A stretch of 64,000 nt of DNA. Source: a bacterium (GTDB lineage Bacteria > UBA8248). Made by a program: the position numbers and the translations under genes. The stretch is from positions 2,048,001 through 2,112,000 of the forward strand of contig OZ253442.1 of the NCBI GenBank assembly GCA_965261085.1. Reading direction: 5' to 3'. Below the pieces are notes generated by a model that saw only the letters and a program-made list of their open reading frames with translations, was not told the DNA's origin and ran no database searches. Below are positions 1 through 64,000 of the stretch, one piece after another. The first letter of the stretch is position 1; each line of letters begins with the position of its first letter.

Positions 1-122
1 TCGGCATGGGTATCCTTCTCTCAAGAATGAAAATCGTTTGTGCAAACCGCGCTTCCTGTGGGATTCTCGAATCAGCGTAATATGAGAGCGGAAAAATGAA
101 AAATCACAAAAAGGGGTTTTAA

Positions 123-533
123 GTGGAATTCCGATACGATCACGTACACTTCCTGACGCGCGACGTGCGCGCGATGGCGGATTTTTTCGAAAACATATTC
201 GAACTCGATCTCATCTCCTACGAGGAGGATTTCAAGGGCGCGCCCTACGCCATCTACAAACTCGGGGAGGGGGACCTGCGCATCCGGGGCTACCGCCCGG
301 GCGACGACCCGGACGCCGTAGCGCCTGCGCTGACGCACGGCCTGGATCACCTGGGCGTCGCGGTGGACGACGTGGCGGCGAGCGTCGCCCGTTTGGAAGA
401 GCGCGGGGCGGAGGTTTCGATGCCGCCCGTGGCCGCGGGAGTGGGCGGCCGCATGATCGCCTTCATCAAGGGGCCCGAGAACATTCGCGTCGAAATTTGC
501 GAGCGGCCCAGCACTTCCGGGGAGAGCGATTGA
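123..533 (+). CDS. VOC (glyoxalase/bleomycin resistance) family protein
   Basis: 136 aa; DHVHF, LDHLGVAVDDV and AFIKGPENIRVEI motifs of the VOC fold. Confidence 0.85.
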   Translation: MEFRYDHVHFLTRDVRAMADFFENIFELDLISYEEDFKGAPYAIYKLGEGDLRIRGYRPGDDPDAVAPALTHGLDHLGVAVDDVAASVARLEERGAEVSMPPVAAGVGGRMIAFIKGPENIRVEICERPSTSGESD

Positions 534-574
534 CCAGCCGCCCGGCCTCCCCGAAATCATCCGCCGATGGGGGA

Positions 575-1450
575 ATGACGCTCGAACTGGTGTTGGGCTC
601 GTTGCTCCTCACGATGGTGTGGGGCATGGCGCAGCCCGTCATCAAGGGCGCCTACGCGGGCGTCACCCCCTACGCCATGATATGGATGCGCTGCTGCACG
701 GGGGTCTTGACTCTCACGCTTTACAGGCTGCTGATGCGCATCCCAGATAGCGTGACCCACCACGACCCCTGGAAGGAGAAGGGCCACCGCATCCTGAACG
801 CCCTCATGCACAACGTCTATGTCTGGTTCCTCTATCAGGGGATGTTCGGAACCGCCGCCGCGCGCGCCTCGGTGCTGCTCTACTCGCAACCCGTCTGGGT
901 GATGCTCCTGAGCGCCGCCTTTCTCACCGGTGAGCGCATCACCCTGGTGCGGGCGCTGGGCTTCGCCACGGCGATGGCGGGCACCGTGACGGTGTTCTCG
1001 AACAGCATGGGAGCGGGAAGCTCCCTCCGGGCGGAATTTTACATCCTGATCGCCGCCGCCGGATGGGCGACGCAGACGATCCACTACCGCCGGTATCTCG
1101 GAAATTCAGACGTTACCTCGATCGCCAGATGGGCCATGCTCATCGGAGCGCCGACCTATTTCCTCCTGTCTTTCTCTCAGCCCAATTTCGGCATCACCCA
1201 TATTGGCGGCCCGCAGATTTTCGCGGTGTTCTACATGGGCGTCATAGCGAGCGCGCTTCTTCTGGCCTACTGGGGCCATCTGCTGCTCCGCTACTCACCC
1301 GCCAAGATATCGGTGTTCTTCTTCATGACGCCCATCGTCGGCGTGGTGGGCAGCGGCCTCTACCTGGGCGAGCAGTTGGGATGGCATCTGCTAATCGGCG
1401 CCGCCCTGACGGCGGCGGGCGTGTGGCTCGTGACGGGGGAGAGGAGATAG
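575..1450 (+). CDS. DMT/EamA family transporter
   Basis: About 10 hydrophobic segments in two EamA repeats; ATG at 575 after GGGGA chosen over the longer ORF start. Confidence 0.85.
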   Translation: MTLELVLGSLLLTMVWGMAQPVIKGAYAGVTPYAMIWMRCCTGVLTLTLYRLLMRIPDSVTHHDPWKEKGHRILNALMHNVYVWFLYQGMFGTAAARASVLLYSQPVWVMLLSAAFLTGERITLVRALGFATAMAGTVTVFSNSMGAGSSLRAEFYILIAAAGWATQTIHYRRYLGNSDVTSIARWAMLIGAPTYFLLSFSQPNFGITHIGGPQIFAVFYMGVIASALLLAYWGHLLLRYSPAKISVFFFMTPIVGVVGSGLYLGEQLGWHLLIGAALTAAGVWLVTGERR

Positions 1451-1460
1451 TTTTGGCGCT

Positions 1461-2609
1461 TCAAGAAATCGCGGGCACGCAGACCATTCCTTCCATGAGC
1501 CTTCGCGCCGTGCGGTAGACGATCACTTTTTCGGCTTTTGGTCCTTCGGGTGTTTTCGAGACCACCGCGTTTATCGTCTGCACGCCCGAGGGGTGTCCCA
1601 GGCGGATGTCGCCCTCGCTGCTCCGGGCGGACTCGTGCACCACTGTGCCGGGGATTCGCGCGGCGACGGCGAGGCACATCGCGCCCGTGAGCGCGAAGGC
1701 GCGGTGGGTCTTGCCCATCGAGATGATGCGGGCCGCGACCTCGCAATCATCCGCGGCGATAATCTCGCCTTTCAGGTCCATGTATTCCAGAGGAGGCGCG
1801 ACGAACACCACCTTCGGCACCGCCTGCACGCTCTCGGAAGCCTCTCTTCTGTCGCGCGCGAGCCCCATTCGCACCGCCGCCTCCGCGCGGATTTGCTCTA
1901 GATTCACCATCACCTCGACCCGGCTGTCGATGAGGCCGGGGCCCTCTCCGCCGCTGAGTCCTATGTCGGCAGCGCGCACGAAGACCATCGGGTTGGTGGC
2001 GTCCACCATGCTCACCTCGACGCTTCCCACCCCCTCGATCTCGAAGGTGTCCACCGCGTTGCCCGAGGGCAGGATCGATCCTGTGGCCGCGCCTCCGGGG
2101 TCCATGAATTCGAGGGTGATTTGCGCGCCCGTCCCCGAGACGCCGGGCAGCTCAAACGAGCCGCTCACGCCGGCTGCGCCGTCTTCCACCGGAAAACGCG
2201 CGTGGTAGGTTTTTCCTGTGTTCGTGTTGTAGACGCGCACGACAGCAACCCCGCCCCCATCCACCCGCACCAGACCCTCATCCACGGCGAACGGCCCGAC
2301 CGCGCTCGATATGTTTCCGCACGTGCCGACGTAGTCCACGGTTTCATCGGCAACGCCCACCTGCGCGAAGGTGAAATCCACGTCCGCGTCCGCGCGCGCA
2401 GAAGGCGCTACGACCGCGATTTTGCTTAAAGAGGATATCCCGCCCCCCAGGCCGTCGAGCTGGCGCCCGTTCGGGTCGGGACTGCCGAGGGCTTTCAGAA
2501 ATATGGAGTCCCTTTCGGAGCGTTCTTTCGGTAAATCTTTCTCGTGAAAGACGATGGCGCGGCTCGTGCCCCCGCGCATGAAGACGGCCGGATATTTCAT
2601 CTGCCTCAT
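1461..2609 (-). CDS. prpF: PrpF family isomerase (2-methylaconitate cis-trans isomerase-like)
   Basis: MRGGTSR, QLDGLGGG..SLSK, CGNISSAVGPFA and RTARRLMEG motifs. Confidence 0.9.
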   Translation of the reverse strand: MRQMKYPAVFMRGGTSRAIVFHEKDLPKERSERDSIFLKALGSPDPNGRQLDGLGGGISSLSKIAVVAPSARADADVDFTFAQVGVADETVDYVGTCGNISSAVGPFAVDEGLVRVDGGGVAVVRVYNTNTGKTYHARFPVEDGAAGVSGSFELPGVSGTGAQITLEFMDPGGAATGSILPSGNAVDTFEIEGVGSVEVSMVDATNPMVFVRAADIGLSGGEGPGLIDSRVEVMVNLEQIRAEAAVRMGLARDRREASESVQAVPKVVFVAPPLEYMDLKGEIIAADDCEVAARIISMGKTHRAFALTGAMCLAVAARIPGTVVHESARSSEGDIRLGHPSGVQTINAVVSKTPEGPKAEKVIVYRTARRLMEGMVCVPAIS

Positions 2610-2610
2610 G

Positions 2611-4593
2611 TCAGGAGTCGTCCTGCGTTTCGCCGGGAGGTGTCGCGCCGGAGCCTGCGCCTTCGATGCGGGCCAGGGCGAGCGCCCCGCCCGCATCGAG
2701 CATGCGCCTCTCTCGCTCGGTCAACACGCATGCCGCGCCGAAGCTGTAGCCCGTCGCCTGGTTTTCGACCTGAAAAACTCCCGTGGTGAGGGAATCCTGG
2801 ATATTGGAGATGGATAGGCTCTGTTCCTGGTCCACCTTCTCGTAGTCGTCCTCGTCGACGAACGTGAGGGGCAGAATGCCCCAGTTGATGAGGTTCGCGC
2901 GGTGGATTCTCGCAAAGCTCTTGGCGAAGACGGCGCGGACGCCCAGTATCATCGGGCAGATGGCCGCCTGCTCGCGGGCGGAGCCCTGGCCGTATGTCTT
3001 CGCCCCGACGATGATGCCGCCGCCCGCTTCTCTCGCGCGGGAGGCGAAGGTCTCGTCCACGCGCCTGAAGGTGAAATCGGCCAGCGCGGGCATGTTCGTG
3101 CGGTAGGTGATGGCCTCGACCCCCGCCGGGCTGATGTGGTCGGTCGAGACGTTATCTCCCAGCTTGATGAGAACCTCCCCGGTGTAGGAATCCCCGGGCG
3201 CCTCTCCCACCTGTACGGGCTGGATGTTCGGCCCCCGGATGATTTCCACCTCCGCCGGATCCTCCGCAGGCGCCACGATTCCCGTTCTGTCGCACATGAA
3301 GCGGTAGGGCAGCAGGACGTCGGGCGGTTTCCCCTCGATTCTCGGATCTCTTATCTCGCCGTGTAAGGCGGCCACGGCGGCCAGTTCGGGACTCGCCAGA
3401 TATACGGTGTCCTCGTTCAGCCCCGAGCGGCCCTTGAAGTTGCGGTTGAACGCGCGCAGGGAGTTCATCCCCGGAGCCGGTATGTGGGCGTAGCCGGGGC
3501 ATGAGCCGCACGTGGATTCCGAAATGCAGACGCCCGCGGCCAGCAGGTCGGCCAGATGGCCCGCTCTCGCGAGTTCCTCAAAGGCTTGGCGGCTGCCCGG
3601 AAAGACGATGGCGTCGACGCCGTCGGCCACCTTGCGGCCCCTGAGCACCTGCGCGAAAGAAGCCACGTCGGTGAACGTGCCGTTCGTGCAGCTTCCGATG
3701 ATGACCTGGTGAATCGGCGTGCCGAGAACCTCGGATACGGGAACCACGTTCTCGGGGTTTGAGGGCAGGGCGACCAAGGGTTCGATCTCGCCCAGATCCA
3801 GTTCGATTTCTTCATCATAGACCGCGCCCGGGTCCGCCGCGTGTGGGTACCAGTCGCCGGGGCGGCTCATGCGCTCGTAGAACAATCTGGTCTGCGCGTC
3901 GCTGGGGAAGATGCTCCCCGTGAGGCCGAGTTCCGTGCCCATGCTCGCGATGGTGAAGCGCTCCGGCACCGAGAGGGTGCGGACGCCGGGACCGGTGTAT
4001 TCAAAAAACTTGCCGATTCCCCCGCGCGCGCCCAGACGGCGCAAGAGTTCGAGGACGGCGTCTTTCGCCGTGGCCCAGTTCTTTAGTTTCCCGGTGAGCT
4101 TCACCTCGACGATGAGCGGACGGGGGATGATGGTCGCACCCGTCGCCATGGCGGTGGCCACGTCCATGCCGCCCGCGCCGATGGCCAGCATTCCCACCGC
4201 GCCGCCTTGCGGGGTATGCGAGTCGGTGCCAAGTAGGCTTTTGCCCGGAACCGAGAATTCCTCCAGATGGACGTTGTGGCAGATGCCGTTTCCCGGTTTC
4301 GAGAAATGGATGCCGTGCTTGCGGCAGAATCCGAGCATGAAGCGGTGGGCGTCGGTGTGCAGGCTGTTGACCTGGATGGTCTGGTGGTCGCCGTACATGA
4401 CGGCTATCTTCTGCTTCACTCTTTCAAAGCCCATGGCCTCGAAGTGGAGCAGGGCGGTGGGGCCTGAAGCGTCCTGTAAGAGCACCTGGTCGATTCGTAT
4501 TTCGATTTCTTCGCCCGGCGTTCCCGACGCGCCCGAGACGAGGTGCGCGTCGATGAGCTTTTGCGTGAGGCTGCGCGAGCCCTGCTCAGCCAC
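2611..4593 (-). CDS. Aconitate hydratase (short AcnA-like type)
   Basis: GICH, DSHT, IGSCTN, CGSCPG, FNRNFKGR, STDHISP and GQGSARE motifs; GTG start overlaps the citrate synthase stop. Confidence 0.9.
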   Translation of the reverse strand: MAEQGSRSLTQKLIDAHLVSGASGTPGEEIEIRIDQVLLQDASGPTALLHFEAMGFERVKQKIAVMYGDHQTIQVNSLHTDAHRFMLGFCRKHGIHFSKPGNGICHNVHLEEFSVPGKSLLGTDSHTPQGGAVGMLAIGAGGMDVATAMATGATIIPRPLIVEVKLTGKLKNWATAKDAVLELLRRLGARGGIGKFFEYTGPGVRTLSVPERFTIASMGTELGLTGSIFPSDAQTRLFYERMSRPGDWYPHAADPGAVYDEEIELDLGEIEPLVALPSNPENVVPVSEVLGTPIHQVIIGSCTNGTFTDVASFAQVLRGRKVADGVDAIVFPGSRQAFEELARAGHLADLLAAGVCISESTCGSCPGYAHIPAPGMNSLRAFNRNFKGRSGLNEDTVYLASPELAAVAALHGEIRDPRIEGKPPDVLLPYRFMCDRTGIVAPAEDPAEVEIIRGPNIQPVQVGEAPGDSYTGEVLIKLGDNVSTDHISPAGVEAITYRTNMPALADFTFRRVDETFASRAREAGGGIIVGAKTYGQGSAREQAAICPMILGVRAVFAKSFARIHRANLINWGILPLTFVDEDDYEKVDQEQSLSISNIQDSLTTGVFQVENQATGYSFGAACVLTERERRMLDAGGALALARIEGAGSGATPPGETQDDS

Positions 4594-5722
4594 GGCTTCT
4601 GAGTGTCCTGTAGGGCCGCTTTGCGGGGCCGGTGTAGCGCGCGCGGGGCCGGATGAGGCGGTTGTCGGCCTGTTGCTCCAGAATGTTGGCCGTCCAGCCG
4701 GCCACCCTCGACATGGCGATGATGGGAACGAACAACTCCATGGGAATCCCCAGACCCTGCCAGAGGGGTGCGGAGTAGAAATCCACGTTCGGGATGACGC
4801 CCTTTCTGCTCTGCACCGCATGGTCGAGCGCCTTCGCCATATCGAACCACTTGGCGTCCCGACCGGGTTGGCGGCACACCTCCTCGGCCAGTTCGATGAG
4901 CACGCTGGCGCGCGGGTCTCCGCTCTTCGTATATACCCGGTGGCCGAAACCCATGAACAGCCTCTTCCTGGCGAGGGCCGCCTCGACGAAGGGCTCCACG
5001 TTCTCTATATCGCCGATCTCCCTCAAGGTCTCCATCACCGCGAGGCCTGCGCCCCCGTGCAGCGGACCCTTCAGCGCGCCGATGCCCGCCGTGACGGCGG
5101 AGTAGATGTCCGACATGGTGGAGGTGACGACGCGCGTCGCGAAAGTGGAGGCGTTAATTTCGTGTTCGGCATAGAGAACGAGGGTGGCGTCGAGCGCGCG
5201 GGTGTCGATCTTATCGGGCGCCTCACCCGTGATCATGTAGAGGAAATTCGCCGCGTGTCCGAGTCCCCTGCGGGGATTCAGAGGTCTTAAGCCCGCCGCG
5301 AGGCGGTGCTGGGCCGCGACGATGGTGGGAATCTTCGCGGTGAGCCTGAGCGCTTTTCTGCGGTTCGCCTCCGTCGAGGTATCCTCCGCTTCTGGGTCGA
5401 AAAGCCCGAGAATACCCACGCCGCCTCTCAGCGCAGCCGTCCTCTGCTCACCGGGGGGTATCTGCTTCAAGGCGCGGAGCATATCGGGCGAGAGGCTGCG
5501 TTCGGCCTTGAGCGCCTCGTCGAACCCCTTCAGGCGTTCGCGGGTGGGCAGTTCGCCGTGCCACAGGAGATATATGATTTCCTCGAACGTGACCTTCTTG
5601 CGCACCATTTCCGGCACGTCGTACCCGCAATACGCCAAAACGCCGTTTACGCCGTCGAGATCGCATATCCGCGTATCGGTCGCGATGACTCCCTCCAGGC
5701 CTCGGATGGGTGTATCTTCCAT
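4586..5722 (-). CDS. Citrate / 2-methylcitrate synthase
   Basis: GLEGV, EHEINASTF, GPLHGGA, MGFGHRVY, PNVDFY and LIRPR motifs. Confidence 0.92.
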   Translation of the reverse strand: MEDTPIRGLEGVIATDTRICDLDGVNGVLAYCGYDVPEMVRKKVTFEEIIYLLWHGELPTRERLKGFDEALKAERSLSPDMLRALKQIPPGEQRTAALRGGVGILGLFDPEAEDTSTEANRRKALRLTAKIPTIVAAQHRLAAGLRPLNPRRGLGHAANFLYMITGEAPDKIDTRALDATLVLYAEHEINASTFATRVVTSTMSDIYSAVTAGIGALKGPLHGGAGLAVMETLREIGDIENVEPFVEAALARKRLFMGFGHRVYTKSGDPRASVLIELAEEVCRQPGRDAKWFDMAKALDHAVQSRKGVIPNVDFYSAPLWQGLGIPMELFVPIIAMSRVAGWTANILEQQADNRLIRPRARYTGPAKRPYRTLRSRG

Positions 5723-5746
5723 GAAGACTCTCCTCTGTGGCGCGCC

Positions 5747-6703
5747 TCAGTCGTATAGTTCGGGATTCGCGAGCGAGGTGACTTTTTCGCCCTCCACCGC
5801 TCGCTTGATATTATCGCACAAAAGCCGGTAGCTCTCACGCTGCACGCTTTCGGTCTGGGCGGCGTTGTGCGGCGACATCACCACGTTGGGAAAATTGTAG
5901 AGGGGATGGTCTCCGGGAAGAGGGTCCGGTTCGATCACGTCGAGGCCCGCGCCTGCGATTTTTCCCTCTCGTATGGCGTCGGTGAGCGCGTCGGAATCCA
6001 CGTGGGGGCCGCGCGAGACGTTGATGAGAAACGCCGTATCCTTCATGAGCGCGAGTTCCCGTCCGCCGATCAGGCCCGTGCTCTCTGGCGTGAGGGGGAG
6101 GGTGAGCGCCACGAAATCGGCGCGCGGCAGGAGATCACCCAGCGTCTCCACTTCTTCCACCTCGAAGCCCACCGGCTTGAATTTCCCCCGCGTTCGCGTG
6201 TAGGCGCATATTTCCATCTCGAAGGCGGCGGCGCGCCTGGCGAGCGCCTGGCCGATATTCCCGAGACCCACGATACCCAGCGTCGCTCCTTGAAGCTGAA
6301 AGTGGAGCCTGCGCTCCCCCGTGGGCCAGAGCCAGGGCCTTCGCGCCATGATGAGGGTGAGCGTCATGGCGTGTTCCGCCACGGGGACGCAGCGCATCGA
6401 GCCGGGCGCGTTGGCGACGGGGATGCCGAGTTCGGTGGCGGCCTGAACGTCGATGTTGTCCACACCCGTGCCCACCTTGCCGACCACCTTGATATCCGGC
6501 CCCGCCTCCATGAGTTCCCTCGTGATGGGGGCGAACCCGGTGGTCAGCGCGCACGCGCTCGCGGCCTCCTCGCGCAGGGTGGCGTTGTCGAAGGATTCCG
6601 GCTCTACGAACTCATACCCCTCATGCAGGTATTCCTCCATGAAGGCCCGGCGCGCGGGTTGCGTAAGGGAGCGCTCATCCACGCTCAAGACGCGGTGCGT
6701 CAT
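5747..6703 (-). CDS. D-isomer-specific 2-hydroxyacid dehydrogenase
   Basis: GTGVDNID, GIVGLGNIG, INVSRG, GAGLDV..PDP and SPHNA motifs; RBS GGAGGAG upstream of the start. Confidence 0.9.
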   Translation of the reverse strand: MTHRVLSVDERSLTQPARRAFMEEYLHEGYEFVEPESFDNATLREEAASACALTTGFAPITRELMEAGPDIKVVGKVGTGVDNIDVQAATELGIPVANAPGSMRCVPVAEHAMTLTLIMARRPWLWPTGERRLHFQLQGATLGIVGLGNIGQALARRAAAFEMEICAYTRTRGKFKPVGFEVEEVETLGDLLPRADFVALTLPLTPESTGLIGGRELALMKDTAFLINVSRGPHVDSDALTDAIREGKIAGAGLDVIEPDPLPGDHPLYNFPNVVMSPHNAAQTESVQRESYRLLCDNIKRAVEGEKVTSLANPELYD

Positions 6704-6734
6704 TTTGATGTTTCTCCTCCGCTTTACTGGCGCA

Positions 6735-7367
6735 TCACCCAGAAAGACTGCCGAATTTCTCTTTCGCGCCCGCCATGCTCGAGACGCCGGGCCGCCATGC
6801 GGGGGGCGGGTCCGCATCGTCTCGCGGGTATCCGTCGCGCTCGAGCCTGTCGCGGTACCAGGCCTCGTCCACCCGGTTGGAGTGCGCGTCGATCCTGGCC
6901 ATGTCGCAGAAAATCTCGATGCCGTTTCCGCACGGGTCGTGAAAATAAAAGGCGCGGTTCTCGCCCAGGGTGCCGTCGCCCTCGGGGTGCGTGGGGCTGT
7001 GGACGAGCGGCCCCGCCACGAGCTTGATTCCCTTCGAGCGGACGTGCGCAGCCCAGGCTTCGAGTTCTTCTTTCGAGCCCACCTCGAAGGCGACGTGGTG
7101 CAGGCCGACCTCGGGCGCTCTCATGTCGCCTTCTCTGGGCGCGAGGCCCGCTTCTTTGGGGTATGCGATGAGGGATACCTCGTGGTGCCCCTCGCCGCAG
7201 CGCATGAAGCAAATTCCCCACGGGCTGTGAGGGTTGTCGCCCGGTTCGTAGCGATCCGAAACCTGGAGTCCCATGACGTCGCGGTAGAAAGCCACCGCTT
7301 CGTCCAGGTCATGGACCTTGAGGCCCACGTGCTGGATGCGTCTCAGCGCAGGAGGAGTTTTGCTCAT
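6735..7367 (-). CDS. VOC family metalloprotein (extradiol dioxygenase-like domain)
   Basis: QHVGL, GHHEVS, LHHVAF and FYFHDPCGNGIEI metal-ligand pattern. Confidence 0.85.
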   Translation of the reverse strand: MSKTPPALRRIQHVGLKVHDLDEAVAFYRDVMGLQVSDRYEPGDNPHSPWGICFMRCGEGHHEVSLIAYPKEAGLAPREGDMRAPEVGLHHVAFEVGSKEELEAWAAHVRSKGIKLVAGPLVHSPTHPEGDGTLGENRAFYFHDPCGNGIEIFCDMARIDAHSNRVDEAWYRDRLERDGYPRDDADPPPAWRPGVSSMAGAKEKFGSLSG

Positions 7368-7395
7368 GATGCCTCCTTCTCGGAATGAACGGGAA

Positions 7396-9864
7396 TCAGG
7401 CGGGCTGCAACTCCTCGCCGCCGCGCGTTCTTTGCATGATGAACACCGCCACGAGGGCGATGACGCCGACGGCGTATGCGGGGTAGCGCAAGTCTCCTTC
7501 CAGCGGGGTGACGAAGATCACGAAATTCCCCACGGGCAGGAGGAGGCATACCGAACTGATGAACATCAACGCCCGCTCCACGCCGTTCGCATACCGCGTC
7601 ATGAAGTTCTCCATCCATCCGGCCCACCCGATGATGCCGATGAGGCACGCCACGAAGGTGATGGCCACCTCGGTCGCCGTGCCGCTCAAGAGAAGCGGGG
7701 TGTAGACGAACAGGAAAGGCATGATGAAGAGCCACGAGGCGAGTTTCAGGGCCTGGAAGCCCGTTTTCACCGGGTCCGAGACGGCGATGGCGCTCGCCGC
7801 GTATGCGGCCAGGGCGACCGGCGGGGTCACGGCGCTTACGACGGCCACCCAGAAGCAGATGAGGTGCGCGTGGAGGGTCGGCACGCCCAGGTTGGTGAGC
7901 GCGATGACGCCGAAGATGACCAGCACCACGTAGCTCGCCGTGATGGGCAGGCCCATGCCGACGATGTAGCCCGCGATGATAACCCATATGATGGTGAGCG
8001 GCAGGAGGCCGAAGCTGAACTCGGTCAACAATATGGAGATGCGGCCTGAGAGATCGCTTTGCGTCGCGCAGGAGAGCAGTATGCCGAGCACGCACGCGAT
8101 GCAGCCGATGACGAGTGTGTTCCTCGCGCCCGCTTCGAGAGAAATCCAGGTGATCTTGACGATTTGGACGGCGAGTTCACCGAGCCGCGTGAAGAGAATG
8201 GGGCCCGTCTCATACTCCGGGTCCACGGATTCGCCCTGCGTCGCGGCCTTGAGGATTTCGGCGAGCTTCAGAACGATGAACGCCGCGACGGTCCAGAACA
8301 GGGCGTCTCCCCAGTTCATGCCGCGCAGCGTGTCCGCGAACCAGGCGAACGGAGCGCCGACTGTAAGGCCGAAGAAATAGGAGAAGACGCCGAAGACGAT
8401 TGAAATCAGCAGGAACGGGCGGCCCGTTTTTTCCGCCGTCGGTGTCTTGATGTTCGAGAGCAGTTCGCAGATTTTCAGCATGAGGATGAGGCAGATGGTC
8501 TTGAATGCCGCCAGGAACGCGGAATCGCCGATGACGAGGTAGTACACCATCACGGGGATGGGCAGCAGGAAATGGAGGCGCGGGATGATCCTGCTCCAGG
8601 GGGGCAACTCCGAGGGGTCGACGCCGTGGAGCCCACGCCGCACGGCGCGGATGTAGACCATGTAGCCCACCGAGAGATAATAGAGAATGGCCGGGAGCGT
8701 CGCTATTTTGACGATGTCGAAATACGAAGTTTCGGTGAGTTGCGCGATGAGAAAGGCCCCGCCCGCCATGATGGGCGGCATGTAGGCCCCTCCCGTGGAG
8801 GCGGCCGCCTCGACCGCGCCCGCGAATTCGGAGCGATAGCCCACCCGCTTCATGAGCGGGATCGTGAAGGTTCCCGTCGTCACGACGTTGGCCACGCCGC
8901 TGCCCGAGATCATGCCGAACAACCCGCTCGACATGACGGCCGTGAGGCCGGGGCCGCCCGTCCTCTGGCCCGTCACCCGGTAGGTGGCGTCGATGAGGAA
9001 TTCCCCTAAACCCGTTTTTTCCAGAAACGCGCCCAGCACGACGAAGATGACGATGTAGGTGGCGAAAACCTCGACGATGAGGCCGGTAAGGCCGTCGGCT
9101 TCTAGCATGAGGAACTCGGCCACGCGGTCGAGCCCGAAGCCGTCGTGAAACAGAAGGCCCGGAGACATCTGCGCGATGGGCTTGAAGCTGTAGATCAGGA
9201 ACAAGAAGCCGATGAGCGGGATGACGGGGCCGATGACCCTCCTCGCGATGTCGAAGCTCACCGCCGTGAGCAGCAGCGTGTATATCACCACCGAGGTGGG
9301 CACGGGGCCGCCGATGCGCGTGGTGAGCTCGATGTTGTAGATGTTCCACCAGATGATGGGGGCGACGGCCGCTATGATGAACAGCCAGTCCGAAAGCGAG
9401 GGAAGCTCCGATATGCGCTCCCTGGTTGCTTCGCGCCAGTAGAGGAACGCGCCGAGGAGCCCGCCGAGCAAGATGACCAGATATATTCCGCCGCCCAGGA
9501 ATTCGCTCCACAGCCCGTCGCGGTAGAAAGCGCCCCAGTAGGCCCACAGGGCTAGGGATGCGCACAGGGTGACGAGCGCGAGGAAGGAGAAGATTTCATC
9601 GAGATAGGCGAACCCGTCGCGAACGGGCCTTTGCCTGCCTTTATAGACGAGGATGCACAAGGTGGCTGTCGCCAGAATGTAGACGCCCTTGAAGATTTCC
9701 GAACGCGGGGGACCGAAGTAGGCGATATGAACGAAGAAGTAGGAAAACCCCACGGAAATAATCGAAACGATGACGCGCGAAATACCCCGCAGGTCGCGCG
9801 GCATGACCATCTCGTCCGATATGAGGCCGAGCTTTATCAATATGGGCAAGAGGTTTCGAAACAT
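7396..9864 (-). CDS. TRAP transporter 4TM/12TM fused permease (TAXI type)
   Basis: ISGSGVANV, TGTFTIPLMK, EAAASTGG..MPPIM, GMGLP and TPPVALAA motifs. Confidence 0.92.
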   Translation of the reverse strand: MFRNLLPILIKLGLISDEMVMPRDLRGISRVIVSIISVGFSYFFVHIAYFGPPRSEIFKGVYILATATLCILVYKGRQRPVRDGFAYLDEIFSFLALVTLCASLALWAYWGAFYRDGLWSEFLGGGIYLVILLGGLLGAFLYWREATRERISELPSLSDWLFIIAAVAPIIWWNIYNIELTTRIGGPVPTSVVIYTLLLTAVSFDIARRVIGPVIPLIGFLFLIYSFKPIAQMSPGLLFHDGFGLDRVAEFLMLEADGLTGLIVEVFATYIVIFVVLGAFLEKTGLGEFLIDATYRVTGQRTGGPGLTAVMSSGLFGMISGSGVANVVTTGTFTIPLMKRVGYRSEFAGAVEAAASTGGAYMPPIMAGGAFLIAQLTETSYFDIVKIATLPAILYYLSVGYMVYIRAVRRGLHGVDPSELPPWSRIIPRLHFLLPIPVMVYYLVIGDSAFLAAFKTICLILMLKICELLSNIKTPTAEKTGRPFLLISIVFGVFSYFFGLTVGAPFAWFADTLRGMNWGDALFWTVAAFIVLKLAEILKAATQGESVDPEYETGPILFTRLGELAVQIVKITWISLEAGARNTLVIGCIACVLGILLSCATQSDLSGRISILLTEFSFGLLPLTIIWVIIAGYIVGMGLPITASYVVLVIFGVIALTNLGVPTLHAHLICFWVAVVSAVTPPVALAAYAASAIAVSDPVKTGFQALKLASWLFIMPFLFVYTPLLLSGTATEVAITFVACLIGIIGWAGWMENFMTRYANGVERALMFISSVCLLLPVGNFVIFVTPLEGDLRYPAYAVGVIALVAVFIMQRTRGGEELQPA

Positions 9865-9929
9865 GGCGACCTTACCTCGGCCCGGGCGATCGGGCCGTCA
9901 ATGGCGAGAAAACCGCGAGGCGAAAGAAT

Positions 9930-9972
9930 CCCGGGGAGAAGGAGATTTTCTCGGTTTCTCCTCCTCCCCGGG
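9930..9972 (-). terminator. Intercistronic stem-loop between the TAXI binding protein and permease genes
   Basis: CCCGGGGAGAAGGAGA...TCTCCTCCTCCCCGGG inverted repeat with 1 mismatch. Confidence 0.5.
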
Positions 9973-10009
9973 CGCTATTTCTCGCCGTGTTTTCCTGGCG
10001 TTGCGAGAA

Positions 10010-11002
10010 TCAGAAGCCTTTCACGACCTCGGCGGGCACCTTCACGCCGCGTTCTTTCCAGTAACGCGCGGCTGCGGGGTGCACCAAGATACCGTGAACT
10101 TTCAGCGCGTTGAAGTTGCCGCTCAGGTCACGCCAGTAGCGCGCCGTCTTGGTCAACTGCTTGAGGTTCTCGGGAGAGGCGATGACCTTGAGCATGTTGT
10201 ATACGGCGTCGTTGGACATCTGCTTGTGCGCGATCCACCAGACGTCATAGGCGATGGAGCGCGCGGGAGCCTTCATTCCCAAGACTTCTTTTTGCGGGGG
10301 AATGGTGATCGGCACGTAGAACTTGTGAGCGCCGGTCACCTTCTTCTGCTCGGCCTCGCTCAAGCTGATGTAGCGCACCGGCTTCTGGATGGAGAGCCGG
10401 GTGAGGGCCGGGATGGTGAAGGGGGCTCCGGCGGAGCAGTACACGTCGACCTGGCGGTCGCCCAGGGCGCGGCCCGAGGCGGAGAAGCCCAGGTAGCGCG
10501 GCTTGATCTTGTCGAGGATGCCGATGGCGGCGAATATGTTCTTGCAGTTCACGTGGCTGCCCGTTCCCTGCTTGAGCAGGTTCACCCTCTTGCCCACCAT
10601 GTCCATGTAGGACTTGATGGGGCTGTCCGCCAGCACGGCGATGATCTGCGACTGGGCGCGGACGTTGGCGACGATGCGGAAGTTCTTGTTGGCGCCGTCT
10701 TTCTTGAACAGGCCGGTGCCCGTCCAGGACTGATAGACCTGGCCCACGTGTCCCCACGAGGTGGCGAATTCGCCCAGGCTCACGCGGCGGACGTTCGCCA
10801 CCGAACCGGCCGAGGGGGAATACTGGTAGTAGAATTTCTTGCCGAGTTTTCTGTTGAGAAGCTGGGTTCCCGCGCTGATGGAGGGATGCCACGCGCCGCC
10901 GGAGGGGCCTCCGCCGAAACGGTAGCGCTCGGCGGCGTCCGCTGCGCAGATCGTGAACGCCACGGCTGCCGCCACTGTTGCAAAGAATGCGAATTTCTTC
11001 AT
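10010..11002 (-). CDS. TAXI family TRAP solute-binding protein
   Basis: Signal peptide; GGPSGGAW, GSVAN and HPAAARYWKE motifs. Confidence 0.92.
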   Translation of the reverse strand: MKKFAFFATVAAAVAFTICAADAAERYRFGGGPSGGAWHPSISAGTQLLNRKLGKKFYYQYSPSAGSVANVRRVSLGEFATSWGHVGQVYQSWTGTGLFKKDGANKNFRIVANVRAQSQIIAVLADSPIKSYMDMVGKRVNLLKQGTGSHVNCKNIFAAIGILDKIKPRYLGFSASGRALGDRQVDVYCSAGAPFTIPALTRLSIQKPVRYISLSEAEQKKVTGAHKFYVPITIPPQKEVLGMKAPARSIAYDVWWIAHKQMSNDAVYNMLKVIASPENLKQLTKTARYWRDLSGNFNALKVHGILVHPAAARYWKERGVKVPAEVVKGF

Positions 11003-11359
11003 TACGGGCTCCTTTTTATGGTGAAATCGTGCACGATTTATGGTGATGACGCCTCATCACCGGATGAACGCTTCAAGCCCTGGAGAGTTCCCCGTGAGCC
11101 CAAGGCCACTCTATCTTCAAACAATCTCCTCCCCATCATTCGCACGGCGGGGCGCGCGTCTTTGTTTACGCTGATGAGAATGACTCATTATCTCCGCTGA
11201 AAAATCTGTGTCAAGGCCTTTGGCGTCGCGCGCAGGAGGCCCCGGAAGCGAGAGCATTTTCTCTTCATGTGTGATAAGGAATAGGAAATCAGACGGAATC
11301 CATTGCTCCACTATTTAGAGAAATTCAAACTCCATGATGTCTCAATCTAATGGGAGAAG

Positions 11360-12343
11360 ATGATGAAGATCATACACGTGCATGAATTCGGCGACCCCGA
11401 GGTGATGGTTCTGGAGGAGGCGGCGGACCCGGCGCCCGCAGCGGGGCAAATCCTGGTCGACGTGAAGGCGGCGGGCGTGAACCCCGTGGACACCACCTTT
11501 CGCTCGGGCGCGCATCCGCTCTCCAAAAGCCTGGCGCTGCCCTGGACGCCCGGCATCGACGCTGCGGGCGATGTGATAGCCGTCGGAGACGGCGTAAGCG
11601 CCTTCTCCCCCGGCGACAGGGTCTTCGGCGCAGCCACAAGCGGCGCTTACGCCGAAAAGGCGCTCTTGAATCCATTCCGCACGGCGAAACTCCCCGACAA
11701 CCTCTCGTATGAAGAAGGCGCGTCCTTGCCGGTGGTCTTGTACACGGCCTATTACGCGCTGATTTACAAGGCGGGCATCAAGGCGGGCGAGACGGTGCTC
11801 ATCCACGCGGGCGCGGGCGGCGTGGGCTGCATGGGGATTCAGATCGCGAAAGCCGCCGGTGCGCGCGTCATCACCACGGTGAGTTCCGAGGAAAAGGCCG
11901 CGTTTTGCCGCGAGTTCGACGCCGACGTGGTGATCAACTACCGCGAGGAGGATTTCGCCGAGCGCTGCCTCGCCGAGACCGACGGGCGCGGGGTGGATTC
12001 GGTGGTCGAGATGGTGGTGGTGGAGAATTTCGACGCCGACTGCCGGGCGGTGAAGAAATACGGCTGCATCGTCGTCCTGGGGGCCGGCACGGGCAAAAAC
12101 CCCGTTGGTTCGGTGAACTATCCGCCGTTTTACTCCAAAGACATCGACGTGCGGGGGATGAGCCTGTTCAACTCCGACCCCGTTTTCCCGGAAATGGTGC
12201 GTCAGTTGGATCTGATGCTGGCCGATGGCAGGGTGCGCGCCTCGGTGGGAGAGACGATGCCGCTCGCAGAGGCGGCGCGCTCCCACGACGTGCTCATGAC
12301 GGGAAAGGTTTTCGGGAAAATCGTTTTGACGATGGGCGGCTAG
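11360..12343 (+). CDS. NADPH:quinone reductase (zeta-crystallin, MDR family)
   Basis: AAGVNPVD, AGAGGVG and GKIVL motifs. Confidence 0.9.
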   Translation: MMKIIHVHEFGDPEVMVLEEAADPAPAAGQILVDVKAAGVNPVDTTFRSGAHPLSKSLALPWTPGIDAAGDVIAVGDGVSAFSPGDRVFGAATSGAYAEKALLNPFRTAKLPDNLSYEEGASLPVVLYTAYYALIYKAGIKAGETVLIHAGAGGVGCMGIQIAKAAGARVITTVSSEEKAAFCREFDADVVINYREEDFAERCLAETDGRGVDSVVEMVVVENFDADCRAVKKYGCIVVLGAGTGKNPVGSVNYPPFYSKDIDVRGMSLFNSDPVFPEMVRQLDLMLADGRVRASVGETMPLAEAARSHDVLMTGKVFGKIVLTMGG

Positions 12344-12373
12344 CCGCCGCATCGGAGCATCTGGTGAACCCAC

Positions 12374-12676
12374 ATGAATGACGATGCGATTCAGCCGGGA
12401 ATTGCGGGGACGTATTCCGTCGTCGTGGCGGATGAGCACGCGCCCCAGCACCTAAGGGGTACGAACGCCGAGGTGGTGGCGACGCCCAAGGGGATGCGGA
12501 TTGAGGCGCGGGCGCGGCATATCGAGCGTGAGGGAAGGCGCTGCGTGTTCCAAGTGGAGATTCACGACGAGGTGGAAGTCGTCGCCAGGGGAGAGAACGA
12601 GCGCTTTATCGTTCCCCGTGAGCGCACGAATAAAAAACTCATGCGGAAGATTGAAGAAGTTAATAAACGACAGTAA
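12374..12676 (+). pseudogene. FlK-like hotdog thioesterase with an internal in-frame deletion
   Basis: N-terminal (QPGI...VVATP) and C-terminal (GMRIEARA...GENERFIV) parts of FlK-type thioesterases are joined directly; the central helix and strand are missing. Confidence 0.6.
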
Positions 12677-12717
12677 TTCAAATCGATACGGATATCTCAC
12701 AAGATTCAAGGAAAGAC

Positions 12718-13890
12718 ATGGATGGTTTGGAAGGAATTCGGGTGCTGGACCTCACGCATTACGTGGCGGGTCCGTTCTGCACATTGATGATGGGCGACGC
12801 GGGCGCGGACGTGGTGAAGCTCGAACCGCCGGAGGGCGATCGCGTCCGGAATTTTCCGTCCTCCTTCGCCGGGGAGAGCAGGCTCTTTCTGGGACTCAAC
12901 CGCAGCAAGCGGAGTCTCGCACTCAACCTGCGCACGGAGCAGGGCAGGGAGATCGCCAAAAAACTCGCCTCACAAGTGGACGTGTTCGTGGAGGGTTATC
13001 GCCCCGGCGCCATCGAGAAATTCGGACTCGGCGCGGACGCCCTGATGCGCGAAAACCCCCGGCTCATCTATCTCTCGGTCTCCGCCTACGGGCAGGGTGG
13101 CCCTCTGCGCGAACGCCGGGGCATCGACCCCATCATCCAGACGACGGCGGGCATTCCCGCCGAGCAGGGAGCGGGCGGCGCGCCTGAACTCGTGCAGGGT
13201 TCTTTTGTGGATTACATGACGGGCGCGCTCGCACTCGGCGCGGTGATGATGGCGCTTTACGTGCGCGAGCGCACCGGCGAGGGCCAGCGCATCGACGCAT
13301 CGCTCCTGGGCGGGGCCACGGCCATGCAGTTCGGCCGCCTCATGTGGGCGAGCGATTCAGAACCCGTCTCTGAGGTGGAAGACGCCCTGAACGACAGGAT
13401 CGCCCGCGTCTATGAAGTTTCCGATGGACACATCTATCTCTACATGGACGTGGATGGTTTCTGGGAGAAATCCTGCGAGATTTTAGGCCTTCCCGAATTG
13501 CTTAAAGTCGATGCCTGGCGAACCTTCCGGGGAAGGCACGATGCGCGCGAAGTCATCATCCCCCGCGTTCAGGAGGTCTTGCGCACCGCGCCGGGCGAGG
13601 AGTGGGTGCGCAAGTTCGAGGGCGAGGGCGTGCCCTGCGCGCGCGTTAGGAAGCCCACGGATCTATATGAGGATCCCCAGATGAAGGCGATGGGCTATCT
13701 GGCGCAGGCCGAGCATCCCGAATACGGCGTTTTACAAATCGGAGGCGTGCCCGTGAAGTTCGATAAAACCCCATCCTCCGTGCGGAGGCCGCCGCCCATG
13801 CTGGGACAGCATACCGATGAGGTGCTGGCGGAGCTGGGTTTCTCCGAAGAAGAGATAGCCGCTCTCAGAACGGAGGACGTCGTCCGCTAG
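12718..13890 (+). CDS. CaiB/BaiF family (class III) CoA transferase
   Basis: IRVLDLTHYVAGP, GADVVKLEPP.GD, NRSKRS, catalytic Asp in FVDYMTG and PPMLGQHT. Confidence 0.93.
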   Translation: MDGLEGIRVLDLTHYVAGPFCTLMMGDAGADVVKLEPPEGDRVRNFPSSFAGESRLFLGLNRSKRSLALNLRTEQGREIAKKLASQVDVFVEGYRPGAIEKFGLGADALMRENPRLIYLSVSAYGQGGPLRERRGIDPIIQTTAGIPAEQGAGGAPELVQGSFVDYMTGALALGAVMMALYVRERTGEGQRIDASLLGGATAMQFGRLMWASDSEPVSEVEDALNDRIARVYEVSDGHIYLYMDVDGFWEKSCEILGLPELLKVDAWRTFRGRHDAREVIIPRVQEVLRTAPGEEWVRKFEGEGVPCARVRKPTDLYEDPQMKAMGYLAQAEHPEYGVLQIGGVPVKFDKTPSSVRRPPPMLGQHTDEVLAELGFSEEEIAALRTEDVVR

Positions 13891-14020
13891 CATATTTTAT
13901 ATTTTCAGTCGGGCGTATTGACCGAAAGACGCACCGCGCTTAGCATCCCGCCGGAATCCAAGACATATAAAATTTTCGGCGAAACTTTTTTTGCCATTTT
14001 AATCAAACGTGGAGAGGAAA

Positions 14021-15241
14021 ATGATTCGCAAACTACGCACCGAAAGAGACAACCAGCAGTGGATGCTCGACCTGGCCTTGAACATGAGAGGCCGCGTCCA
14101 GAACTTCGAGCGCGATTACCTGGAAGTCCCCCAGGGCAAGCGCGCGCACAACTACCAGATGCTGCCCAAGGTCTGGCGCGAGTCCGCAGAAGAACACGAG
14201 AAACTCGCCAAGAAGGCCCAGAGAGAAGGCTTTAACGCCACGGCCACGGAGCATTACGACCACGCCATCGAGGCCTACCGCATGGCGCAGCACCCGATAT
14301 TCTATGACGACAACCCGGTGAAGATTTATCTGTGCAACAAGCTCAAGGAGATGGTCGACAGGCGCTCCGAGACGGCCTCCTACCCCATCGAGCGCGTCGA
14401 GGTGCCCTTTGACGACGGCAAGACCATATCCTGCCTCCTGCACCTGCTGCCCGACCGCAGGAAAGCGCCCTGCATCATCTACGTGCCGGGCATGGACCAG
14501 AGCAAGGAAGTCTTCCCCCGCGCGCGGCACAACGTGGCGGCGGACCGGGGCTTTCACGTCCTGGCGATGGACGGTCCCGGACAAGGGAATTCCAACATCC
14601 AGAAAATCCGCGCCGTAGGCGACAACTACGAGCGCGCGGGCGCAGCGGTGATGGACTACCTCCTGGGGCGCGAGGAGATCGAGCCCACCAAGATCGGCAT
14701 CTACGGCATCAGCATGGGCAGCTTCTGGTCGCTCCGCCTGGCGAGTTACGATCACCGTGCGGCGGCTGTGGCGAGTGCGGTGGCGTGTTTCAACCCGAAC
14801 AACACCATCTTCACGCAGTCCTCGCCGCGCTTCAAGCAGGTGTTCATGTACATGGCGGGCATGGACGATGAAGATGCGTTCGACGAGATGGCGCGCAACA
14901 TGACCGTCAAGGGCTACATGGACAAGATCCAGTGCCCCACGCTGCTGGTGACGGGCGAGTTCGACCCGCTCTGCCCGCTCGAGGACGCCATCGAGGTGTA
15001 TGAGGATTTGACGTGTAAGAAAGAGATGTGGGTGTTCGAGAACCAGTTCCACCCCTTGGTGAGCTTGAAGAACCTGGGCGGCATGGACAACCACCAGTAC
15101 ATTTTGGATTGGCTGCACCGCGCCCTGATGGATGAGAACGTGAACGAGAGCCGCGTCGCCTACGTCAAGGAGAAAGGCGACGGGCCGTTCGGCGAGTGCG
15201 AGTGGACGCCTCCCGTAAGGCCCGGAGAGGTGTATTTCTAG
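14021..15241 (+). CDS. Alpha/beta hydrolase (2,6-dihydroxypseudooxynicotine hydrolase / FrsA-like)
   Basis: PGMDQSKE, DGPGQG, nucleophile motif GISMG, GEFDPL; RBS GGAGAGG. Confidence 0.8.
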   Translation: MIRKLRTERDNQQWMLDLALNMRGRVQNFERDYLEVPQGKRAHNYQMLPKVWRESAEEHEKLAKKAQREGFNATATEHYDHAIEAYRMAQHPIFYDDNPVKIYLCNKLKEMVDRRSETASYPIERVEVPFDDGKTISCLLHLLPDRRKAPCIIYVPGMDQSKEVFPRARHNVAADRGFHVLAMDGPGQGNSNIQKIRAVGDNYERAGAAVMDYLLGREEIEPTKIGIYGISMGSFWSLRLASYDHRAAAVASAVACFNPNNTIFTQSSPRFKQVFMYMAGMDDEDAFDEMARNMTVKGYMDKIQCPTLLVTGEFDPLCPLEDAIEVYEDLTCKKEMWVFENQFHPLVSLKNLGGMDNHQYILDWLHRALMDENVNESRVAYVKEKGDGPFGECEWTPPVRPGEVYF

Positions 15242-15345
15242 GAAGAGCGGAGAGGGCCGGGCATCCATTCGGCAGGGGGGAACTCCTCATTTGGGGTTCA
15301 CTCCCCCCTGGAGATGCATTGCCTATCGACGAGAGAGGAGAAAAC

Positions 15346-15516
15346 CACTCCCCCCTTGAGGGGGAGTCAGTGAGCTAAGGGCAAAAGCCCGCAAGCGAAC
15401 TGGTGGGGGGTATGGTTCTGAAATATGGGTTCTCCACAAAATGGGATTCACCCCTCACCGACTCAGCCTTCGCATAAACCGCTCGGCTTCGCCGACTCCC
15501 CCTCAAGGGGGGAGTG
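15346..15516. repeat. REPIN-like element, family A
   Basis: CACTCCCCCCTTGAGGGGGAGTC at 15346 and its inverted copy ending at 15516; recurs near 17.5, 32.5, 33.9, 34.1 and 37.2 kb. Confidence 0.8.
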
Positions 15517-15669
15517 AACCGCGGCCGATCTGGTATAGAGTTTCACCGAATCGAAGTTTCCCGGGAGGCGCTCATGTTTTCTGCAGGTCTTGAATCCCTC
15601 GTCGTATCGCCGGCCGCCGCTCCCCGGTTTTTCGGCGTCAGCGTCTCCCCGAGCCGGTAAGCCCACTCC

Positions 15670-16545
15670 TTGGATCACCACCTCGCCATAGTTTTGAGTC
15701 TCGTGGCGTCGGTTTCGTTCGCCGTCTTCAGCATCGTTGCGAGAAAGGGGCTGGGGGAGACCTCGCCCTACGTCGGCGCCCTCATCGGACTGGCGATAGG
15801 GATTCCGATTCTGGGGGGTCTCTCCCTCGTCTTCTCGGACTGGGGCGGACTCACTTACAAGGCGGCGCTGTGGTTCTTCGTGGGCGGAATCCTCGCGCCG
15901 GGCTTCAGCCGGTTTCTTCTTTTTTTAGGCTACAGAACCATCGGCGTGGGCCGCACCATGCCTCTGGTGACGATTACCCCTTTCCTCGCGACGCTGGTGG
16001 CGATCGCCTGGCTCGGGGAGAGACCGGACGTAGCTGTCTGGCTCGCCATTTTTTTCGTCACGGCGGGGTGCCTGTTCCTGACGGTGAAGCCCGAGGGGGA
16101 TTCCGACTGGCGGCGGATTCACATGATCTATCCTTTTCTGCACGCCTTCGTGATGGCCTTCGCCTCTACAATGAGGCGCTATGGGTTGCTTCTGTATGGA
16201 GACTTCATCATCGGCGCGCTGATTGCGAACGTCGTCTCCCTGCCCACGCTCCTGCTGTTCGCTCCCGCCCTGCCCAAGGCCGAGCGTTTCCGTATGGACA
16301 AAAGGGGGCTTGCATGGTTCACGGTCGCGGGCATCATCAACGCGGTGGCGTATATCACGTTTTTCGCCGCGTTTCAGTATGGAGAAGTGTTCATCGTCAT
16401 GCCCTTGAGCTATACGGCTCCTTTGTTCTCCTTGCTGCTCGCGCGGGTCTGGCTGAAGGAGGAGGAGAAACTGACGTGGCAAAAATGGGCCGGCGCGGCC
16501 CTGCTCTTTTTCGGCACGGTCATCATCGCCTGGGCGAGCGCGTAG
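15670..16545 (+). CDS. DMT/EamA family transporter
   Basis: About 10 TM segments; LGERP and APLFSLLLARVWLK motifs; TTG start. Confidence 0.88.
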   Translation: MDHHLAIVLSLVASVSFAVFSIVARKGLGETSPYVGALIGLAIGIPILGGLSLVFSDWGGLTYKAALWFFVGGILAPGFSRFLLFLGYRTIGVGRTMPLVTITPFLATLVAIAWLGERPDVAVWLAIFFVTAGCLFLTVKPEGDSDWRRIHMIYPFLHAFVMAFASTMRRYGLLLYGDFIIGALIANVVSLPTLLLFAPALPKAERFRMDKRGLAWFTVAGIINAVAYITFFAAFQYGEVFIVMPLSYTAPLFSLLLARVWLKEEEKLTWQKWAGAALLFFGTVIIAWASA

Positions 16546-16579
16546 GCGAAATGGAAAAAGCCTCAAACTGGAGAACGCC

Positions 16580-17455
16580 TTGAATCCCATGTTGGCCTCG
16601 TTTTTTGCGCTCGCCTCCTCAGTGCTCTTCGCCGTCTTCAGCGTCATGGCGCGAAGGACCATGCGCCACACGAGCGCCTTCACGGGCAGCCTGGTGACGC
16701 TGAGCATCGGGACGGTGGTTCTGGTGGTCGTTTCCGCCTTTTTTTCCTCATGGGACAAGCTCACGCTGCCGGTCGCCTTGTGGTTTCTGGCGGGCGGCGC
16801 GCTCGCGCCCGGAATGGCGCAGGCGCTCATGTTCCTGAGCATCAGCTATATCGGGGTGGGCCGCGCCATGCCGCTCATCACGGTGACGCCTTTTTTCTCC
16901 ACGCTCGTGGCGATGGCCTGGCTGGGCGAGCGACCGGGCGTCGTGGTATTAGGCGCGACGATTTTCGTGGTCGCGGGATGCGTTCTGCTGGCCCTGAAAA
17001 GAGTAGGGGAAAAGCCCTGGCGGAGGATTTTCATCCTCATGCCGCTGGCGCACGCTATCTCGTTCGCCTTCGCCGCATCCATCAGAAAACAGGCGATCAC
17101 TCTCATGCCCGAACCGCTGCTGGGGGCCACGCTTTCCTATGTGATTTCCATTCCCGTGCTGTTCCTGTTCTATCCCTTCCTGCCGGAAGATGAGCGTATC
17201 TCCTTCAACCGGGCGGGCGTGAAGGGATTCGCGCTGGCGGGCTCGATTCTCACGCTTTCTTTTTTCTGCCACTTCACGTCGTATCGCTACGGGGACGTCT
17301 CGATCATCGCCCCCATCGTGTATACGGCCCCGCTGTTCTCCCTGCTGCTGGCGCGAGTCTGGCTCAAGGGAGAGGAGGAGATTACCTGGCAGAAAACCGC
17401 CGGCGCCGTCTTGTTGTTCATCGGGATGGTGGTGATCATCTGGCAGGCCGCGTGA
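16580..17455 (+). CDS. DMT/EamA family transporter (tandem paralog)
   Basis: Same length (291 aa) and motifs as the upstream gene; RBS GGAGA; TTG start. Confidence 0.88.
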   Translation: MNPMLASFFALASSVLFAVFSVMARRTMRHTSAFTGSLVTLSIGTVVLVVVSAFFSSWDKLTLPVALWFLAGGALAPGMAQALMFLSISYIGVGRAMPLITVTPFFSTLVAMAWLGERPGVVVLGATIFVVAGCVLLALKRVGEKPWRRIFILMPLAHAISFAFAASIRKQAITLMPEPLLGATLSYVISIPVLFLFYPFLPEDERISFNRAGVKGFALAGSILTLSFFCHFTSYRYGDVSIIAPIVYTAPLFSLLLARVWLKGEEEITWQKTAGAVLLFIGMVVIIWQAA

Positions 17456-17496
17456 CGTAAGGGGGCACCCCTACCGAGAAACTTGGTATTCAATGT

Positions 17497-17772
17497 CACT
17501 CCCTCTTGAGGGTTAAACGCGACCGGGGAGGAAGGAGATTCACTCCCCCCTTGTTTGCAATCACTCCCTTGAGGGTCGGGCTTTCCGAGGGGAAAGTCCG
17601 TCGGCAAGGCGAGGACGGAGTCTGAAGCCGCGCCGGTGGGGGGTATGATTCTCAAATATAGGTTACCCAGAAAAGTATAAGCTCCCCCCACCAGTTCGGT
17701 TGCGGGCTTACGCCCTTACCTCACTGACAATCCCTCATTCTTCAATCGGGCTTGACCCTCAAGGGGGGAGTG
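17497..17772. repeat. Degenerate cluster of family A REPIN elements
   Basis: Several CACTCCC..TTGAGGG partial copies and an inverted CCCTCAAGGGGGGAGTG. Confidence 0.7.
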
Positions 17773-17802
17773 GTTCTCCTATTTTTTGATCGGACTTCAC
17801 CC

Positions 17803-17879
17803 GTAGGGGCGGACCTGCGTGTCCGCCCGGTTTCATGACGACCGCCTCGGCACGGGAGAACACGCAGGTTCTCCCCTAC
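17803..17879. repeat. GTAG-type REP doublet, family B
   Basis: GTAGGGGCGGACCTGCGTGTCCGCCC followed by inverted GGGAGAACACGCAGGTTCTCCCCTAC. Confidence 0.75.
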
Positions 17880-18007
17880 AAACCCACCTCTTTTTATAGC
17901 CGCCCATTTGGACAGGCGCGTCGCAGGAGTGATACGTTTTTTCCCAATAACAATTCCGGTTTCCATGCGCGCGCCAGGGCGCATCTTGAGGCGAAAGGGG
18001 GTTGAAC

Positions 18008-19111
18008 ATGCAGGCTGATCTGTTCCGCGTGGCGATGGATTCACCAGACGACATATCCGGCGTGGTCGCTCTCGTCGAGGAGGGTAAATGCAGGCCCGAG
18101 GAAATCGTCGGCATCATGGGCAAGACCGAAGGAAACGGCTGCGTGAACGATTTTTCCCGGGGGTTCAGCAATTTCGTCCTGCTCGATTATTTTTCAAGAG
18201 TGACGGGAAAGAAGCGTGAGGAGGTGGAAGAGCAGATCGCCCTCATCATGTCCGGGGGAACCGAGGGGGTCATGTGTCCACACTTTTCGGTGTTCTCCAG
18301 ATCGGAGAACGGCGGAGGCGACGGAAGCGCGAAGCGCCTCGCCATCGCCTCGGGCCACACGACGGATTTTCTTCCCGAGGAGATGGGCAGGATGGCGCAG
18401 ATACACGCGACGGCCGACCTCGTCCGGCGATTGATGGAAGAGGCGCAAATCGAAAGCGTAGAGGATCTGCATTTCGTTCAGGTGAAGTGCCCGCTCCTGA
18501 CCGGGGACCGCATGGCGGACGCCTTAGGGCGCGGGAAGACGCTCTGCACCGAGGACACTTATAAGTCCATGGGATACTCACGCGGCGCATCGGCGCTGGG
18601 CGTGGCCCTGGCGGCGGGCGAGGTGGAAGAGAATCAGTTGAGCGACGACGTGGTTTGTAAGGATTGGTCGCTGCAATCGGGTGTCGCCTCCACCTCCGCG
18701 GGAATCGAATTGATGTGCAACGAGGTGATGGTCATCGGCAACAGCGCGGCCTGGGGCGGAGAACTGGTCGTCGGCCACAGCGTCATGCAAGACGCCATCG
18801 ACCGGGACGCGGTTCGCGAAGCCATCGTGAACGCGGGGATTTCATTCGACTGGGCGCTCTCACCCGAGGAGCGCGGGCGAATCGTCAACGTCTTTGCGAA
18901 ATGCGAGGCCTCCCCCGACGGCCTGGTGCGGGGCCGCAGGCACACGATGCTCGATGATTCGGACATCAACAATACGCGCCACGCCCGCTCGGTCGTGAAC
19001 GCCGTGGTCTCCTCCGTCGTCGGCGACCCGATGATGTTCGTCTCGGGAGGCGCTGAGCACCAGGGTCCTCCCGGCGGCGGGCCCGTCGCGGCCGTCGTCC
19101 GGGCGGAGTAG
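18008..19111 (+). CDS. atzD: Ring-opening amidohydrolase, cyanuric acid hydrolase (AtzD)/barbiturase family, cyanuric-acid-hydrolase type
   Basis: GKTEGNGCVNDF, MSGGTEG, VQVKCPLLT, SMGYSRGASALG, STSAG, RHAR and VSGGAEHQGPPGGGPVA motifs. Confidence 0.9.
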   Translation: MQADLFRVAMDSPDDISGVVALVEEGKCRPEEIVGIMGKTEGNGCVNDFSRGFSNFVLLDYFSRVTGKKREEVEEQIALIMSGGTEGVMCPHFSVFSRSENGGGDGSAKRLAIASGHTTDFLPEEMGRMAQIHATADLVRRLMEEAQIESVEDLHFVQVKCPLLTGDRMADALGRGKTLCTEDTYKSMGYSRGASALGVALAAGEVEENQLSDDVVCKDWSLQSGVASTSAGIELMCNEVMVIGNSAAWGGELVVGHSVMQDAIDRDAVREAIVNAGISFDWALSPEERGRIVNVFAKCEASPDGLVRGRRHTMLDDSDINNTRHARSVVNAVVSSVVGDPMMFVSGGAEHQGPPGGGPVAAVVRAE

Positions 19112-19209
19112 GCGTCCCTCGATACGGCGCAAAAGCGCGCCTACTCGGGATGAGGGATGTGTATATATTATAAGGATAAGGAGGGTGGACTCTCCGCCGG
19201 GCTTCCCTT

Positions 19210-19597
19210 GTAGGGACAGGTCGCGACCTGTCCATTGAATTCTTTGTCAACCGAAACGAAAAAAGGGCGGACACATAGGTCCTCCCCTACAATCCCATCG
19301 CGTTTTGCGTAGGGCAGCCCCTCCTTCATCAGTCGGAGTTGACTATGTCTCCGCCCAGGCCCCCTTGGTTATCCTTCGCAAATCAGGGTGTCGTGTAGGG
19401 GCGGACCTATGTGTCCGCCCTGCCCCCTGTGGTTGTCCATTGCAGAACGGGGCTTCGGACAGGTCGCGACCTGTCCCTACGGGCTGTCAAGGTTTTCCGT
19501 AGGGGCCGCATATATGCGGCCCTCATGGCACGAACCGGTCGGGTCGGTCGGGTCGCATGTATGCGTGGGGCGGTCCCGAATAGGAACCGCCACCTAC
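19210..19597. repeat. Cluster of GTAG-type REPs, family B
   Basis: At least six palindromes bounded by GTAG/CTAC, e.g. GTAGGGACAGGTCGCGACCTGTCC and GTAGGGGCGGACCTATGTGTCCGCCC. Confidence 0.8.
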
Positions 19598-19621
19598 AAA
19601 ACCATTCTCCCCGAGAGGATT

Positions 19622-20698
19622 CTATCCCGCCGATATGTTGCGCCGCGCCTGCACGAACACCACCGTCAGGACGATGATGGCCTGAAAGACGAACACCGCG
19701 GCCCCCGGCAGACCGATGCTGCGCTGCAGCGAATCAGAACCCGACACCAGCACGGCGAACACCGCGGCGGCTATCGTCACCCCCAGGGGGTTGTTGCGCC
19801 CGATGACTGCTATCAGAATGGCCATCGCCCCGTAGTTGGGCGCGCCCTCCGAGCCGCTTATCCCCAGAAGCAGGCTCTGGTGGAATCCCGAGACCTCGAT
19901 GGCTCCGGCCAGGCCCGAGAGCGCGCCGCAGGTCGGCATGATGATCAAGGTGATGCGCGCGACGTTGATGCCGCCGAAGCGCGCGGCCCGGGGGTTGTCC
20001 CCCACCGCGCGGATCTCATAGCCCACGATGGTGCGCGTCATCAAGAAATACATGCCCACGGCCGCCGCCAGCGCGATGATGAAACCGAAGTGCGCGCCCG
20101 ATTTCGGCATCACCTGGGGCAGCACGGAGGCGTCCGGAATCGGAAGCGAGATGGCATCTCCCGCCAGGGGGTCGTTCCAGGGGCCGTTGGCGAGGTAATC
20201 CACCAGATAGAGCGCGACGAAGTTCAGCATCACCGTCACGAATATCTCGCTCACCTGGTAGCGCACGCGCAGGATTCCGGGAATGAATCCCCAGAACCAC
20301 CCGCCCAGAATGCCGCCCAGAAGTCCCAGGGGGACGAAGACCGGCCAGGGCAGGTTCAAACCTTCTAAAGCAAAGGCCGTGCCCGTCATGCCGATGGCGC
20401 CCGCGTATATCTGCCCGTCCACGCCGATGTTGAAGTGCCCGCCCCGCATTCCGAAGGCGACCGCGAGCGAAGCCAGAAGCAGGGGGCAGAATTTGTTCAA
20501 GGTCTGCGCGAACCCGCCCCACGTGCCGAGCGAGGAGCGAAGAACGGTCCCCAACGCCACGAGCACGTCCCCGCCGAAGGCGACGATGAAGATTGCGCCG
20601 CACGCCAGGGCCAGTATAGCCGCCGACGAGTAGGTGATCGCGATTTCAATGGCCGCTTTTTTCTTCTCCGCCAAACTCGCCGCGCTCGAACTCGCCAT
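19622..20698 (-). CDS. ABC transporter permease (nucleoside/purine BMP-type system)
   Basis: FNIGVDGQ, SEIFVTVMLNF and GYEIRAVGDNPRAA motifs. Confidence 0.9.
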   Translation of the reverse strand: MASSSAASLAEKKKAAIEIAITYSSAAILALACGAIFIVAFGGDVLVALGTVLRSSLGTWGGFAQTLNKFCPLLLASLAVAFGMRGGHFNIGVDGQIYAGAIGMTGTAFALEGLNLPWPVFVPLGLLGGILGGWFWGFIPGILRVRYQVSEIFVTVMLNFVALYLVDYLANGPWNDPLAGDAISLPIPDASVLPQVMPKSGAHFGFIIALAAAVGMYFLMTRTIVGYEIRAVGDNPRAARFGGINVARITLIIMPTCGALSGLAGAIEVSGFHQSLLLGISGSEGAPNYGAMAILIAVIGRNNPLGVTIAAAVFAVLVSGSDSLQRSIGLPGAAVFVFQAIIVLTVVFVQARRNISAG

Positions 20699-20699
20699 T

Positions 20700-22250
20700 T
20701 TAAGAGCCCGCCTCGAGTTTCTGGCCCGCCATGAGGGAGCCTATCTGGTAGATGTCGTACTCGGGGCCGTCAAAAGCGCCTGAAATCTCCCCCGCATAGA
20801 TCACGATGATCCGGTCGCTCATGAGGCGAAGTTCATCGAGGTCTTCTGAAATCAGCAGGACGCCTGCGCCTTGCGCGCGAAGCTCCTGTAAGCGGCCATG
20901 CACGAACGAGGCGGCCATGACGTCGAGACCGCGCGTGGGGTTGTTGGCGATCATCACCTTCCCGCCCGTCTTGTGGGCGAGCATCACCGAGCGCGCCACG
21001 ATGGTCTTCTGGATGTTTCCGCCCGATAGATGCGCGGCGGGCACGTGCTCGTTTCGCGCCAGAATGTTGAATTCCGCGATGGCGTTTCTACCCATTTCGT
21101 GGGCGGCCTCGCGATCGAATATCCCGCGCCGCTTGAAGATGTGCGGGTGCAGGCCGAGCACGAAATTCTCCGCAAGGCTCAAGCCCGGCAGAATCCCCTC
21201 CTCGATCCTGTCCTGGGGGATGAGGCTCATCCCCCGCGCGATGCGTTCGGACACCGAAAGGCCTGTGACCTCCTCACCGCCCAAGTGGACTTCGCCTTCT
21301 TGAATCTCGATGAGCCCGGCCAGGGCTTCCGCCAGTTCCTTCTGGCCGTTGCCGGAGATGCCCGCCAAACCGACGATGAGACCCCGGGGGACGTCGAAGG
21401 CGACGTCCTTGAGAGGCACCCCCCACTTCGAGGAGGTATGAACCTCCCGAACCGAGAGGGCGGGATGCCCCTCCCGGGCCGCCGAAGGCCCGGTTGGCCG
21501 CTCGCCCTCCGGAGGCAGGCCGCGCTCGCCCATCATCATCTGGACGAGTATTTCGCGGGTGGCGTCCACGCGGAGGATCGTGTCGATCTTCCGCCCGCCC
21601 CGGAAGACGGTAATCCGGTCGCAGTTGTCCAGAACTTCCTGGATTTTGTGCGTGATGAAGACGACCGTCAGGCCCTCCTTGGCGAAGGACTTGAGTATCG
21701 AGAACAGACCGTCCACCTCGTGGGGAGTCAGCATGGTCGTCGGCTCGTCCAGAATCAGGATGTCCGCGCCGTGATAAAGCGCCTTCAGGATTTCGACTTT
21801 CTGCTGAATCCCGGCGGGAAGGGTTTTCACCTGCTCATCAAGCGGTATGGAGAGGCCGTAGTTCGCGGCGAGTTCCTCCACGGAACTGCGCCGGGCGTCC
21901 ACGTCGAGCTTCCAGCGCGAACCTTCCCGCCCGAGCAGAATGTTTTCCAGCGCGGTGAAGTTGCCAATCAACTCCACGTGCTGGTGAACCATCCCGACGC
22001 CGGCCCTGATCGCATCCTGGGGAGAGCGGACCTCCACCTCGCGCCCGTCGATGGCGATTTGCCCATCGTCCATGCGGTAGAGGCCGCTCAGGATGTTCAT
22101 GAGCGTGGTCTTGCCCGCGCCGTTTTCTCCGAGGAGGGCGTGGATCTCCCCCTCCCCCGCCTCGAAATCGACCGCGTCCAGGGCGACGACCTCCCCGAAG
22201 GACTTGCTGACGCCGTACATTTCAACTCGGGGGACGATCTTTTCCGTCAT
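20700..22250 (-). CDS. ABC transporter ATP-binding protein (two-domain CUT2 type)
   Basis: GENGAGKT, LILDEPT, LSGGNIQK and PTRGLD motifs. Confidence 0.92.
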   Translation of the reverse strand: MTEKIVPRVEMYGVSKSFGEVVALDAVDFEAGEGEIHALLGENGAGKTTLMNILSGLYRMDDGQIAIDGREVEVRSPQDAIRAGVGMVHQHVELIGNFTALENILLGREGSRWKLDVDARRSSVEELAANYGLSIPLDEQVKTLPAGIQQKVEILKALYHGADILILDEPTTMLTPHEVDGLFSILKSFAKEGLTVVFITHKIQEVLDNCDRITVFRGGRKIDTILRVDATREILVQMMMGERGLPPEGERPTGPSAAREGHPALSVREVHTSSKWGVPLKDVAFDVPRGLIVGLAGISGNGQKELAEALAGLIEIQEGEVHLGGEEVTGLSVSERIARGMSLIPQDRIEEGILPGLSLAENFVLGLHPHIFKRRGIFDREAAHEMGRNAIAEFNILARNEHVPAAHLSGGNIQKTIVARSVMLAHKTGGKVMIANNPTRGLDVMAASFVHGRLQELRAQGAGVLLISEDLDELRLMSDRIIVIYAGEISGAFDGPEYDIYQIGSLMAGQKLEAGS

Positions 22251-22308
22251 CACTTTCATCCATTCCAAGCGCCCCACCCCCCGATCGGGGACGGGGCGCT
22301 TATACCTT

Positions 22309-23310
22309 CTATTTCGCCAACATGACTTTTTTCATTTCCAGCCGGGGCTTAATGGCTCCGGAGCGTACTTTCGCATAGGCCTCTTTGGTTCTCTTGATGG
22401 CCTCGGCCGATACGTTGCCCAGAGAGCTGATCTCGAAACCGACTCCGGGGCGCATGGGCACGTATCCCCCCATGGCTCCTTTCATGATTCCTTGCATGGC
22501 TTTCTGGTAGGGAGGCCGGAAATCGATGATCAGCGTGCCGGCGAAATGCTTGGGCGCCTTGTCCGTCTTGTCGGTGTAAAACGTGGTGACCAGAACCTTG
22601 CTCTTCGCCTTTTTGGCGGCCTCCACGACCCCGTATACCCCCAGGTTCACCATGTTGATGATGAAGTCGACGCCGTTCGCGATCATGGCGTCGGCGGTCT
22701 GGCGCGCCTTGACCGGGTCGTTCTGGTTCCCGGTGAAGGCGTAGACGAGCTTCGCCTTGGGGTTGGTCGCTTTCAGGGCGTCCGAGATGGTGTTGATGGA
22801 AGCCTTGAAGTCAGGCAACTGGATGCCCGCGATGACGCCCACCTTGTTCGTCTTCGTGGCGAGACCGGCCAGCACCCCGAAGGGATAGAAGGCCTCGAAA
22901 TAGTGGCGGTGAATGTTCCAGACGTTCTTGGGCACCTTGAACTTTCCCGAACTCTCCATGATAAAAGTGGTGCCGGGGAATTTCGGGGCCAGCTTCTGCA
23001 CGAGCCGGACGTATTGCCCGCCGTGGAAGCCGATGATGGTGAAGCCCGAGGATATGTACTCGCGCGCCACCCTCTCGGCGTCCGCCGGAGAGATTCGCTC
23101 GGAGTAGGAGGTTTCGATCTTGAACCTCTTCTTGATGTCCTGGGCAACCTCATAGCCCCGGAAGTTGTAGTCCGCATCCTCGATGGGTCCGGGGACGATG
23201 ATGGCGAACTTGTGGGCCTTCGCGGCGAGCGCCTGACCGGGGGCTACGGCGAGGGAGAGGGCCGCGAGCGCGGCGGCGAAGAACAATCGGCGTGTCCATT
23301 TGGTTTTCAT
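22309..23310 (-). CDS. BMP family ABC substrate-binding protein
   Basis: Signal peptide; GPIEDADYN and TKTNKVGVI motifs; RBS AGGAGG. Confidence 0.88.
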   Translation of the reverse strand: MKTKWTRRLFFAAALAALSLAVAPGQALAAKAHKFAIIVPGPIEDADYNFRGYEVAQDIKKRFKIETSYSERISPADAERVAREYISSGFTIIGFHGGQYVRLVQKLAPKFPGTTFIMESSGKFKVPKNVWNIHRHYFEAFYPFGVLAGLATKTNKVGVIAGIQLPDFKASINTISDALKATNPKAKLVYAFTGNQNDPVKARQTADAMIANGVDFIINMVNLGVYGVVEAAKKAKSKVLVTTFYTDKTDKAPKHFAGTLIIDFRPPYQKAMQGIMKGAMGGYVPMRPGVGFEISSLGNVSAEAIKRTKEAYAKVRSGAIKPRLEMKKVMLAK

Positions 23311-23356
23311 TTCACACTCCTCCTTGATGAGAAAGCAAAAAATCCCGGGCGCGGGT

Positions 23357-24298
23357 TCAATCCCGGGTTTCACGATCGTAAGGCCTCGTAAGCGCGCGGG
23401 GGCTCTCGGCGCCCCGCGCCACCTGAACCAGCACAATCATGGCGAACACGTACGGCAGCATCAGCAAAAACTGCGGCGGAATGATTTTGGCGAACTGCGG
23501 CAGAGCGCTCACCTTGAACTGAAAAGCGTCCACGTAGGCGAACAGCAGCGCGCCGACGAACGACCAGAGAGGAACCCACCGGCCGAATATCACCAGCATC
23601 AGGGCGAGCCACCCTCTTCCGTTCACGATGTTGTCCGTGAACGAGCCCGAGATCACGAGCGGCAGGTATGCGCCCGCGACGCCCAGGAAAAGTCCGCCCA
23701 CCGCACAGGCGCCATAGCGCATGCGGGCGACGTCTATCCCCACCGTGTCCGCCGCGCGGGGGTTTTCCCCGCAGGCGCGCAGCCTCAGACCCAGCGGCGT
23801 CTTGAAGAGGAAAAAGCTCACCGCCGCGACGAGGAAATAGGACAAATAGACGAGTCCGTTCTGCGCGAAGAAAATCTCGCCGACGAAGGGGATGCTCCCC
23901 AGAAGCGGGATGTGTATCTCTCTCAAGGTCGGCACCTGGGGAATGGACTGCACGACGCCTACCGCCAGGCGGTAGATGGTGGGCGAGATTCCCAGCCCCA
24001 GGACGAATATCCCCAGCCCGATGACGATCTGGTTCGCGCGCAGGGTGATGGAGAAATACGCCAGAAGCAGAGTCAGCACACTTCCCGAGAGCGCCGCGAC
24101 CAAGCAGCCGATAATCGCGCTGCCCGAGTAGTAGGTGAGCAGAAAACCCGTCACCGCTCCGAGCGTCACGATGCCCTCGATGCCGACGTTCAGAATCCCC
24201 GAGCGCTCGATGATGGTCTCGCCGAGACACGCGATGATGAGCGGCGCCATCATGAGCATAGTGAGCTGGAAAAGGGATATGTCGAAAAAAAGGGACAA
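23357..24298 (-). CDS. ABC transporter permease (BMP-type system)
   Basis: ERSGILNVGIEG, GLRLRACGENPRAA, GRGWLAL and MLPY motifs. Confidence 0.9.
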   Translation of the reverse strand: MSLFFDISLFQLTMLMMAPLIIACLGETIIERSGILNVGIEGIVTLGAVTGFLLTYYSGSAIIGCLVAALSGSVLTLLLAYFSITLRANQIVIGLGIFVLGLGISPTIYRLAVGVVQSIPQVPTLREIHIPLLGSIPFVGEIFFAQNGLVYLSYFLVAAVSFFLFKTPLGLRLRACGENPRAADTVGIDVARMRYGACAVGGLFLGVAGAYLPLVISGSFTDNIVNGRGWLALMLVIFGRWVPLWSFVGALLFAYVDAFQFKVSALPQFAKIIPPQFLLMLPYVFAMIVLVQVARGAESPRALTRPYDRETRD

Positions 24299-24659
24299 GA
24301 AGGCGCACTCCTCGTAGTGGTGTGAAAATGCGAAAACTCGTCTCCGTGCGCCGCTGCTCGGGAGACGGAGTGTATTTATCCTTGTGGCTTTGGCAGTCAG
24401 TATGCCTTACGTGTTCCCCAAATTCAAAAGATACAGGTTTTATGTTTCCGTCATGTAACGCGGATTCCCCCGCGATTCGCTCCGAGATTGAAAATCCCGC
24501 CCGGCGCGCCGTCCGCCGCATGGCGTTCGCGATGAAAGCGGATGCGTTGCCCGCCGCGTCCGGTTCATACATAATACGCGCATTGCACATACTTCCCATA
24601 TGAACCGACTGCCAAGATGGAGATCGTTTCTTTTCTTCGTCCAAAAGGAGACCTCCGAG

Positions 24660-25379
24660 ATGGAATTGATCGATTTGAGCATGGAAATATACCGGGACAT
24701 GCCGATATACCCCGACCTGCCCGGCCCCTCCCTCACCGTCGATGAGGACTGGGACACCGTGGCCCGGCGGACCGGGGCCATCAACTACGGCGCCGACATC
24801 GTGACAAACCACTGCGTCATCTTCATGAGCGACCACACGGGGACGCACATCGACTCCCCCTGGCACAACAACCCGGACGGTTTCACGACCGAGCGCATCC
24901 CGATCGAGTGGTGCATGTCTGACGGCGTGGTTCTCGATTTCACCGACAAGGAGTCGGGCTACGCGATCACGGCGGCGGACGTGGAAGGCGCGCTCCAGAA
25001 GATCGACTACTCGCTCAAGCCGCTCGACATCGTGCTCATCCGCACCGACGCGAGCGTGGACTGGCAGACGAACCCCGACTACACGATGAACCAGCCCGGC
25101 ATGAGCGCCGAGGCGACCCACTACCTCATCGACAACGGCATCCGCGTGATGGGGATCGACGGGAGCGGGTGGGACGTGCCGATCTGGAAGATGCACGAAA
25201 CGCGCAGCTACTGGGAGGCCCACCGGGTCATGCTGGAGAAGGACTACTGCCACATCGAGAACATGGTGAACCTGAACCTCATTCCAAAGTCCCACGGGTT
25301 CAAGCTCTCGGTGCTGCCCATCAAGTTCCGCGGCATGTCGGGTTCTCCCATTCGCGCGGTGGCGATCATCGAAGATTAG
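24660..25379 (+). CDS. Cyclase family metal-dependent hydrolase (kynurenine formamidase / isatin hydrolase-like)
   Basis: HTGTHIDSPWH, GID, HIEN and GSPIRAVA motifs; RBS AAGGAG. Confidence 0.9.
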   Translation: MELIDLSMEIYRDMPIYPDLPGPSLTVDEDWDTVARRTGAINYGADIVTNHCVIFMSDHTGTHIDSPWHNNPDGFTTERIPIEWCMSDGVVLDFTDKESGYAITAADVEGALQKIDYSLKPLDIVLIRTDASVDWQTNPDYTMNQPGMSAEATHYLIDNGIRVMGIDGSGWDVPIWKMHETRSYWEAHRVMLEKDYCHIENMVNLNLIPKSHGFKLSVLPIKFRGMSGSPIRAVAIIED

Positions 25380-25398
25380 ACTCTGGGGAGCGAATGAA

Positions 25399-26967
25399 AT
25401 GGCGGTAGCCGTTCGCGTCCTCACCGGCGCGTACCACGATTCGGTGAAGCTCATGCGCATCAGCGCCGCCGCCTGCGAGAGGCCGGGCGTTCGGGGGGCG
25501 GTGGTCCTCATGGGCACGCCGATGAATCTGGAGCAACTCGCATCGATCGGACTGCTCTCAGAGGAGGCGCAACGCGCGGGTCCGAACGACCTCGTTCTCG
25601 CCGTGGAGGCGGAGGGCGCGGAGGCGGCGCAAGAAGAACTCGCCGTCATGGAAGCGGCGCTGAGCGCGCCCCGCGTAGCCACAGGAGCGGGATTGTTCGC
25701 AAAACTCTCCGCACCGACGCTTGACGCGGCGCTCGGGAAAGACCCTCTCATCAATCTGGCCCTCTTCTCGATTCCCGGTCCAAGCGTGCGGCGCGAGGCG
25801 GAGCGCGCGCTTAGTAAAGGCCTCCACTGCCTCATCTTCAGTGACAACGTGCCCGTCGAAGACGAGGTGGCGCTCAAGCGCATAGGCCGCGAGAAGGGTT
25901 TGCTGGTGATGGGTCCTGACTGCGGAACGGCGCACATCGGAGGCGTCGGCCTCGGGTTTTGCAACGTCATGCGGCCTGGGAAAATCGGGATCGCGGGCGC
26001 GGCGGGAACGGGGATTCAGGAGGCGATGGCCGCCATCGACGCTGCAAGAGGCGGAATATCGTGCGCCCTCGGCACCGGAGGACGTGACGTCTCGGACGCG
26101 GTCGGCGGCCTCGCCATGGTTCAGGCTATTGAAACTCTTAGCGAAGATACGGCGACGGAGGTTCTCCTCGTTCTCGGAAAACCGCCCGAGGCGGCGGCGA
26201 TGAAAAAAGTGCTCGAAGCGGCTGGGCGGTGTACGAAGCCCGTGGCCATACACTTCGTCGGGGCCCAAGCCGAGGATATACGCCGACACTCCGGTGAGCA
26301 TCCCCATCTCTACCCTGCCGATTCGCTGGCCGGGGCAGGGAAGCTCGCCGTTTCACTCCCGGGAGGGCCGGCCCCTGCAATGACGCCGGAAATCAATCCC
26401 GAAACACGGGAGAAAATCGCCGAATGGCGCCGCGCGCGCACGAAAGGTCAGCGATTCCTGCGCGGCGTCTATACGGGGGGAACGCTGTGCGCCGAGGCGC
26501 AGGCGATCATCGGAAAAACCGTGGCGGGGATTCGCTCCAACGCGCCCATAGGTAAAGCCGGCGGCAAGATGGCCGACCCCATGAAATCACAAGGCCATGC
26601 GGTCGTGGACATGGGCGATGACCTCTTCACGCGGGGAAAACCCCATCCCATGATCGAGCCTGAGCCGAGAAGCGCCCGTATACTCCAGGAAGCGCAAGAC
26701 CCCGAAACGGCGGTGGTGCTCTTCGACGTGGTGCTGGGGCTGGGTGCGCATGAAGATCCGGCGGGAGAAGCGGCGAAGGCTGTAGAGAAAGCGCGCGCCT
26801 CTCATCCCGGTGTTTTGTTCATCGGCTCGGTAACGGGCACCGAGGGCGACCCGCAGGGTTTGAATGCCCAGCGCGCCAGATTGAAAGAGGCCGGCGCCCT
26901 CGTGGCGGATACGCACTTAGAGGCGTGCCTCGCCGCCGCCGCCGCACTCGAGGGTTTGAACGAATGA
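25399..26967 (+). CDS. fdrA: FdrA/YahF family acyl-CoA synthetase-like protein
   Basis: YHDSVKLM, FSDNV, MGPDCGT, GTGGRD, TGGTL and DMGDDLFTRGKPHPMI motifs. Confidence 0.88.
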   Translation: MAVAVRVLTGAYHDSVKLMRISAAACERPGVRGAVVLMGTPMNLEQLASIGLLSEEAQRAGPNDLVLAVEAEGAEAAQEELAVMEAALSAPRVATGAGLFAKLSAPTLDAALGKDPLINLALFSIPGPSVRREAERALSKGLHCLIFSDNVPVEDEVALKRIGREKGLLVMGPDCGTAHIGGVGLGFCNVMRPGKIGIAGAAGTGIQEAMAAIDAARGGISCALGTGGRDVSDAVGGLAMVQAIETLSEDTATEVLLVLGKPPEAAAMKKVLEAAGRCTKPVAIHFVGAQAEDIRRHSGEHPHLYPADSLAGAGKLAVSLPGGPAPAMTPEINPETREKIAEWRRARTKGQRFLRGVYTGGTLCAEAQAIIGKTVAGIRSNAPIGKAGGKMADPMKSQGHAVVDMGDDLFTRGKPHPMIEPEPRSARILQEAQDPETAVVLFDVVLGLGAHEDPAGEAAKAVEKARASHPGVLFIGSVTGTEGDPQGLNAQRARLKEAGALVADTHLEACLAAAAALEGLNE

Positions 26968-28382
26968 GCGGAAAAAAATTACTGGAGGGCGTCCGCGTCG
27001 CGAACGTCGGCGTGGAGTTGTTCGCGGAGAGCTTGGCCGCACAAAACGCCCCCGTGGTGCAGGTGGACTGGCGTCCCCCCGCCGGAGGAGATACCGAAAT
27101 GATCGAGCATCTCGACCGATTAGCGGTTTGCGATGCGGCCAACGACGTCGCCATCGAGCGTCTTCAGGCCGCAAGGCCCGTATGGGTGGACTTAAGCGTG
27201 GCCATCGACGAGATACCCGGCATGGGCGAGAGAACCCTCCTACACTCGGGCCCGCCCATCACCTGGGAGCACATGTCGGGGCCTCTTAAGGGCGCGATGA
27301 TAGGGGCCGCCCTGCTGGAAGGCTGGGCGAACGATGCGGAAGCGGCGGAAAGACTCTGCGCGAGCGGAGAAATCACTTTCGAGCCCTGTCACCACCATTC
27401 CACGGTGGGGCCTATGGCGGGCGTGGTATCGCCCTCGATGCCCGTGAGCATCATCGAAAACCGCGCGCCCGCTGAACTCGGAGGCGGCGGGAGGACCTAT
27501 TGCACCTTAAACGAAGGCTTGGGCAAGGTGCTGCGCTACGGCGCCTATTCCGAGGACGTGCTGGCGCGCCTTAAGTGGATGGCGGACGAACTCGCTCCCG
27601 CCCTTGGCTCGGCGGTGCAAGCGATGCCGGATGGCCTCGACATCAAGAACGTCATCGCGCGCGCCCTGCACATGGGCGATGAGGCGCACAACCGGAACCA
27701 CGCGGCGACGGGGACGGTGGCCCGCGCCCTCATGCCCTATCTCGCGGATTCGGTGAACGATACGAAGGTCATTTCCCGCGTGGCGGAATTTTTCGCGGGA
27801 AACGATCACTTCTTCCTGAATCTGGCGATGCCCGCCGCCAAGGCGAGCCTGGACACCATGGCGGGAATTGAAGGCTGCTCCCTGGTCTACACCATGGCGC
27901 GCAACGGGACGGATTTCGGCATCCGGGTCGGCGGTCTGGGAGATGCGTGGTTCACCGCACCGGCGAAGCATCCGGTGGGGCTCTTCTTCCCGGGCTATTC
28001 CCAGGAAGACGCAAATCCCGACATCGGCGATTCGGCCATCATGGAGACGCTGGGCGTCGGGGGATTCGCCATGGCCGCGGCGCCCGCCATCGTCGCCTTC
28101 GTGGGCGGCTCGACGGCGGAGGCCTTTCAGGCGACGAACGAGATGTACGGGATCACCTGGGCGCGGAGCCGGGACTACACCCTCCCCGTATTCGATTTCG
28201 CAGGGGTTCCGACCGGCATCGACGTCCGCAAGGTGATCGAGACGGGCATCTACCCCAACATCAACACCGGAATCGCCCACAAGGACGCAGGCGTCGGGCA
28301 GATAGGCGCAGGCGTTCTCCGCGCGCCCGAAGAGCCGTTTCAAAAGGCCTTCGAAGCCCTCGCCGGGAAGATGGGCGGGTAG
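26964..28382 (+). CDS. DUF1116 protein (YahG/YlbE family)
   Basis: LLHSGPPI, PCHH..VGPMAG, NEGLGK.LR.GA, MGDE.HNRN, MARNG, DIGDSAI and INTGIAHK motifs; ATGA overlap with fdrA. Confidence 0.88.
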   Translation: MSGKKLLEGVRVANVGVELFAESLAAQNAPVVQVDWRPPAGGDTEMIEHLDRLAVCDAANDVAIERLQAARPVWVDLSVAIDEIPGMGERTLLHSGPPITWEHMSGPLKGAMIGAALLEGWANDAEAAERLCASGEITFEPCHHHSTVGPMAGVVSPSMPVSIIENRAPAELGGGGRTYCTLNEGLGKVLRYGAYSEDVLARLKWMADELAPALGSAVQAMPDGLDIKNVIARALHMGDEAHNRNHAATGTVARALMPYLADSVNDTKVISRVAEFFAGNDHFFLNLAMPAAKASLDTMAGIEGCSLVYTMARNGTDFGIRVGGLGDAWFTAPAKHPVGLFFPGYSQEDANPDIGDSAIMETLGVGGFAMAAAPAIVAFVGGSTAEAFQATNEMYGITWARSRDYTLPVFDFAGVPTGIDVRKVIETGIYPNINTGIAHKDAGVGQIGAGVLRAPEEPFQKAFEALAGKMGG

Positions 28383-28549
28383 CGGGAAAGTCCTTACCTG
28401 ACCAAGGAAAATCACTCTCACCTTGAAGATCAACACCAATTGAAGAATGAGAATTTACGGGTGATGCGGGAGGTCAAACCCTCCCGCATTGGTCGGGCCA
28501 AACGCTCGCCCCGCGCTCTCGTTAAACATTCCCTCTTCGGTCGGGTTTA

Positions 28550-28828
28550 CTACCTGGTTCGCTCGATGAGTTCGCGCAGGGACGCCATGGACTCCTCGTG
28601 CCTGCGCCCGGACTCTTCATCCCTGCGCCGGGATTCGGCCATGAACTCGTCGTGTCTGCACTCGGAATCGGTCATCGTCTCCGCGTGTTTGCGCTCGGAG
28701 TCGGTCGCTCGCATTTCGGCGCCCTTCGCCATGGTGCGGATGCCGTAGTAGATCAGCGCGAGACCGCCGTAAGAGGCAAGGAGGTTCATGAGAGCAATGG
28801 TGAGGTTGAAGTGTTCATACGTCGTCAT
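28550..28828 (-). CDS. Small protein with an N-terminal hydrophobic helix and charged repeats (copy 1)
   Basis: 92 aa; RBS GGAGA; own promoter; two close paralogs at 37442 and 42043. Confidence 0.75.
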   Translation of the reverse strand: MTTYEHFNLTIALMNLLASYGGLALIYYGIRTMAKGAEMRATDSERKHAETMTDSECRHDEFMAESRRRDEESGRRHEESMASLRELIERTR

Positions 28829-28877
28829 GCGTTTTCTCCGTGGCGACGGGTCCCTCAGACGCCTCGTGATGCTTATG

Positions 28878-28907
28878 ACTATAAAGAAGGCGCGCGCGTT
28901 TCGTCAA
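28878..28907 (-). promoter_or_regulatory. Sigma70-type promoter of small protein copy 1
   Basis: TTGACG-N18-TATAGT on the minus strand; same hexamers and spacing in all three copies. Confidence 0.7.
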
Positions 28908-29050
28908 TTCCCTCTCTTCCCGGTCGAATTTGATGGGAAACAACGGAAGGCGAAAGACAAAATCCCTGGGCTCCGTATTCCCTCCCTCTCCGATCGGAAA
29001 TAATGCCGGAATGACGAGAAAATGCGAAAAACACTCCCCCATCGCCGAAT

Positions 29051-29079
29051 TTGACAAAAAATCACCCAAGCAATACGAT
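29051..29079 (+). promoter_or_regulatory. Sigma70-type promoter upstream of the LIV-type ABC operon
   Basis: TTGACA-N17-TACGAT. Confidence 0.7.
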
Positions 29080-29405
29080 TTAATGAATTCACCATAAAGA
29101 ACCTGATTCAAGATAGCCTTCCTGCAAGACACCAGGAGGCACTTGTAGATGGATTTCCTCTCTCGCTCACGAAGGCCATCCTCTCTAAATCCGTCCGTGA
29201 GGTCTGCGGGCGACAAGCCATCTTCCACATCAACTCCATCGGCTCACCGGCCTTCGAGTCGCGTGAGGCAGGGAAAATGACAGCCAGACATATAAGTCCG
29301 CCACCAGGTTCCCGGACGGGAACATTTCTTCTTCTCACCAAGGGCCGCAACCCCCCGAAGTTTCCGGAGTCGGCGGCACGGACCCTTTATCATGGAGGAA
29401 ATACG

Positions 29406-30623
29406 ATGAGCGCACGCATGAAACGAGGGCTTTGCATATTTATCGGGCTGGCGTTCGCCCTGGGCGTCGTTCTCTCCGCCGCGCCCGCCCAGGCGGCGAA
29501 GAAGCCGGTCGTCATCGGAGTGGCCATCGCACTCACCGGCAAAGTTTCCAAATCCGGGAAACTCACCCTTCGCGGGTACGAGATGTGGCAGCGCGAGGTC
29601 AACGCGCGGGGCGGACTGCTCGGCCGCAAGGTCGTGCTCAAGGTCTATGACGATGAGAGCAACCCCACCACCGGGGCGAAGCTCATCGAACGCCTCATCA
29701 ACCGCGATAAGGCGGAAATCATTTTTGGCCCCTTCAGCAGTCCGGTCACCTACGCGACGAGCACCGTCACCGAAAAATACAAATTCCCCATGATCGCGGG
29801 CGGCTCCAGCAGTTCCAAGCCGTTCTCCCGGGGCTACAAGTATCTCTTCCAGGTGATGCGGGTGAACAACGACGCCCTGCTCGGCAATCTCTCCCTCTTG
29901 AAGGAAAAGGGCGCGAAGACCATCGCCATCATCCACTCGGCCAGCATCTACCCCTCTTCTCTCGCCAGAGGGGTCCGGAAACTGGGCGAGAAGCTCGGCT
30001 TCAAGGTGGTCTCGGTGGACAAATACCCCCCAAAGACCACGGACTACACCTCGCTCCTCTTAAAGGCGAAGGCCCTGAACCCCGACGTCCTCTGCCTGTT
30101 CGGCTACTACCCCGACGGGCTGGCCATCTCCAAGCAGGCCAAGGAGATGGACGTCAACCCCCGCCACCTGAACGTCATGCTGGGAGCTTCGTATGACGAG
30201 TACGGCTCCAAGAAGGGCGTGGGGCTGGATTCGAATTACGTGAGCGGCTACACGGGCTGGGAGCCTTTCATGAAAACGCCGGGCAACAAGGCGTTCGTCA
30301 AGAGGTATTTCGATGAGTACAAGGACGACCGCTTCATGGACGCGCACGTCACCTACGGCTACATCGTCGGCCAGGTGATGGAAAAGGCGGTGAAAAAGGT
30401 CGGCTCGTTCGACAGGGATAAAATCCGCGACGCGATCGCCGCGATGAAGTTCGACAGCATGATGCCGGGGCAGTTCCGGGTCGATCCCGAGACCGGCATG
30501 CAGGTCGGACACCAGTGGGCGGCCTTCCAGTGGCAAAACGGAAAAAAGGTCATCGTATGGCCGAAGAGCGCCGCCACGGGCAAGTTCATCTACCCCACAC
30601 CCAAGTGGAGAGGAAGAAACTAG
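29406..30623 (+). CDS. Branched-chain amino acid (LIV)-type ABC substrate-binding protein
   Basis: Signal peptide; NARGGLLGRKV..YDDES and GPFSS motifs; RBS GGAGG. Confidence 0.9.
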   Translation: MSARMKRGLCIFIGLAFALGVVLSAAPAQAAKKPVVIGVAIALTGKVSKSGKLTLRGYEMWQREVNARGGLLGRKVVLKVYDDESNPTTGAKLIERLINRDKAEIIFGPFSSPVTYATSTVTEKYKFPMIAGGSSSSKPFSRGYKYLFQVMRVNNDALLGNLSLLKEKGAKTIAIIHSASIYPSSLARGVRKLGEKLGFKVVSVDKYPPKTTDYTSLLLKAKALNPDVLCLFGYYPDGLAISKQAKEMDVNPRHLNVMLGASYDEYGSKKGVGLDSNYVSGYTGWEPFMKTPGNKAFVKRYFDEYKDDRFMDAHVTYGYIVGQVMEKAVKKVGSFDRDKIRDAIAAMKFDSMMPGQFRVDPETGMQVGHQWAAFQWQNGKKVIVWPKSAATGKFIYPTPKWRGRN

Positions 30624-30725
30624 CCGCTCCCCGGAGGGTGTGAACAAGTGTGATTTGATCGTCGTCGGCCCGCCTACCGCTCCCGGGCGGGGGGCGGGCG
30701 CCGACGCACGAGGAGAACGTGCGCC

Positions 30726-31604
30726 GTGAGCCTGGAAATAATGCCGCTCATGTTCACGCAGGCCGTCATCAGCGGCATGTTGATGGGCGCGGTCTACGCC
30801 CTCCTCGCCCTCGGCCTCACGATGGTCTTCGGCGTCATGCGCGTCATCAACATCTCACACGGCGAGATGCTCATGCTGGGAGCCTACGTGAGCTTCTGGC
30901 TCTTTCACCAGTTCGGCCTGAGTCCCCTGCTGGCCATACTGGTCGCCGCCCCGCTCATGTTCGCCGTCGGGGCGCTCATCGAAAAGGGGATCATCGAAAA
31001 AGTCGTCGAGGACATCGAGACGAACTCCCTCCTCGTCACCTTCGGGGTCTCCATCTGCATCGTGAACATAACCATCTGGCTGTGGACCACCGACTTCAAG
31101 GCCATCCCCTACCTCTCGGGCTCTTGGTTCTACGGCTCGCTGGTGTTTCCAAAACCCCGCTTGGTGGGCGCGGCCTTCGCCCTCGCGCTGACGGCGCTCG
31201 TCTACTTTTTTCTCAAATTCTCCCGCCTCGGCAAGGCCATCCGCGCCACGGCCGGCAGCCACGATCTGGCGGCCACCTGCGGCATTCACGTCAAGCGCAT
31301 CTACTTCGTCACCTTCGGCCTGGCGAGCGCGATGGGCGGAGCCGCGGGCGTGCTGGCGAGCATCATGTTCGCCATCTACCCCGAGATGGGCGAATCGTTC
31401 CTCATGCGCTCGTTCACCGTCATCGTGCTCGGGGGGATGGGCCACGTCATGGGGGCGGTGCTCGGCGGGATGGTTTTGGGGCTGGCGGAGGGCATCGGCA
31501 GCCTCTATCTCAGCGGAGAGGGCGGGGGAGCCATCTCGTTCGCCATTTTACTGCTCATCCTCATCTTTCGCCCTTCCGGCCTCCTGGGCCGGCGGGAGGA
31601 ATGA
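30726..31604 (+). CDS. LIV-type ABC permease (LivH-like)
   Basis: YALLALGLTMVFGVMRVINISHGE, GKAIRA, VLGGMG and RPSGLLG motifs. Confidence 0.9.
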   Translation: MSLEIMPLMFTQAVISGMLMGAVYALLALGLTMVFGVMRVINISHGEMLMLGAYVSFWLFHQFGLSPLLAILVAAPLMFAVGALIEKGIIEKVVEDIETNSLLVTFGVSICIVNITIWLWTTDFKAIPYLSGSWFYGSLVFPKPRLVGAAFALALTALVYFFLKFSRLGKAIRATAGSHDLAATCGIHVKRIYFVTFGLASAMGGAAGVLASIMFAIYPEMGESFLMRSFTVIVLGGMGHVMGAVLGGMVLGLAEGIGSLYLSGEGGGAISFAILLLILIFRPSGLLGRREE

Positions 31605-31611
31605 AGCGCAA

Positions 31612-32538
31612 GTGAAAAAATACGCCCTCATCATTCTCGTGCTGGCCGCGCTTTGTCTCTACCCCTACTTCATGGGGCCTTATTTCATATCCATGGCGCT
31701 TTTGATCTTCATGTACATCAGCCTCGCCGGAAGCTGGAACATCATCTCGGGCTTCGTGGGCTACGTCTCACTCGGCCACGCGGTGTTCTTCGGGGTCGGG
31801 GCGTATCTGGCGGCGCTCCAGATAACGAACTTCGGAACCCACTGGCTGCCGGCCTCCCTGCTCGCCGGCGTGGGGACGTCCCTGCTGGCGGTGCCCGTGG
31901 GGGCGCTCTGCCTGCGCCTCAGGGGGCCTTTTTTCGCCATCTTCATGCTCGGGCTGAACGAGCTGATGGCCATCGTCGCCTCGGTGTACGACAACATCAC
32001 GGGCGGGGCGGAGGGGCTCTCCCTGCCCATCCTCCGGCAAATCATACCGCTCTACTTCGCGATGGGGCTCACGGCGCTCTCGGTTTTCCTCGTGATGCGG
32101 TGGCTCGAATCGAGCCGCTTCGGCCTGAGGCTCCTCTCGATTCGCGAGGACGAGACGGCGGCGGATACGCTGGGGACGAACACGACCCTCTACAAGCTGG
32201 TCGCCTTCATCATGAGCGCGTTCTTCCCGGGCGTCGTGGGGGGGATTTACGCCCGCTACATCACGTATATCGACCCCGAGACGGTGTTCAACATCCTCTT
32301 CAGCGTCCAGATGGTGCTCATGTGCATCCTGGGCGGGAGGGGGACGGCGTGGGGTCCCGTTATCGGGGCGACGGTGCTCTATCTCATTCTGGAATTCACC
32401 TGGGCGAATTTCCCCCACTTCCACAAGCTGGCGTCGGGGACCCTGATCGTCCTGATCATTCTCTACGCGCCTCGTGGGATCATGGGCTTTATCTACGGGA
32501 GGGGGCTCGCGCAGTTGCGGCCCTCATTCAAGAATTGA
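31612..32538 (+). CDS. LIV-type ABC permease (LivM-like)
   Basis: SWNIISGFVGYVSLGH, LRLRGPFFAI, TGGAEG, IREDE and ILGGRGT motifs. Confidence 0.9.
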   Translation: MKKYALIILVLAALCLYPYFMGPYFISMALLIFMYISLAGSWNIISGFVGYVSLGHAVFFGVGAYLAALQITNFGTHWLPASLLAGVGTSLLAVPVGALCLRLRGPFFAIFMLGLNELMAIVASVYDNITGGAEGLSLPILRQIIPLYFAMGLTALSVFLVMRWLESSRFGLRLLSIREDETAADTLGTNTTLYKLVAFIMSAFFPGVVGGIYARYITYIDPETVFNILFSVQMVLMCILGGRGTAWGPVIGATVLYLILEFTWANFPHFHKLASGTLIVLIILYAPRGIMGFIYGRGLAQLRPSFKN

Positions 32539-32606
32539 CCCCCCACCGCATCAGCCTTCGCCCAAAACGCTCGGCTTCTGCGACTCCCCCTCAAGGGGGG
32601 AGTAAT
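32538..32606. repeat. Family A REP half-element
   Basis: ...GCTCGGCTTCTGCGACTCCCCCTCAAGGGGGGAGT, as at 15481 and 33936. Confidence 0.7.
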
Positions 32607-32694
32607 TCTTCTCTCTCGTCGGTCGGCAATATTGCCCAAGGGGGGATTGATTCCAAAAAGGGGATGGGGCTCGTAAGGGCGCCGTAAGGTCGGC

Positions 32695-33657
32695 TTAATC
32701 GACGTAAATACAGGTTCCCGCCTCTCCGCGCAGGGCCGGGAGGGCATCTTCCAGGGCGGCGATGCAGATGCGCTTGCCTCCCCCTTCGAGAAAGCGGATC
32801 GCCGCCTCTATCTTGGGTCCCATGCTGCCGGGCGGGAAGTGGCCCTGGGCGTGATAATTCTTGATCTCGGATAGCGAAACTCTATCCAGTTCGCGCTGCT
32901 GCGGCGTGCCGAAGTGGACGGCCACCCTGGGCACGGCCGTCAAGATCATCATGTCCTCTACGCCTAAGACGTTGGCCATGAGGGCGGAGGTCAAATCCTT
33001 GTCGATGACGGCGTCGAGCCCCCGACGCGCGCCGTCGGCCTCGCGCACGACGGGAATGCCCCCGCCGCCGCCCGCGATCACCACGGCGCCACTTTGCGCT
33101 ATGGCCTGGATGAGCGAGATGTCCACGATGTGTTTAGGCCTGGGGGAGGCGACCACGTGCCGCCAGCCGCGGCCCGAGTCCTCGCGCATCGTCCAGCCCA
33201 TCTCCTTCTCATACCGCCTGGCTTCTTCTTCCGTGTAGGTGTAGCCCACGAACTTCGTCGGCGCGTCGAAGGCCGGATCGTCGGGGTCGACCTCGACCTG
33301 GGTCAGGAGGCAAACCACGTGGCGCGGGTCGCCCGCGCGCCTGAGCGCGTTCTCGAACGCCTGCATGAGCAGGTAGGCGATTCCCCCCTGGCTGTGAGCG
33401 ACGCAGATGTCGAGCGTCATCGGCGTCACCTGCTCGCTCGAAATCGCCTGTCGCATGAGGATTTTGCCCACGACGGGGCCGTTTCCGTGCGTGATGATGA
33501 GTTCGTTCTTGAGTTGTAGGAGGGGCAGCAGCGCGCGGCCCGTCGCCGCAGCGATGGCGGCCTGCTCCTCGGCGGTGCCGCGTATCTCGGGCGGATGGGT
33601 CGCGTTGCCGCCCACGGCGACGAGGATGCGTTCGGGAAGTTCGGGCGGGGAGGCCAT
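32695..33657 (-). CDS. arcC: Carbamate kinase
   Basis: VAVGGNA, ITHGNGP, VVASPRP, GGGGGIPV, AVIDKD and GSMGPKIEAA motifs. Confidence 0.93.
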   Translation of the reverse strand: MASPPELPERILVAVGGNATHPPEIRGTAEEQAAIAAATGRALLPLLQLKNELIITHGNGPVVGKILMRQAISSEQVTPMTLDICVAHSQGGIAYLLMQAFENALRRAGDPRHVVCLLTQVEVDPDDPAFDAPTKFVGYTYTEEEARRYEKEMGWTMREDSGRGWRHVVASPRPKHIVDISLIQAIAQSGAVVIAGGGGGIPVVREADGARRGLDAVIDKDLTSALMANVLGVEDMMILTAVPRVAVHFGTPQQRELDRVSLSEIKNYHAQGHFPPGSMGPKIEAAIRFLEGGGKRICIAALEDALPALRGEAGTCIYVD

Positions 33658-33904
33658 CAGCGGTATCTCCCAATAAACCCCGGCCTTCGGAAGCGGCGGC
33701 ATACAAATGCGGGTACAAGTCCCGCGCCGTCCTAAAAGCCGGGAGGAACATCTTACAACAAGCGGGGCGTTGTGGGGTAGAGAAATTTTTTGGGGGCAAG
33801 CACGACTGATGAAGGAGCGATTGCCGATTGAGGAAGGTATCGGTTCGCAACTCCTCGCTCCTTGCTCCTCGCTCGAAAGAATTCCTCCTTCATCAGTCGG
33901 AATT

Positions 33905-34121
33905 CACCCCCCACGCATCAGCCGTCGCACAAACCGCTCGGCTTCTGCTACTCCCCCTCAAGGGGGGAGTGATTTTGGAATTTTCCTTGTTGGGATTTGA
34001 TCCGCTCGGTTGGAAACCCTCATTCTTTAATTGTCATTGACCCGCATTGGGAATCACTCCCCCCTTGAGGGGGAGTCAGTGAGGTAAGGGCGTAAGCCCG
34101 CAAGCGAACTGGTGGGGGGTG
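33905..34121. repeat. Two family A REP half-elements
   Basis: CTCCCCCTCAAGGGGGGAGTG near 33951 and CACTCCCCCCTTGAGGGGGAGTCAGTGAG near 34055. Confidence 0.75.
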
Positions 34122-34266
34122 AATCGCGACCGAGAAGGGAGCGATTGCTCCTTTTCAAGTCAGGCAGCCCCTCCTTCATCAATCGGGTTTGGCCCACACC
34201 CCCCGTTCATCCATACTCAAGCGGCGGATGGCGACGCGTAAGTCGCGCGCGAGTCGAAATAAGGGC

Positions 34267-34296
34267 TTGACAAGAATGGAAAATTTACCGCATTAT
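34267..34296 (+). promoter_or_regulatory. Putative sigma70 promoter at the start of the long lipoprotein leader
   Basis: TTGACA-N18-CATTAT; the -10 element is imperfect. Confidence 0.5.
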
Positions 34297-34475
34297 CCTA
34301 ATGCCGAGTAATTACACGAGAGCAGCCGCCCAAGGGACGCTCGCTGAATGCAGGACGGGCCTCATTCCAGAGGGCCGGAACGGGCGGGAACCACCTTGCG
34401 AAGTATGCACTCGCGTATGGCTTGGCGAAGCCCGGAAGACGACGACCCGGAAGGTTCCGGGCTTCAGTAGCAAAT

Positions 34476-35100
34476 ATCACGAGGCTAGAGGACTCGACTC
34501 ATCATGAAGCATGCCGCAAATCCCTCTCCAGTCTCGTGAATCAGTCAATCAGACGGCCCGGAGTTTTTCGTTCGCGCAAGCGGAGGCGCTCCGGCGCAGG
34601 GAAAGACGGTAAGCCCGGCGGGAGCCGGAGAAGCAGTAAATCACGAGGCTAGGCCAGAGGACTCGACCCGCGATGAAGCACGCCACGAATCCCCCTACCA
34701 GTCTCGTGAATTCACAGGCCATCGGCCCGGAGGCCCGGTTTCGCGCAAGCGGCGGCCCGGCCCCGGGAAAGATTGAAACCCGGGCAACGCCCGGATAAGG
34801 AGAATCGAAATTTCGGCTCGGGCCGGAGCGGTTTCATATCACGAGGCTGGAGGACTCAAACCATGATGATTCCTGAAAAGACTCCCACGCTAGTCTCGTG
34901 GATAAGCCGGCAACCGGCCCGGACTCGGCTGTCCGGGCCGGGGGCCTCGCGCTCCGGCGCCTGCCTGAAACGAATAAAAGCCCGATAACGGATGAAAGTC
35001 GGAAAGACAAACAGAAAGGAGGTTGGTTAAATCCAGACACTTCGGTTTTGTAGTAGCCAAAGTTCTTTAATAATATCACGAGACTAGGAGGACTCAAAAA
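34476..35100 (+). repeat. Tandem array of RBS-mimic hairpin units upstream of lipoprotein 1
   Basis: ATCACGAG(G/A)CT(A/G)...GAGGACTC at 34476, 34640, 34838 and 35075; inverted arms C(C/T)AGTCTCGTG at 34528, 34698 and 34890. Confidence 0.8.
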
Positions 35101-36633
35101 GTGATGAAACTCACCAGTAATAAAATCTTTTCATTCATGCTGGCGGCGGTGTTTGCGCTGACGCTCGCCGGCTGCGGCGGCGGCGGCGGCGGTACGGCTG
35201 CGGTGGATCCGGATCCTCCGGTGGTGACGCCGGAGCCTACCCCGCAGGAGATGTGCGCGGCGGATGGCGGGCGGTTTGAAGACGACGGGTCGTGCACCTC
35301 GGCCGCCGATCTCGAGACAGAACGTATAGCGGCGGAGGAGGCGGCAGCGGACAAAGTAGCAGATGCTACGAAATCGGCCGGTACGAAAGAAGAGGCCATC
35401 GGCGACGAGGCCGAAAGCGACGGTGCTGGCGGTCTCGGCGGCGCTACCGCTACTGCTCTCGACATCGAACACAAAGACGGCGCTGTGTCGATCGCGGTCA
35501 GCAGAGGCACCGGCGATGATAAGGTGGATTTCATGTCGGCCATGGATCTGACCGGCGTGGATGGCAGCACAGGCAGCATGAACTTGCTCGGCCCCAATGA
35601 TGACGACGTGACGGAAATCGCTATCGTCTACACCGACATCGACACGCCCACGCCCACGAAGTTCGGGGATGAGGGCACGGATGTCACGCTGAACGCCAAC
35701 CCTAAAACCACTAACGGCGAAGACTTCCAATCTGTCACTATCATCAATGATGATTTGGCGAAGATAGCGACGGATGGCATTACCGCTACAGGTGCTGGTG
35801 AGATCACTGTCCTGGCGGCAGTCGAGGACAACGACCAAACGGCGGATGTGGATGAGACCGTTGCGGCGTTTGAAACCGATGCCACCTTCGACGGCGCGGA
35901 TGGCAAATTGAAGTGCGCCCGCGACACCAACTGCATGGTCACGCTCGACGCGGACGGCAAGATAACTGATTTCAGCGCCGGATGGGAGTTCACACCCGCC
36001 GATGGCGCTAAGATCGACGTGGAGGACACTGACTACCTCTGGTACGGCGCCTGGCTGATGAAGACGGCGCAAGATGATGGCTCGGATGAATACAACCAGG
36101 TCGAGACCTTCGCGGATTCGACGCTTGTTGAGGCGAACAACGTTGGTAATGTCGATGGCAGCGCGGAATATAAAGGCGGCGCGGCAGGCGTGTACGTGAG
36201 AAACGTGTACGTACCATCAACTACGGGTGAGCAGAAACTCGACTATGCCAACTCCGGCCACTTCACGGCGAACGTCAATTTGACGGCGACCTTCGGTCAG
36301 ATGAACGCAGAGGGTTGTACTGGTGCTAACTGCGGCACCATCGCTCCCAACTTGATCAACACCGTAAGCGGAACCATCGACAACTTCAGCTTGTCCGGCG
36401 GCGAGGATGCGAGCGGCTGGGGCGTGGATGTGGCAGCCGGTATCAACGGCGCTGATCTTGAGAACGGAACGGCCAAGGGCGGTGGAGGTGATGATGGGTC
36501 GATTTCCGGAAACTTCCGCGGTACCGATACCGATGATGACGGTGCCATCGCGCCGAAAGCTCTGGTCGGCGAGTTCAACGCCGAGTTCACGAACGGCTCC
36601 GTGGCCGGTGGTTACGGTGCGAGAAGGCAGTAG
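35101..36633 (+). CDS. Surface lipoprotein 1 with a TbpB/Slam-substrate-like C-terminal beta-barrel
   Basis: Lipobox LAGC followed by poly-Gly; DYLWYGAWL, GSAEYKGGAAGVY, FTANVNLTATFG and terminal GSVAGGYGARRQ; RBS AGGAGG. Confidence 0.8.
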   Translation: MMKLTSNKIFSFMLAAVFALTLAGCGGGGGGTAAVDPDPPVVTPEPTPQEMCAADGGRFEDDGSCTSAADLETERIAAEEAAADKVADATKSAGTKEEAIGDEAESDGAGGLGGATATALDIEHKDGAVSIAVSRGTGDDKVDFMSAMDLTGVDGSTGSMNLLGPNDDDVTEIAIVYTDIDTPTPTKFGDEGTDVTLNANPKTTNGEDFQSVTIINDDLAKIATDGITATGAGEITVLAAVEDNDQTADVDETVAAFETDATFDGADGKLKCARDTNCMVTLDADGKITDFSAGWEFTPADGAKIDVEDTDYLWYGAWLMKTAQDDGSDEYNQVETFADSTLVEANNVGNVDGSAEYKGGAAGVYVRNVYVPSTTGEQKLDYANSGHFTANVNLTATFGQMNAEGCTGANCGTIAPNLINTVSGTIDNFSLSGGEDASGWGVDVAAGINGADLENGTAKGGGGDDGSISGNFRGTDTDDDGAIAPKALVGEFNAEFTNGSVAGGYGARRQ

Positions 36634-36651
36634 AAACAGAACAGAGCAAGA

Positions 36652-36696
36652 CGCCTGTGGTCTCGGGGCTTGACGATGAGCCCCGGGGCCGGGGCG
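36652..36696 (+). other. 3' stem-loop after lipoprotein 1, no U-tract
   Basis: GGTCTCGGGGCT...AGCCCCGGGGCC with G-U pairs on the + strand; conserved after lipoprotein 2. Confidence 0.6.
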
Positions 36697-36748
36697 AACC
36701 TAACAAGAAAGAAAAGGGGATTGCAAAGCAAGGCGAGTGACGCATTTT

Positions 36749-36948
36749 GGGGGTTACTCATTGGTTGCTCTCTATCGTCGGGAGCAAATTTACCGACCCA
36801 TGCTACAGAGTTTGAGTCCTCTCGGTGTGGGGAGGGAATAATGAGTAACCCCCACCTCTTCGCTATACCCGGTTTCCCCAAGTTTGGCAAGCTCAGGTTG
36901 GATTGATTCACAGAGGCGGTCCCGAGAGAAGGGGCCGCCTTTTGTTTT
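36749..36948 (+). ncRNA. Putative structured RNA containing an anti-RBS segment
   Basis: Perfect 14-bp closing stem (36749-62 with 36840-53), two internal hairpins with G-U pairs, and an intrinsic terminator. Confidence 0.6.
36914..36948 (+). terminator. Intrinsic terminator
   Basis: AGGCGGTCCC-loop-GGGGCCGCCT followed by TTTGTTTT. Confidence 0.8.
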
Positions 36949-37004
36949 GGTGTGGGGAAGAATGCAAACGCTCCCGCATTGGTCTCGGCAAACGCTCCTT
37001 TCTC

Positions 37005-37196
37005 GGGGTTGTTGAAAAAGACCCCTTTTTAGAGACTAGAGGGGACACCCCTTTCGACTGGTAAAAGCAACCCCCCTGTCCCCCCTTGTCAGGGGGGCTT
37101 TTCTTCCACCCCCTCGTCGGGGGGCATCGCCTTTACCCCCCTGACAAGGGGGGACAGGGGGGTTGCTCCCTTGACAAAGGCTTTTTCAACAACCCC
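37005..37196. mobile_element. MITE with IS1182-type ends enclosing a REP pair
   Basis: GGGGTTGTTGAAAAAG...CTTTTTCAACAACCCC terminal inverted repeats matching the IS at 40275; internal palindrome CCCCCTGTCCCCCCTTGTCAGGGGG. Confidence 0.75.
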
Positions 37197-37363
37197 TCTT
37201 CGGTCAGAATTGACCCTCAAGGGGGGAGTGAATTTCCTCTCTCATCAATCGGCAAACGCTCTCGCATTGGTCGCGTCAAACACTCATTCATCAATCGTGT
37301 TTGACCTTCATCGGTCGGAAGAATTCCACCCTGATCGGTCGCGTTTGCTCCTCATCGGTCGGA

Positions 37364-37832
37364 ATTGACGAAGCGCGCGATCTGTTCATATAGTAATGGA
37401 TGTCCCGAAGCGCCGGAGGACCCGTCGCCAAGGAGAAACGCATGACGACGTATGAATACCTGAACCTCACCGCCTCCTACGGCGGCCTTGCGCTGATCTG
37501 CTACGGCATCCGCGTCATGGCGAAGGGCGCCGAAATGCGCGCGACCGACTCCGAGCGCAAGCACGAGCAGGTGATGACCGCATCCGAGCGCAGGCACGAG
37601 GAGTCGATGACGTCCCTGCGCGAACTCATCGACGGGCAGGCGGAAAGCCGCATGGCCCTGCGCAAACTCATCGAGCGAACCGGATAGCGAACCACAAGGT
37701 CGTCATTCCGGCGCATGCCGGTGGCGACCGTGAGGTTGACCAGAACCAAAGTGGAACGTCCGGCGTCGGGCGTTTCTGCACCCCGGATAAAACGCTCCGG
37801 GATGACGAGCCAAACCTTTATCCGCCGCAGCA
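37364..37832 (+). repeat. Duplicated ~470-bp cassette (promoter, small gene, REP), copy A
   Basis: Nearly identical to 41965-42434; includes TTGACG-N18-TATAGT at 37365-37394. Confidence 0.9.
37442..37687 (+). CDS. Small protein with charged repeats (copy 2)
   Basis: 81 aa from MTTYEY; RBS AAGGAG; paralog of 28550-28828. Confidence 0.75.
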   Translation: MTTYEYLNLTASYGGLALICYGIRVMAKGAEMRATDSERKHEQVMTASERRHEESMTSLRELIDGQAESRMALRKLIERTG

Positions 37833-37870
37833 AACTCTCTCGCGTTTGACGCGTTTGATCTCACTCGGTT

Positions 37871-37900
37871 CCCTGCCGGAACCGGCAGGGGGCTTTTTTT
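37871..37900 (+). terminator. Intrinsic terminator upstream of lipoprotein 2
   Basis: CCCTGCCGG-AA-CCGGCAGGG followed by GGCTTTTTTT. Confidence 0.7.
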
Positions 37901-37966
37901 GCTCGAACGCGAGTGAGGAGAGGGGGTCAATATGTTATTATAACGAGACCAGAGGGGACTCAAAAA

Positions 37967-40126
37967 GTGATGAAACTCACCGGTAATAAAATCTTTTCAT
38001 TCATGTGGGCGGCGGCCTTCGCGCTGACGCTGGCCGGCTGCGGCGGCGGCGGTGGTGGTGGTGCGTCGGACGATACCATGACGACACCGTCAGTACCCGA
38101 CCAGGCGATCATGGCGGCGAAAGATGCGGCGGCGGAAGCTGCGGCAGAGGCTACGGCGGCGCTGAATGCAGCGAAGGAGGCCGTAGACGGCGCCAGTGCA
38201 GACCAGGATTATGACGCCGTGCACTACGCTCTCGCCACTACCGAACTGGGCAAGGCCAAGGATGCCAAGGCGGCTGCGGAGGCCGCACAGGCGGACGCCG
38301 AGATGTTCGCCAAGGCGGTTGCGGATGCCAAGAAGGCTGCGCCTCCGGCTTCTTCGGATCAGGCCGAGTTTGAAGCAAGGCTGGCCCTGGCGGATGCCAA
38401 GACTGCAACGGCGAGCGCCGTAGCGGCGGCGGGTGCGGCCGTGACGGCGACGAAGGCGGCTGCGAGAGCGGCGGCGGCTGCGGTGACCAAGGCGACGGCG
38501 GCAAGGACGAATGCCGCTGGAGCCGAGGCCGCGAAGAAGGCGGCGGATCAAGCGGCGAAGGACGCGGCGGCCGCCAAGAAGACGGCGGATGCGGCGAAGG
38601 CCGCCGTAGCGAAACTCAATGATGACGGCATCGGCACCAGGAAGGGTGCTGCGGACCTCGAGTCGGCTGCGGACACTGCTGCGGGCAATGCAGCCACCGC
38701 CATGAGGAAGGCGAATGAAGCCAAGGCGGCTGCCGAAAAGGCGCGGGACGATGCCATGGCTGCGGCTAACACGCACGTTCTGGGCTTGTTCAAGGCGGCG
38801 AATGGAGACGATATTACATTTGTCGGCAGTGAAGATGATGCGGATATCGCCTCTGCTCTCGGAAGAGCGAAATCCGCTCGGAGAAAGGCCGTTATCGAAG
38901 CAATCGGAACAGCGGCGGACGCCCGACTCGGAGCTGAAGTTGTGATTAAGTGGCCTGCCGACGTGGCAGCCAATCCTGATGCTGCACCACCTACGGAGGC
39001 CGTGCCCGGAGCGCTTTCGATTGAGGTCATCCCCACCGGCGGCTCTGAGATTCCCTTCCGCGCGGAAGCCGTGGAGGATGACCCTTTTACGGATCGAGAC
39101 GAGTCCATGTCGAAGACGGCCACCAAGATCGACGGGTTGCCCGGCTTCAAACACGGGTATGCAGTTTCGGATGGCGGGTCCCATACAATCGTCTTCACCG
39201 ACAAGGAACAGTCGACTCCGGCCGTTCCGGAGAAGACCGTCACCTTGACCTTAGATAACCGGCCCGTGACTGCTTCTCGGGTTGTCCTGCCGGAAGGTGC
39301 AACCACTCTTTCAAACGCCACCTACGATCATGACGGTGACCCGGATACGTTTGGGGTTACAGCCACATTCACGTGTGGTTCAACCAACCCGAGTGATTGC
39401 TCGTTTTCAATTCAAGACGGGAAACTGACATCTCTTGTTGGATATGTAGTTGATGTCTCTGTAACCGATTTTCTACTAGCTGCCGCAAAAGATGGAGTAG
39501 ATGATAATGACTACCTCGCCTTCGGCGTCTGGCTGAGAGTCGACGAGGACGGCAACACGGATGGCGAGCTACCGGCCGTCGGCGTATTCGCAGACGGCGG
39601 AACGCCTTTCGCTACGTCTGCAGCTCTTATCGGTACGGCGACTTACCGGGGCGCTGCTACGGGCGTTTATACCCAGGGAAGCGCGGTTGATTACTTCCAA
39701 GGCAGCGCCACCTTGACGGCCAACTTCGGCACGAAGCCCGAGATGGGTGAAGACGACATGATGGGAGCCATCACCGGCATGATTCACGACATCGTGGCGG
39801 GTGGTGTTTCCATGCGCGATGTTATTCTCCTGAACGCTGATTTTACGAATGCTGATGGTAAGCCCGTGGATAACATTACTGCGGCAGGCGGCTTCACCGG
39901 AATGGCCCGCATGGGCGCGCCCACCGTGACAGGCGACGTGGCCTCGCACCCCTACAACGGCGCATGGGGCGGGCAGTTCTACGGTCCGGCTGCGGATGAA
40001 GACGCGACAGGCGTAGATGCCCTTCCGCCTGCGGTTGCCGGCGCGTTCGGCGTGACCGGCGCCACGGGTGAAGGCGATGCCGCCGTCACCAGAAGTTACG
40101 TGGGCGCGTTCGGCGCGCGCAGGTAG
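37967..40126 (+). CDS. Surface lipoprotein 2 with an Ala-rich stalk and TbpB-like C-terminal barrel
   Basis: Signal peptide nearly identical to lipoprotein 1 (LAGC + poly-Gly); DYLAFGVWL, GTATYRGAATGVY, ATLTANFG and terminal YVGAFGARR. Confidence 0.8.
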   Translation: MMKLTGNKIFSFMWAAAFALTLAGCGGGGGGGASDDTMTTPSVPDQAIMAAKDAAAEAAAEATAALNAAKEAVDGASADQDYDAVHYALATTELGKAKDAKAAAEAAQADAEMFAKAVADAKKAAPPASSDQAEFEARLALADAKTATASAVAAAGAAVTATKAAARAAAAAVTKATAARTNAAGAEAAKKAADQAAKDAAAAKKTADAAKAAVAKLNDDGIGTRKGAADLESAADTAAGNAATAMRKANEAKAAAEKARDDAMAAANTHVLGLFKAANGDDITFVGSEDDADIASALGRAKSARRKAVIEAIGTAADARLGAEVVIKWPADVAANPDAAPPTEAVPGALSIEVIPTGGSEIPFRAEAVEDDPFTDRDESMSKTATKIDGLPGFKHGYAVSDGGSHTIVFTDKEQSTPAVPEKTVTLTLDNRPVTASRVVLPEGATTLSNATYDHDGDPDTFGVTATFTCGSTNPSDCSFSIQDGKLTSLVGYVVDVSVTDFLLAAAKDGVDDNDYLAFGVWLRVDEDGNTDGELPAVGVFADGGTPFATSAALIGTATYRGAATGVYTQGSAVDYFQGSATLTANFGTKPEMGEDDMMGAITGMIHDIVAGGVSMRDVILLNADFTNADGKPVDNITAAGGFTGMARMGAPTVTGDVASHPYNGAWGGQFYGPAADEDATGVDALPPAVAGAFGVTGATGEGDAAVTRSYVGAFGARR

Positions 40127-40274
40127 TAGAAGAAAAAGCAAGACGCCTTTGGGCCTCGGGCTTATCAAGCCCCGGGGCCGGGGGCGATCCGATAAGAAAG
40201 AAAAGGGGATTTCCGAAGCGGGGAGGGAGAGCGTCGAAGGGGAGCGCGCCCTTCGATACAAACGCTCCTTTCTC

Positions 40275-41796
40275 GGGGTTGTTGAAAAACCCCTGACTCT
40301 ATGCTTGGATGTATGGATATTACGCGCCCGAGAAGGGAATATCCGCGATGTTGGGACGCAAGAACCGCGCCCAGATGGATTTGTTCATCACCGGTTCGCT
40401 GGAGAGGTTGATTCCCGAGGATCACATATTGGCCCGCGTGAACCGCGTTCTGGACCTGAGTTGGCTGCGCGAGGAAGTGGCGGATTGTTATTGCGCGGAC
40501 AACGGCCGTCCTGGGATCGACCCCGAAGTGGCGGTTCGGTTGATGTTGGCGGGCCTTCTGCTGGGGTTCGTGCACGACCGTCGGTTGATGCGCGAGGCGC
40601 AGGTGAACATCGCGATCCGGTGGTTCATCGGTTACGGGCTGGAGGATCGGCTGCCGGATCATTCGAGCCTGACGCGGATACGGCAGCGCTGGGGGGAGGC
40701 CCGGTTCCGGGAGATATTCCGCCGCACGGTCCGTGCGTGCCTGGATGCGAAGGTGGCCAAGGCCGAAGTCGTGCACGTGGACGCCTCATTGATCCGCGCG
40801 GACGTGAGTTGGGAGAGTCTGGTGGAGCGTCACGTGGACGAGGTGATAGCGGAGAACCCCGTCGAGGAGGAGGCCGGGAAGAAGGGTGGAGGAGGCCGCC
40901 GTGGCGGGGGTTCCGGGAAGGTGAGCCGGACGGACCCGGACGCGCGGCTGGCGAGAACGGGCGGGGGATTCGAGCCGAGCTACAAGCAGCACGCTGTGGT
41001 GGACGACACGCGCGGGGTGGTGCTCGACGTATCGGTGACGGAGGGTACGGTGAACGAGCGTGAGGTGCTCGAATCGCAGGTGGAAGCGGTATGCGAGGTA
41101 TCGGGGCGCGCGCCCGCGATGGTGACGGCGGACTCTGGCTACGCCTACTCGAAGGTCTACGCGGCCCTGGAGCGCCGGGGTGTGGCCGCGCTCATTCCGG
41201 CGAAGAGGGAACCCTCGCAGAGCCGTGTTCCGTTGCGCCTGTTCCGCTACGACGCGCGGCACGACATCGTGAAGTGTCCGCGCGGCAAGATACTGAGCCC
41301 CCGTCGGCCCGCAAAGGGGGGGCGTTATTATCGTTCGAAGACCCGTGATTGCGCGGGCTGCGCGCTTCGCGAGGATTGCCTGCCGAAGGCGTGGTCGAGC
41401 AAGGTGGTGTTGGTTCCGCATGCGTATCCGGCGCTGTTGCGCGCGCGCCGGCGCCATGCGCGATGGAGGGAGGAGGAGCGGCGGATGTACCGGCGTCATA
41501 TGTGGCGCTCGGAGGGCTACCACGGCGAGGCGAAGACCTGGCACGGGCTTGCGCGCGCGGTGCGGCGCGGTCTTGAGAACATGAAGATACAGTCCTACCT
41601 GACGGCGGCGGCGATCAACCTCAAGCGGCTCTCCGCCGCACTTGCTGCAAGGTTATTCGCCCTCTGGAGGGCCTGGTCGGCCCGGGAAGAGCCTCTGTGC
41701 GTCCATCGCGGCCTCGCAAGCTGCGCGGGCTTCCTGTCCGCCGCCGCGTGACCCTCCATACCGCCCGCTCCCGAAACCGGGTTATTCAACAACCCC
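40275..41796 (+). mobile_element. IS1182 family insertion sequence
   Basis: 18-bp terminal inverted repeats GGGGTTGTTGAA(A/T)AACCC; 5-bp target duplication TTCTC at 40270-74 and 41797-801. Confidence 0.9.
40348..41751 (+). CDS. IS1182 family transposase
   Basis: GRPGIDP, LPDHSSL, VDASLI, TDPDA, ADSGY, C..C.LR..C and INLKRL motifs. Confidence 0.92.
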   Translation: MLGRKNRAQMDLFITGSLERLIPEDHILARVNRVLDLSWLREEVADCYCADNGRPGIDPEVAVRLMLAGLLLGFVHDRRLMREAQVNIAIRWFIGYGLEDRLPDHSSLTRIRQRWGEARFREIFRRTVRACLDAKVAKAEVVHVDASLIRADVSWESLVERHVDEVIAENPVEEEAGKKGGGGRRGGGSGKVSRTDPDARLARTGGGFEPSYKQHAVVDDTRGVVLDVSVTEGTVNEREVLESQVEAVCEVSGRAPAMVTADSGYAYSKVYAALERRGVAALIPAKREPSQSRVPLRLFRYDARHDIVKCPRGKILSPRRPAKGGRYYRSKTRDCAGCALREDCLPKAWSSKVVLVPHAYPALLRARRRHARWREEERRMYRRHMWRSEGYHGEAKTWHGLARAVRRGLENMKIQSYLTAAAINLKRLSAALAARLFALWRAWSAREEPLCVHRGLASCAGFLSAAA

Positions 41797-41964
41797 TTCT
41801 CAGTCGCGTTTGACCTTCGGCGGCTACTCAGGGTGAGGTCGATACGGTGGCCATGCAAGACGAGGGGAACACGCTCGCTCCCAGGGCCGGGTTTTTCAAC
41901 AGCCCCTCCTCACTCGGATTTGATATTCATCACTCGCGTTTGACACTCCCGCGCATCGGTCTGG

Positions 41965-42434
41965 ATTGACGAAGCGCGCGATCTGTTCATATAGTAATGG
42001 ATGTCCCGAAGCGCCGGAGGACCCGTCGCCAAGGAGAAACGCATGACGACGTATGAATACCTGAACCTCACCGCCTCCTACGGCGGCCTTGCGCTGATCT
42101 GCTACGGCATCCGCGTCATGGCGAAGGGCGCCGAAATGCGCGCGACCGACTCCGAGCGCAAGCACGAGCAGGTGATGACCGCATCCGAGCGCAGGCACGA
42201 GGAGTCGATGACGTCCCTGCGCGAACTCATCGACGGGCAGGCGGAAAGCCGCATGGCCCTGCGCATACTCATCGAGCGAACCGGATAGCGAACCACAAGG
42301 TCGTCATTCCGGCGCATGCCGGTGGCGACCGGGAGGTTGACCAGAACCAAAGTGGAACGTCCGGCGTCGGGCGTTTCCGGATACCGGATAAAAACACTCC
42401 GGGATGACGAGCCAAACCGTTATCCGCCGCAGCA
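41965..42434 (+). repeat. Duplicated ~470-bp cassette, copy B
   Basis: Nearly identical to 37364-37832. Confidence 0.9.
42043..42288 (+). CDS. Small protein with charged repeats (copy 3)
   Basis: 81 aa; one substitution (K to I) relative to copy 2. Confidence 0.75.
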   Translation: MTTYEYLNLTASYGGLALICYGIRVMAKGAEMRATDSERKHEQVMTASERRHEESMTSLRELIDGQAESRMALRILIERTG

Positions 42435-43003
42435 GAATTCCTTCTTGATCAGTCGGCAAACGCTCTCGCGCATTGGTCGCGTTTGATCTCACTCGCTCGC
42501 GTTTGACGCGCAATTCCCCGCATTTGGCGTCGCCGCGCCCGTAGCGGGATGCGCGAGAATGCCGTCCGCAAATGCAGTTTCCCGCTTGCACTTGAGCATC
42601 ATGAGGAAGGCACGATGAAAAAGGGAATTTCAGGGGATCATTTCTTCCGCACGCACCTGGCGAATCCCTCGCGGCGGTCGCAATCGCATTTGGCGGACCT
42701 CGCGCGCTACCCGCAGGCCGACGGCTCCGTCGGGGCGATGGAAAGGCGCGGGGGCGGGAGGAGAACGGGGGTTTCGGAATTGATGAAAAATACGATAAAT
42801 ATCGATTAATACATGAAAAGGTTTATGGCTCATCCTACCAGGACAATCTATTATAATTCATGTAATTGTAGAGTTATATTAAAGTAGTACATTATAGAAT
42901 TATCGAAATTTATCGAATTGAAAACTTTTCTCAAACCCCCGCATTTGCCCGCATTTCCCCGCACGGAGTCATCGTTTCAGCAGCCACCAGGTGAACCGGG
43001 GGG

Positions 43004-43537
43004 TCACCTTTTCAGCAGCCACACGCCGTCCTCGCCATCCACCTCGCGCATCCTGACCTGAATGTGCTCCTGTAAGGATGTGGGCACGTTCTTGCCGATA
43101 AAATCGGGCCGAAACGGCAATTCCCTGTGGCCGCGGTCTATCAGGGCGGCGAGCCAGATTTTACGGGGCCTCCCGAGCTCCATGATGGCGTCGATGGCCG
43201 CGCGGGCCGTCCTGCCCGTGAAGAAAACGTCGTCGACTAGTAATACTCCCCGATCCGTCAGGTCGAAATCGATGAGCGTGGGCTCGAAACCGCGCCCCTC
43301 GGTGGGGTGCCCCGCGTCGTCGCGGTGGACGCCGATATCGAGCGCGCCCAGGGGGGGCGAGATGCCTTCGAGTTCCTCGATATGCCCCGCAAGCCGCCTG
43401 GCGAGCGGTTCTCCCCGGGTGAGCACCCCGATGAGAGCGATGTTCTTATCCGCCGCGCACGCCTCCATCATCTCGGAGGCGATTCTCTTGAGCGAGAGTT
43501 CAAGCTCTTGCGCCGTCATGATGGATATCGGAGCCAT
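43004..43537 (-). CDS. pyrR: Pyrimidine operon regulator / uracil phosphoribosyltransferase PyrR
   Basis: RIASE, TRG.PLA, LDI..HRDD, LVDDVFFTGRT and DRGHRELP.RPDFIGKNVPT motifs. Confidence 0.93.
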   Translation of the reverse strand: MAPISIMTAQELELSLKRIASEMMEACAADKNIALIGVLTRGEPLARRLAGHIEELEGISPPLGALDIGVHRDDAGHPTEGRGFEPTLIDFDLTDRGVLLVDDVFFTGRTARAAIDAIMELGRPRKIWLAALIDRGHRELPFRPDFIGKNVPTSLQEHIQVRMREVDGEDGVWLLKR

Positions 43538-43603
43538 GCAGGGTACCTGGAGTTGTCGGAAACGGATTCAGGTCATCCTAGAACTTATGGGTTCGCGGAT
43601 CAA

Positions 43604-44929
43604 TCAATCATTCTTCGGAACCGGAAAATTCCGCCGGGCGAAGTCCCTGGCCTCCTCGGTTGTGGATATGCGCCCTTCGAGCTGCTCGTCTTCGAGCGCA
43701 AAGAGGATTTCCCCCAGCCCGCGCCCCGCCGGATAGCCTATTTCCATGAGTTCGTGGCCATCGAGCAAACGCGGCGGACGCAAGCCTTCCTCGTAAAGCT
43801 CGCCAAGTTTTCGCGTGCAGAATTCATACGTTCTTAAATTCCCGTGACTGGCGAGGCAATCGATACGGTGGAGTTCCAGCAATTCCTCGAAATACGGCTC
43901 GCGCAGGAATCTTTTCAGGCGGCTTTCGCGCATCTTTTCCACGTGCATGAAGCGCATGTGATTGGCGACCAACTCGTGGATTCTCGATGCGCGCGCTCTG
44001 GGCATGCGGAGCCTTTCGCAGATGCCCAAGCTCATCGCCGCGCCCGCCTTGTCATGCCCGTTGAAGCGGATTCTGTCGGTTTCGGTGTATGTAACCGGTT
44101 TTCCGACATCATGGAGCAATACGCCCCACGAGAGCGTCGGCGAGGCGGCGCGCTTGATGCGCAACATGGCGAGGACGTGCGTCCACACGTCCCCTTCTGG
44201 GTGAAATTCCGGCGGTTGCGCCACGCCCTTCATGGCGGCGACTTCGGGAAGGACGTATTCCAGGAGCCCCGAGGCGGCGAGCATGGCGAAGGCGCTATCG
44301 GCATTCTCGTGGGTCAGCATCATCGTCAACTCGTCACGAATCCTCTCCGGGCTTATTTTCCCGATGTTCTTCGCATGGGTTTCGATGGCGACGGCTGTCT
44401 TGGACTCGAGCGCGGAACCGAACCTCGCCGAGAAGCGAACCGCTCTCAGCATCCGCAAATGGTCTTCGCAGAACCTGAGATTCGCGTCTCCGATGGCCCG
44501 AATGATTCCGTCTTCGAGATCGCGCAGGCCGCCGACGTAATCGAGGACCCGGCTCGTCGATACGTCATAAAACAACCCGTTGATCGTGAAATCACGCCGC
44601 TTCGCGTCCCCTTCCTCATCGGAGGGCCGAACCGAGTCGGGATGTCTTCCGTCCCTGTAGGCGCCGTCTTCGCGAAATTGCGCCACTTCAAACTCCTGGC
44701 CATCCATGCGCACGAGCACCACGCCAAACTGCGCTCCCACCGCGATGGTTTTCTCGAAGCGGCCTTGCACGATTTGCGGCGTTGCATCTGTGGCGATATC
44801 CCAGTCTTTCGGTTGAGACCCAAGCAGGGCGTCCCTCACACACCCGCCCGCAAGAAGCGCTCTATGACCCGAGGCCTCGAGGGTCTGGATAATCTGAATC
44901 GCCGCATCCGGAGGCTTTATGTTCAGCAT
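43604..44929 (-). CDS. cca: tRNA nucleotidyltransferase (CCA-adding type) with HD domain
   Basis: GGCVRD..KDWDIAT, RRDFTING, EDHLRMLRAVRF, HPEGDVWTH and LLHDVGK motifs. Confidence 0.88.
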   Translation of the reverse strand: MLNIKPPDAAIQIIQTLEASGHRALLAGGCVRDALLGSQPKDWDIATDATPQIVQGRFEKTIAVGAQFGVVLVRMDGQEFEVAQFREDGAYRDGRHPDSVRPSDEEGDAKRRDFTINGLFYDVSTSRVLDYVGGLRDLEDGIIRAIGDANLRFCEDHLRMLRAVRFSARFGSALESKTAVAIETHAKNIGKISPERIRDELTMMLTHENADSAFAMLAASGLLEYVLPEVAAMKGVAQPPEFHPEGDVWTHVLAMLRIKRAASPTLSWGVLLHDVGKPVTYTETDRIRFNGHDKAGAAMSLGICERLRMPRARASRIHELVANHMRFMHVEKMRESRLKRFLREPYFEELLELHRIDCLASHGNLRTYEFCTRKLGELYEEGLRPPRLLDGHELMEIGYPAGRGLGEILFALEDEQLEGRISTTEEARDFARRNFPVPKND

Positions 44930-45079
44930 CGTCTACTCACCGTGGTTGAAATATCCAAATCATCAATACTACGATAGGCCTAATCCTGAGTGCGGGCAAA
45001 CGGTTGTTCGTGGAGATGCTCGCCCTGTTCCAGACGCGGTCGCCGACTGTCTATTGGAGTAACGATGGTAGGCCATCAT

Positions 45080-46081
45080 ATGAGAGCGTTGATTTTTTTC
45101 GTCTTTTTCTTGATGCCAGCGAATATTAGTTATGCCGCGTCTTTGGATGAGAAATCAATCAACACAGGGCTCGAGCAGGTCGCCGCGGGTGATTATTTGC
45201 CCGCCTCGGATACGTTTGATCGGGTAGTCTCATCGGCACCCGAGCGCCCGGAGGGGTATTTCTTCAAGGCTTCTGTTTTCCACATTCTGAAAGGGCATAT
45301 CCGGCGCAAGGACTATTATGAAACTTGGCGAAAAAACACCGCAAAAGCGCTCGCCCTCTCCGAGGCTTTGTTGGAGAAAAACCCAAAGGACACGAGAGCG
45401 CTACTCATGGCCAGTTTAGTGGAAGGCATGCGGATTGTCGATGCGCTCGATAACAGCAGTTATCTCTCCGCATTCCTGCGGGCGGGAGCCATGGAGAAAC
45501 ATCTGGAAAAGGCCGTCGGACTGGAGTCGAAACTTTACGATGCCTACTACGGGCTGGGGATTTACCACATCAGGGGAAGTACGGAGAGCTGGGTGAGAAT
45601 GTTCCGGTTTTTCATCGGCGATACGAGCGAGAAGGGCAGAACCTATCTGCGTCGCGCTGTAGATGGAAACGGCTGGATTTCCAATTCGGCGCGTTTGGCT
45701 CTCATATGGGCGCTATTCCGGGTGAAAAGATTCCAACAGGCGAGAAAAGACGTCGAGTTTCTGCGTGGGCGCTATCCGAAGAACCCCTTGTACGACATAG
45801 CTTATGCGGAAAGTTTTTTTATCGCGGAGGATTACACGCGCGCGCGTGCGGAATATGGGAGACTGCTGTCTCGCTTGAATCAACCCAAAGATGATATTTT
45901 CAGACTGTATCGGCAGTTTTCAAAATGGCGGATTCGTCGTTGTGACTATGCTTTGGGCAATCGTAAAGAGGTGAGTGAAGAAACCGAGGAGTTGCTCACC
46001 GAAAAACACATGTATGCCTCCCTGATTGAACAGATTCGTCTGGAACTAAAATCCGCTTCTGGTGTTTTGACAGGGAAATGA
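45080..46081 (+). CDS. Exported TPR-like protein
   Basis: Signal peptide; helical repeats such as LEKAVGLESKLYDAYYGLGIY and YPKNP; start codon uncertain. Confidence 0.7.
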   Translation: MRALIFFVFFLMPANISYAASLDEKSINTGLEQVAAGDYLPASDTFDRVVSSAPERPEGYFFKASVFHILKGHIRRKDYYETWRKNTAKALALSEALLEKNPKDTRALLMASLVEGMRIVDALDNSSYLSAFLRAGAMEKHLEKAVGLESKLYDAYYGLGIYHIRGSTESWVRMFRFFIGDTSEKGRTYLRRAVDGNGWISNSARLALIWALFRVKRFQQARKDVEFLRGRYPKNPLYDIAYAESFFIAEDYTRARAEYGRLLSRLNQPKDDIFRLYRQFSKWRIRRCDYALGNRKEVSEETEELLTEKHMYASLIEQIRLELKSASGVLTGK

Positions 46082-46120
46082 TTCTCCGGTGATTCACGAA
46101 AATCCAAGACGAGGGCTGAA

Positions 46121-46975
46121 ATGATGTTTTATCTGACCGTGCGAAGCGGTCTGGTGGTTTTCATGATCATCTTCGCGTTCTTCCTGCATTCGAATTTCGC
46201 ATGGTCTGCTCAGGTCAGCGTGGATTTGGAACTTGTACTGGCCGTCGATGTTTCCGGCAGTGTGGATGAAGTAGAGGGGAAGCTACAGCGGATGGGATAT
46301 GTGAACGCCTTTCGCTCCCCGTCTATTTTACGCGCCATCCAATCGGGAAGACACAAAAGCATTGCGGTCACTTACATGGAGTGGGCCGGTTTCGATACCC
46401 AGCGAGTCGTGGTGGGCTGGAAACAGATTCACGATGAGGCGAGTGCTGAGGAGTTCGCCTCCCTGCTCTCCCGCGAACCAATAGGGGTGGGTCCCTATAC
46501 ATCTATCAGCGGCGCGATTGAATTCGCGCTGCCGATGTTCGAGAACAACGGATTCACTAGCGAGCGTCGTGTTATTGACATTTCCGGCGATGGCCCGAAC
46601 AACAGCGGAGACTACGTGACCAATGCGCGGGAGAGGGCTATACGGACCGGAGTGACGATAAATGGGTTGCCGATTACAAATAACCGGCCGAGTCCCTGGG
46701 GAAGGATGCCGATGCCGAATCTGGATTTATATTACAGAAAATGCGTCATAGGGGGTAGGCGCTCTTTTTTGGTGGTCGCGAATGATTTCAAATCTTTCGG
46801 GCGTGCTATTCGTAGAAAACTGATTCTGGAGATTGTCGGCTTGCCGATGACGGAAAAATCGCGCCAGGCCCTTGACGTGCGAAAAGAAAAACGAACTCCT
46901 GTTTTGATCTCCAGAGTGGCGCCCCCATGTGATGCCGGCGAGAGGCGCCGCAGAAGCTGGTCGGAGGATTTTTAG
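46121..46975 (+). CDS. DUF1194 (vWA-like) exported protein
   Basis: VDLELVLAVDVSGSVD.E, RRVIDISGDGPNN, INGLPI and VIGG..F motifs. Confidence 0.88.
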   Translation: MMFYLTVRSGLVVFMIIFAFFLHSNFAWSAQVSVDLELVLAVDVSGSVDEVEGKLQRMGYVNAFRSPSILRAIQSGRHKSIAVTYMEWAGFDTQRVVVGWKQIHDEASAEEFASLLSREPIGVGPYTSISGAIEFALPMFENNGFTSERRVIDISGDGPNNSGDYVTNARERAIRTGVTINGLPITNNRPSPWGRMPMPNLDLYYRKCVIGGRRSFLVVANDFKSFGRAIRRKLILEIVGLPMTEKSRQALDVRKEKRTPVLISRVAPPCDAGERRRRSWSEDF

Positions 46976-47071
46976 GTTTTTCTCGTTTGTTCATATAAGA
47001 TGCGAGACGAATCCTTTGTGTTATTCAATGATATTCGGATTGGTTCCTAAAACTGGGGAGTGAAAATTCTG

Positions 47072-48046
47072 ATGAAAGCCGTGCGTGTGCATCAATTCAA
47101 TATGGACGTTCCGATGCGGGTGGATGAGGTAGAAGACGCAAAACCACAGCCTGGCGAGGTGTTGATAAAAGCCAGTGCAGTCGGCGTCAACCCGGTGGAC
47201 TTGGCTATTCGGGCGGCCAAACACCCCTATGCCAAACTGGTTACGCCGCCTTATATCCCGGGAGCCGAGGCGGCGGGAGAAATTATCGCCTTGGGCGATG
47301 GCGTGGAGGGCTGGCGGATCGGGCAACGTGTATATGGCCGAGCCATGGGCGGAAGCTATGCCGAGAATGTGCGGCTCGTGGCGGATGCCACGGCGGAGTT
47401 GCCCGAGGCCTATTCTTTTGAAGAAGGTGCGTGTATCACGGTGGCGTTCTATACGGCCTGGAACGCGCTCGTCATCAAGGCGCAGGCGGGCCCCGGCGAG
47501 ACGGTGCTGATTCAAGGGGGTGCGGGAGGCGTCGGCATGGCGGCCATTCAACTCGCCAAGCGCCTGGGATGCCGGGTTTTCGCCACGGTGAGTTCTGATG
47601 AGAAGGCAAAATTCTGCAAGTCAATGGGCGCGGACGAGACGATCAACTACCGCGAGGAGGATTTCGCTGAGCGTTGTATGGAACTCACCGGTGGACGTGG
47701 CGTCGACATCGTCGTCGAGCTTTGCGCTTGCGATAATTTCGATAAAGATTTGGATGCCATCCGCGTGGACGGAAAAATCATCGTAATCGGCACGGGCACG
47801 GGCAAAGGCCCGGGGGCTGAATTTCGGGTTCCGGCCGTCATGACGAAAGACGCCGTGGTGCTGGGCCTGGCCGTTGTGAATCTGTTTCCGAAAATGCCGG
47901 AGCTGGTGCGCCGCTTCACGCCTTTGCTGCGTGAGGGAGCGTTCCGGGTCAACGTTGATAAGACGTCGAGTTTCGAGGATGCGAACGAAGCGCATGACTA
48001 TGTTCTGGAAGGTCAATTCTTGGGCAAAGTAGTCTTGGTTCCATAA
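47072..48046 (+). CDS. NADPH:quinone reductase (zeta-crystallin)
   Basis: GVNPVD, GGAGGVG and GKVVL motifs. Confidence 0.9.
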   Translation: MKAVRVHQFNMDVPMRVDEVEDAKPQPGEVLIKASAVGVNPVDLAIRAAKHPYAKLVTPPYIPGAEAAGEIIALGDGVEGWRIGQRVYGRAMGGSYAENVRLVADATAELPEAYSFEEGACITVAFYTAWNALVIKAQAGPGETVLIQGGAGGVGMAAIQLAKRLGCRVFATVSSDEKAKFCKSMGADETINYREEDFAERCMELTGGRGVDIVVELCACDNFDKDLDAIRVDGKIIVIGTGTGKGPGAEFRVPAVMTKDAVVLGLAVVNLFPKMPELVRRFTPLLREGAFRVNVDKTSSFEDANEAHDYVLEGQFLGKVVLVP

Positions 48047-48076
48047 AAACAGGCTGGGGCGCAAAAGGAGTGTGAG

Positions 48077-49051
48077 ATGAAAGCTGTACGAGTGACGCGG
48101 TTCGGCCTCGAGCATCCGATGGTCGTAGAAGATGTGGGAGAGCCGACGCCCGGGCCGGGTGAGATGCTGGTGCGTATAGCGGCCGCGGGGGTGAATCCTC
48201 TTGAAATTGCGATTCGCTCGGGAAATCATCCGCGCGCCAAGGCGATGACTCTCCCCTATACGTGTGGCACGGACGTCGCAGGCGAGGTGGAGGCGGTGGG
48301 CGAGGGCGTCGAGGCCTTTGCTCCGGGTGATCGAGTCTGGGGTCGTGCTTCCACGGGCGCATACGCCGAAAAAGGCTTGCTGCCCGCAGGCTCGACGGGA
48401 AAACTACCGGATTCGATGTCATTTTCGGACGGGGCCGCATTGCCCATCCCGCTGCTCACGGCTTGGAATGCCGTGGTTGTAAAAGGAGAAGCGGCCCCTG
48501 GCGATTGCGTGCTCGTACAAGGCGGAGCGGGTGGCGTGGGCTATCTGGCCATCCAGCTTGCCTGCACCATAGGTTGCCGGGTGTTTACGACGGTCAGTTC
48601 AAGGGAAAAGGCGGATTTTTGTCTTGCGGCAGGTGCCGAGGCGGCCATCAACTACAAAGAAGAAGACGTGCCAGAACGCGTGATGGAACTTACTTCCGGC
48701 AGGGGCGCCGACATCGTGGTTGAGACCGTAGGCTGCGATAATCTGCCTTCGGATCTCAGGCTCAACGCTATCAATGGCCGAATCGTCATCGTCGGCACGG
48801 GAACGGGCAAAGGCCCGGATGTGACGATTGCGCTGCCGGCGGCCATGGGCCGGGACGCCAGGATTCTGGCGCTCTCTTCCGGCAATTTGAGCCCTCTCGT
48901 CCCGGGTATTTTGAGGCGTCTGAACCCTTTGCTGGAGAGCGGAGCCATCAAGCCCCATATCGGAGGAAAACTCCCGATAGAGCAGGCAAATGAATCTCAC
49001 GATATTCTTCTGAGCGGAAAGTTTTTCGGGAAAGTGAACTTGGTGCCCTAA
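48077..49051 (+). CDS. NADPH:quinone reductase (zeta-crystallin), tandem paralog
   Basis: AAGVNPLE and GGAGGVG motifs; RBS AAGGAG. Confidence 0.9.
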   Translation: MKAVRVTRFGLEHPMVVEDVGEPTPGPGEMLVRIAAAGVNPLEIAIRSGNHPRAKAMTLPYTCGTDVAGEVEAVGEGVEAFAPGDRVWGRASTGAYAEKGLLPAGSTGKLPDSMSFSDGAALPIPLLTAWNAVVVKGEAAPGDCVLVQGGAGGVGYLAIQLACTIGCRVFTTVSSREKADFCLAAGAEAAINYKEEDVPERVMELTSGRGADIVVETVGCDNLPSDLRLNAINGRIVIVGTGTGKGPDVTIALPAAMGRDARILALSSGNLSPLVPGILRRLNPLLESGAIKPHIGGKLPIEQANESHDILLSGKFFGKVNLVP

Positions 49052-49087
49052 TAGGGAATAACCACATTTTAACGAGGTGATGGAGAG

Positions 49088-49777
49088 ATGCTCCTGCTCA
49101 ACGATCATGAAATCGACCTGTGTTTGTTCGATGCCTACGGCACGTTGTTCGACGTATCCGCTGCTGCGGCGGAAAAACAATCCGAGCTGGGCGATCAGTG
49201 GCAGGCGCTCTCCTCGCTTTGGCGGACCAAGCAGATTGAATACACGTGGCTGCGAAGCCTCATGGGCTGTCATGCGGATTTTTGGCAGGTTACGGGCGAT
49301 GCGCTCGATTTCGCTCTGGATACGCTGGGAATGGAGAAGCCGGGCCTTCGCGAAGAACTGATGATGCTCTACAAGCAATTGAGCGCGTACCCTGAAGTGA
49401 AAGGTGTGCTCAAAAAGCTGCAGGAAAATGGGGAGAGGGCCGCGATTCTCTCTAATGGTTCTCCCGAAATGCTGGATAGCGCGGTGAAAAACGCCGGAAT
49501 CGAGGAATATCTCGAAGAGATTTTATCCGTAGAGAGTGTCGGGATATTCAAGGTGCATCCATCGGTCTATCAACTGGCGGTGGATAGGCTCCGCGTTTCG
49601 GCCGATAGAATATGCTTTTTCTCATCAAACGCCTGGGACGTCGCGGGTGCTTCCTATTTCGGATATCACGTCGTCTGGGTCAATCGGTTTGCACATAAAA
49701 AAGAGCGCGTTCCGCACGAAATCGACGCGGAAATTACCTCGCTCGATGAGCTGGGGAGGGTATTGATTCAGACGTGA
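49088..49777 (+). CDS. Haloacid dehalogenase, type II (L-2-haloacid)
   Basis: FDAYGTLFDV, WRTKQIEYTW, LSNG and SSNAWD motifs. Confidence 0.9.
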   Translation: MLLLNDHEIDLCLFDAYGTLFDVSAAAAEKQSELGDQWQALSSLWRTKQIEYTWLRSLMGCHADFWQVTGDALDFALDTLGMEKPGLREELMMLYKQLSAYPEVKGVLKKLQENGERAAILSNGSPEMLDSAVKNAGIEEYLEEILSVESVGIFKVHPSVYQLAVDRLRVSADRICFFSSNAWDVAGASYFGYHVVWVNRFAHKKERVPHEIDAEITSLDELGRVLIQT

Positions 49778-49791
49778 AGCTCTTTTGTCGC

Positions 49792-50376
49792 CTATGATAC
49801 GCTCAGCGCCTTTCTGAGGGTTTGAATTCTACCCGCATGATTGGAATGGTTGACGGGCGGAAGTTTCTCCTTGTTCGTCACGGGCAACACAATGAAATGA
49901 GGGCCCGCCTCGGTGAGTATCCGGGGCAGGGCGTCCCGAAACGCCTCGAGAGAATTGATGCGCGCTACTTTGCCTTTTCCCGTTGCGCCGCCACCCTCGA
50001 ATCCTGCGGCATGCGCCAGTTCGACGAAATCGACTCGGGGGGGGAGTTCTTGCCCGCCCACCATCTCGTAGCTCCTGTTCTCGAGCAGGAAGACGATCAG
50101 GTTTTCAGGCGCATACCGAGCCAGAGTTACCAATGAGCCCAGGCTCATCAGCATGCCTCCATCGCCTTTCCAGACGATGGTTTTTCGCTCGGGCCGGGCG
50201 ATGGCGAGGCCTAGGCCGAAGTCGGCGGCGTGCCCCATGCCGAACGCAAGGAAATCGAAATCAAGGTCGCTTTCTGATACCAGCGGCCACTGCAGGGTGG
50301 CCGTCATGGTCATCACCACGATTTCATTCGTTCTTTGCTCCGCCACAGTCCGGAACAGGTCCATGCGCTCTATCAA
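49792..50376 (-). CDS. TPP-dependent decarboxylase beta subunit (ComE / phosphonopyruvate decarboxylase-like)
   Basis: GMGHA..GLG, GDGG.LMSLGSL and N.SYE..GGQ TPP-binding motif. Confidence 0.8.
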   Translation of the reverse strand: MIERMDLFRTVAEQRTNEIVVMTMTATLQWPLVSESDLDFDFLAFGMGHAADFGLGLAIARPERKTIVWKGDGGMLMSLGSLVTLARYAPENLIVFLLENRSYEMVGGQELPPRVDFVELAHAAGFEGGGATGKGKVARINSLEAFRDALPRILTEAGPHFIVLPVTNKEKLPPVNHSNHAGRIQTLRKALSVS

Positions 50377-50389
50377 GGTAACCCGCCTT

Positions 50390-50926
50390 TCAAGATTTGA
50401 ATGCGTAGCCGGTGATTACGGCCGCCGGATAAGAAGTTTCTGACGCCGTTTGGTCCATCAATTCGAGGGTTCCCAGATCATCGTCCGACATGAGTCGCCA
50501 GGTCGGGATTTTCCACGCACCGAGCAGCGGCTCCGTGAAGGTATAGGCCGAATCGAGCGGCAGCTTGCCGGCCATCGCTCCGCCGTATCCCCGCCAGCCG
50601 ACCATCATGCGCAAGGGCACTTTGGGTCCTGCGCCGCAGCCTCTCAGGGAATCTCCTGCCTCCATGAGGCCTGTGTTCTGGATCACGAGCAATGGTTTTT
50701 GTCCACCCGTCCAAAGCCCGGCTGCGATGGCGACCGATTCTCCCTCCCGGCAGGGAGTGAGCAGGTCGATTTTCGGGTCGTTTTCCAGGGCATCGTATAA
50801 ATGGCGGCTCTCGCTGTCCGGGATCATGAGAACGTGCGTGAATCCGAGTTCATGAAGTTTCGCAACTGTTTTATGCGCACTTGCGCCATTTTCGCTCAAG
50901 GATTTTCCTCTCGGTGAGAATTTCAT
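50390..50926 (-). CDS. TPP-dependent decarboxylase alpha subunit (ComD-like)
   Basis: IPDS, REGESVAIAAG and QNTGL motifs; the true start may be slightly downstream. Confidence 0.8.
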   Translation of the reverse strand: MKFSPRGKSLSENGASAHKTVAKLHELGFTHVLMIPDSESRHLYDALENDPKIDLLTPCREGESVAIAAGLWTGGQKPLLVIQNTGLMEAGDSLRGCGAGPKVPLRMMVGWRGYGGAMAGKLPLDSAYTFTEPLLGAWKIPTWRLMSDDDLGTLELMDQTASETSYPAAVITGYAFKS

Positions 50927-51081
50927 ATTCTTTCATATTGAGAGACCCATCTTCGGTGTCGCGCATCGCCGAAGTCAAGAGTTCCGGGTGAAATAATCTC
51001 TCGAATCGAAAATGCGGGGATATGATAACCTGCCCGAAGTGATATGCTCGGGCTTTTTCAAGGGTATAAGATTTCCCACGC

Positions 51082-52140
51082 ATGACTCGCAAAGAAAGAA
51101 AAGGAGTCGCGTTGAAACGACGACCCGTAATTGCCATGACCATGGGGGATCCGGCGGGGGTAGGGCCCGAGGTTTGCCTGAAAGCCGCTCTGGAGGCGAA
51201 GGTTCAAAGAAAGTGCATCCCTCTTATCGTGGGCGATATGGCCGTGCTCAGGAAACACGCCCGGCGGATGAAGATTCCGGCGCGGCTGACACGGGTGACG
51301 GACGAGAGCAAGCTCCCGCAATACCAGGGGACGGCCCTCACGCCAGTGATCGATCTAAAAAACGTCGCTCCCGAACACCGCGTATTTGGAAAAGTTCTCC
51401 CCGAACTGGGCGCGGCGGCGGGCCGGTACATCGAAAAAGCCGTCTCGATGGTGCAGGCAGGCTGGGCGGACGCCGTTGCGACTGCGCCGATCAACAAGGA
51501 ATCCTTACAAGCCGGGGGGTACGACTATCCCGGACATACCGAAATGCTCGCCGCTCTGTGCGGGGAAGGGCGGCCCGTCATGATGCTGGCGCACCGCAAG
51601 ATACGCATTGCGCATCTGTCCACCCATTGTCCGCTCAGTGTGGCCCTGCGGCGTGTCAAGCGAAAAAGAATCGTCTACGTGGCTCAAGTTCTGGACGACG
51701 CCCTGCGTCGGCTTGATCGCAAGCAACCCAGAATCGGCATCGCGGGCTTGAATCCCCATGCGGGCGAGGCCGGCTTGTTCGGAAGAGAGGAAATGGAGGA
51801 AATCGCGCCTGCGGTCTCAGATCTAAGAGAGATGGGCATTGATGCGCATGGGCCCGAGCCGCCGGACACGATTTTCGGCAAATTGCGCGGCGGCTATTAC
51901 GGCGGCGTCGTGGCCATGTATCACGATCAGGGCCACATTCCGGGAAAATTGATGTGTTTTCGCTTCGACTCCCAGGGGCAGGCGAGCGTGCGCGGCGTCA
52001 ACGTGACGCTGGGCCTTCCCATCATCAGAACCTCGGTGGAGCACGGGACGGGCTACCCCATCGCAGGGCAGGGCATTGCCGATCCCTCCAGCATGGTCGA
52101 TGCGCTTATTTTCGCCGCCAGAATGTCCGCAAGTAGCTGA
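51082..52140 (+). CDS. pdxA: 4-hydroxythreonine-4-phosphate dehydrogenase (PdxA family)
   Basis: TMGDPAGVGPE, TAPINKE, PGHTE, GLNPHAGE, MYHDQGHIP and NVTLGLPIIRTS motifs. Confidence 0.92.
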   Translation: MTRKERKGVALKRRPVIAMTMGDPAGVGPEVCLKAALEAKVQRKCIPLIVGDMAVLRKHARRMKIPARLTRVTDESKLPQYQGTALTPVIDLKNVAPEHRVFGKVLPELGAAAGRYIEKAVSMVQAGWADAVATAPINKESLQAGGYDYPGHTEMLAALCGEGRPVMMLAHRKIRIAHLSTHCPLSVALRRVKRKRIVYVAQVLDDALRRLDRKQPRIGIAGLNPHAGEAGLFGREEMEEIAPAVSDLREMGIDAHGPEPPDTIFGKLRGGYYGGVVAMYHDQGHIPGKLMCFRFDSQGQASVRGVNVTLGLPIIRTSVEHGTGYPIAGQGIADPSSMVDALIFAARMSASS

Positions 52141-52413
52141 TAATAAAAGAGATATCACTTTACATTCCATTCATTTATTTATCGAAAAACCCCGTGAATT
52201 TATCGATATTTTCATCAATTCGTTTTCCCGTTTCCAGAGGCGAGGCGCCGTTTTCTCTCGCCGGAGCGCAAGGGAGTTTCGCTGAACATAGTGCATGGAC
52301 CAGAGCGAGCCCGCACCGAAAATGCAGGAAAAAGCAGAGGGTCTCGCTATGCCTTTTACGGGGTGGGCGAGATGCAAAACCAGCATGTGGCAGTGCAGGT
52401 TTTCCCGTGGTGC

Positions 52414-54717
52414 TCATGAAATCCCGGAAACACCCTGCGCCGCTTTTTCCTCGATGTGTTTGAGGATGTCCGCAGCCACTTCGATCACTTCCGCCGGTGC
52501 GCGAACCGTCTCGCCGGAATATTGACGCAGAGCGACGATAAGGGGAGCGAGCGTGTCGGATTTCTCCTCGTCGCTCGTGAGAATTTCGACAAGCTCATGC
52601 GCCGATGCGCCGGCTGCGATCAGGTCCGGTACAACCCATAGCATCTCTTGCGTCATCTTTTCATTATCGAGTACAAACGCGTAATACGCGGAACGGAACG
52701 CTTCCATCGCGGCTTGGTGTTTTCCCTTTAATAGTAGCGCCATTGCTCGCGTGTGCATTACTCGCCACCTGAACTCGACTTCTTGTTCACCAGTTAAAAA
52801 TGTCCCGAGTCTTCGTTCGAGTTCAGCGCATGTGCTGAGGGCTGCATCCGCGTCACCGGTTTGAGTTTGTATCATGCTCTTGTTGATTAACGCCGTAGCG
52901 ATCCAGCATTGGATTTCCGGCTCGTCGCTGTCACTAAAACGTTTGACGACTTCTTCACAGGCCATAATAGCTGCTCTGAAATTGCCGAGTTCTTCTAGTG
53001 TATTTCCTTTACGAACTAACGCTATAGCGACAAGCCGCTGTATCTCCGCTATGTTGCTGTCGCCAAAGCGGGTAACTACATTTTCATATGCTGCAATGGC
53101 TTCTTCGAACTCGCCGAGCTTCCGGTGCGCATTTGCCTTCACATTCAATAGCACAGCGTCAAGTGGTTGTAGCAATCGAGACAAAAGTGCGCCATAGGGA
53201 GCCAAAGCGCGGTTTGCGGTAATAACAAGCTTCCCCAGTTCACTCTCGTTGAGCGCTGTAGTGATCCCTTGAAAGAGACTCCCCAAGCGATTTACGGTCT
53301 TAAGAACCTCTCCAAATTCCCCCTTATTGAACGTTACAGCAATCCTTTGCAAAAGGCGCATCCACTCGTCGCTTGTAATGCTCAATTGAGGAGACCGTGT
53401 ATCTTTTGGAATTCCTTGGCTCATACTGGAATACAGATTGTCCAACTCCGGAAGCCTGGCCGCTGCCCTGTCAAGACCCTCACGAATGGCCGATGATTCC
53501 TCCGCCTCCTGAATGAGCTTAGGGAACACTTCTGCTTGTTCTTTTTCGTTGTAGAACACCACCATGAAGCGGATCAGATTCTCCACGACGGCCGCCTCGT
53601 CGCGTTCGCGCCGCAGTTTGTAGTAGATGCTGTAGAGACGTTCTGCGGCAGCGTACAGGCGCTTCCTGCCGCTTCCTTCCACGATAATCGCGCCCCGCTC
53701 GACCAGCCGCCCGAGCATGGTCGATACGGTTCGAACGTCCATGCGCGCGCGCACCGCGATTTCGGCGGTGCTCGATGGCCGCCAAAGGTCGATCGCGGCG
53801 AGATAGACGCGGCGTTCAGTCTTGGCCAAGACTTCCAGATGGCTACGAAAATACTCGGTATGCTCGTCGATTAGCGTCACCAACTCTTCCATCAGTTGGC
53901 GCAGGGAGTGATGACGTGCGAACCCGGCGACGATGACGAGCAGGCGGGGGCTACCGCCAGTCAATATCTGGAGGGGTCTGATCTCGCGCCCGCTCACCGC
54001 GTCCCCGCTTACCACTTGCCACAGGCGGCGGCATTCTTTGTTGGAGAGAGGTTCCAGGCCGATGATTCGAAACAACTCGAAGAACGGTTGTTCTGCATCG
54101 TCCAGACTCTCGAAACGGCTGGTGGCGGAGGCGAGCAGCACGATCTGGGGTTCTGATTGCAACACCCCACGAAGCTTCCAGCCGAAATCCTTATCCACGC
54201 TCTCGCATAGGGATTGTAAATTCTCGACCATGAGTACGAGTTTTCGATCCAATCGGTCCGCCGCCGCGAGAACGGCGGCGCGGGCATGAGCCTCCAGCGA
54301 CTGCTCGCGCCAGCGGGTGGACAGGTCGGCGTGCGTTTCTCGCAGTTCCCGCGCGAGTTCGGGATCGTGGGCGGCGCTTTCTCTTGCGAGATGGAACAGC
54401 GTTTCGAGCCAGAAGTCGGCGATGTTGAAAATCTCCTGGCTCTCTTCCATGAAACGGACCGGCAACAGGCGTCCGGCGAGTTCGCCGTCGGTGCATATTT
54501 CCGCAGCGGCTCGGGCCAGAAGCATCGTTTTTCCCCGACCGCGAGGGGCGACGACCAGAACGTGTTGACACGAGGGCGACTCGATGTTCCCGCGCAGCAC
54601 CTCGAGCACGATGCCGAATTCATGTTTTCGGACAACGAACTGCTCTATTACCTCTTTGTCGGACTGGAATGTGCCCGGATTGAACTTGCGAATTTGCCTA
54701 TTGGATGTTTCGTTCAT
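52414..54717 (-). CDS. P-loop ATPase with winged helix and TPR repeats (STAND-like)
   Basis: Walker A variant APRGRGKT, LMVEN, TGGSPR, wHTH-like STAEIA..VSTMLGRL, and C-terminal TPRs (EEAIAAYENVVTRF). Confidence 0.85.
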   Translation of the reverse strand: MNETSNRQIRKFNPGTFQSDKEVIEQFVVRKHEFGIVLEVLRGNIESPSCQHVLVVAPRGRGKTMLLARAAAEICTDGELAGRLLPVRFMEESQEIFNIADFWLETLFHLARESAAHDPELARELRETHADLSTRWREQSLEAHARAAVLAAADRLDRKLVLMVENLQSLCESVDKDFGWKLRGVLQSEPQIVLLASATSRFESLDDAEQPFFELFRIIGLEPLSNKECRRLWQVVSGDAVSGREIRPLQILTGGSPRLLVIVAGFARHHSLRQLMEELVTLIDEHTEYFRSHLEVLAKTERRVYLAAIDLWRPSSTAEIAVRARMDVRTVSTMLGRLVERGAIIVEGSGRKRLYAAAERLYSIYYKLRRERDEAAVVENLIRFMVVFYNEKEQAEVFPKLIQEAEESSAIREGLDRAAARLPELDNLYSSMSQGIPKDTRSPQLSITSDEWMRLLQRIAVTFNKGEFGEVLKTVNRLGSLFQGITTALNESELGKLVITANRALAPYGALLSRLLQPLDAVLLNVKANAHRKLGEFEEAIAAYENVVTRFGDSNIAEIQRLVAIALVRKGNTLEELGNFRAAIMACEEVVKRFSDSDEPEIQCWIATALINKSMIQTQTGDADAALSTCAELERRLGTFLTGEQEVEFRWRVMHTRAMALLLKGKHQAAMEAFRSAYYAFVLDNEKMTQEMLWVVPDLIAAGASAHELVEILTSDEEKSDTLAPLIVALRQYSGETVRAPAEVIEVAADILKHIEEKAAQGVSGIS

Positions 54718-55957
54718 GGCGTCCGCTCCCTTGGCTTATCGTCGGGACGGCGGTTTTCGAGGGGAATGTGGTGGTCACGGAAACGCGCCGACCACCAGTC
54801 CTTCAGTAACTTTGATGGGAAACGATAGCTACCGTCATCGGCTTCGAGATAGCCGTCGTGGGCAAGAATTTCGAGAGCATCCGCGATACGCCCGGGCGCA
54901 TCTTCCACTAACGCTGAATACAACCGTTCGAGACAGCGTCACGCGGCTGGCGTGAACACCTCCTGAGTCGCCGCTTCGGCAAGAATTTCCATGGCGATGG
55001 AGTAGCTCTCGTCTTCGAGTCCTTCTTTTAGGCGTGTCTCGTAGTGCACGAGATCGTTCTGACCCGAGGGTCCTAAAAGCGCGGTGCGATAGAATCGTCG
55101 ACATCTTCCACAGTCACTCGGTCCCGCCCCTGCATTATGGCGAAATCCCGCAAGCGCGCAAAGAAGGACTGCACGTGGTGAGGTATGCCGACTCCCAAAT
55201 CTTCGTAGACTGCATCCGCCACACCGTCTTCGACGGATAATCCGTAACTCTTCGAGAGATACTCGAAACACTTGATGCTGGTGTCGCGGTTCCACGGACC
55301 CAGGCGAAAGGGGTATAGGTGGTTGATGCGATCGGGTAGGCCGAGTTGTTTCATAAGAGGTTCCAGCCCGATGCTGCCCGATAATATGAGGACAGGAGAG
55401 GCGTCGCCGAGAGCCTGAAGCACGCCACGCAGCCAACTCATGAACTCGTCCACCCGCCGCGCGTCGCCGTCTTGATGGAGCATCCTTTTAAGGAAGATCG
55501 GCAACTCGTCGATGACGAGGAGAATCGGCTTCTCATACTCCGCGCAATTGCGGAGCAATTGCTCCCCGTGACGCCGCCAGCTTCCGGCATCCAGCCCGGC
55601 GCGGATCTTCACGCGAAACTCGAGCGCGTTGATCTCCTCGATGTTGTCGGTAAACCAGCGCCCCGCCCAGACGGCAAAACGCGACGAGAGTGCGCGAACT
55701 GGGTGCGCGGCCTGGGCGATTTCGGCGATTACGTCCTCCGGACAAGTCGCGCCCTCGACGTCGGCGAAGAGGAATACCCAGCCTTTGGTTTCGAGCCGCC
55801 TACCGAGTTCTCGGGCAATACTGGTCTTTCCCATTCGTCGTTGCCCGGTCAACAACACATGGTTGCGCTCCCGAACCCGGGTTTCCAGTACACTTAACTC
55901 GGATTCGCGATCGAAAAAGTCGTCGCCGCTTACCCACCGGCCTGTAGATAATCTCAT
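54714..55957 (-). pseudogene. Disrupted P-loop ATPase partner gene
   Basis: FFDRE, GQRRMGKT, LVIDELP; frameshift near 55094 and in-frame TGA at 54939-41; the remainder ends in an ATGA overlap with the next gene. Confidence 0.8.
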
Positions 55958-55981
55958 GTGTTCTCCTATACCTATGCTCTT

Positions 55982-56044
55982 TTCAACAAATCTGTTGAAT
56001 TTAATCATACAACATAATTGTTGTCAACTGTTTTGTTGACAACA
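55982..56044. promoter_or_regulatory. Palindromic operator-like sites upstream of the ATPase pair
   Basis: TTCAACA-N4-TGTTGAA and TGTTGTCAAC-N6-GTTGACAACA. Confidence 0.45.
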
Positions 56045-56123
56045 GTATTGTTTTTACTCGGAATGCTCATTTCTGGGTGAATTCGTTATTTGTATCGTGA
56101 CTTTTTGATGCTCTAACCCGCAG

Positions 56124-56197
56124 GAAAGGTCGCGGCCTGTCCCTACTATCAGGATAACGAATTACCGCCCCACGGGACGAGGACGCACCCCCCGTAC
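56124..56197. repeat. Degenerate GTAG-type REPs, family B
   Basis: GGAAAGGTCGCGGCCTGTCCCTAC matches the copy at 19457-19480. Confidence 0.6.
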
Positions 56198-56215
56198 AGC
56201 GAAACCATACACCCC

Positions 56216-56971
56216 TCAAGAGCGGCAGATGGTGAGCAGGTGTACCGTTTCGGCGCCCGCTTTTTTGAGTTCCCGGGCGCAGGCCGAGGCGGTCGAGCCG
56301 GTCGTGACGACGTCGTCGACGAGGATGCACGTGGCCGCCTCGAGTTCCCGGCGCGCCTGGTTTGGGCGGACTCTGAAGACGCCCCGCATGTTGCGGCGTC
56401 GTTCCCTCCCGGATAAGCCCGTTTGTGAGCGGGTCTCCTTCGCGCGCTCGAGACAATCCGCGTGGGGCTTGCCCAAGTGTTCCGCCGTCCTGAGGGCGAG
56501 CAGCATCGCCTGATCGAAACCCCGGACTCGCCAACGGACGGGGTCGATGGGCACGTGCGTCAAAAGCACCTTTCGGGCGTCCTCACCCGCCCCGAATTCG
56601 TCCGTCGCGAGTTTGGCGAGATGGGGCGCGAACTCGCGCGCGAGTTTCGTGAAGCCCTGGAACTTGAAGAGGTGGACCGATTCCCGCAGCGAGTCCTCAT
56701 ACGCGCCGATGGCGCGGGCCATGTCGTAGTGATGCCCATTTTCCAGGCAATCCGAACAGACGTGGGCCGGGGAATGGGCGAGGGTGGTTAGGGAGTGAAA
56801 AGGATTCCCGCACCTGGGACACCAGGGCGGTTCGAAACGCTCGAAGGCATCCGTGCAGGGCGCGCATATCGCATGGGGGTCGCCGATTTGCATGGAAGAT
56901 GAACACAAAAGGCACTTCGGGGGGATGAGGAAATCCGTCGCTGCGCCGATGAGCCTGCGGAGATAACCCAT
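56216..56971 (-). CDS. comF: ComF family protein (double zinc ribbon + phosphoribosyltransferase)
   Basis: CxxC motifs, RGFDQA, QTGLS..ERRRN and LVDDVVTTGST. Confidence 0.88.
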   Translation of the reverse strand: MGYLRRLIGAATDFLIPPKCLLCSSSMQIGDPHAICAPCTDAFERFEPPWCPRCGNPFHSLTTLAHSPAHVCSDCLENGHHYDMARAIGAYEDSLRESVHLFKFQGFTKLAREFAPHLAKLATDEFGAGEDARKVLLTHVPIDPVRWRVRGFDQAMLLALRTAEHLGKPHADCLERAKETRSQTGLSGRERRRNMRGVFRVRPNQARRELEAATCILVDDVVTTGSTASACARELKKAGAETVHLLTICRS

Positions 56972-57052
56972 GATCCCTGGGATGCACTCGCTTCGGGTCC
57001 TGGGTATAGGGGAATGTGGCCCCCTCGCGCGGGCCGTTTGCGGCTGGACGTT

Positions 57053-58198
57053 CTAGGATTTTCTTCTGAGTTGCACCCTTTTGCTGCCCGTGCCCTCGCT
57101 CTGCGCCTCGCCCCGGCGGCGGTGGCGGATGAGTTCGGCGACGACGGCGACCCCGATCTCTCCCGGCGTATCGGCGCCGATGTCAAGCCCTATGGGCGCA
57201 TGGACGCGCTGGATGAGGTCGCTTCGGTCGTAGCCCCTGTCCTGAAGATGGCGGTAGGTGAGCAGCACCTTGCTTTTGGAGCCAATCATCCCGATGTAGC
57301 GTGCGGGTGTCTTCAACGCCCATTCGAGGACGACCTCGTCGTTCGAATGGCCCCGGGTGATGATGGAGAGATAGTCCGACTCGTCGACCGGAATTTTCTC
57401 GAAAATTTCAGGAAATTCTCCGACGTAGAACGACTCCGCCATCGGGAAGCGCTCCTTGTTCGCGAACGAGGGTCTGTCTTCGACAATCGCGACCCGGAAA
57501 CCTGCGAGGTAGGCCGCCTGCGCCACGCAGAATGAGACGTGCCCGCCGCCGAACATATAGACGAGCGGCTGGCCGGTTATGGGTTCGACAAAAATTTCGG
57601 TCGCCCCTTCGAGCGTGGGCCTTTTCCCGCTCTCGCGCCCGGCGTCCCGGTTGAACTGCAAGAGAGTAGGACTGCCGTTGCGGATGATTTGCGTGCTCTC
57701 CGCCCAGATTTCCGTTGAATAGTTGGGAATCTCGCCCACCGCGCTGCCGTCGCGCCTGAAGAGCATTTTTCTGGCTTCCGGCGTCGGTACATCGAGTCCG
57801 CCGGGCTGAACGATGGTCGCAAGCGCCGCGCTGCCGCCCTGGTTTCTGATCTGGTTGATCTCATCGAGCAGCTCTTCCTGAAACGCCTGGAAGGGTTCTA
57901 CGAGTATTTCCACGACGCCGCCGCAGATATGCCCGCTGTCTTCGGCTTCCTGCTGGGTGAGGTCAAAGGTGAGCTTTTCGGGTTCGCCCGACTCGATGAC
58001 GCTCATGGCGGTTTCCCAGACCTCGGCCTCGAGGCAACCGCCCCCGACGGTGCCTTCCGTGCTGCCGTCCTCGCGCACGAGCATCTTCGCATCGCCGCTC
58101 ATGGGTGCGGACCCCTTGCGGGCCACGACGGTGGCGAGCGCGCCGCTCTGGCCGTCTCCCTTGAGCTTTGCCATTTCCCTGAATACGTCCTTGCTCAT
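57053..58198 (-). CDS. xdhC: XdhC/CoxI family molybdenum hydroxylase accessory protein
   Basis: GSAP, GTVGGGCLE, ICGG, FGGGHV, TRGH, YIGMIGS and PIGLDIGADTP.EI motifs. Confidence 0.9.
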   Translation of the reverse strand: MSKDVFREMAKLKGDGQSGALATVVARKGSAPMSGDAKMLVREDGSTEGTVGGGCLEAEVWETAMSVIESGEPEKLTFDLTQQEAEDSGHICGGVVEILVEPFQAFQEELLDEINQIRNQGGSAALATIVQPGGLDVPTPEARKMLFRRDGSAVGEIPNYSTEIWAESTQIIRNGSPTLLQFNRDAGRESGKRPTLEGATEIFVEPITGQPLVYMFGGGHVSFCVAQAAYLAGFRVAIVEDRPSFANKERFPMAESFYVGEFPEIFEKIPVDESDYLSIITRGHSNDEVVLEWALKTPARYIGMIGSKSKVLLTYRHLQDRGYDRSDLIQRVHAPIGLDIGADTPGEIGVAVVAELIRHRRRGEAQSEGTGSKRVQLRRKS

Positions 58199-58229
58199 TT
58201 TCCGCTCCGCTTGCGTGGAATTACAGTTG

Positions 58230-59057
58230 TTACGCATCCGGTATGATCCGTATGAATACTTCACATTCGTTGTTCATACAAGACGTGAAGAAGATGCCGT
58301 CCGCCGGACCATGAGGCTTTCCGGCTAATTTCCATATAGTATAGGCCGTTTTTTTTAATTTTTCCACCGAGGTTTCCAGATCGGCCTTGTTGATGACGAT
58401 CCACTTGCGCGCGCCGGCCTCCACCTTGTGAAAAAGACCGGCGGGATGCGCGCACAACTTCCCGACTGCCTCTGCCGTTATCTCCTCGCCCTCTCCCAGG
58501 CCGCATATGCGTGAAAACGCCTCGGGACGAAAAACATGTGCCTCGCTCAGGGGCGCGCCCACCGCGTCCAGCCCCACGACGCCCAGCACGGCGTCGAGGC
58601 CTTCGGGGAGTAGGGGTTCATCGGGACCCGGCGCCTTGATGGGCAATCTTCTCGCGCCGTCCGCCTCGATGAGCGTGAGGGCGCCGCTTAGCTGTACGCG
58701 CGCGATTTCCGAAGGCGCGAAGCCGCTCAACTTCATGCGCTTCTCACTCTCCTGGCCCGGAACCGGGACTTTTCCCTCTCGTCTGCGGGCGAACCAGGAG
58801 ATTCCGCATTCGTTCATGTAATGCTCGATGTTTTTGGAGAGTGTCTCTACGTCGCCCAGTGCGAGTTGAAGCCCTTCCTCGGGGAGCGGCGCGAAAATCT
58901 TGGTGGTCGTCGTGAGAACTACAGGTTTTCCGCTTTGTGCGTGAAACTGTCTGGCGAGGGCCGTCAGCAGGCTCGTCTTTCCGCCCCCGCCGACCGCCGC
59001 GACGCATTGGCCCGGCCCGATGCCGAGAGAGCGGATGATGTCGTCTTCCGCTACCAA
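58230..59057 (-). CDS. yqeC: Selenium-dependent hydroxylase accessory protein YqeC
   Basis: VGGGGKTSL, TTTTKI, IEADGARRLPIKAP..EP and INKAD motifs. Confidence 0.9.
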   Translation of the reverse strand: MVAEDDIIRSLGIGPGQCVAAVGGGGKTSLLTALARQFHAQSGKPVVLTTTTKIFAPLPEEGLQLALGDVETLSKNIEHYMNECGISWFARRREGKVPVPGQESEKRMKLSGFAPSEIARVQLSGALTLIEADGARRLPIKAPGPDEPLLPEGLDAVLGVVGLDAVGAPLSEAHVFRPEAFSRICGLGEGEEITAEAVGKLCAHPAGLFHKVEAGARKWIVINKADLETSVEKLKKTAYTIWKLAGKPHGPADGIFFTSCMNNECEVFIRIIPDA

Positions 59058-60823
59058 GTGTGGCTCTCCACGCCGCCGAGCAGTTCGCGCCTTAGAATGT
59101 TCACGAGTTCGGTGGAGAGCTGGGAGAGGTCCTTCACCACGATGTGGTTGGGGTAGATTTGCTCGACGAAGGGGTCCACCACGCCGACGCCGATGACGCG
59201 GACGCCGAGCTTCTGGAGCCGGTTCACCGTGTTCACGAGGTGGGACGCATCCCCGTTGGGCTGGCCGTCCGAGGTGATGATGATGATTTTCTCCTCCTCG
59301 GGCCGCTGGATGAGCCTCCGGTAGGCGAAGAGCAGGTGTTCCTCGTCCCAGTTGTTGAAGCGCGGGTAGATGTTGACGAGCCTGTTTTTCACCTGGGCGA
59401 ATTGATCTTCAAAACCCTTGTAGATGCGGTGTTGCAGGGGAGAGTGCCGGATGTGGCGGAACTTGAACGCGGGTATGTGGCCCAGGGCCGCCGCCATGGC
59501 GGCTTCTGAACTCTCGGTGGAATAGCCGATGACCTCGAAGGGCACGTCGAGACGATCGAGCGCTTCGGCGAAGAATATGGTCGCCTCCCTGGCGGCCATG
59601 TATTTCGACTCGCGGTTCATGCTGCCGCTTTCGTCCACGAGCAGCGTGAAGCACACGTCGAGCTTGTCGGGTTCTTCTTTCCGGTGGAAGAGATGGAATT
59701 TCCCCAGCCGCTGTTTCCACAGCTTCGGGAGGTTCAGCTTGCCCGAGCGGTGCGAGCCGCTGAAGCGGGTGTAGGTTCTCTCCTGGATGATCTGCATGAG
59801 CTTCCACACCAGCACCTTGATTTGGCTGCCCGCATTGTCGATGACCGCCGCGTATTCCTCGGCCTTGCCCTCGGGCGGCAATACGATGGTCCGCTCGTCG
59901 GGATAATCTGCGGTGGGGTGAATTTCCTTTTTGTTGCCCTCGAGTTCGAACCAGGGAGCGGCCCAGTGACCGAGCGCGGCGAGTTCCTCAGGACTCAGTT
60001 CGACTTGCTCTCCCACGTCGTCCTCGTCGATTTCCTCGGCCGCTTCGGGGTGCAGCATTTCGAGTGGTTCGTCGTCTTCGCCCTCGAGGTTTTGGCTCTC
60101 GATTTTCTGGAGAATCTCTTCGGGAATCTCCGAGAGGTCCTGATCCTCATTCATCCGGGAGAGTTGTTCTTCGGTGAAATAGCGCTGGATGGCGTCATAG
60201 ATTTCATTGGCGCAATCGAAGGCGGTTTTGGGGTCTTCGGCGGCGCAGGCGCGATCTATCAGCGGGATGAGTCTGTGAAAAATCTGAACGACGGCGGAGT
60301 CGAACCAGGCCGCCGGCAAATCTCCGGGCCGCGAGGAGGGGACGCCGGGCGTCTGCCCGATCCCGGCGAGGTAAAGCCCCCATTGAATCTGCAAAAACAA
60401 GGGGAGTTGTCCGCTCATCTGGTTGCGCTCGGCCGCTTCGATGGCCGGGAGAATGAAGGCGCGGAAGTTTTTTTTGGTGCCGGGAAGCGATTCCGCGAGG
60501 CGGTTTTCGCACCGCGCGTCCTCGAGCGTGTGCCATATGTGGAAAAGGCCCGGTCTTTTGCGGTTCGCGAGCGCGGCGCGCCCCGCCCAGCGGAACGTCC
60601 CCTGGATTTTGTGGGCCACCTCGATGAGCGTCATCCCCTTCTGGTATCTGAGCACGTGCTCGTCGTTCAGCCCGCCGCCCAGGCGCGCCAGGGTTTGTTC
60701 GGGGTCTTCGACGTGAATGGCGTCTTCCCCGTTCTTCGCCTTGGGGCCGAAGCTCAGGGCGAGCTCGTAATCGTGCGCGGTCACCTGCGCGAGCGCTTCG
60801 AGACGGGCGCGTCGGCGCTCCAT
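59051..60823 (-). CDS. vWA domain protein (CobT/NorD-like)
   Basis: LEDARCE, SGKLN, MIDAS LVDESGSM and TSDGQPN motifs; acidic linker. Confidence 0.85.
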   Translation of the reverse strand: MERRRARLEALAQVTAHDYELALSFGPKAKNGEDAIHVEDPEQTLARLGGGLNDEHVLRYQKGMTLIEVAHKIQGTFRWAGRAALANRKRPGLFHIWHTLEDARCENRLAESLPGTKKNFRAFILPAIEAAERNQMSGQLPLFLQIQWGLYLAGIGQTPGVPSSRPGDLPAAWFDSAVVQIFHRLIPLIDRACAAEDPKTAFDCANEIYDAIQRYFTEEQLSRMNEDQDLSEIPEEILQKIESQNLEGEDDEPLEMLHPEAAEEIDEDDVGEQVELSPEELAALGHWAAPWFELEGNKKEIHPTADYPDERTIVLPPEGKAEEYAAVIDNAGSQIKVLVWKLMQIIQERTYTRFSGSHRSGKLNLPKLWKQRLGKFHLFHRKEEPDKLDVCFTLLVDESGSMNRESKYMAAREATIFFAEALDRLDVPFEVIGYSTESSEAAMAAALGHIPAFKFRHIRHSPLQHRIYKGFEDQFAQVKNRLVNIYPRFNNWDEEHLLFAYRRLIQRPEEEKIIIITSDGQPNGDASHLVNTVNRLQKLGVRVIGVGVVDPFVEQIYPNHIVVKDLSQLSTELVNILRRELLGGVESHTW

Positions 60824-60837
60824 GCCTCATCTCCCGG

Positions 60838-61722
60838 CTAGAAGTGGTTGTCTACGATGTCCTCGAGCACTTTGGCGTCGAAAGAGTTGACCTTGCTGAA
60901 GATGGTCGAGGTGGCGGCTTCCATCGGGTTGAACTGCGCCGCCATGCGCGCCCAGTCGATGAGACGCCGGGTGCTGAACGTGCAGAATACCTTTTCGTTC
61001 AGCATGGCCTCACGCACGTCGTGGCCCACGCGCACCATGCGCTTAATCAGCTCCTCGTCGCGGTTCCCGCTTTGCTGCATGATAACCTCGACTTCCGCCT
61101 CGAAGGGCAGGTAGTCCATCTTCACGGTGACCGGAAATCGATCCAGCAGCGCCTCGTTCAGGGGTTTGGTGCCGCTGTACCTGCGGTCCTCGTGCGGGTT
61201 CATGCTGGCGAAAAGCCTGAAGTTCGGGTGAGGCTTGACGATGCGGCCGTCGTATTCCGATAAAACGATCATGTGGTCATCATCAAGCAGGCTGTGCAGG
61301 CAAAAGGCGATTTCGGGCAGACACGCATTGATCTCGTCGATGAGCAGCCAGTCGCCCGATTGCATGGCGTCGACCAGAATGCCGTTCACCCAGTAGGTGC
61401 CCTGTTCGTTGATCATCAGCTTCCCCACGAACTCATCGACCGTGGTCATGCCGTTTAGGTTCACGCGCCGGAAGCCGTTGTTGGTCATGTGGGCGAGATG
61501 GCGCACCGAGAGAGTTTTGCCGACGCCTGTCTCCCCCACGAGGAGGACGGGCAGGTTCTGGCTCACCGCCCAAGCGATGCGCTCAAGCGCATCACCCGCC
61601 GCCAGGTAGAATTGCGCGGGTGGAACGAAGGAGTTGCCGTTGGTTTCGTTGATGGGAATTTCACTGCGCCCGATGCTGTAGGCGCCGTTTTCCACCGTTT
61701 CGGTCAAGATTTCGGTACTCAA
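60838..61722 (-). CDS. MoxR-type AAA+ ATPase (CbbQ/NirQ/NorQ-like)
   Basis: GETGVGKT, LLIDEIN, HPNFRLFASMNP, LNEALLDRF and STRRL motifs; TTG start overlapping the yqeB stop. Confidence 0.9.
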   Translation of the reverse strand: MSTEILTETVENGAYSIGRSEIPINETNGNSFVPPAQFYLAAGDALERIAWAVSQNLPVLLVGETGVGKTLSVRHLAHMTNNGFRRVNLNGMTTVDEFVGKLMINEQGTYWVNGILVDAMQSGDWLLIDEINACLPEIAFCLHSLLDDDHMIVLSEYDGRIVKPHPNFRLFASMNPHEDRRYSGTKPLNEALLDRFPVTVKMDYLPFEAEVEVIMQQSGNRDEELIKRMVRVGHDVREAMLNEKVFCTFSTRRLIDWARMAAQFNPMEAATSTIFSKVNSFDAKVLEDIVDNHF

Positions 61723-62573
61723 TTCGCATACTCCATGGCTGAAACGCCGAACAGGAACATCATGATGGCCTCGAGCGCGCCGCCGCCGATGGCGCGCGAT
61801 TTATCGGATATCGTGCAGCAATGAACGGGCTCGGCCCTCGGGTCGACGTCGCCCACCTTAAAGCCTGCGCTCACCTCGATGCCGTCTCTCAACAGCCCGC
61901 GCAAGACACCGTCGATGGCGGAGCGCACCTCCTCGCGATTCACACGGGCGACGGCCTCTCCCGCGCTCACCACATCGCCGATCTTGGCGATGGACGTAAA
62001 TATACCGGCTTGGGGCGCGCGCAGCAGCCGCTCTGTGGTGTAGCCGCCGATGGGGCCCGGAACGCCCGTGTTAGGCTTCGCAGCTCCCTCCAGAATTACC
62101 CTCCCCAGGTCGTGTCCCCGAGAAGTCTCGATGACGGCGTGGCAATCAACGCCCGCGGTGAAGCCCGGCCCCAGGCCGATGACGACCTCCGCATCGTCGA
62201 TGCGCGTGCCGAGGTTTCGCTTAGCCAGAATCGCATCGACCACGACAGCGGGCCGAACTTGCGCGACCACCTCGGCGCGCGGGTCCACCATCACCGGAAT
62301 CGAACCCGCATCCAGGATGGCGCGCGCGCTCGTCGCTTTTTCCGCAGGCGTTTCGCCGTCCGCCCGGGCGGAGGTTACACCCTCTACTTTCCATTCATCC
62401 GCATACAGGCACTCGGCGAAGGAAACGGTGCGCCTCACCATTGTGGGGTTCTCGATTTCGGTGATAATGACCGGAAAACCCGCGCGGTGTAAGCGATGCG
62501 CCACGCCGGTGGCGAGGTCTCCGCCTCCCTTGACGAGCACGAGCGTCTCGGCAATGGACCTGCGGTTGCTCAT
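61719..62573 (-). CDS. yqeB: Selenium-dependent molybdenum cofactor biosynthesis protein YqeB
   Basis: VKGGGDLATG, RRTVSF, VDAILAKRNLGT, GLGPGF, RGHDLG, KVGDVDPR and ISDKSRAIGG motifs. Confidence 0.92.
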   Translation of the reverse strand: MSNRRSIAETLVLVKGGGDLATGVAHRLHRAGFPVIITEIENPTMVRRTVSFAECLYADEWKVEGVTSARADGETPAEKATSARAILDAGSIPVMVDPRAEVVAQVRPAVVVDAILAKRNLGTRIDDAEVVIGLGPGFTAGVDCHAVIETSRGHDLGRVILEGAAKPNTGVPGPIGGYTTERLLRAPQAGIFTSIAKIGDVVSAGEAVARVNREEVRSAIDGVLRGLLRDGIEVSAGFKVGDVDPRAEPVHCCTISDKSRAIGGGALEAIMMFLFGVSAMEYAN

Positions 62574-62971
62574 GACGCCTCATCTTCCACGAAGGCCACC
62601 GCGTCGATCTCGATGAGCCATTCGGATTTCGCCAGTCCGCTCACAATCAGGAGCGTGCTCGCCGGGTAGGGCTCGTTGAAACAGGTTTGCCGCACTTCCA
62701 TGCTGCCGGGAAAATTCGCATGATCGGTGAGGTAGACGGTCAGGCGGATGATGTCCTCCATCCCCGCTCCCGCCGCCTCGAGTGCGGCTTTGATGTTCTC
62801 GTACACCTGCCGGGCCTGGGCCTTGATGTCGTCGCCCCCGACGGTGTTGCCGTCCACGTCGGTCGCCACCTGGCCCGCCAGCATGATGAGATGTCCGTTC
62901 GACACTTTCCAGCCCGTGGAATACGCGCCGACCGGCTTTACCTTCTCTGAGTTAATCTGTTGTTTTCCCAT
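62570..62971 (-). CDS. RidA/YjgF family protein
   Basis: YS, AGQV, PYPASTL and LIEIDAVA motifs. Confidence 0.9.
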   Translation of the reverse strand: MGKQQINSEKVKPVGAYSTGWKVSNGHLIMLAGQVATDVDGNTVGGDDIKAQARQVYENIKAALEAAGAGMEDIIRLTVYLTDHANFPGSMEVRQTCFNEPYPASTLLIVSGLAKSEWLIEIDAVAFVEDEAS

Positions 62972-63273
62972 GGGTTCTCCCTCTCGGATCTCATCAGAAA
63001 AGAAACCTCATCTTTCCCCGAAACGGAAATCTAGCACGGGGCCGAACCCGAGGCAACGCAAACGAGCGGATTTATTGCACGGCATAGGGCAAAAAAGAAC
63101 TTTGCATAGAGGCGTATAAGCGCCTCCGGCAATCGCCCGAAAAGGCGCGATATTTCGTGAAATGTGATTGTTCGTGTGATATGCTTCGCCCTGTATGATG
63201 ATCTGACCCGCCAAACCGGAATGAGGCATACGGGGAAATTTCATGCTTCACCGGGCAAACGAAGAGAGGACCC

Positions 63274-63879
63274 ATGGGTAAATTGCCAAAGTTCGACATG
63301 GACGAGATTTTGATTAAAACAATGGACCAGTTCTGGCGTCACGGGTATTCGGCAACGTCGATTCGCGATCTCGAGAACGCAACAGGCCTTTTCCGAGGGA
63401 GCTTATACCACGCCTTCGGCGGCAAGCGCGAGATGTTCTTCCGGGCGCTCCACCGTTACGACCAACTCTACCGGGAGATCCCGATAAAGGAACTCGAAAA
63501 GCATCCCTCGCCGCGACAGGCGGTGTTGTCCGTGTTCGAGGCCGCCTTGGAGGTGACGGAAAACGGTTCCAGCGACGGCTGCCTCGAAGTGAACGTCGCC
63601 CTGGAGCTTGGTGCGCACGATGCGGACGTGGCTTCGTTCGTGGCCAGCGCGTTCGCCGGCATGCAGAAGTTTCTTCGCGCTTGCATCGAGCGGGGCCAGG
63701 CCTGCGGGGAGATATGCCCCGAAGTCGAGCCGGACCAAACGGCGAAGTCACTGCTCGGTCTGTTCCTCGGGCTCAGGGTGCTGGCGCGCGTCTCTCCCGA
63801 TGTGAGCTTTCTGCAGTCTGTCGTTAGCCAAGCCGAGGCCCTCTTGCCGCCGCCGACCCCGGTTTCTCAGGCTTCGTAA
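63274..63879 (+). CDS. TetR/AcrR family transcriptional regulator (NemR-like)
   Basis: FWRHGYSATSIRDL..GSLYHAFGGK HTH; GCL motif. Confidence 0.92.
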   Translation: MGKLPKFDMDEILIKTMDQFWRHGYSATSIRDLENATGLFRGSLYHAFGGKREMFFRALHRYDQLYREIPIKELEKHPSPRQAVLSVFEAALEVTENGSSDGCLEVNVALELGAHDADVASFVASAFAGMQKFLRACIERGQACGEICPEVEPDQTAKSLLGLFLGLRVLARVSPDVSFLQSVVSQAEALLPPPTPVSQAS

Positions 63880-64000
63880 AAAAAGACCGGTCCGCGGGAC
63901 CGCGCTTCTTCCTTTTCGGTTGGGATTGATTTCCTAGGGACGAGCCCGCCTGTCCGCCCGCCTCGTGTGCCGCCAGGAAGAAAACGTGGGTGGCGGACAT

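Follow-up and report, generated by a model that had tools for sequence, protein, structure and literature searches.

A structured RNA and copies of a translation start region flank a variable lipoprotein gene in a genus of Nitrospinota

The locus described here lies in a window of 64,000 nucleotides, the whole stretch of DNA that was analysed, from the genome of an uncultured marine bacterium of the environmental Nitrospinota. In the part from 34267 to 40126, two genes for lipoproteins of one family lie on the + strand, and the sequence features that the original prediction had listed for them, namely an array in the leader of the first gene, a series of elements 3' of it and a single copy of the motif at the second gene, were all confirmed. 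The features are as follows, with folding energies and z scores where these were computed.

34267-35103, +: leader of about 800 nt, with a promoter and three hairpin units of about 65 nt
34267..34296, +: sigma-70-like promoter (TTGACA, 18 nt, CATTAT), 10/12 consensus positions
34300..34472, +: 5' part of the leader, conserved
34474..34541, +: leader unit 1, hairpin, -21.5 kcal/mol, z -2.6
34638..34711, +: leader unit 2, hairpin with arms as in unit 1, -26.1 kcal/mol, z -4.0
34836..34903, +: leader unit 3, proximal type, -21.2 kcal/mol, z -2.1
34909..34946, +: GC-rich hairpin 3' of unit 3, an inverted repeat
35014..35022, +: upstream GAAAGGAGG, Shine-Dalgarno-like by sequence reading, no start codon after it
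35075..35106, +: real start region of lipoprotein 1: AUCACGAGACUAG, GGAGG (35087-35091), GAGGACUCAAAA (35088-35099), GUG AUG
35104..36633, +: lipoprotein 1, 509 aa; lipobox LAGC, glycine linker, predicted TbpB-like C-terminal handle and barrel
36652..36696, +: GC-rich stem-loop without a U tract, -35.3 kcal/mol, z -5.2
36748..36854, +: three-way-junction RNA of the locus-1 type, about 107 nt, -54.8 kcal/mol, z -5.7
36912..36950, +: intrinsic-terminator-like hairpin and T tract, 12 pairs (36912-36942) then TGTTTTGG, -24.1 kcal/mol, z -4.0
37943..37972, +: start region of lipoprotein 2 with a single altered motif copy (AUAACGAGACCAGAGGGGACUCAAAAAGUGAUG; 37943-37969), by sequence reading
37970..40126, +: lipoprotein 2, an ORF of 718 aa, of the lipoprotein 1 family
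40137..40211, +: copy of the GC hairpin and A-rich linker 3' of lipoprotein 2, 80% identical to 36645-36722

The stretch LTLAGC followed by a run of G forms the N-terminal lipobox of lipoproteins 1 and 2 and of their paralogs. The mature part of lipoprotein 1 is hypervariable and is essentially replaced between strains, to the point of being almost unalignable: the protein is 40% identical to the ortholog of the closest genome, a genome in which the DNA of the neighbouring gene shows 94% identity, and the proteins at the orthologous locus range from 509 to 949 aa with different C-terminal types. No match of the lipoprotein 1 sequence to Pfam TbpB_B_D or to PDB sequences was detectable. A model of its last 250 aa (pLDDT 85.8) retrieved NHBA and HpuA in Foldseek with E below 0.001 (probability 1.00), and the next matches were TbpB, LbpB, fHbp, PmSLP and hemophilin, with modest TM-scores (0.3-0.6). 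The genome holds a single Slam match (PF04575, 90.7 bits, genome positions 65677-66546, - strand), which lies directly downstream of a further family member, paralog A (67273-68718, - strand), in keeping with the usual position of Slam translocator genes beside that of a substrate, and not beside lipoprotein 1. The lipobox, the modelled TbpB-like handle with its 8-stranded barrel and the presence of Slam in the genome point to a lipoprotein of the Slam-dependent type, with predicted surface exposure.

Lipoprotein 2 is probably chimeric, judging from its sequence. At its 5' end it resembles locus 1 (87% identity between 37956-38074 and 35090-35208), and its C-terminal 405 aa are 53% identical to a gene of another genome (G014), one with a different 5' end and likewise no copy of the RNA. 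As had been described, lipoprotein 2 carries one motif copy and neither the array nor the RNA (nhmmer, whole genome), with a terminator-like site upstream at 37867-37894; no junction RNA comes after the hairpin-linker copy that follows the gene. It also held true that 34267-40126 contains no regulator or recombinase assigned to a family. The one further ORF of this part (37400-37687, 95 aa) matches neither Pfam nor NCBIfam, and a gene for a DDE transposase begins shortly after the end of this part, at 40309.

The leader of lipoprotein 1 is retained in eleven same-genus relatives. Both promoter hexamers are conserved among the aligned orthologous leaders, and three contigs from RNA libraries have matches that begin at 34303-34320, which is a weak hint of a transcript start near the promoter. 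The 5' part that follows shows 69-87% identity in four relatives, with only a weak RNAalifold consensus structure and no Rfam match. The leader had been said to contain three copies of the gene's own ribosome-binding region, and the motif ATCACGAGRCTRG..GAGGACTC..ATG indeed occurs at 34473, 34637 and 34835, with the real one from 35072; the units are diverged copies of the lipoprotein 1 translation start region. Each upstream copy folds as a hairpin of about 65 nt, whereas the real start forms no hairpin (z 0.0). In unit 1 the 5' arm AUCACGAGGCU and the 3' arm AGUCUCGUGA enclose GAGGACUC, an AUG and an 11-codon mini-ORF (MKHAANPSPVS*) that ends within the 3' arm, and a GACUC(A/G)A site lies in the open loop of every unit. 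The 3' arm of unit 3, CUAGUCUCGUG, is the perfect Watson-Crick complement of CACGAGACUAG at the real start region. Three to four units are present per leader in the orthologous loci compared, and 90.2% of the cells in the unit alignment are paired, versus 40-49% with the partner columns slid, so that the units are conserved hairpins displaying the start-region motif. No covariation was found in these hairpins, the score of 0.068 being equal to the shuffle mean and reached by 271 of 500 shuffles.

Further elements of the leader are also kept. The hairpin at 34909-34946 retains its stem while its loop letters vary in an alignment of 11 genomes. The Shine-Dalgarno-like GAAAGGAGG recurs in the other 10 orthologous leaders, where it is shifted about 8 nt downstream relative to the copy at 35014; it occurs also in the 5' UTRs of many paralogs and may resemble mRNA-stabilising Shine-Dalgarno sites. 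Against Rfam 15 (cmscan of 33000-43000, E<=1) the leader gave only a sub-threshold match to RT-3 at 34912-35050 (20.2 bits versus a gathering score of 40.5, E 0.24). A CsrA/RsmA-titrating or CsrA-controlled leader was considered and rejected, because no CsrA match was found in the genome and the GGA of the units sits at the stem edge, not in an apical loop. At the real start, the core cacgagactaggaggactcaaa is found in 12/12 orthologous loci with 3 to 5 A preceding GUGAUG, and paralog A has a tandem copy of its own start region, kept in 12 of the 14 genomes that have this paralog.

Downstream of lipoprotein 1 the predicted order, a stem-loop without a U tract and then a terminated structured RNA complementary to the ribosome-binding motif, was recovered. 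The GC-rich stem-loop at 36652-36696 was rejected as an intrinsic terminator, since it is followed by GAACCUAACAAG and not by a U tract; the intrinsic form, a GC-rich stem with a U tract directly after it, is found at 36912-36942 and at 37867-37894. An A-rich linker follows the stem-loop up to 36747, and hairpin and linker recur 3' of paralogs. The junction RNA starts 115 nt after the lipoprotein 1 stop codon on the sense strand, is closed by a stem between 36748-36762 and 36840-36854, and exposes loop 1, UAUCGUC (36773-36779), and loop 2, UUUGAGUC (36811-36818). Positions 36748-36860 gave no match in the same Rfam scan, and this is a new structured RNA family of about 107 nt, found within one Nitrospinota genus among the genomes searched. 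It is present in the genome studied here and in 16/22 others of the same genus, where each genome has several to about 20 matches; of 19 genomes belonging to other genera of the family, none has it. Among GTDB species genomes, all 75 exact pattern matches fell in records titled Nitrospinota/Nitrospinaceae or just 'bacterium', and one of them carries the label Binatia.

The 3' element is supported as a real, conserved and strand-specific structured RNA. An alignment of 37 sequences analysed with RNAalifold shows compensatory changes in 11 of 24 pairs together with many G-U pairs, and under a covariance model the sense strand reaches 100-124 bits as compared with about 30 bits for the opposite strand, the locus-1 RNA having 110 bits. 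The stems vary, but the letters of the loops and of the junction strands (GUACC, GGGAAYAA) hardly change, the loops being CUCGUGA (AUCGUCG in the locus-1 type) and UUUGAGUC. At the locus itself the RNA is 93-98% identical in four genomes, versus 83-94% for the neighbouring carbamate kinase gene. The RNA is not peculiar to locus 1 and is the common 3' element of a whole lipoprotein family: 29 of the 42 copies examined lie 8-201 nt after the stop codon of a family lipoprotein gene, usually at about 70 nt, and most paralog copies have a C/U-rich stretch such as CUGUUCUUCUU after the closing stem. RNA and motif do not coincide in every gene; some RNA-bearing family genes have other ribosome-binding sites (N-termini MMKMLRY.. 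and MQKWRSF..), while lipoprotein 2 and paralog A have the motif and lack the RNA. Tandem RNA copies at 765964-766256 of the genome have no lipoprotein ORF upstream, and their equivalents in another genome (G006) follow a lipoprotein gene.

Sequences of the locus are found in metatranscriptome assemblies. One contig spans 34315-35314, from the leader into the coding sequence, and two cover the junction RNA (36730-36911 and 36459-36842), the latter continuous with the end of the coding sequence. These agree with the expectation that the junction RNA is transcribed, as far as assembled sequences without RNA ends, strand or abundance can be read, DNA carry-over being possible. An RNA run labelled as sponge metagenome contains a near-identical 385-nt piece of the locus.

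Read in reverse complement, the apical loop and stem at 36808-36821, GAGTTTGAGTCCTC, gives GAGGACTCAAAC; its match to the real start covers 11 contiguous nt (35088-35098), and that to unit 3 covers 12 nt. Two loops of the RNA match two sites, AUCACGAG and GACUCAAA, that bracket the Shine-Dalgarno sequence of family start regions. This is most marked for the RNA of a paralog (genome positions 1668684-1668796), which has 9+11=20 contiguous complementary nt to the locus-1 start region. With this score the locus-1 start region ranks first of 8390 candidates (mean 9.05, sd 1.56), followed by paralog A with 17, in a post hoc test for which the loops were chosen after the match had been seen and the 8390 start regions form a crude set. 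The locus-1 RNA matches its own and the lipoprotein 2 start regions by one loop only, and its loop 1 (AUCGUCG) matches CGACGAUG in the paralog A start region, with a tied top score of 16. The proposed direction, from the locus-1 RNA to lipoprotein 2, is therefore not the one that the matches favour, as the strongest predicted pairing joins the RNAs of other paralogs to locus 1. Some paralog 5' UTRs contain GAGUCCUCC about 55 nt upstream of GGAGGACUC, which would allow this pairing in cis.

Other tests of this complementarity were less favourable. It is conserved in 12/12 orthologous loci, as predicted, with loop and motif invariant; the compensatory changes between seed and motif that had also been looked for were absent from these loci because both are invariant, and since neither loop 2 nor the motif varies, conservation cannot separate pairing from other constraint. 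When the 22-nt loop region was used to scan the whole genome by duplex energy, the 30 best sites included neither lipoprotein start region, and a reversed-query control gave similar energies. Word counts were not enriched (GAGGACTCA occurs 21 times, versus about 33 expected per word); judged only by k-mer counts and duplex energies, the seed match is unexceptional in its genome. Cofolding of the paralog RNA with the locus-1 start gave -0.8 kcal/mol versus -2.8 +/- 2.0 for shuffles, 50/60 of which were at least as good, under a model unable to form loop-loop contacts. Searches of the genome (96% complete) found no match for Hfq (PF17209) or ProQ (PF04352), nor for CsrA (PF02599), and a mechanism based on RNA only, through loop-loop contacts, is therefore conceivable.

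Repeated look-alikes of the ribosome-binding site on the 5' side and a folded RNA matching that site on the 3' side suggest RNA-based control among related genes. Array and RNA are both kept in relatives, which goes beyond chance. The original prediction had proposed an RNA-only switch between the two lipoprotein genes; this was supported only in part. Its anatomy, conservation and loop-motif complementarity stand, but the RNA is shared by the lipoprotein family, the best matches run in another direction, seed and motif show no compensatory change, and the pairing energies do not exceed those of controls. The explanation that we favour, though only tentatively, is that anti-start-site RNAs are borne on 3' UTRs and that decoys reside in the leader, at a locus that, as part of the same tentative explanation, would be a conserved expression site of a hypervariable Slam-type (TbpB-like) surface lipoprotein in this genus. 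We infer two layers of RNA control around lipoprotein 1, the 3' RNA and the leader. The 3' UTR of each family gene would carry a module made of a protective GC hairpin, the A-rich linker and the junction RNA of about 107 nt, and cleavage within the linker, perhaps by RNase E/G, would free the RNA. A homolog of RNase E/G is present in the genome, and 3' UTR-derived RNAs are described as products of RNase E-mediated decay that enable mRNA cross-regulation (PMC7038943). In the cell the loops would pair with the sites flanking the Shine-Dalgarno sequence of family start regions and block the ribosome, with the RNAs of other paralogs predicted to act most strongly on locus 1, and not the locus-1 RNA on lipoprotein 2. 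The leader hairpins may be decoys or competitors that act in cis, or the real start region may pair with them as an alternative; either way they would set the strength of the locus 1 response. We speculate further that the junction RNAs might form a recognition code, in which the 3' RNAs of expressed paralogs kiss the start regions of specific other paralogs, loop 1 variants choose the target (CUCGUGA or AUCGUCG selecting AUCACGAG or CGACGAUG, respectively) and leader decoys set a threshold, giving protein-free exclusive or ranked antigen expression in a host-associated bacterium; this extension is rather improbable.

The 3' element may alternatively act in cis only, as a terminator, processing site or stabiliser of the mRNA 3' end, with leader hairpins and Shine-Dalgarno-like sites stabilising the leader or loading ribosomes and the complementarity being an anti-Shine-Dalgarno-like by-product. 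The fixed place of the RNA, about 70 nt after the stop codon, the C/U-rich stretch such as CUGUUCUUCUU after the closing stem in most paralog copies, the terminator downstream at 36912-36942 and the leader GAAAGGAGG with no start codon after it all agree with such a role; six of the complementary nt are simply anti-Shine-Dalgarno, and the energy controls give no support for pairing. We nevertheless consider it unlikely, given that the tandem copies at 765964-766256 persist without an upstream gene, that near-invariant loop and junction letters beside varying stems are not needed by a plain stabiliser, that two separate loops place the locus-1 start region at the top of the 8390 candidates and that conservation of the RNA exceeds that of the neighbouring housekeeping gene. 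If the RNA acted instead by its three-dimensional fold, as a protein-binding or mRNA-localisation signal, a ligand sensor or a new self-cleaving ribozyme, the near invariance of the junction strands (GUACC, GGGAAYAA) and of both loops would be typical of a defined tertiary fold, and the tie to a single exported protein family and the lack of an Rfam match would fit as well. But nothing in the analyses points to a partner protein, a ligand or a cleavage site, known ribozyme classes covered by Rfam would have shown in cmscan, and the start-region copies in the leaders and the rank-1 complementarity would be left unexplained, which makes this quite improbable.

Another explanation concerns the DNA itself, in which the conserved 5' flank, with leader and signal peptide, and the conserved 3' flank, with hairpin and RNA, would mainly be homology arms for cassette exchange or gene conversion among paralogs, leading to surface variation, and the leader repeats would be scars of such exchange. 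The replacement of the mature coding sequence between close strains with both flanks kept speaks for it, as do the proteins of 509 to 949 aa with differing C-terminal types at the orthologous locus, the locus-1-like 5' end of lipoprotein 2 on a body whose G014 relative has another, and the tandem 5' duplicate of paralog A. However, the G-U pairs and compensatory changes indicate selection on a single-stranded sense fold and not on duplex homology, throughout the genus 3-4 copies of the unit persist as hairpins without decay, and no recombinase lies within 34267-40126. It is quite improbable, and it can coexist with the RNA control that we favour.

Several known systems share parts of this arrangement. 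Small RNAs derived from 3' UTRs are known in enterobacteria, such as NarS, CpxQ and MicL. Like these, the junction RNA is encoded on the sense strand, within the 3' UTR of a protein-coding gene whose transcript it shares; RNase E-type release and action on the start regions of other mRNAs, as thought for the enterobacterial RNAs, may apply here too. The enterobacterial RNAs need Hfq or ProQ, of which neither homolog was found here, and a single-stranded seed, whereas the junction RNA offers candidate seeds in two hairpin loops, belongs to a multi-copy family on paralogous genes and has a predicted processing only. Loop-loop or kissing antisense control is known from OxyS, which contacts fhlA mRNA through two loops, and from plasmid CopA/CopT. 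The junction RNA shares with them short loops of 6-8 nt complementary to the target and would need no long duplex, and its two contacts bracketing the ribosome-binding site, predicted from the letters, are of the OxyS/fhlA type. Unlike in OxyS and CopA, the putative targets are a paralog family, and the RNA is encoded in trans in 3' UTRs and not antisense to its target. If the pairing is true, RNAs borne on mRNAs would coordinate, without Hfq, ProQ or CsrA, a whole family of variable surface lipoproteins.

RNA sponges or target mimics that titrate small RNAs include the chb decoy for ChiX and 3'ETS-leuZ. The leader units likewise mimic a true target site and could compete for a regulator. They differ from these sponges in being three to four tandem hairpin copies within the target's own leader, with a putative titration. 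If the pairing is true, target-mimic decoys would be built into the leader of the target itself, of which we know of no described case in a literature search that was not aimed at that layout. Among variable surface-protein loci, the neisserial pilE/pilS genes have a conserved 3' repeat. They share with the lipoprotein locus a hypervariable body between a conserved 5' part that includes the signal peptide and a conserved 3' element, with many paralogs per genome. Unlike in pilE/pilS, each paralog here is a full gene that has a start region of its own, the analysis identified neither a recombinase nor a guide sequence, and the 3' element is under structural constraint at the RNA level. Conservation is far higher in the non-coding flanks than in the protein that they enclose, and the locus is therefore a tractable model for surface variation in uncultured symbionts. 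Finally, lipoprotein 1 shares with the Slam-dependent lipoproteins TbpB, LbpB, HpuA, fHbp, NHBA and PmSLP a lipobox, a flexible linker and a predicted C-terminal handle and 8-stranded barrel. The known Slam-type lipoproteins come from animal pathogens, whereas the host here belongs to the environmental Nitrospinota, and TbpB-like, Slam-type surface lipoproteins appear to have expanded and diversified in an environmental lineage.

The interval around lipoprotein 1 and lipoprotein 2 contains the following features, in window coordinates.

34267-34296, sigma-70-like promoter at the start of the non-coding stretch, both hexamers kept in the aligned orthologous leaders
35104-36633, + strand, lipoprotein 1, 509 aa
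36652-36696, GC-rich hairpin without a U tract, 3' of lipoprotein 1
up to 36747, A-rich linker between the GC-rich hairpin and the junction RNA
36748-36854, strongly folded RNA (junction RNA), 3' of lipoprotein 1
36912-36950, terminator-like hairpin with a T tract, 3' of the junction RNA
37970-40126, + strand, lipoprotein 2, 718 aa

The three observations underlying the original prediction, namely the leader copies of the start region, the 3' elements and a lipoprotein 2 with a single copy of the motif, are all borne out. The 840 nt 5' of lipoprotein 1 are non-coding, and the two lipoproteins have in common the N-terminus MKLT(S/G)NKIFSFM..LTLAGC, which leads into a run of glycines. At 33950-34076 and 37066-37167 lie perfect inverted repeats, 25 and 32 nt long, one example being AGCAACCCCCCTGTCCCCCCTTGTCAGGGGGG, and related 22-nt words are dispersed across the genome; all of these resemble REP-type intergenic repeats. 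MicroRNA-like Rfam matches at 33952-34074 and 37062-37171 were set aside, since these perfect palindromes are repeat elements and not microRNAs.

The folded element 3' of lipoprotein 1 is a member of a new RNA family. BLAST and nhmmer searches identified five copies in the same genome (GCA_965261085.1) and many further copies in relatives.

Copies of the junction RNA in the own genome (BLAST and nhmmer)
window 36744-36860, the copy at locus 1
own genome 1668679-1668800 (-), single copy
own genome 765963-766074 and 766143-766259, tandem pair
own genome 254886-254988 (-), weak copy

RNAalifold folds 37 aligned copies into a consensus three-way junction, closed by a stem of about 14 bp and bearing two hairpins. 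In this fold 11 of the 24 predicted pairs show compensatory changes, and G-U pairs are frequent. The loops (UCGU in loop 1, GAGUUUGAGUCCUC around loop 2) and the junction strands GUACC and GGGAAYAA are near-invariant. When a covariance model was run against a 51-genome sample of the phylum, the RNA was detected in the own genome and in 16 of 22 same-genus genomes, a single genome giving as many as 20 matches, and in none of the 19 sampled genomes that represent other genera of the family; the rest of the sample gave one weak match of 41 bits. An exact gapped pattern run over the GTDB species genomes returned 75 matching stretches, all in records titled Nitrospinota, Nitrospinaceae or only 'bacterium', one record being labelled Binatia. 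Rfam has no match for the RNA or for the leader units. Readings of the RNA as an integron attC site (no core sites), a retron (no reverse transcriptase), a hammerhead (no CUGAUGA core) or a tRNA-like element (dropped from its sequence) were rejected, each also lacking an Rfam match. An isolated GAGTTTGAGTCCTC word at own-genome 4008295-4008308 (+), undetected by nhmmer and with the rest of the RNA absent, may be a remnant.

The leader of lipoprotein 1 carries the motif AUCACGAG(G/A)CU(A/G)G..GAGGACUC..AUG at 34473, 34637, 34835 and 35072, the last being the real start. Each of the three upstream copies forms the 5' half of a hairpin of about 65 nt with C(C/U)AGUCUCGUG(A/G) as its 3' arm (fold z-scores of -2.6, -4.0 and -2.1 for units 1-3), and no such partner exists for the real start region (fold z 0.0). 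The orthologous locus, adjoining the carbamate kinase gene, occurs in 11 other genomes of the genus, with 3-4 units where the entire leader can be compared. In an alignment of 32 units from 12 genomes, standard pairs fill 90.2% of the cells versus 40-49% once the partner columns are shifted. Covariation is absent among these 32 units (score 0.068, equal to the shuffle mean and reached by 271 of 500 shuffles), and the hairpins are thus conserved without being proven by compensatory change. One hairpin pair is G-U in 29 of the 32 units, so that the fold exists on the sense strand only; an A occupies that position in every real start region (UCACGAGACU), and the 3' arms of the units therefore pair perfectly with the real start and by wobble with their own 5' arms. 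Tandem Repeats Finder did not report this array because its units are too diverged and unequal in length, and a loose motif scan was uninformative, with chance matches in the hundreds. Many units contain a mini-ORF of 11-12 codons (M-x-H-A-x-x-P-S-P-V-S-stop). Conserved peptides were rejected as an explanation, since the start codon is missing in several units and the conserved codons coincide with the hairpin stem and arm; the mini-ORFs may still be translated as uORFs.

Both loops of the junction RNA are complementary to start regions of the lipoprotein genes. The apical loop UUUGAGUC (loop 2) with its short stem is complementary to GAGGACUCAAA(C). The match covers 11 nt at the real start and 12 nt in unit 3; units 1 and 2 match over 8 nt plus a wobble, and lipoprotein 2 over 14 pairs, one of them G-U. 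Loop 2 and the start-region motif are invariant in all 12 orthologous loci; the complementarity is therefore conserved and compensatory change cannot be scored. Two candidate cases of loop 2 covariation were rejected: a paralog in the related genome G014 with GAGGACCCAC and a matching GGGUCCUC in a tandem 'orphan' RNA is a single case, and the recurrent TTCTGGAGGACCCAC site of other genomes sits within a coding region. The word GAGGACTCA is not enriched (21 occurrences versus about 33 expected), and a seeded duplex-energy scan placed neither lipoprotein start region among its 30 best sites, the reversed-query control giving equally good energies with no excess for the real query. Loop 1 reads CUCGUG(A) in 26 of 37 copies and is then the complement of the AUCACGAG arm, which precedes the GAGGACUC site by 3-5 nt; in the other 11, comprising the locus-1 type and three copies without an upstream gene, it reads AUCGUCG. 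This second match, unnoticed before, changes the picture of the complementarity. We scored the longest exact complement per loop over a crude set of 8390 candidate start regions from the own genome. In this post hoc test with rough candidates, the locus-1 start region ranks first of 8390 for the paralog RNA at 1668684-1668796 (9+11=20; mean 9.05, sd 1.56), and paralog A, a Slam-linked lipoprotein gene at own-genome 67273-68718 (-), shares second place with 17. With the locus-1 RNA, three candidates tie at the top with 16, paralog A (CGACGAUG..GAGGACUCA) being one of them, and the RNA's own start region scores 15 by loop 2 alone (4+11). With the locus-1 start, no RNA shows a significant RNAcofold gain over shuffles, a result treated as uninformative and not as negative because the model cannot form kissing loops; for a few RNAs paired with the paralog A start region or decoy, 0-2 of 60 shuffles were as good.

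Start-region copies and complements also occur elsewhere in the lipoprotein family. The start region of paralog A is repeated in tandem in 12 of the 14 genomes with the paralog A motif, and start-region decoys are thus not unique to locus 1. In the own genome this duplication spans 68647-69039 (-), about 200 nt at 74% identity; the upstream copy retains the beginning of the coding sequence in decayed form, and GGAGGCCUUCUCA words are repeated before both copies. In the 5' UTR of some paralogs, GAGUCCUCC precedes GGAGGACUC by about 55 nt. It is a 9-nt perfect complement within the same gene and a candidate ribosome-binding-site trap in cis, so that the family would use the same pairing in cis. 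Lipoprotein clusters of two related genomes (L035, L036 and L037, from G014 and G021) have GAGUCCUCC in their 5' UTR in place of the GAAAGGAGGUUAAUCGG stretch.

For lipoprotein 1, searches of Pfam and NCBIfam and sequence and profile searches of the PDB yielded no usable match. Its last 250 residues were modelled from 28 family members (pLDDT 85.8). The best Foldseek neighbours of the model are NHBA, HpuA, TbpB, LbpB, fHbp, PmSLP and hemophilin, and the modelled C-terminal fold is that of Slam-dependent surface lipoproteins. The single Slam gene of the own genome (PF04575, 90.7 bits) lies at 65677-66546 (-), directly 3' of paralog A. Two further family genes, at own-genome 1668809-1670551 (-) and 1670736-1672512 (-) in this single-contig assembly, are each split over two reading frames with the canonical C-terminus ..AAFIGAFGANR in another frame, either by real frameshifts or by assembly errors; the junction RNA 3' of the first is intact.

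The original prediction required the 3' RNA to be transcribed, and RNA-library contigs do cover it, as a record of presence only, without strand, ends or level and with DNA carry-over possible. Parts of the window appear in six RNA-library runs, of which the contigs of four were examined. A 1861-nt contig from a related strain covers 34315-35314 and joins the leader to the coding sequence, two more cover 34303-34677 and 34320-34817, one from a run labelled sponge metagenome continues from the last part of the coding sequence into the junction RNA (36459-36842, 2 differences), and another covers 36730-36911 (1 difference). Lipoprotein 2 is mostly without such cover, though gaps prove nothing. 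The own genome (96% complete) has an RNase E/G homolog, a search of it for CsrA, Hfq or ProQ homologs found none, and the idea of a CsrA sponge was dropped for lack of a CsrA homolog.

Segment-by-segment comparison of locus 1 with four complete relatives reveals conserved flanks around a replaced body.

Identity of locus-1 segments in four complete relatives
Carbamate kinase gene: 94, 83, 85, 85%
Leader units: 92, 75, 76, 76%
Start region and signal peptide: 92, 87, 89, 93%
Junction RNA: 98, 93, 93, 93%
Mature coding sequence: short fragments in two relatives (186 of 1443 nt at 74%; 87 nt at 77%), none in the other two

The locus-1 proteins span 509-949 aa with differing C-terminal types, and those of the two closest genomes are 40% identical. 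It is such a pattern that would be expected if the flanks served mainly as recombination arms, a reading that we consider improbable. Lipoprotein 2, which does not adjoin the orthologous locus in the closest relative, is 87% identical to locus 1 over its first 119 nt, and its C-terminal 405 aa are 53% identical to a G014 gene whose 5' end is of a different type and which likewise has no junction RNA. With a locus-1-like 5' end and a G014-like body it looks like a chimera, and the absence of the RNA is therefore a feature of that lineage. Since the segment 36961-42600 is missing entirely from the closest relative's orthologous locus, lipoprotein 2 probably came with mobile DNA. A DDE transposase gene (DUF772, DDE_Tnp_1, DDE_Tnp_1_6) lies directly 3' of it at 40309-41751. 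Two copies of a 95-aa ORF (37400-37687 and 42001-42288), with a hydrophobic N-terminal half, a charged repeat-rich tail and no Pfam or NCBIfam family, flank lipoprotein 2 and the transposase; both flanks of the ORF are duplicated too, the downstream one at 94% identity over 144 nt, and a promoter-like site at 37365-37394 and a terminator-like site at 37867-37894 accompany the ORF.

The genomic position of the RNA bears on the other explanations. Among 42 copies at fetched loci, 29 lie 8-201 nt, typically about 70 nt, 3' of the stop codon of a lipoprotein gene ending ..G(A/S)FGAxxx; 2 are uninformative because the locus is cut, and for the other 11, the conserved tandem pair at own-genome 765964-766256 among them, no such gene lies closer than 450 nt. 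In the related genome G006 the equivalent tandem copies stand 3' of a family lipoprotein gene, so that the RNA has outlived its gene in the own genome. This pair (L025:3964-4260), with no lipoprotein gene upstream, has altered loop 2 sequences, GGAUGGAAUUCUUA and GAGUUGGGUCCUC, for which a target was sought and none found; about 10 other genomes also have the RNA in tandem pairs, and in one triplet, with model scores that are similarly reduced, and the pairs of G008 and G004 have the same altered loops. Across the genus, the number of RNA copies varies in step with the number of barrel domains, with the caveat that related genomes are not independent samples, and the four genomes without the barrel domain are also without the RNA. 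A purely cis role of the 3' element, at the 3' end or as a stabiliser, would suit the 29 copies behind stop codons and sits less easily with the tandem pair that persists without a gene; we regard it as unlikely. A function based on the fold itself would draw on the near-invariant junction strands and loops and leave the start-region matches aside, and we think it little more probable than recombination arms. The explanation that we favour, tentatively and at somewhat less than even confidence, is regulation directed against start sites by an RNA borne in the 3' UTR, with leader copies acting as decoys. It retains, in part and in spirit, the original proposal of an RNA-level link between the 3' element, the start-region copies and the paralogs. 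The details of that proposal find no support. The RNA is, instead of being special to locus 1, a family-wide element, and the proposed silencing of lipoprotein 2 by the locus-1 RNA gives way to a different direction, in which the best predicted pairings are those of other paralogs' RNAs with locus 1 and of the locus-1 RNA with paralog A. As analogies we draw on OxyS/fhlA, CopA/CopT, the ChiX decoys, STAB-SD and pilE.

Follow-up and report, generated by a model that had tools for sequence, protein, structure and literature searches.

Several regulatory leaders of known type resemble parts of the arrangement described here. Translational attenuation leaders of the ermC, cat and cmlA type and the trp attenuator, with its 1:2, 2:3 and 3:4 logic, are among the closest. 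Decoy RNAs of the CsrB and RsmZ type carry repeated Shine–Dalgarno (SD)-like GGA hairpins that imitate ribosome-binding sites (RBSs), the MS2 maturation gene and the hok mRNA rely on long-range SD sequestration with a kinetic window, and hairpins of the ompA type act as 5′ stabilisers. The STAB-SD of cry3A is a 5′ UTR element that resembles an SD and pairs with the 16S 3′ end but does not initiate translation; it blocks RNase J1 (PMC4113751). A study in Sinorhizobium describes upstream RBSs and uORFs that alter translation of the main ORF by coupling or occlusion, some of them being occupied by ribosomes and nearly silent (PMC13285730). No description of the architecture reported below was found in the literature searched, and it is not in Rfam.

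The window analysed is a 64,000 nt stretch of a bacterial contig (OZ253442.1, positions 2,048,001 to 2,112,000), and all features described are on its forward (+) strand. Positions 34303–35100 are the 5′ leader, approximately 800 nt, of the mRNA of a surface lipoprotein gene (35101–36633). It is preceded by a promoter (34267–34296; −35 TTGACA at 34267–34272, 18 nt spacer, −10 CATTAT at 34291–34296) that scores 10 out of 12 in a consensus scan and places the transcription start at about 34303; TTGACA and the −10 region are conserved in all 14 leaders. Transcript evidence is from assembled RNA contigs, which cannot define RNA ends and come from libraries that may contain DNA. Contigs from three studies begin just past the conserved promoter, at 34303 (X2) and 34315 (X1 and X15), and contig depth in the upstream bin (34205–34305) is 0, 0.54, 0 and 0. 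A single X1 contig spans 34315–35314, continuous from the leader into the gene, which supports the view in the first-pass annotation that the array is within the mRNA. No terminator-like site was found on the + strand of 34300–35100, and a trp-type transcription attenuator was rejected on the lack there of a terminator hairpin with a U tract and on the continuity of the contig into the gene. A TAATAT box directly before 35076 may be a second promoter. Gaps in contig coverage across the gene body are uninformative. The leader, or that of a close relative, is present in metatranscriptomes labelled sponge metagenome; the organisms that carry it are uncultured bacteria.

The lipoprotein has the lipobox LAGC and is conserved only over approximately its first 70 residues, after which the body is hypervariable (25–40 % protein identity past residue ~70). 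It has no Pfam match. Its AlphaFold model (pLDDT 84.7) was matched by Foldseek to the NHBA C-domain (probability 1.0, TM 0.51–0.61 on the target) and to TbpB, HpuA, LbpB, and fHbp (E 1e-5 to 1e-3). With a lipobox and, in the model, a C-terminal beta-barrel, the predicted product is of the TbpB/NHBA/HpuA-like (Slam-type) surface lipoproteins, and a TbpB-like variable lipoprotein is likely to be expressed mainly from this locus. A transposase gene is present 5 kb downstream of the locus.

The leader is built from a module of a tetraloop hairpin, an A-rich linker, and a 62 nt hairpin, present three times here and two to four times in other leaders. The 62 nt hairpins are copies, now diverged, of the initiation region of the gene itself (repeat family D1), each with an SD-like GAGG in the left arm, a C-rich loop usually containing an AUG, and an anti-SD CCUC in the right arm. 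The units are thus paralogues of the real start site, in keeping with their earlier description as RBS decoys, and every element previously listed was present at its reported position. Left arms of the form ATCACGAG(G/A)CT(A/G)G with GAGGACTC start at 34476, 34640, 34838, and 35075, right arms of the form C(C/T)AGTCTCGTG are at 34528, 34698, and 34890, and TTCGCGCAAGCGG is common to 34571 and 34740 (repeat family D11). The fourth left arm belongs to the real translation initiation region (35076–35106), in which the left-arm sequence CACGAGACTAG (35077–35087) leads into the SD AGGAGG (35086–35091), a GTG at 35101, and an ATG at 35104; it is an extra left arm without its own right arm. Here, CACGAGACTAGGAGG is identical across all 13 aligned leaders.

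Unit 1 (34477–34539) is an A-type mimic of the start site, with its left arm at 34477–34491, a C-rich loop, and its right arm at 34523–34539; it scores 87.6 bits with covariance model R1, and its mini-ORF (34504–34539) encodes MKHAANPSPVS and a stop. The tetraloop hairpin GCCCGGC-GGGA-GCCGG (34613–34628) and the linker GAAGCAGTAAAT are followed by unit 2 (34641–34709; 70.4 bits with the same model), also A-type, which has a 6 nt insertion in the left arm and a 1 nt insertion that shifts the ORF (start 34673). Unit 3 (34839–34901) is of the B-type, which is always last and was found in 13 of the 14 leaders. Its left arm is CACGAGGCTGGAGG and its right arm CTAGTCTCGTGG, and its ORF runs from the ATG at 34863 across the right arm to 34988. 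Unit 3 is followed by two hairpins rich in G+C (34907–34946), GCCGG-CAA-CCGGC and CCGGAC-N6-GTCCGG; their stems are invariant, whereas the loop triplet and hexamer are free to vary (alignment A3). An inner loop hairpin (GGCG/CGCC) was rejected as a part of the model, since only some units form it (68 % of cells paired).

The arm pattern, allowing up to one mismatch, matches the window 10 times against 2.58 expected, a number reached by none of 100 shuffles. Across the whole genome (4.27 Mb) there are 31 exact matches to the degenerate core, of which seven are in a left- or right-arm context, all at this locus, and the other 24 are unrelated sequence. Hairpin 1 folds at −21.5 kcal/mol compared with a shuffle mean of −14.1 (z −2.6; 2 out of 200 shuffles as good), and hairpin 3 at −21.2 compared with −14.7 (z −2.0; 5 out of 200).

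The leader was found in 12 of the 23 genomes of one genus and in none of 21 genomes from ten sister genera. The arms are conserved in these relatives and the contigs place the array within the mRNA, so that neither of the findings named beforehand as grounds for abandoning the first-pass reading, a transcription start mapped near 35070 and arms not conserved in relatives, was obtained. Nucleotide identity of the leader is 73–90 % against five genomes with a match spanning most or all of the query; the DNA upstream cannot be aligned and the gene body downstream has 15–70 % identity. For 42 of the 44 units the nearest relative is in another genome. Judged on these comparisons, the units are positional orthologues across species, conserved at close to the level of coding genes, with unalignable flanks. 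Three single-unit leaders in one genome (G015) do not have the CACGAG-type arm at the real start site, and for these the model could hold only in its SD/anti-SD part. Beyond the genus, 185,579 species genomes scanned for exact 18-mer matches returned 69 stretches, with approximately 69 expected by chance at equiprobable bases; only nine loci had at least two matches, all labelled 'bacterium' or 'Nitrospinota bacterium', and single matches in unrelated phyla were at about chance level. A metagenome scan with the start-site 22-mer added just two leaders.

This distribution bears on whether the repeats act as DNA, as operators, inversion sites, or a MITE-like repeat, or are a neutral relic, the 5′ end of the gene having been duplicated and the copies left to decay. 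In favour of such readings, the arms form inverted repeats, the units clearly arose through duplication of the start region, and there is the transposase gene downstream. However, none of the 44 units in the 14 leaders is inverted, so that the DNA-level role put forward earlier as an alternative gains no support, the motif is absent from the rest of the genome, and positional orthology across species with unalignable flanks is also against it. In addition, there are GNRA loops in 15 of the 17 hairpins that precede non-first A-type units, with five distinct GNRA sequences, and covarying helices between units. The pairing is wobble-dependent and therefore strand-specific, working only on the + strand: a G-U pair is conserved in 32 of 36 distinct units, and the one-sided changes are all wobble-compatible (AU to GU, 4+4; GC to GU, 1; GU to GC, 3). 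Function as RNA, as earlier proposed, is thus favoured, and a DNA element or relic is a highly improbable explanation.

Two pairing registers can be drawn for the arms. In the local register, in which each left arm pairs with its own right arm, 95.8 % of cells are paired and there is one compensatory change, GC to AU in L007. In the shifted register, in which a right arm is joined to the left arm that follows it, 96.3 % are paired, with a change from AU to CG in L003, L088, and L089 (3 of 13 leaders); its covariation score is reached by only 1 of 500 shuffles. Two mismatches interrupt the shifted helix in L007. Shifted pairing, which the first-pass annotation had suggested as an alternative, is conserved at the last two junctions, with one compensatory double substitution. 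The discriminating column shows that the penultimate right arm can pair with the next left arm in all 13 leaders and with its own in only 4 of 12. As had been noticed in the sequence, right arm 2 prefers left arm 3 (−26.8 kcal/mol) to its own left arm (−18.6 kcal/mol), and the same preference is present in 12 of the 13 leaders. Covariation is thin: taken over all units (38 units) it is no better than in shuffles (score reached by 94 of 500), the arms are too conserved for much of it, and each register is represented by one compensatory event among related genomes.

By energy, the right arm favours the real arm over its own left arm in 35 of the 44 units, and the next left arm over its own in 27, although the advantage of the real arm may merely come from its stronger SD. 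Right arm 3 is here a perfect 11 nt complement of the real arm; as a general rule this does not hold, such complementarity of the last right arm being found in only 4 of the 13 leaders with a B-type unit. In minimum-energy folds, which are unreliable for 800 nt RNAs and for helices spanning 170–700 nt, the real arm is paired in all 14 leaders, in 13 of them with an identified upstream right arm, and opening it costs 7.4–15.2 kcal/mol. When folding was followed along a growing chain, the local register was the minimum before the real site was made in 9 of 13 leaders; once made, the real arm was captured in 10 of 13 and the real site stayed free in 3 of 13.

The explanation preferred for these observations is a cis-acting, attenuator-like register switch on the lipoprotein RBS, in the leader of an mRNA that encodes a hypervariable surface lipoprotein of the TbpB/NHBA-like kind; the chance of its being correct is put at about even. 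In such a switch, n+1 left arms would vie for n right arms. With every decoy paired to its own right arm, the real site would be free and the gene ON. In the shifted register, the left arm of the last decoy and the penultimate right arm would form an uninterrupted 14 bp helix, and the last, or another, right arm would take the real site and cover its SD, turning the gene OFF. Transcription order would give the local register first, with the shifted register as the thermodynamic ground state. The balance would be set by ribosomes that load at the decoys and then translate their mini-ORFs, because every passage unwinds or covers a right arm, and the leader would act as a multi-stage translational attenuator.

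As in the leaders of ermC, cat and cmlA and of trp, short ORFs precede the main gene on a shared transcript (one RNA contig), and an SD-like sequence with an AUG is present in 24 of 31 A-type and in all 13 B-type units. Helices that exclude one another are likewise predicted computationally, and one of them would hide the main gene's SD; a ribosome engaged on the leader ORF is the likely reader. Unlike those leaders, this one has two to four tandem copies, all paralogous to the start site of the main gene, and each decoy SD has the 3′ end of its own mini-ORF as its pairing partner; some units have no start codon, there is no terminator, and the controlled gene is a surface lipoprotein. As in the MS2 maturation gene and hok, the SD would be hidden by a distant upstream complement and translated only before the ground state is reached, whereas here several competing decoy arms would buffer the anti-SD strands. 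In Sinorhizobium too there are ribosome-binding sites upstream within the leader, but there they act through close-range overlap or steric occlusion (PMC13285730), whereas the units here are 170–620 nt upstream and would act, if at all, through RNA pairing.

The mini-ORFs, whose termination at the stem end was absent from the first-pass annotation, are mostly 11–12 codons long, and the stop codon is formed by the last stem bases. An AUG is present in 24 of the 31 A-type units, in 22 of which the ORF stops exactly at the stem end, and in all 13 B-type units. The peptides follow the pattern M-x-H-A-T-N/K-P-S/P-P-V-S, with PSP or PPP encoded over the anti-SD, and the loops are 42 % C and 14 % G. 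It is conceivable that the leader senses its peptides, with ribosomes pausing at the Pro-rich end, or terminating there, to mask the anti-SD or to expose the C-rich loops to Rho, so that expression would track translation capacity, proline or EF-P status, or another signal. The intact ORFs fit this, as do the tendency of AUG-less units to decay (in four of the seven, in addition, an indel breaks the frame or the stop is gone), the Pro-rich end over the anti-SD, the base composition of the loops, and the diverged single units of G015, which retain a start and a stop through altered codons (GTG...TGA, ATG...TAA). However, changes within the ORFs are mostly non-synonymous, there is no synonymous excess, and the peptide is variable at most positions; the AUG is missing from 7 of 31 units, and the missing terminator and the continuous contig are also against it. 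Peptide sensing is accordingly considered unlikely, although it overlaps with the register switch and does not exclude it. Because seven of the 31 units have no start, the changes are non-synonymous, and unit 2 is frameshifted, translation of every unit is not a requirement. For the B-type ORF, a conserved peptide was rejected, since the variation in its loop triplets is non-synonymous and an alternative frame stays open for 34–78 codons in 6 of 12 leaders. Its W-I-S...G-P string presumably resembles SecM-type arrest peptides only loosely.

The first 160 nt of the leader (34303–34462) fold separately, into helices P1–P5 (RNAalifold, 14 leaders). The closing helix P1 (34303–34308 with 34421–34426) starts within a few bases of the 5′ end and shows covariation, with pairs UA:7/CG:6 and AU:7/GC:3/GU:2. 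The inner helix P2 (approximately 34315–34325 with 34406–34417) encloses P3 and P4 and corresponds to what had been regarded as a weaker repeat unit, with strands TACACGAGAGCA and TGCACTCGCGTA at 34313–34324 and 34406–34417. A domino of pairing that starts from the 5′ end is not borne out, as this element is a helix of a separate covarying domain, and in several genomes its 3′ strand is, by eye, not complementary to left arm 1. Hairpin P5 (34430–34462) has one covarying pair (CG:10/AU:2) and the conserved loop AAGACGACGACCC, exact in 12 of the 14 leaders as read from the alignment. An Rfam cmscan of 33000–36000 (E up to 10) left both the 5′ domain and the three units without a match. The only match inside the leader, RT-3 (34912–35050), has 20.2 bits against a gathering score of 40.5; this and an RT-2 match were rejected as chance, being far below the gathering score with no reverse transcriptase nearby.

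Downstream of the units, a perfect SD, GAAAGGAGGT, is present at 35014–35023 without a start codon behind it, and is complementary to the 16S 3′ tail of its own genome (...CACCTCCTTTCT). In all 14 leaders, AAGGAGG occurs 73–81 nt upstream of the AUG with no ATG, GTG or TTG 4–14 nt downstream. These features could indicate a leader that solely stabilises the message and loads ribosomes, without switching: the 5′ helix would block 5′-end-dependent decay, and the decoys and the orphan SD would hold 30S subunits, shielding the leader and raising the local ribosome concentration, to give a long-lived, highly translated message for what would be a major surface protein. In its favour are the covarying P1 near the 5′ end, the orphan 10 nt SD, which all 14 leaders have and which here matches the 16S tail, an encoded RNase E/G, and a leader contig depth of 183 in X1, although contig depth cannot be used to rank expression. 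The principle is that of the STAB-SD (PMC4113751): a non-initiating SD-like site matching the 16S 3′ end, here with a helix at the extreme 5′ end like that of other 5′ stabilisers. The STAB-SD differs in being a single site, in contrast to an array of hairpins with anti-SD arms. RNase J, the target of the STAB-SD block, was not found (no match to TIGR00649 in this one-contig, 96 % complete genome), and a leader directed at RNase J was rejected on that ground. Stabilisation leaves unexplained why right arms stay complementary both to the real arm and to the left arm that follows, and why the shifted register shows a compensatory change; nor does it account for the A x C mismatch retained, by eye in the alignment, in nearly all A-type local hairpins. 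On its own it is a possible but rather unlikely explanation; alongside the register switch, however, the helix at the 5′ terminus and the orphan SD probably help to stabilise the message.

The repetition of start-site-like hairpins could also indicate a platform or sponge that titrates a trans-acting factor, protein or small RNA, recognizing the lipoprotein start site. The units recur and each is conserved in its own right, neither the internal loop nor the loop sequence varying; the P5 loop is conserved as well, and a count of two to four is as expected of additive sites. The array resembles CsrB and RsmZ in its repeated SD-like GGA motifs in hairpins, but it is in an mRNA leader rather than a separate small RNA, the GGA is at the stem-loop junction, and there are only 3–5 sites in 800 nt. 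There was no match to CsrA (PF02599) in the genome, in a search that matched 3 of 14 control genomes (E. coli, B. subtilis, and T. maritima), and a CsrA sponge was ruled out on this basis. Nor is there a further left- or right-arm copy in the genome as a possible partner RNA, or a candidate RNA-binding gene adjoining the locus. Each of the five genomes searched has a single CACGAG-type start site, to which the source genome adds that of the adjoining paralogue. Trans action on a gene family was rejected, given this and the absence of other arm-like sequence in the genome. A sponge is therefore very unlikely.

The locus stands out in having repeated copies of its own RBS, each with a mini-ORF and an anti-SD strand, and in the comparative support for two registers. 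A more speculative proposal, to which only a small chance is given, is that this is a 'musical-chairs' RNA, a new class of cis-regulator in which tandem self-mimics and anti-start strands form a chain of exchangeable helices. Each ribosome passing over a mini-ORF would allow a right arm to exchange its partner for a better one, so that the message would relax stepwise from open to closed, as a counter or timer that meters antigen per mRNA, with unit number setting the delay. If the register switch is real, it would extend attenuator logic to a multi-stage chain and would be a natural example of strand-exchange circuitry as in synthetic RNA devices. In these bacteria, conservation of the non-coding leader approaches that of a housekeeping gene, whereas the surface protein it controls has diverged beyond recognition; therefore expression control, and not protein sequence, appears to be the constrained part of the locus.

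Every element that the first-pass annotation had listed in the leader (34303-35100) of the lipoprotein gene was found at its position. The left arms, SD-like strands of the form ATCACGAG(G/A)CT(A/G)G followed by GAGGACTC, start at 34476, 34640, 34838 and 35075 (n=4), the last being the real site, and the anti-SD right arms, C(C/T)AGTCTCGTG, lie at 34528, 34698 and 34890 (n=3). The CGC-GCAA-GCG hairpin common to spacers 1 and 2 was likewise confirmed. The arm pattern has 10 matches in the window against 2.6 expected, a number reached in none of 100 shuffles, and across the 4.27-Mb genome there are seven matches in arm context, all at this locus, the remaining 24 of the 31 exact matches to the pattern being unrelated sequence. 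For folding energy, hairpin 1 is beaten or matched by 2 of 200 shuffles and hairpin 3 by 5 of 200. A trans-acting RNA was rejected, as the genome has no other arm-like sequence and the start site is unique.

A sigma-70-type promoter on the + strand, with TTGACA at 34267 separated by 18 nt from a CATTAT that ends at 34296 (scan score 10/12), is kept in all 14 leaders collected. RNA evidence came from metatranscriptome contigs of four runs in four studies. Contig matches begin at 34303 in run X2 and at 34315 in runs X1 and X15, contig depth in the bin 34205-34305 is 0, 0.54, 0 and 0 in the four runs, and a 1861-nt contig of X1 is unbroken over 34315-35314, which takes in the leader with its three units as well as the beginning of the gene. 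The positions where the contigs begin fit the promoter, and also the rise of between-species identity at about 34204. Together, the contig spanning the units into the gene and the starts agreeing with the promoter hint that the array is inside the mRNA. They amount to a hint because the end of an RNA is not proven by a contig and an RNA library may contain DNA. A scan of the leader found no terminator-like site on the + strand.

A DNA search of 41 genomes matched the region in the window's genus only. Using R1, a covariance model of the 62-nt hairpin, matches were found in 12 of the 23 genomes of the genus and in none of 21 genomes representing ten further genera of its order; strong matches are at one locus per genome, always this locus, and the arms are thus conserved in relatives. 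The dataset comprises 14 leaders with 44 units, including two metagenome loci. For 42 of the 44 units the nearest relative is found in a different genome, so the units are old positional orthologues rather than repeats that were homogenised recently. Compared with the closest relative, the upstream amino-acid-kinase gene is 92-100% identical, the 450 nt of REP-like DNA after it 14-58%, the leader 77-100% and the lipoprotein body 35-72%; for one more distant species the figures are 61-80% (leader) and 15-49% (gene body). A perfect 25-nt inverted repeat, ACTCCCCCTCAAGGGGGGAGTGATT, also REP-like, is present at 33950-33974 and 34052-34076. Its summed RNA-contig depth is very high (2141 in X1), as expected for a multicopy element, and four loci in relatives (L004, L008, L011 and L012) have similar copies 5' of the leader.

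The repeated module consists of a tetraloop hairpin, GNRA in 15 of 17 cases with five different loop sequences, an A-rich linker, and the 62-nt hairpin, a homologue of the real start region (repeat family D1). Above the lower stem of this hairpin, CACGAGGC/GUCUCGUG, is an internal loop of CYAG opposite CCAG, seen by eye in nearly all A-type units; the upper stem, GAGG/CCUC, pairs SD-like sequence with anti-SD, and the unit loops are C-rich (42% C, 14% G). Units fall into an A-type, which is internal, and a B-type, which is always last and is found in 13 of 14 leaders. A lower-stem G-U pair is retained in 32 of 36 distinct units, and every one-sided change in the lower stem is wobble-compatible (AU to GU 4+4, GC to GU 1, GU to GC 3), therefore the pairing is functional on the + strand only. 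This upholds the proposed function at the RNA level. An alternative proposed alongside it, that the arms are sites of DNA inversion, found no support in the orientation of the units, none of the 44 being inverted.

Pairing is possible in a local register, left arm with its own right arm, and in a shifted register, right arm with the next left arm. Pair counts for both were taken from alignment A3, which spans the real site and the two units before it in 13 leaders; the shifted register there joins the penultimate right arm to the last left arm and the last right arm to the real arm. In the local register 95.8% of cells are paired, with a compensatory change from GC to AU in locus L007, and in the shifted register 96.3%, with a compensatory change from AU to CG in L003, L088 and L089, one evolutionary event because these loci are related. 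The shifted-register covariation score was attained by 1 of 500 shuffles only. In the AU-to-CG column, the penultimate right arm is paired to the left arm that follows in 13/13 leaders and to its own in only 4/12; in L003, L088 and L089 the changed left arm is mismatched to its own right arm too.

By duplex energy, right arm 2 of this genome does prefer left arm 3 over its own, as previously noted (-26.8 against -18.6 kcal/mol). The penultimate right arm forms a stronger duplex with the last left arm than with its own in 12 of 13 leaders, and for 35 of 44 units the real arm is a stronger partner of the right arm than the unit's own left arm. In whole-leader folds the real arm is paired in 14/14, in 13 of them to an upstream right arm that could be identified, and 7.4-15.2 kcal/mol is needed to free it. 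When the chain is folded as it grows, 9 of 13 leaders adopt the local register while the real site is still missing, and in 10 of 13 the real arm is captured after it has been made. There are exceptions: the shifted helix of L007 has two mismatches, and the real site is left free in three sub-leader folds. Only 4 of 13 leaders have a last right arm that is perfectly complementary to the real arm.

The 5' domain (34303-34462) is closed, from the first transcribed bases, by a covarying helix, P1, which is GCCGAG/CTTGGC here and GTCAAG/CTTGAC in other leaders (pair counts UA:7/CG:6 and AU:7/GC:3). Hairpin P5 has a covarying stem pair (CG:10/AU:2) and a near-invariant loop, AAGACGACGACCC (34436-34448), exact in 12 of 14 leaders, for which no partner sequence was found. 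The most divergent genome, G015, has a related sequence, ACGACGACGG, as the left arm of its diverged units. The pair described as a weaker unit (34313-34324 with 34406-34417) is present, but belongs to the rod of the 5' domain as its inner helix. A domino starting in this domain is not supported, as the inner helix covaries independently and the 3' strand, compared by inspection, mismatches left arm 1 in several genomes. At the other end, the 3' segment has two G+C-rich hairpins with loops free to vary. An orphan SD, GAAAGGAGGT (35014-35023), complementary to the genome's own 16S tail, lies 73-81 nt 5' of the AUG, with no start codon after it, in 14/14 leaders. The real start region, CACGAGACTAGGAGG, identical in 13/13 aligned leaders, is an additional left arm without a right arm of its own.

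Most units also contain a start codon, which the first-pass annotation had not recorded. AUG is present in 24 of 31 A-type units, 22 of which have an 11-12-codon ORF with the last bases of the stem as its stop codon, encoding M-x-H-A-T-N/K-P-S/P-P-V-S; of the seven AUG-less units, four have also lost the stop or acquired an indel that breaks the frame. An AUG is present in each of the 13 B-type units, where it opens an ORF of 33-47 codons running through the right arm. The last-unit ORF in this genome (34863-34988) contains TPTLVSWISRQPARTRLSGPG, similar to a string in 13 leaders, which we take to be loosely reminiscent of SecM-type arrest peptides; variation in this ORF tracks hairpin loops, not codons. 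In G015, three genes of another lipoprotein family (L101, L102 and L103) each have one diverged unit in the 5' UTR, 25-90 nt before their own SD. Start and stop are retained in the diverged units via changed codons; the L103 unit is without SD and start codon, and the L103 gene is apparently frameshifted. It is likely that the mini-ORFs are translated in most units. Against a function for the peptide, most residues are variable, without synonymous excess, and unit 2 of this genome is frameshifted; probably, the act of translating counts for more than the peptide made.

The product of the gene itself (35101-36633) carries a lipobox and matches no family of Pfam or NCBIfam; its own family counts 281 matches (E of 0.001 or better), most of them unnamed. 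The structural model (pLDDT 84.7) matches the NHBA C-domain, HpuA, TbpB, LbpB, fHbp, and hemophilin, the predicted fold being that of surface-exposed, antigenically variable lipoproteins. In BLASTP comparisons of 35101-36633 and L002-L012, cross-species conservation is confined to the first ~70 residues, the rest being replaced or hypervariable. Many paralogues per genome have in common just a stretch of ~50 nt coding for the signal peptide, which could be a recombination handle. A second lipoprotein gene (37913-40126, 737 aa) has a nearly identical signal peptide and start region, AACGAGACCAGAGGGGACTCAAAAAGTGATG, without the hairpin array; a DDE transposase gene (DUF772 and DDE_Tnp_1, 40309-41751) is downstream of both.

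Comparison systems for the leader include ermC, trp, CsrB, MS2, and hok. A CsrA sponge was rejected as no CsrA was found in the genome, and STAB-SD proper as no RNase J was found; RNase E/G is encoded. A known RNA family was likewise rejected, there being no relevant Rfam match, and no published description of such an array was found in the open-access literature. STAB-SD (PMC4113751) and the upstream RBSs and uORFs of Sinorhizobium (PMC13285730) are further comparisons. The evidence supports a leader that acts in cis, in which n anti-start-site right arms are contested by n+1 start-site-like left arms. Of the two registers, the local one would be open and kinetically favoured and the shifted one closed and thermodynamically favoured; the helix at the 5' end and the orphan SD are likely to have a stabilising role as well. 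We think that the balance between the registers would be set by ribosomes on the decoys and mini-ORFs, as in translational attenuators.

Follow-up and report, generated by a model that had tools for sequence, protein, structure and literature searches.

We describe a structured RNA element of ~106 nt that lies on the + strand, at positions 36748-36854 of the window (the whole 64,000-nt stretch of bacterial DNA analysed here), downstream of the gene for a putative surface lipoprotein (lipoprotein 1). The apical loop of this element is complementary to the ribosome binding site (RBS) of the genes that the element follows. In our view the best explanation, as yet unproven, is an anti-RBS element carried in the 3'UTR and acting in cis or among paralogues, and we put the probability of this reading at somewhat under one half (about 0.45). 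To our knowledge, only a handful of cases of regulation by bacterial 3'UTRs are known. Here a single covarying 3'UTR structure recurs throughout a whole gene family, its loop matches the RBS of that same family, and the encoded surface proteins are those most likely to face the sponge host.

Structure and strand of the element

The element is a structured RNA, and its structure is strongly supported. It folds as a three-way junction on the + strand, made of a closing stem of 14-16 bp (P1), a hairpin (P2) and a long hairpin (P3). In P1, GGGGGTTACTCATT (36749-36762) and AATGAGTAACCCCC (36840-36853) are perfect 14-nt complements, and the minimum-energy fold extends the stem to 16 pairs (36748-36763 with 36839-36854). 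P2, also read from the folds, is formed by TTGCTCTC (36765-36772) and GGGAGCAA (36780-36787) and includes one U-G pair. Both the perfect 14-bp stem and this hairpin had been claimed in a preliminary description of the window, and both are present. A further hairpin proposed there, TACCGA/TCGGTG, can be drawn in the window sequence, but the 60 distinct copies compared below favour a different helix, namely P3 (36793-36794 and 36797-36804 with 36824-36831 and 36834-35, from folds and covariation). In these copies P3 consists of CC/GG and CCCAUGCU/GGUGUGGG, topped by an apical stem AGAG/CUCU (36807-36810 with 36819-36822, from the folds) and an 8-nt loop, UUUGAGUC.

The + strand fold has an energy of -87.7 kcal/mol (z -4.33; equalled by none of 200 shuffles), and the - strand fold a z of -3.50. 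For the comparison of structures, 77 matches representing 60 distinct sequences were aligned to a covariance model. In this alignment 93.9% of cells are paired, a share that drops to 41-56% if the 3' partners are shifted by 1-3 columns; compensatory changes on both sides are seen at 21 of the 31 pairs, with covariation in P1 and P3; and none of 500 shuffles matches any of five pairing measures, all figures that overstate independence, because the alignment is fitted to a model that favours pairing and the sequences are related. The sequence of P2 is not the same in all types; its columns are misaligned between sequence types in the model alignment (82.8% paired), and P2 was read by eye for each type.

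Pairs of the G-U kind are frequent (at one pair of P3, UG is present in 27 of the 60 sequences). Under the covariance model, sense copies reach 54-113 bits and antisense 25-36 bits, the window copy having 109.4 bits under model R1 (see below). The RNA is therefore assigned to the strand of the neighbouring genes, as had been claimed earlier, and a U-tailed, terminator-like hairpin agrees with this assignment. The compensatory and G-U changes together indicate selection at the RNA level. Element length differs between types (107, 109, 113 and 115 nt), which argues against a coding reading.

Copies, types and distribution

The covariance model R1 was built, after BLAST, from four copies in the genome that contains the window (hereafter the own genome, 4.27 Mb). 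It matches this genome in five sense copies: the one at 36748-36854 of the window (+ strand), a tandem pair at genome positions 765965-766071 and 766145-766253, a C-type copy at 1668687-1668799 (- strand) and a divergent copy at 254886-254990 (- strand). Among the 51 genomes of the phylum that were searched, matches were found in 16 of the 22 other genomes of the genus and in one of the 28 outside it. By rank, these 28 comprise other genera of the family (0/19), the rest of the order (0/2) and another family of the class (1/7), to which the single matching genome outside the genus, G042, belongs. Up to 16 matches occur in one genome, and there are more than 100 copies overall. Of four sequence types, A is the window-like one and the others are C, B and D; identical copies lie at several places in some genomes, with one set of five identical copies among them. 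The exact stem arms are found in public records of metagenome-assembled genomes, of which several carry the label Nitrospinota, and the RNA runs that contain parts of the locus are labelled as sponge metagenome. The element thus represents a many-copy family of sponge-associated Nitrospinota bacteria.

A scan with Rfam 15 at gathering thresholds gave no match in the whole window, and at E<=10 within 34000-38200 there was none on the element at 36748-36854; the Rfam check proposed in the preliminary description thus returned nothing relevant. A hit to archaeal RNase P on the opposite strand (36924-37138) touches only the terminator and is at chance level (E 4.6; 11 bits where the cut-off is 84). 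Our literature search found no paper on the 3' element or on non-coding RNAs of Nitrospinota. Neither Rfam nor the literature searched thus contains this family, which is a well-supported candidate for a new RNA family.

Partial repeats resembling the 3' half of the element (GGGAGGGAAUAAAUCAAACGCUC ... GCGUUUGACCCCCAGCC) lie at 36949-37010 and 37250-37370 of the window. Such repeats trail many copies elsewhere (for example L038, L049 and L054), sometimes in tandem.

Position behind lipoprotein operons

The stop codon of lipoprotein 1 (36633) is followed by the element and then by an intrinsic terminator on the + strand (36912-36948), which has a 12-pair stem with 8 G-C pairs and then TGTTTTGG; comparable hairpin and U-tract sequences trail other copies of the element. 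To place these copies, we examined 68 distinct places, made up of the best matches and 20 more picked by match length in five genomes. Among the distinct A- and C-type copies, 32 of 37 lie no more than 202 nt downstream of a co-oriented SLP-like (TbpB/NHBA-like lipoprotein) gene, where SLP-like means a long same-strand ORF ending in the family's C-terminal motif (...GAFGAHR, ...GAFGARKQ); 30 of these were counted by a script pattern and two (L020 and L090) by eye. The five copies that have no such gene are L087, L045, L046, L058 and L091. Given its place before a terminator and behind lipoprotein genes, we therefore regard the RNA as a 3'UTR element.

The usual unit is a two-gene operon with a long leader, gene 1 (MMFREKSI...LAGC), gene 2 (MKMLRY...SGC), the element and a terminator. 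The window shows a variant found once per genome, in which lipoprotein 1 (MKLTSNKIFSF...) stands alone and is followed by an A-type element. Four of five members of the genus that carry no element also have no homologue of lipoprotein 1 at E<=1e-5. At the own-genome locus 1668809-1670551 (L020), the lipoprotein upstream of the C-type copy loses its C-terminal motif after ...PGSVAGTFYV, which may reflect a frameshift or an assembly error.

The tandem pair at 765965-766253 of the own genome consists of a D and a B copy with no intact lipoprotein gene upstream. This pair is kept in at least seven other records, with syntenic loci at L031, L032, L035, L050, L051, L055 and L059, and is preceded by a TTGACA promoter and a 5' element of the kind found in lipoprotein operons. 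In two genomes (L032 and L035) the D copy lies 2 nt after a remnant of 64-65 codons ending in ...AFGTHRRR, which looks like a decayed lipoprotein C-terminus, and the locus is probably a relic operon that has kept its RNA ends. The loops of the B and D types are different (UUGGGUC and UGGAAUU), with the fold kept, and no targets for them were identified; the B-type candidate target GAGGACCCAA occurs twice in the genome, once upstream of a 94-aa ORF, which is no more than expected by chance.

The lipoprotein genes

Lipoprotein 1 (35101-36633, + strand) is an ORF of 510 aa with a lipobox (LAGC) and a poly-Gly linker. It belongs to no Pfam family, and Pfam and PDB sequence searches with the lipoproteins gave nothing above threshold. 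The fold search alone gave useful results. A model of the C-terminal 200 aa (pLDDT 75) resembles the barrels of NHBA, HpuA, TbpB, LbpB and fHbp (Foldseek E 2.5e-6 to 1e-3, TM 0.36-0.54). Matches to Pfam TbpB_B_D stay below threshold and are seen in 5 of 13 members, with a best E of 0.014. A Slam gene (PF04575, E 4.9e-25) follows a paralogue at own-genome 68718-67273, outside the window. Lipobox, barrel-like fold model and a Slam partner beside a paralogue are thus all found, as in Slam-type surface lipoproteins, and Slam-type lipoprotein systems are thereby documented in Nitrospinota. Lipoprotein 1 is a putative Slam-dependent surface lipoprotein, and the lipoproteins of the operons are TbpB/NHBA-like and probably Slam-exported. 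The own-genome locus 65674-68718 (L108) contains a lipoprotein of the family, two leader units, an RBS (GGAGGACTCACTCAATG) and then the Slam gene; no 3' element is found downstream of it.

Lipoprotein 2 (37967-40126, + strand) starts with GTG at 37967 or ATG at 37970 and has a weak TbpB_B_D match (E 0.19). It is a paralogue found in the own genome only, other genomes carrying one such gene each. The window scan finds a single element, and lipoprotein 2 has none of its own. Directly after lipoprotein 2 lies an IS transposase gene (40309-41748, DUF772 and DDE domains), and insertion of the IS may have displaced a 3' element of this gene.

Leader, promoter and transcription

The lipoprotein-1 transcript is likely to start from a sigma-70-like promoter on the + strand at 34267-34296 (TTGACA, 18 nt, CATTAT; 10 of 12 consensus positions). 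RNA-library contigs from three runs start at 34303, 34320 and 34330, a weak hint in the same direction, as contigs cannot map ends. Right after the promoter follows a 5' leader element (34303-34440, + strand) whose core, CUGAAU.CA.GACG ... GGCGGGAACC, is common to the own-genome regions 765560-765730 and 1672700-1673100. A second conserved structured element heads each locus that ends in the 3' element (window, L021, L020). Rfam gave no match to this leader element at E<=10 (window) or E<=1 (L002). In the window and at L021 and L020 it lies right after a TTGACA promoter, with the core CUGAAUACAAGACG ... AAUAGGCGGGAACCCAC in a long closing stem.

Three leader units follow at 34476-34930 (+ strand), each a long hairpin AUCACGAGGCU ... 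AGUCUCGUGRAU around an SD-like GAGGACUC and AUG, and such units are also present upstream of the orthologous gene in all five other genomes listed. The hairpins, of ~15 bp, bury an SD-like GAGGA and enclose short ORFs such as MKHAANPSPVS. Unit 3 has in its 3' arm the sequence CTAGTCTCGTG (34890-34900), which matches over 11 nt, as a perfect complement, CACGAGACTAG (35077-35087) shortly before the genuine SD. This suggests that alternative pairings may form in the leader.

The RNA data are assembled contigs, which give no strand, ends or level and may include DNA carry-over. One contig of run X18 (depth 214) spans 34421-35314, from the leader units into the first part of lipoprotein 1, and an X15 contig covers 36730-36911 with one mismatch (one of four RNA libraries). 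Runs X16, X17 and X18 gave no contig over the element, which is not a sign that the RNA is absent there. The contigs fit one transcript from ~34303 to the terminator, without proving it, and we infer that the element is co-transcribed with lipoprotein 1. Further upstream in the window, at 33917-34133, summed contig depth reaches 591; the many contigs behind this figure have just a 38-nt segment (33936-33973) in common, which is a short hairpin repeat and not specific to the locus.

Complementarity between the loop and the RBS

The anti-RBS segment (36811-36822, + strand) consists of the loop UUUGAGUC and the 3' strand of the apical stem, CCUC(U). Loop and CCUC together complement GAGGACUCAAA, the proposed target in the SD region of lipoprotein 1 (35088-35098, + strand), which is a perfect 11-nt complement of 36811-36821. 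The stretch GTTTGAGTCCTC is the exact complement of 12 nt at 34850-34861 (GAGGACTCAAAC) and of the 11 nt at 35088-35098 (GAGGACTCAAA), and it matches 37954-37964 (GGGGACTCAAA) as well as 34487-34497 and 34656-34666 (AGAGGACTCGA) with G-U pairs or a bulge. At 37954-37964 lies the RBS of lipoprotein 2, GGGGACUCAAA (+ strand), whose duplex with the apex of the element has an energy of -29.7 kcal/mol. All five complementary RBS-motif sites described earlier are therefore present in the sequence; they amount to about one independent match, because they are duplicates of one leader/RBS module.

Complementarity of this kind is rarely reached by chance in the window. Only 3 of 2000 dinucleotide shuffles of the element reach the 11-nt match to the initiation region of lipoprotein 1, and none of 1000 does as well by duplex energy when the 20-nt apex is compared with the 5' region of its own operon. 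For the C-type copy of the own genome the signal is marginal, with 19-38 of 1000 shuffles as good by apex duplex energy and 83 of 2000 by longest perfect run; by the latter measure, this copy and that of the window are the only ones to stand out. For G042, 5-20 of 1000 shuffles are as good by duplex energy, and the longest perfect run is not significant (782/2000). The divergent own-genome copy (254886-254990) has no RBS complementarity (257-340/1000 as good). The second genes of the operons have an unrelated RBS, AGGGGGCAAAUG, with no complementarity to the loop.

Both partners are strongly conserved. In 18 of 20 loci, the operon's first gene has the RBS word G[AG]GGACUC[AG], and GAGGACUCAAA is invariant in 11 of 11 lipoprotein-1 orthologues, with variable spacing to the start codon. 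On the side of the element, types A and C, G042 and the divergent own-genome copy all have the loop word UGAGUCCUC unaltered, while the flanking helices change. TCCT and TTG are among the best-conserved unpaired columns of the family, and the eight loop bases are unpaired with a probability of 0.91-0.99. The segment is thus conserved and largely exposed and, as the preliminary description held, complementary to the RBS motif; as to a 12-nt seed, its eight loop bases are free, but CCUC is locked in the 4-bp apical stem.

A related arrangement occurs in genome G021, where the leaders of three operons (L101, L103 and L104) carry GAGUCCUC(C/G), not AGGAGGUUA, ~55 nt upstream of the gene-1 RBS GGAGGACUC. 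A 9-bp hairpin sequestering the SD is predicted in all three (-19.2 to -19.5 kcal/mol). On these predicted folds, the G021 leaders represent an independent use of the same anti-RBS word.

Several observations limit this argument. There is no covariation between loop and RBS, both being nearly invariant (and fully so in orthologues), and lipoprotein 2, with its GGGG variant, has no orthologue elsewhere. The many co-occurrences of loop and RBS are not independent, because the operons are paralogues. In a genome-wide comparison of duplex energies (7-mer prefilter, 5571 seeded sites), unit 3 comes at about rank 17 and lipoprotein 2 at about rank 32; the target ranking that had been proposed as a check thus does not lift the RBS sites above background, many unrelated sites pairing as well, and a ranking by energy is uninformative on its own. 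With RNAcofold, no loop contact is predicted between the element and the initiation region of lipoprotein 1, in a method that cannot model contacts between a loop in a closed hairpin and a linear partner. It is also possible that a leader unit was once duplicated in part and in inverted orientation, and that the complementarity is what remains of this event.

Mode of action and alternative explanations

If the anti-RBS reading is correct, transcription would start at the promoter at about 34267-34296, cross the 800-nt leader and the gene, and stop at the terminator (36912-36948). Pairing would begin between the 8-nt apical loop, UUUGAGUC, and GACUCAAA, directly 3' of the Shine-Dalgarno core, and the duplex would then spread into CCUC/GAGG. 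Ribosome binding would be blocked, and a substrate for a double-strand RNase would possibly be made. The target would be the same mRNA, through contact between its 5' and 3' UTRs, or, once the element is processed, paralogous lipoprotein mRNAs with the common RBS. That the two segments pair, and that this affects expression, we infer.

The same RNA could instead be a structural module of the 3' end that blocks 3' exonucleases, guides processing or binds a protein, with no pairing to the RBS, a possible reading that we consider rather doubtful; conservation of the loop would then reflect a contact with a protein or within the tertiary structure, and an old inverted duplication would have left the match to the RBS behind. 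Most copies do sit just before terminators, no target has been proposed for several further conserved unpaired stretches (GUACC, GGGAA), and the loop UUUGA presumably resembles a T-loop. The alteration of the loop in the B and D types, which retain the fold, and the lack of complementarity in the divergent own-genome copy would also be expected of such a module. It does not readily account, however, for the retention of UGAGUCCUC in the A, C, divergent own-genome and G042 copies despite their changing neighbouring helices, for the reappearance of this word as a predicted cis anti-SD in the G021 leaders, or for the nominally significant pairing of the window and G042 elements to their own 5' regions.

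The preliminary description had proposed a trans-acting sRNA. A structured RNA with an exposed segment is indeed what we find, but a stand-alone gene, transcribed from a promoter of its own upstream of 36748 as far as the terminator at 36912-36948 and repressing all carriers of the RBS motif, is decidedly unlikely. The terminator after the element and the conserved loop, single-stranded as a seed should be (eight bases unpaired, four paired), would suit such a gene, and the gene-less tandem pair at 765965-766253, with its promoter and leader, suggests that some copies may be non-coding RNAs. Against this stand the genus-wide 3'UTR position of the family and its strict co-orientation with the upstream genes. 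A scan for the sigma-70 consensus finds no promoter-like site between the stop codon at 36633 and the element (36634-36748), and in other copies the element can follow the stop codon by as little as 9-26 nt, too close for a promoter to fit in between. The contigs are about as deep at the element (14.3) as over neighbouring parts of the mRNA, and not deeper, a weak point in the same direction. A 3'UTR element, possibly processed, fits better than an independently transcribed trans-acting sRNA.

A role at the DNA level, either as a miniature transposable element bounded by terminal inverted repeats of 14 bp or as a site of recombination or inversion at lipoprotein genes, was raised by the perfect inverted termini, by the multicopy nature of the element with identical copies at several places in some genomes, and by the 11-bp inverted match that flanks lipoprotein 1; conserved 5' and 3' flanks around variable genes would, in addition, favour gene conversion. 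We consider such a role highly improbable. The copies are not scattered, 32 of 37 lying directly behind SLP genes in one orientation, no direct repeats flank them (flanks read by eye), and the compensatory and G-U substitutions keep RNA pairing on one strand. No site-specific recombinase domain is encoded among 24 neighbouring ORFs; there is just the DDE transposase gene 3.4 kb downstream. Against the inversion that had been suggested as an alternative to the sRNA speak also the constant relative orientation of gene start and element in 10 of 10 other genomes and, weakly, the lack of an opposite-strand joint at 35088/36811 among the RNA contigs.

Returning to the anti-RBS element, one may speculate further on its action among paralogues. 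Because paralogous operons carry the same 3' anti-RBS RNA and the same 5' RBS, it is conceivable, though on balance unlikely, that transcripts of one operon silence the translation of others, an RNA-based limit on the number of variant surface lipoproteins displayed at once. According to this speculation, the repeated leader units would serve as decoy sites, and the tandem pair without an intact lipoprotein gene (765965-766253) would be a relic operon retained because it supplies a dedicated regulator RNA.

Relation to known systems

In the icaR mRNA of Staphylococcus aureus, an anti-SD motif in the long 3'UTR is described as pairing with the SD region of the same mRNA, blocking initiation and creating a substrate for RNase III (PMC3868564). 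As in that description, the motif reported here lies between stop codon and terminator and is complementary to an SD region of its own mRNA beyond chance (marginally, or not at all, in some copies). There is no sequence relationship between the two, and in the present family the motif is placed in the apical loop of a covarying three-way junction. The RNA is found behind up to 16 paralogous operons per genome, whose common RBS makes cross-talk in trans possible.

Enterobacterial sRNAs derived from 3'UTRs, such as CpxQ and SroC, likewise come from the 3' end of an mRNA, share its terminator and expose a short seed. In contrast to these, the proposed targets here belong to the parent gene family itself. 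The RNA thermosensor of meningococcal fHbp carries an anti-RBS in the 5' part of the same mRNA and concerns a Slam-type surface lipoprotein; in both systems a sequence pairs (here by prediction) with the RBS of such a gene, but in our case the anti-RBS lies in the 3'UTR, or ~55 nt upstream in the G021 leaders. REP and neisserial Correia elements are short multicopy sequences with terminal inverted repeats that are found in mRNA ends and can affect stability. Unlike them, the present family is fixed in position and orientation behind one gene family, is branched and covarying, and shows no target duplications.

If the pairing holds true, it would offer a testable model for how an uncultured symbiont coordinates or excludes the expression of variant surface lipoproteins. 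Whatever the mechanism, this is a candidate new RNA family with more than 100 copies and compensatory changes in 21 of 31 pairs.

Other features near the element

A G+C-rich perfect palindrome (CCCCCCTGTCCCCCCTTGTCAGGGGGG...) lies at 37060-37171 of the window and recurs elsewhere in the own genome, for example near 923164, 1075532, 3136624 and 3903283. Hits to Rfam microRNA models at 37062-37180 are spurious and arise from this palindromic repeat. Two apparent opposite-strand joints among the RNA contigs (34079/37120 and 37005/37194) lie in palindromic repeats and not at the proposed inversion sites. Between the element and lipoprotein 2, at 37400-37687, the window contains an ORF of 95 aa that belongs to no Pfam family and has a promoter-like site upstream (37365-37394). 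Contigs from all four RNA runs cover this ORF, almost over its full span in X15, X16 and X17.
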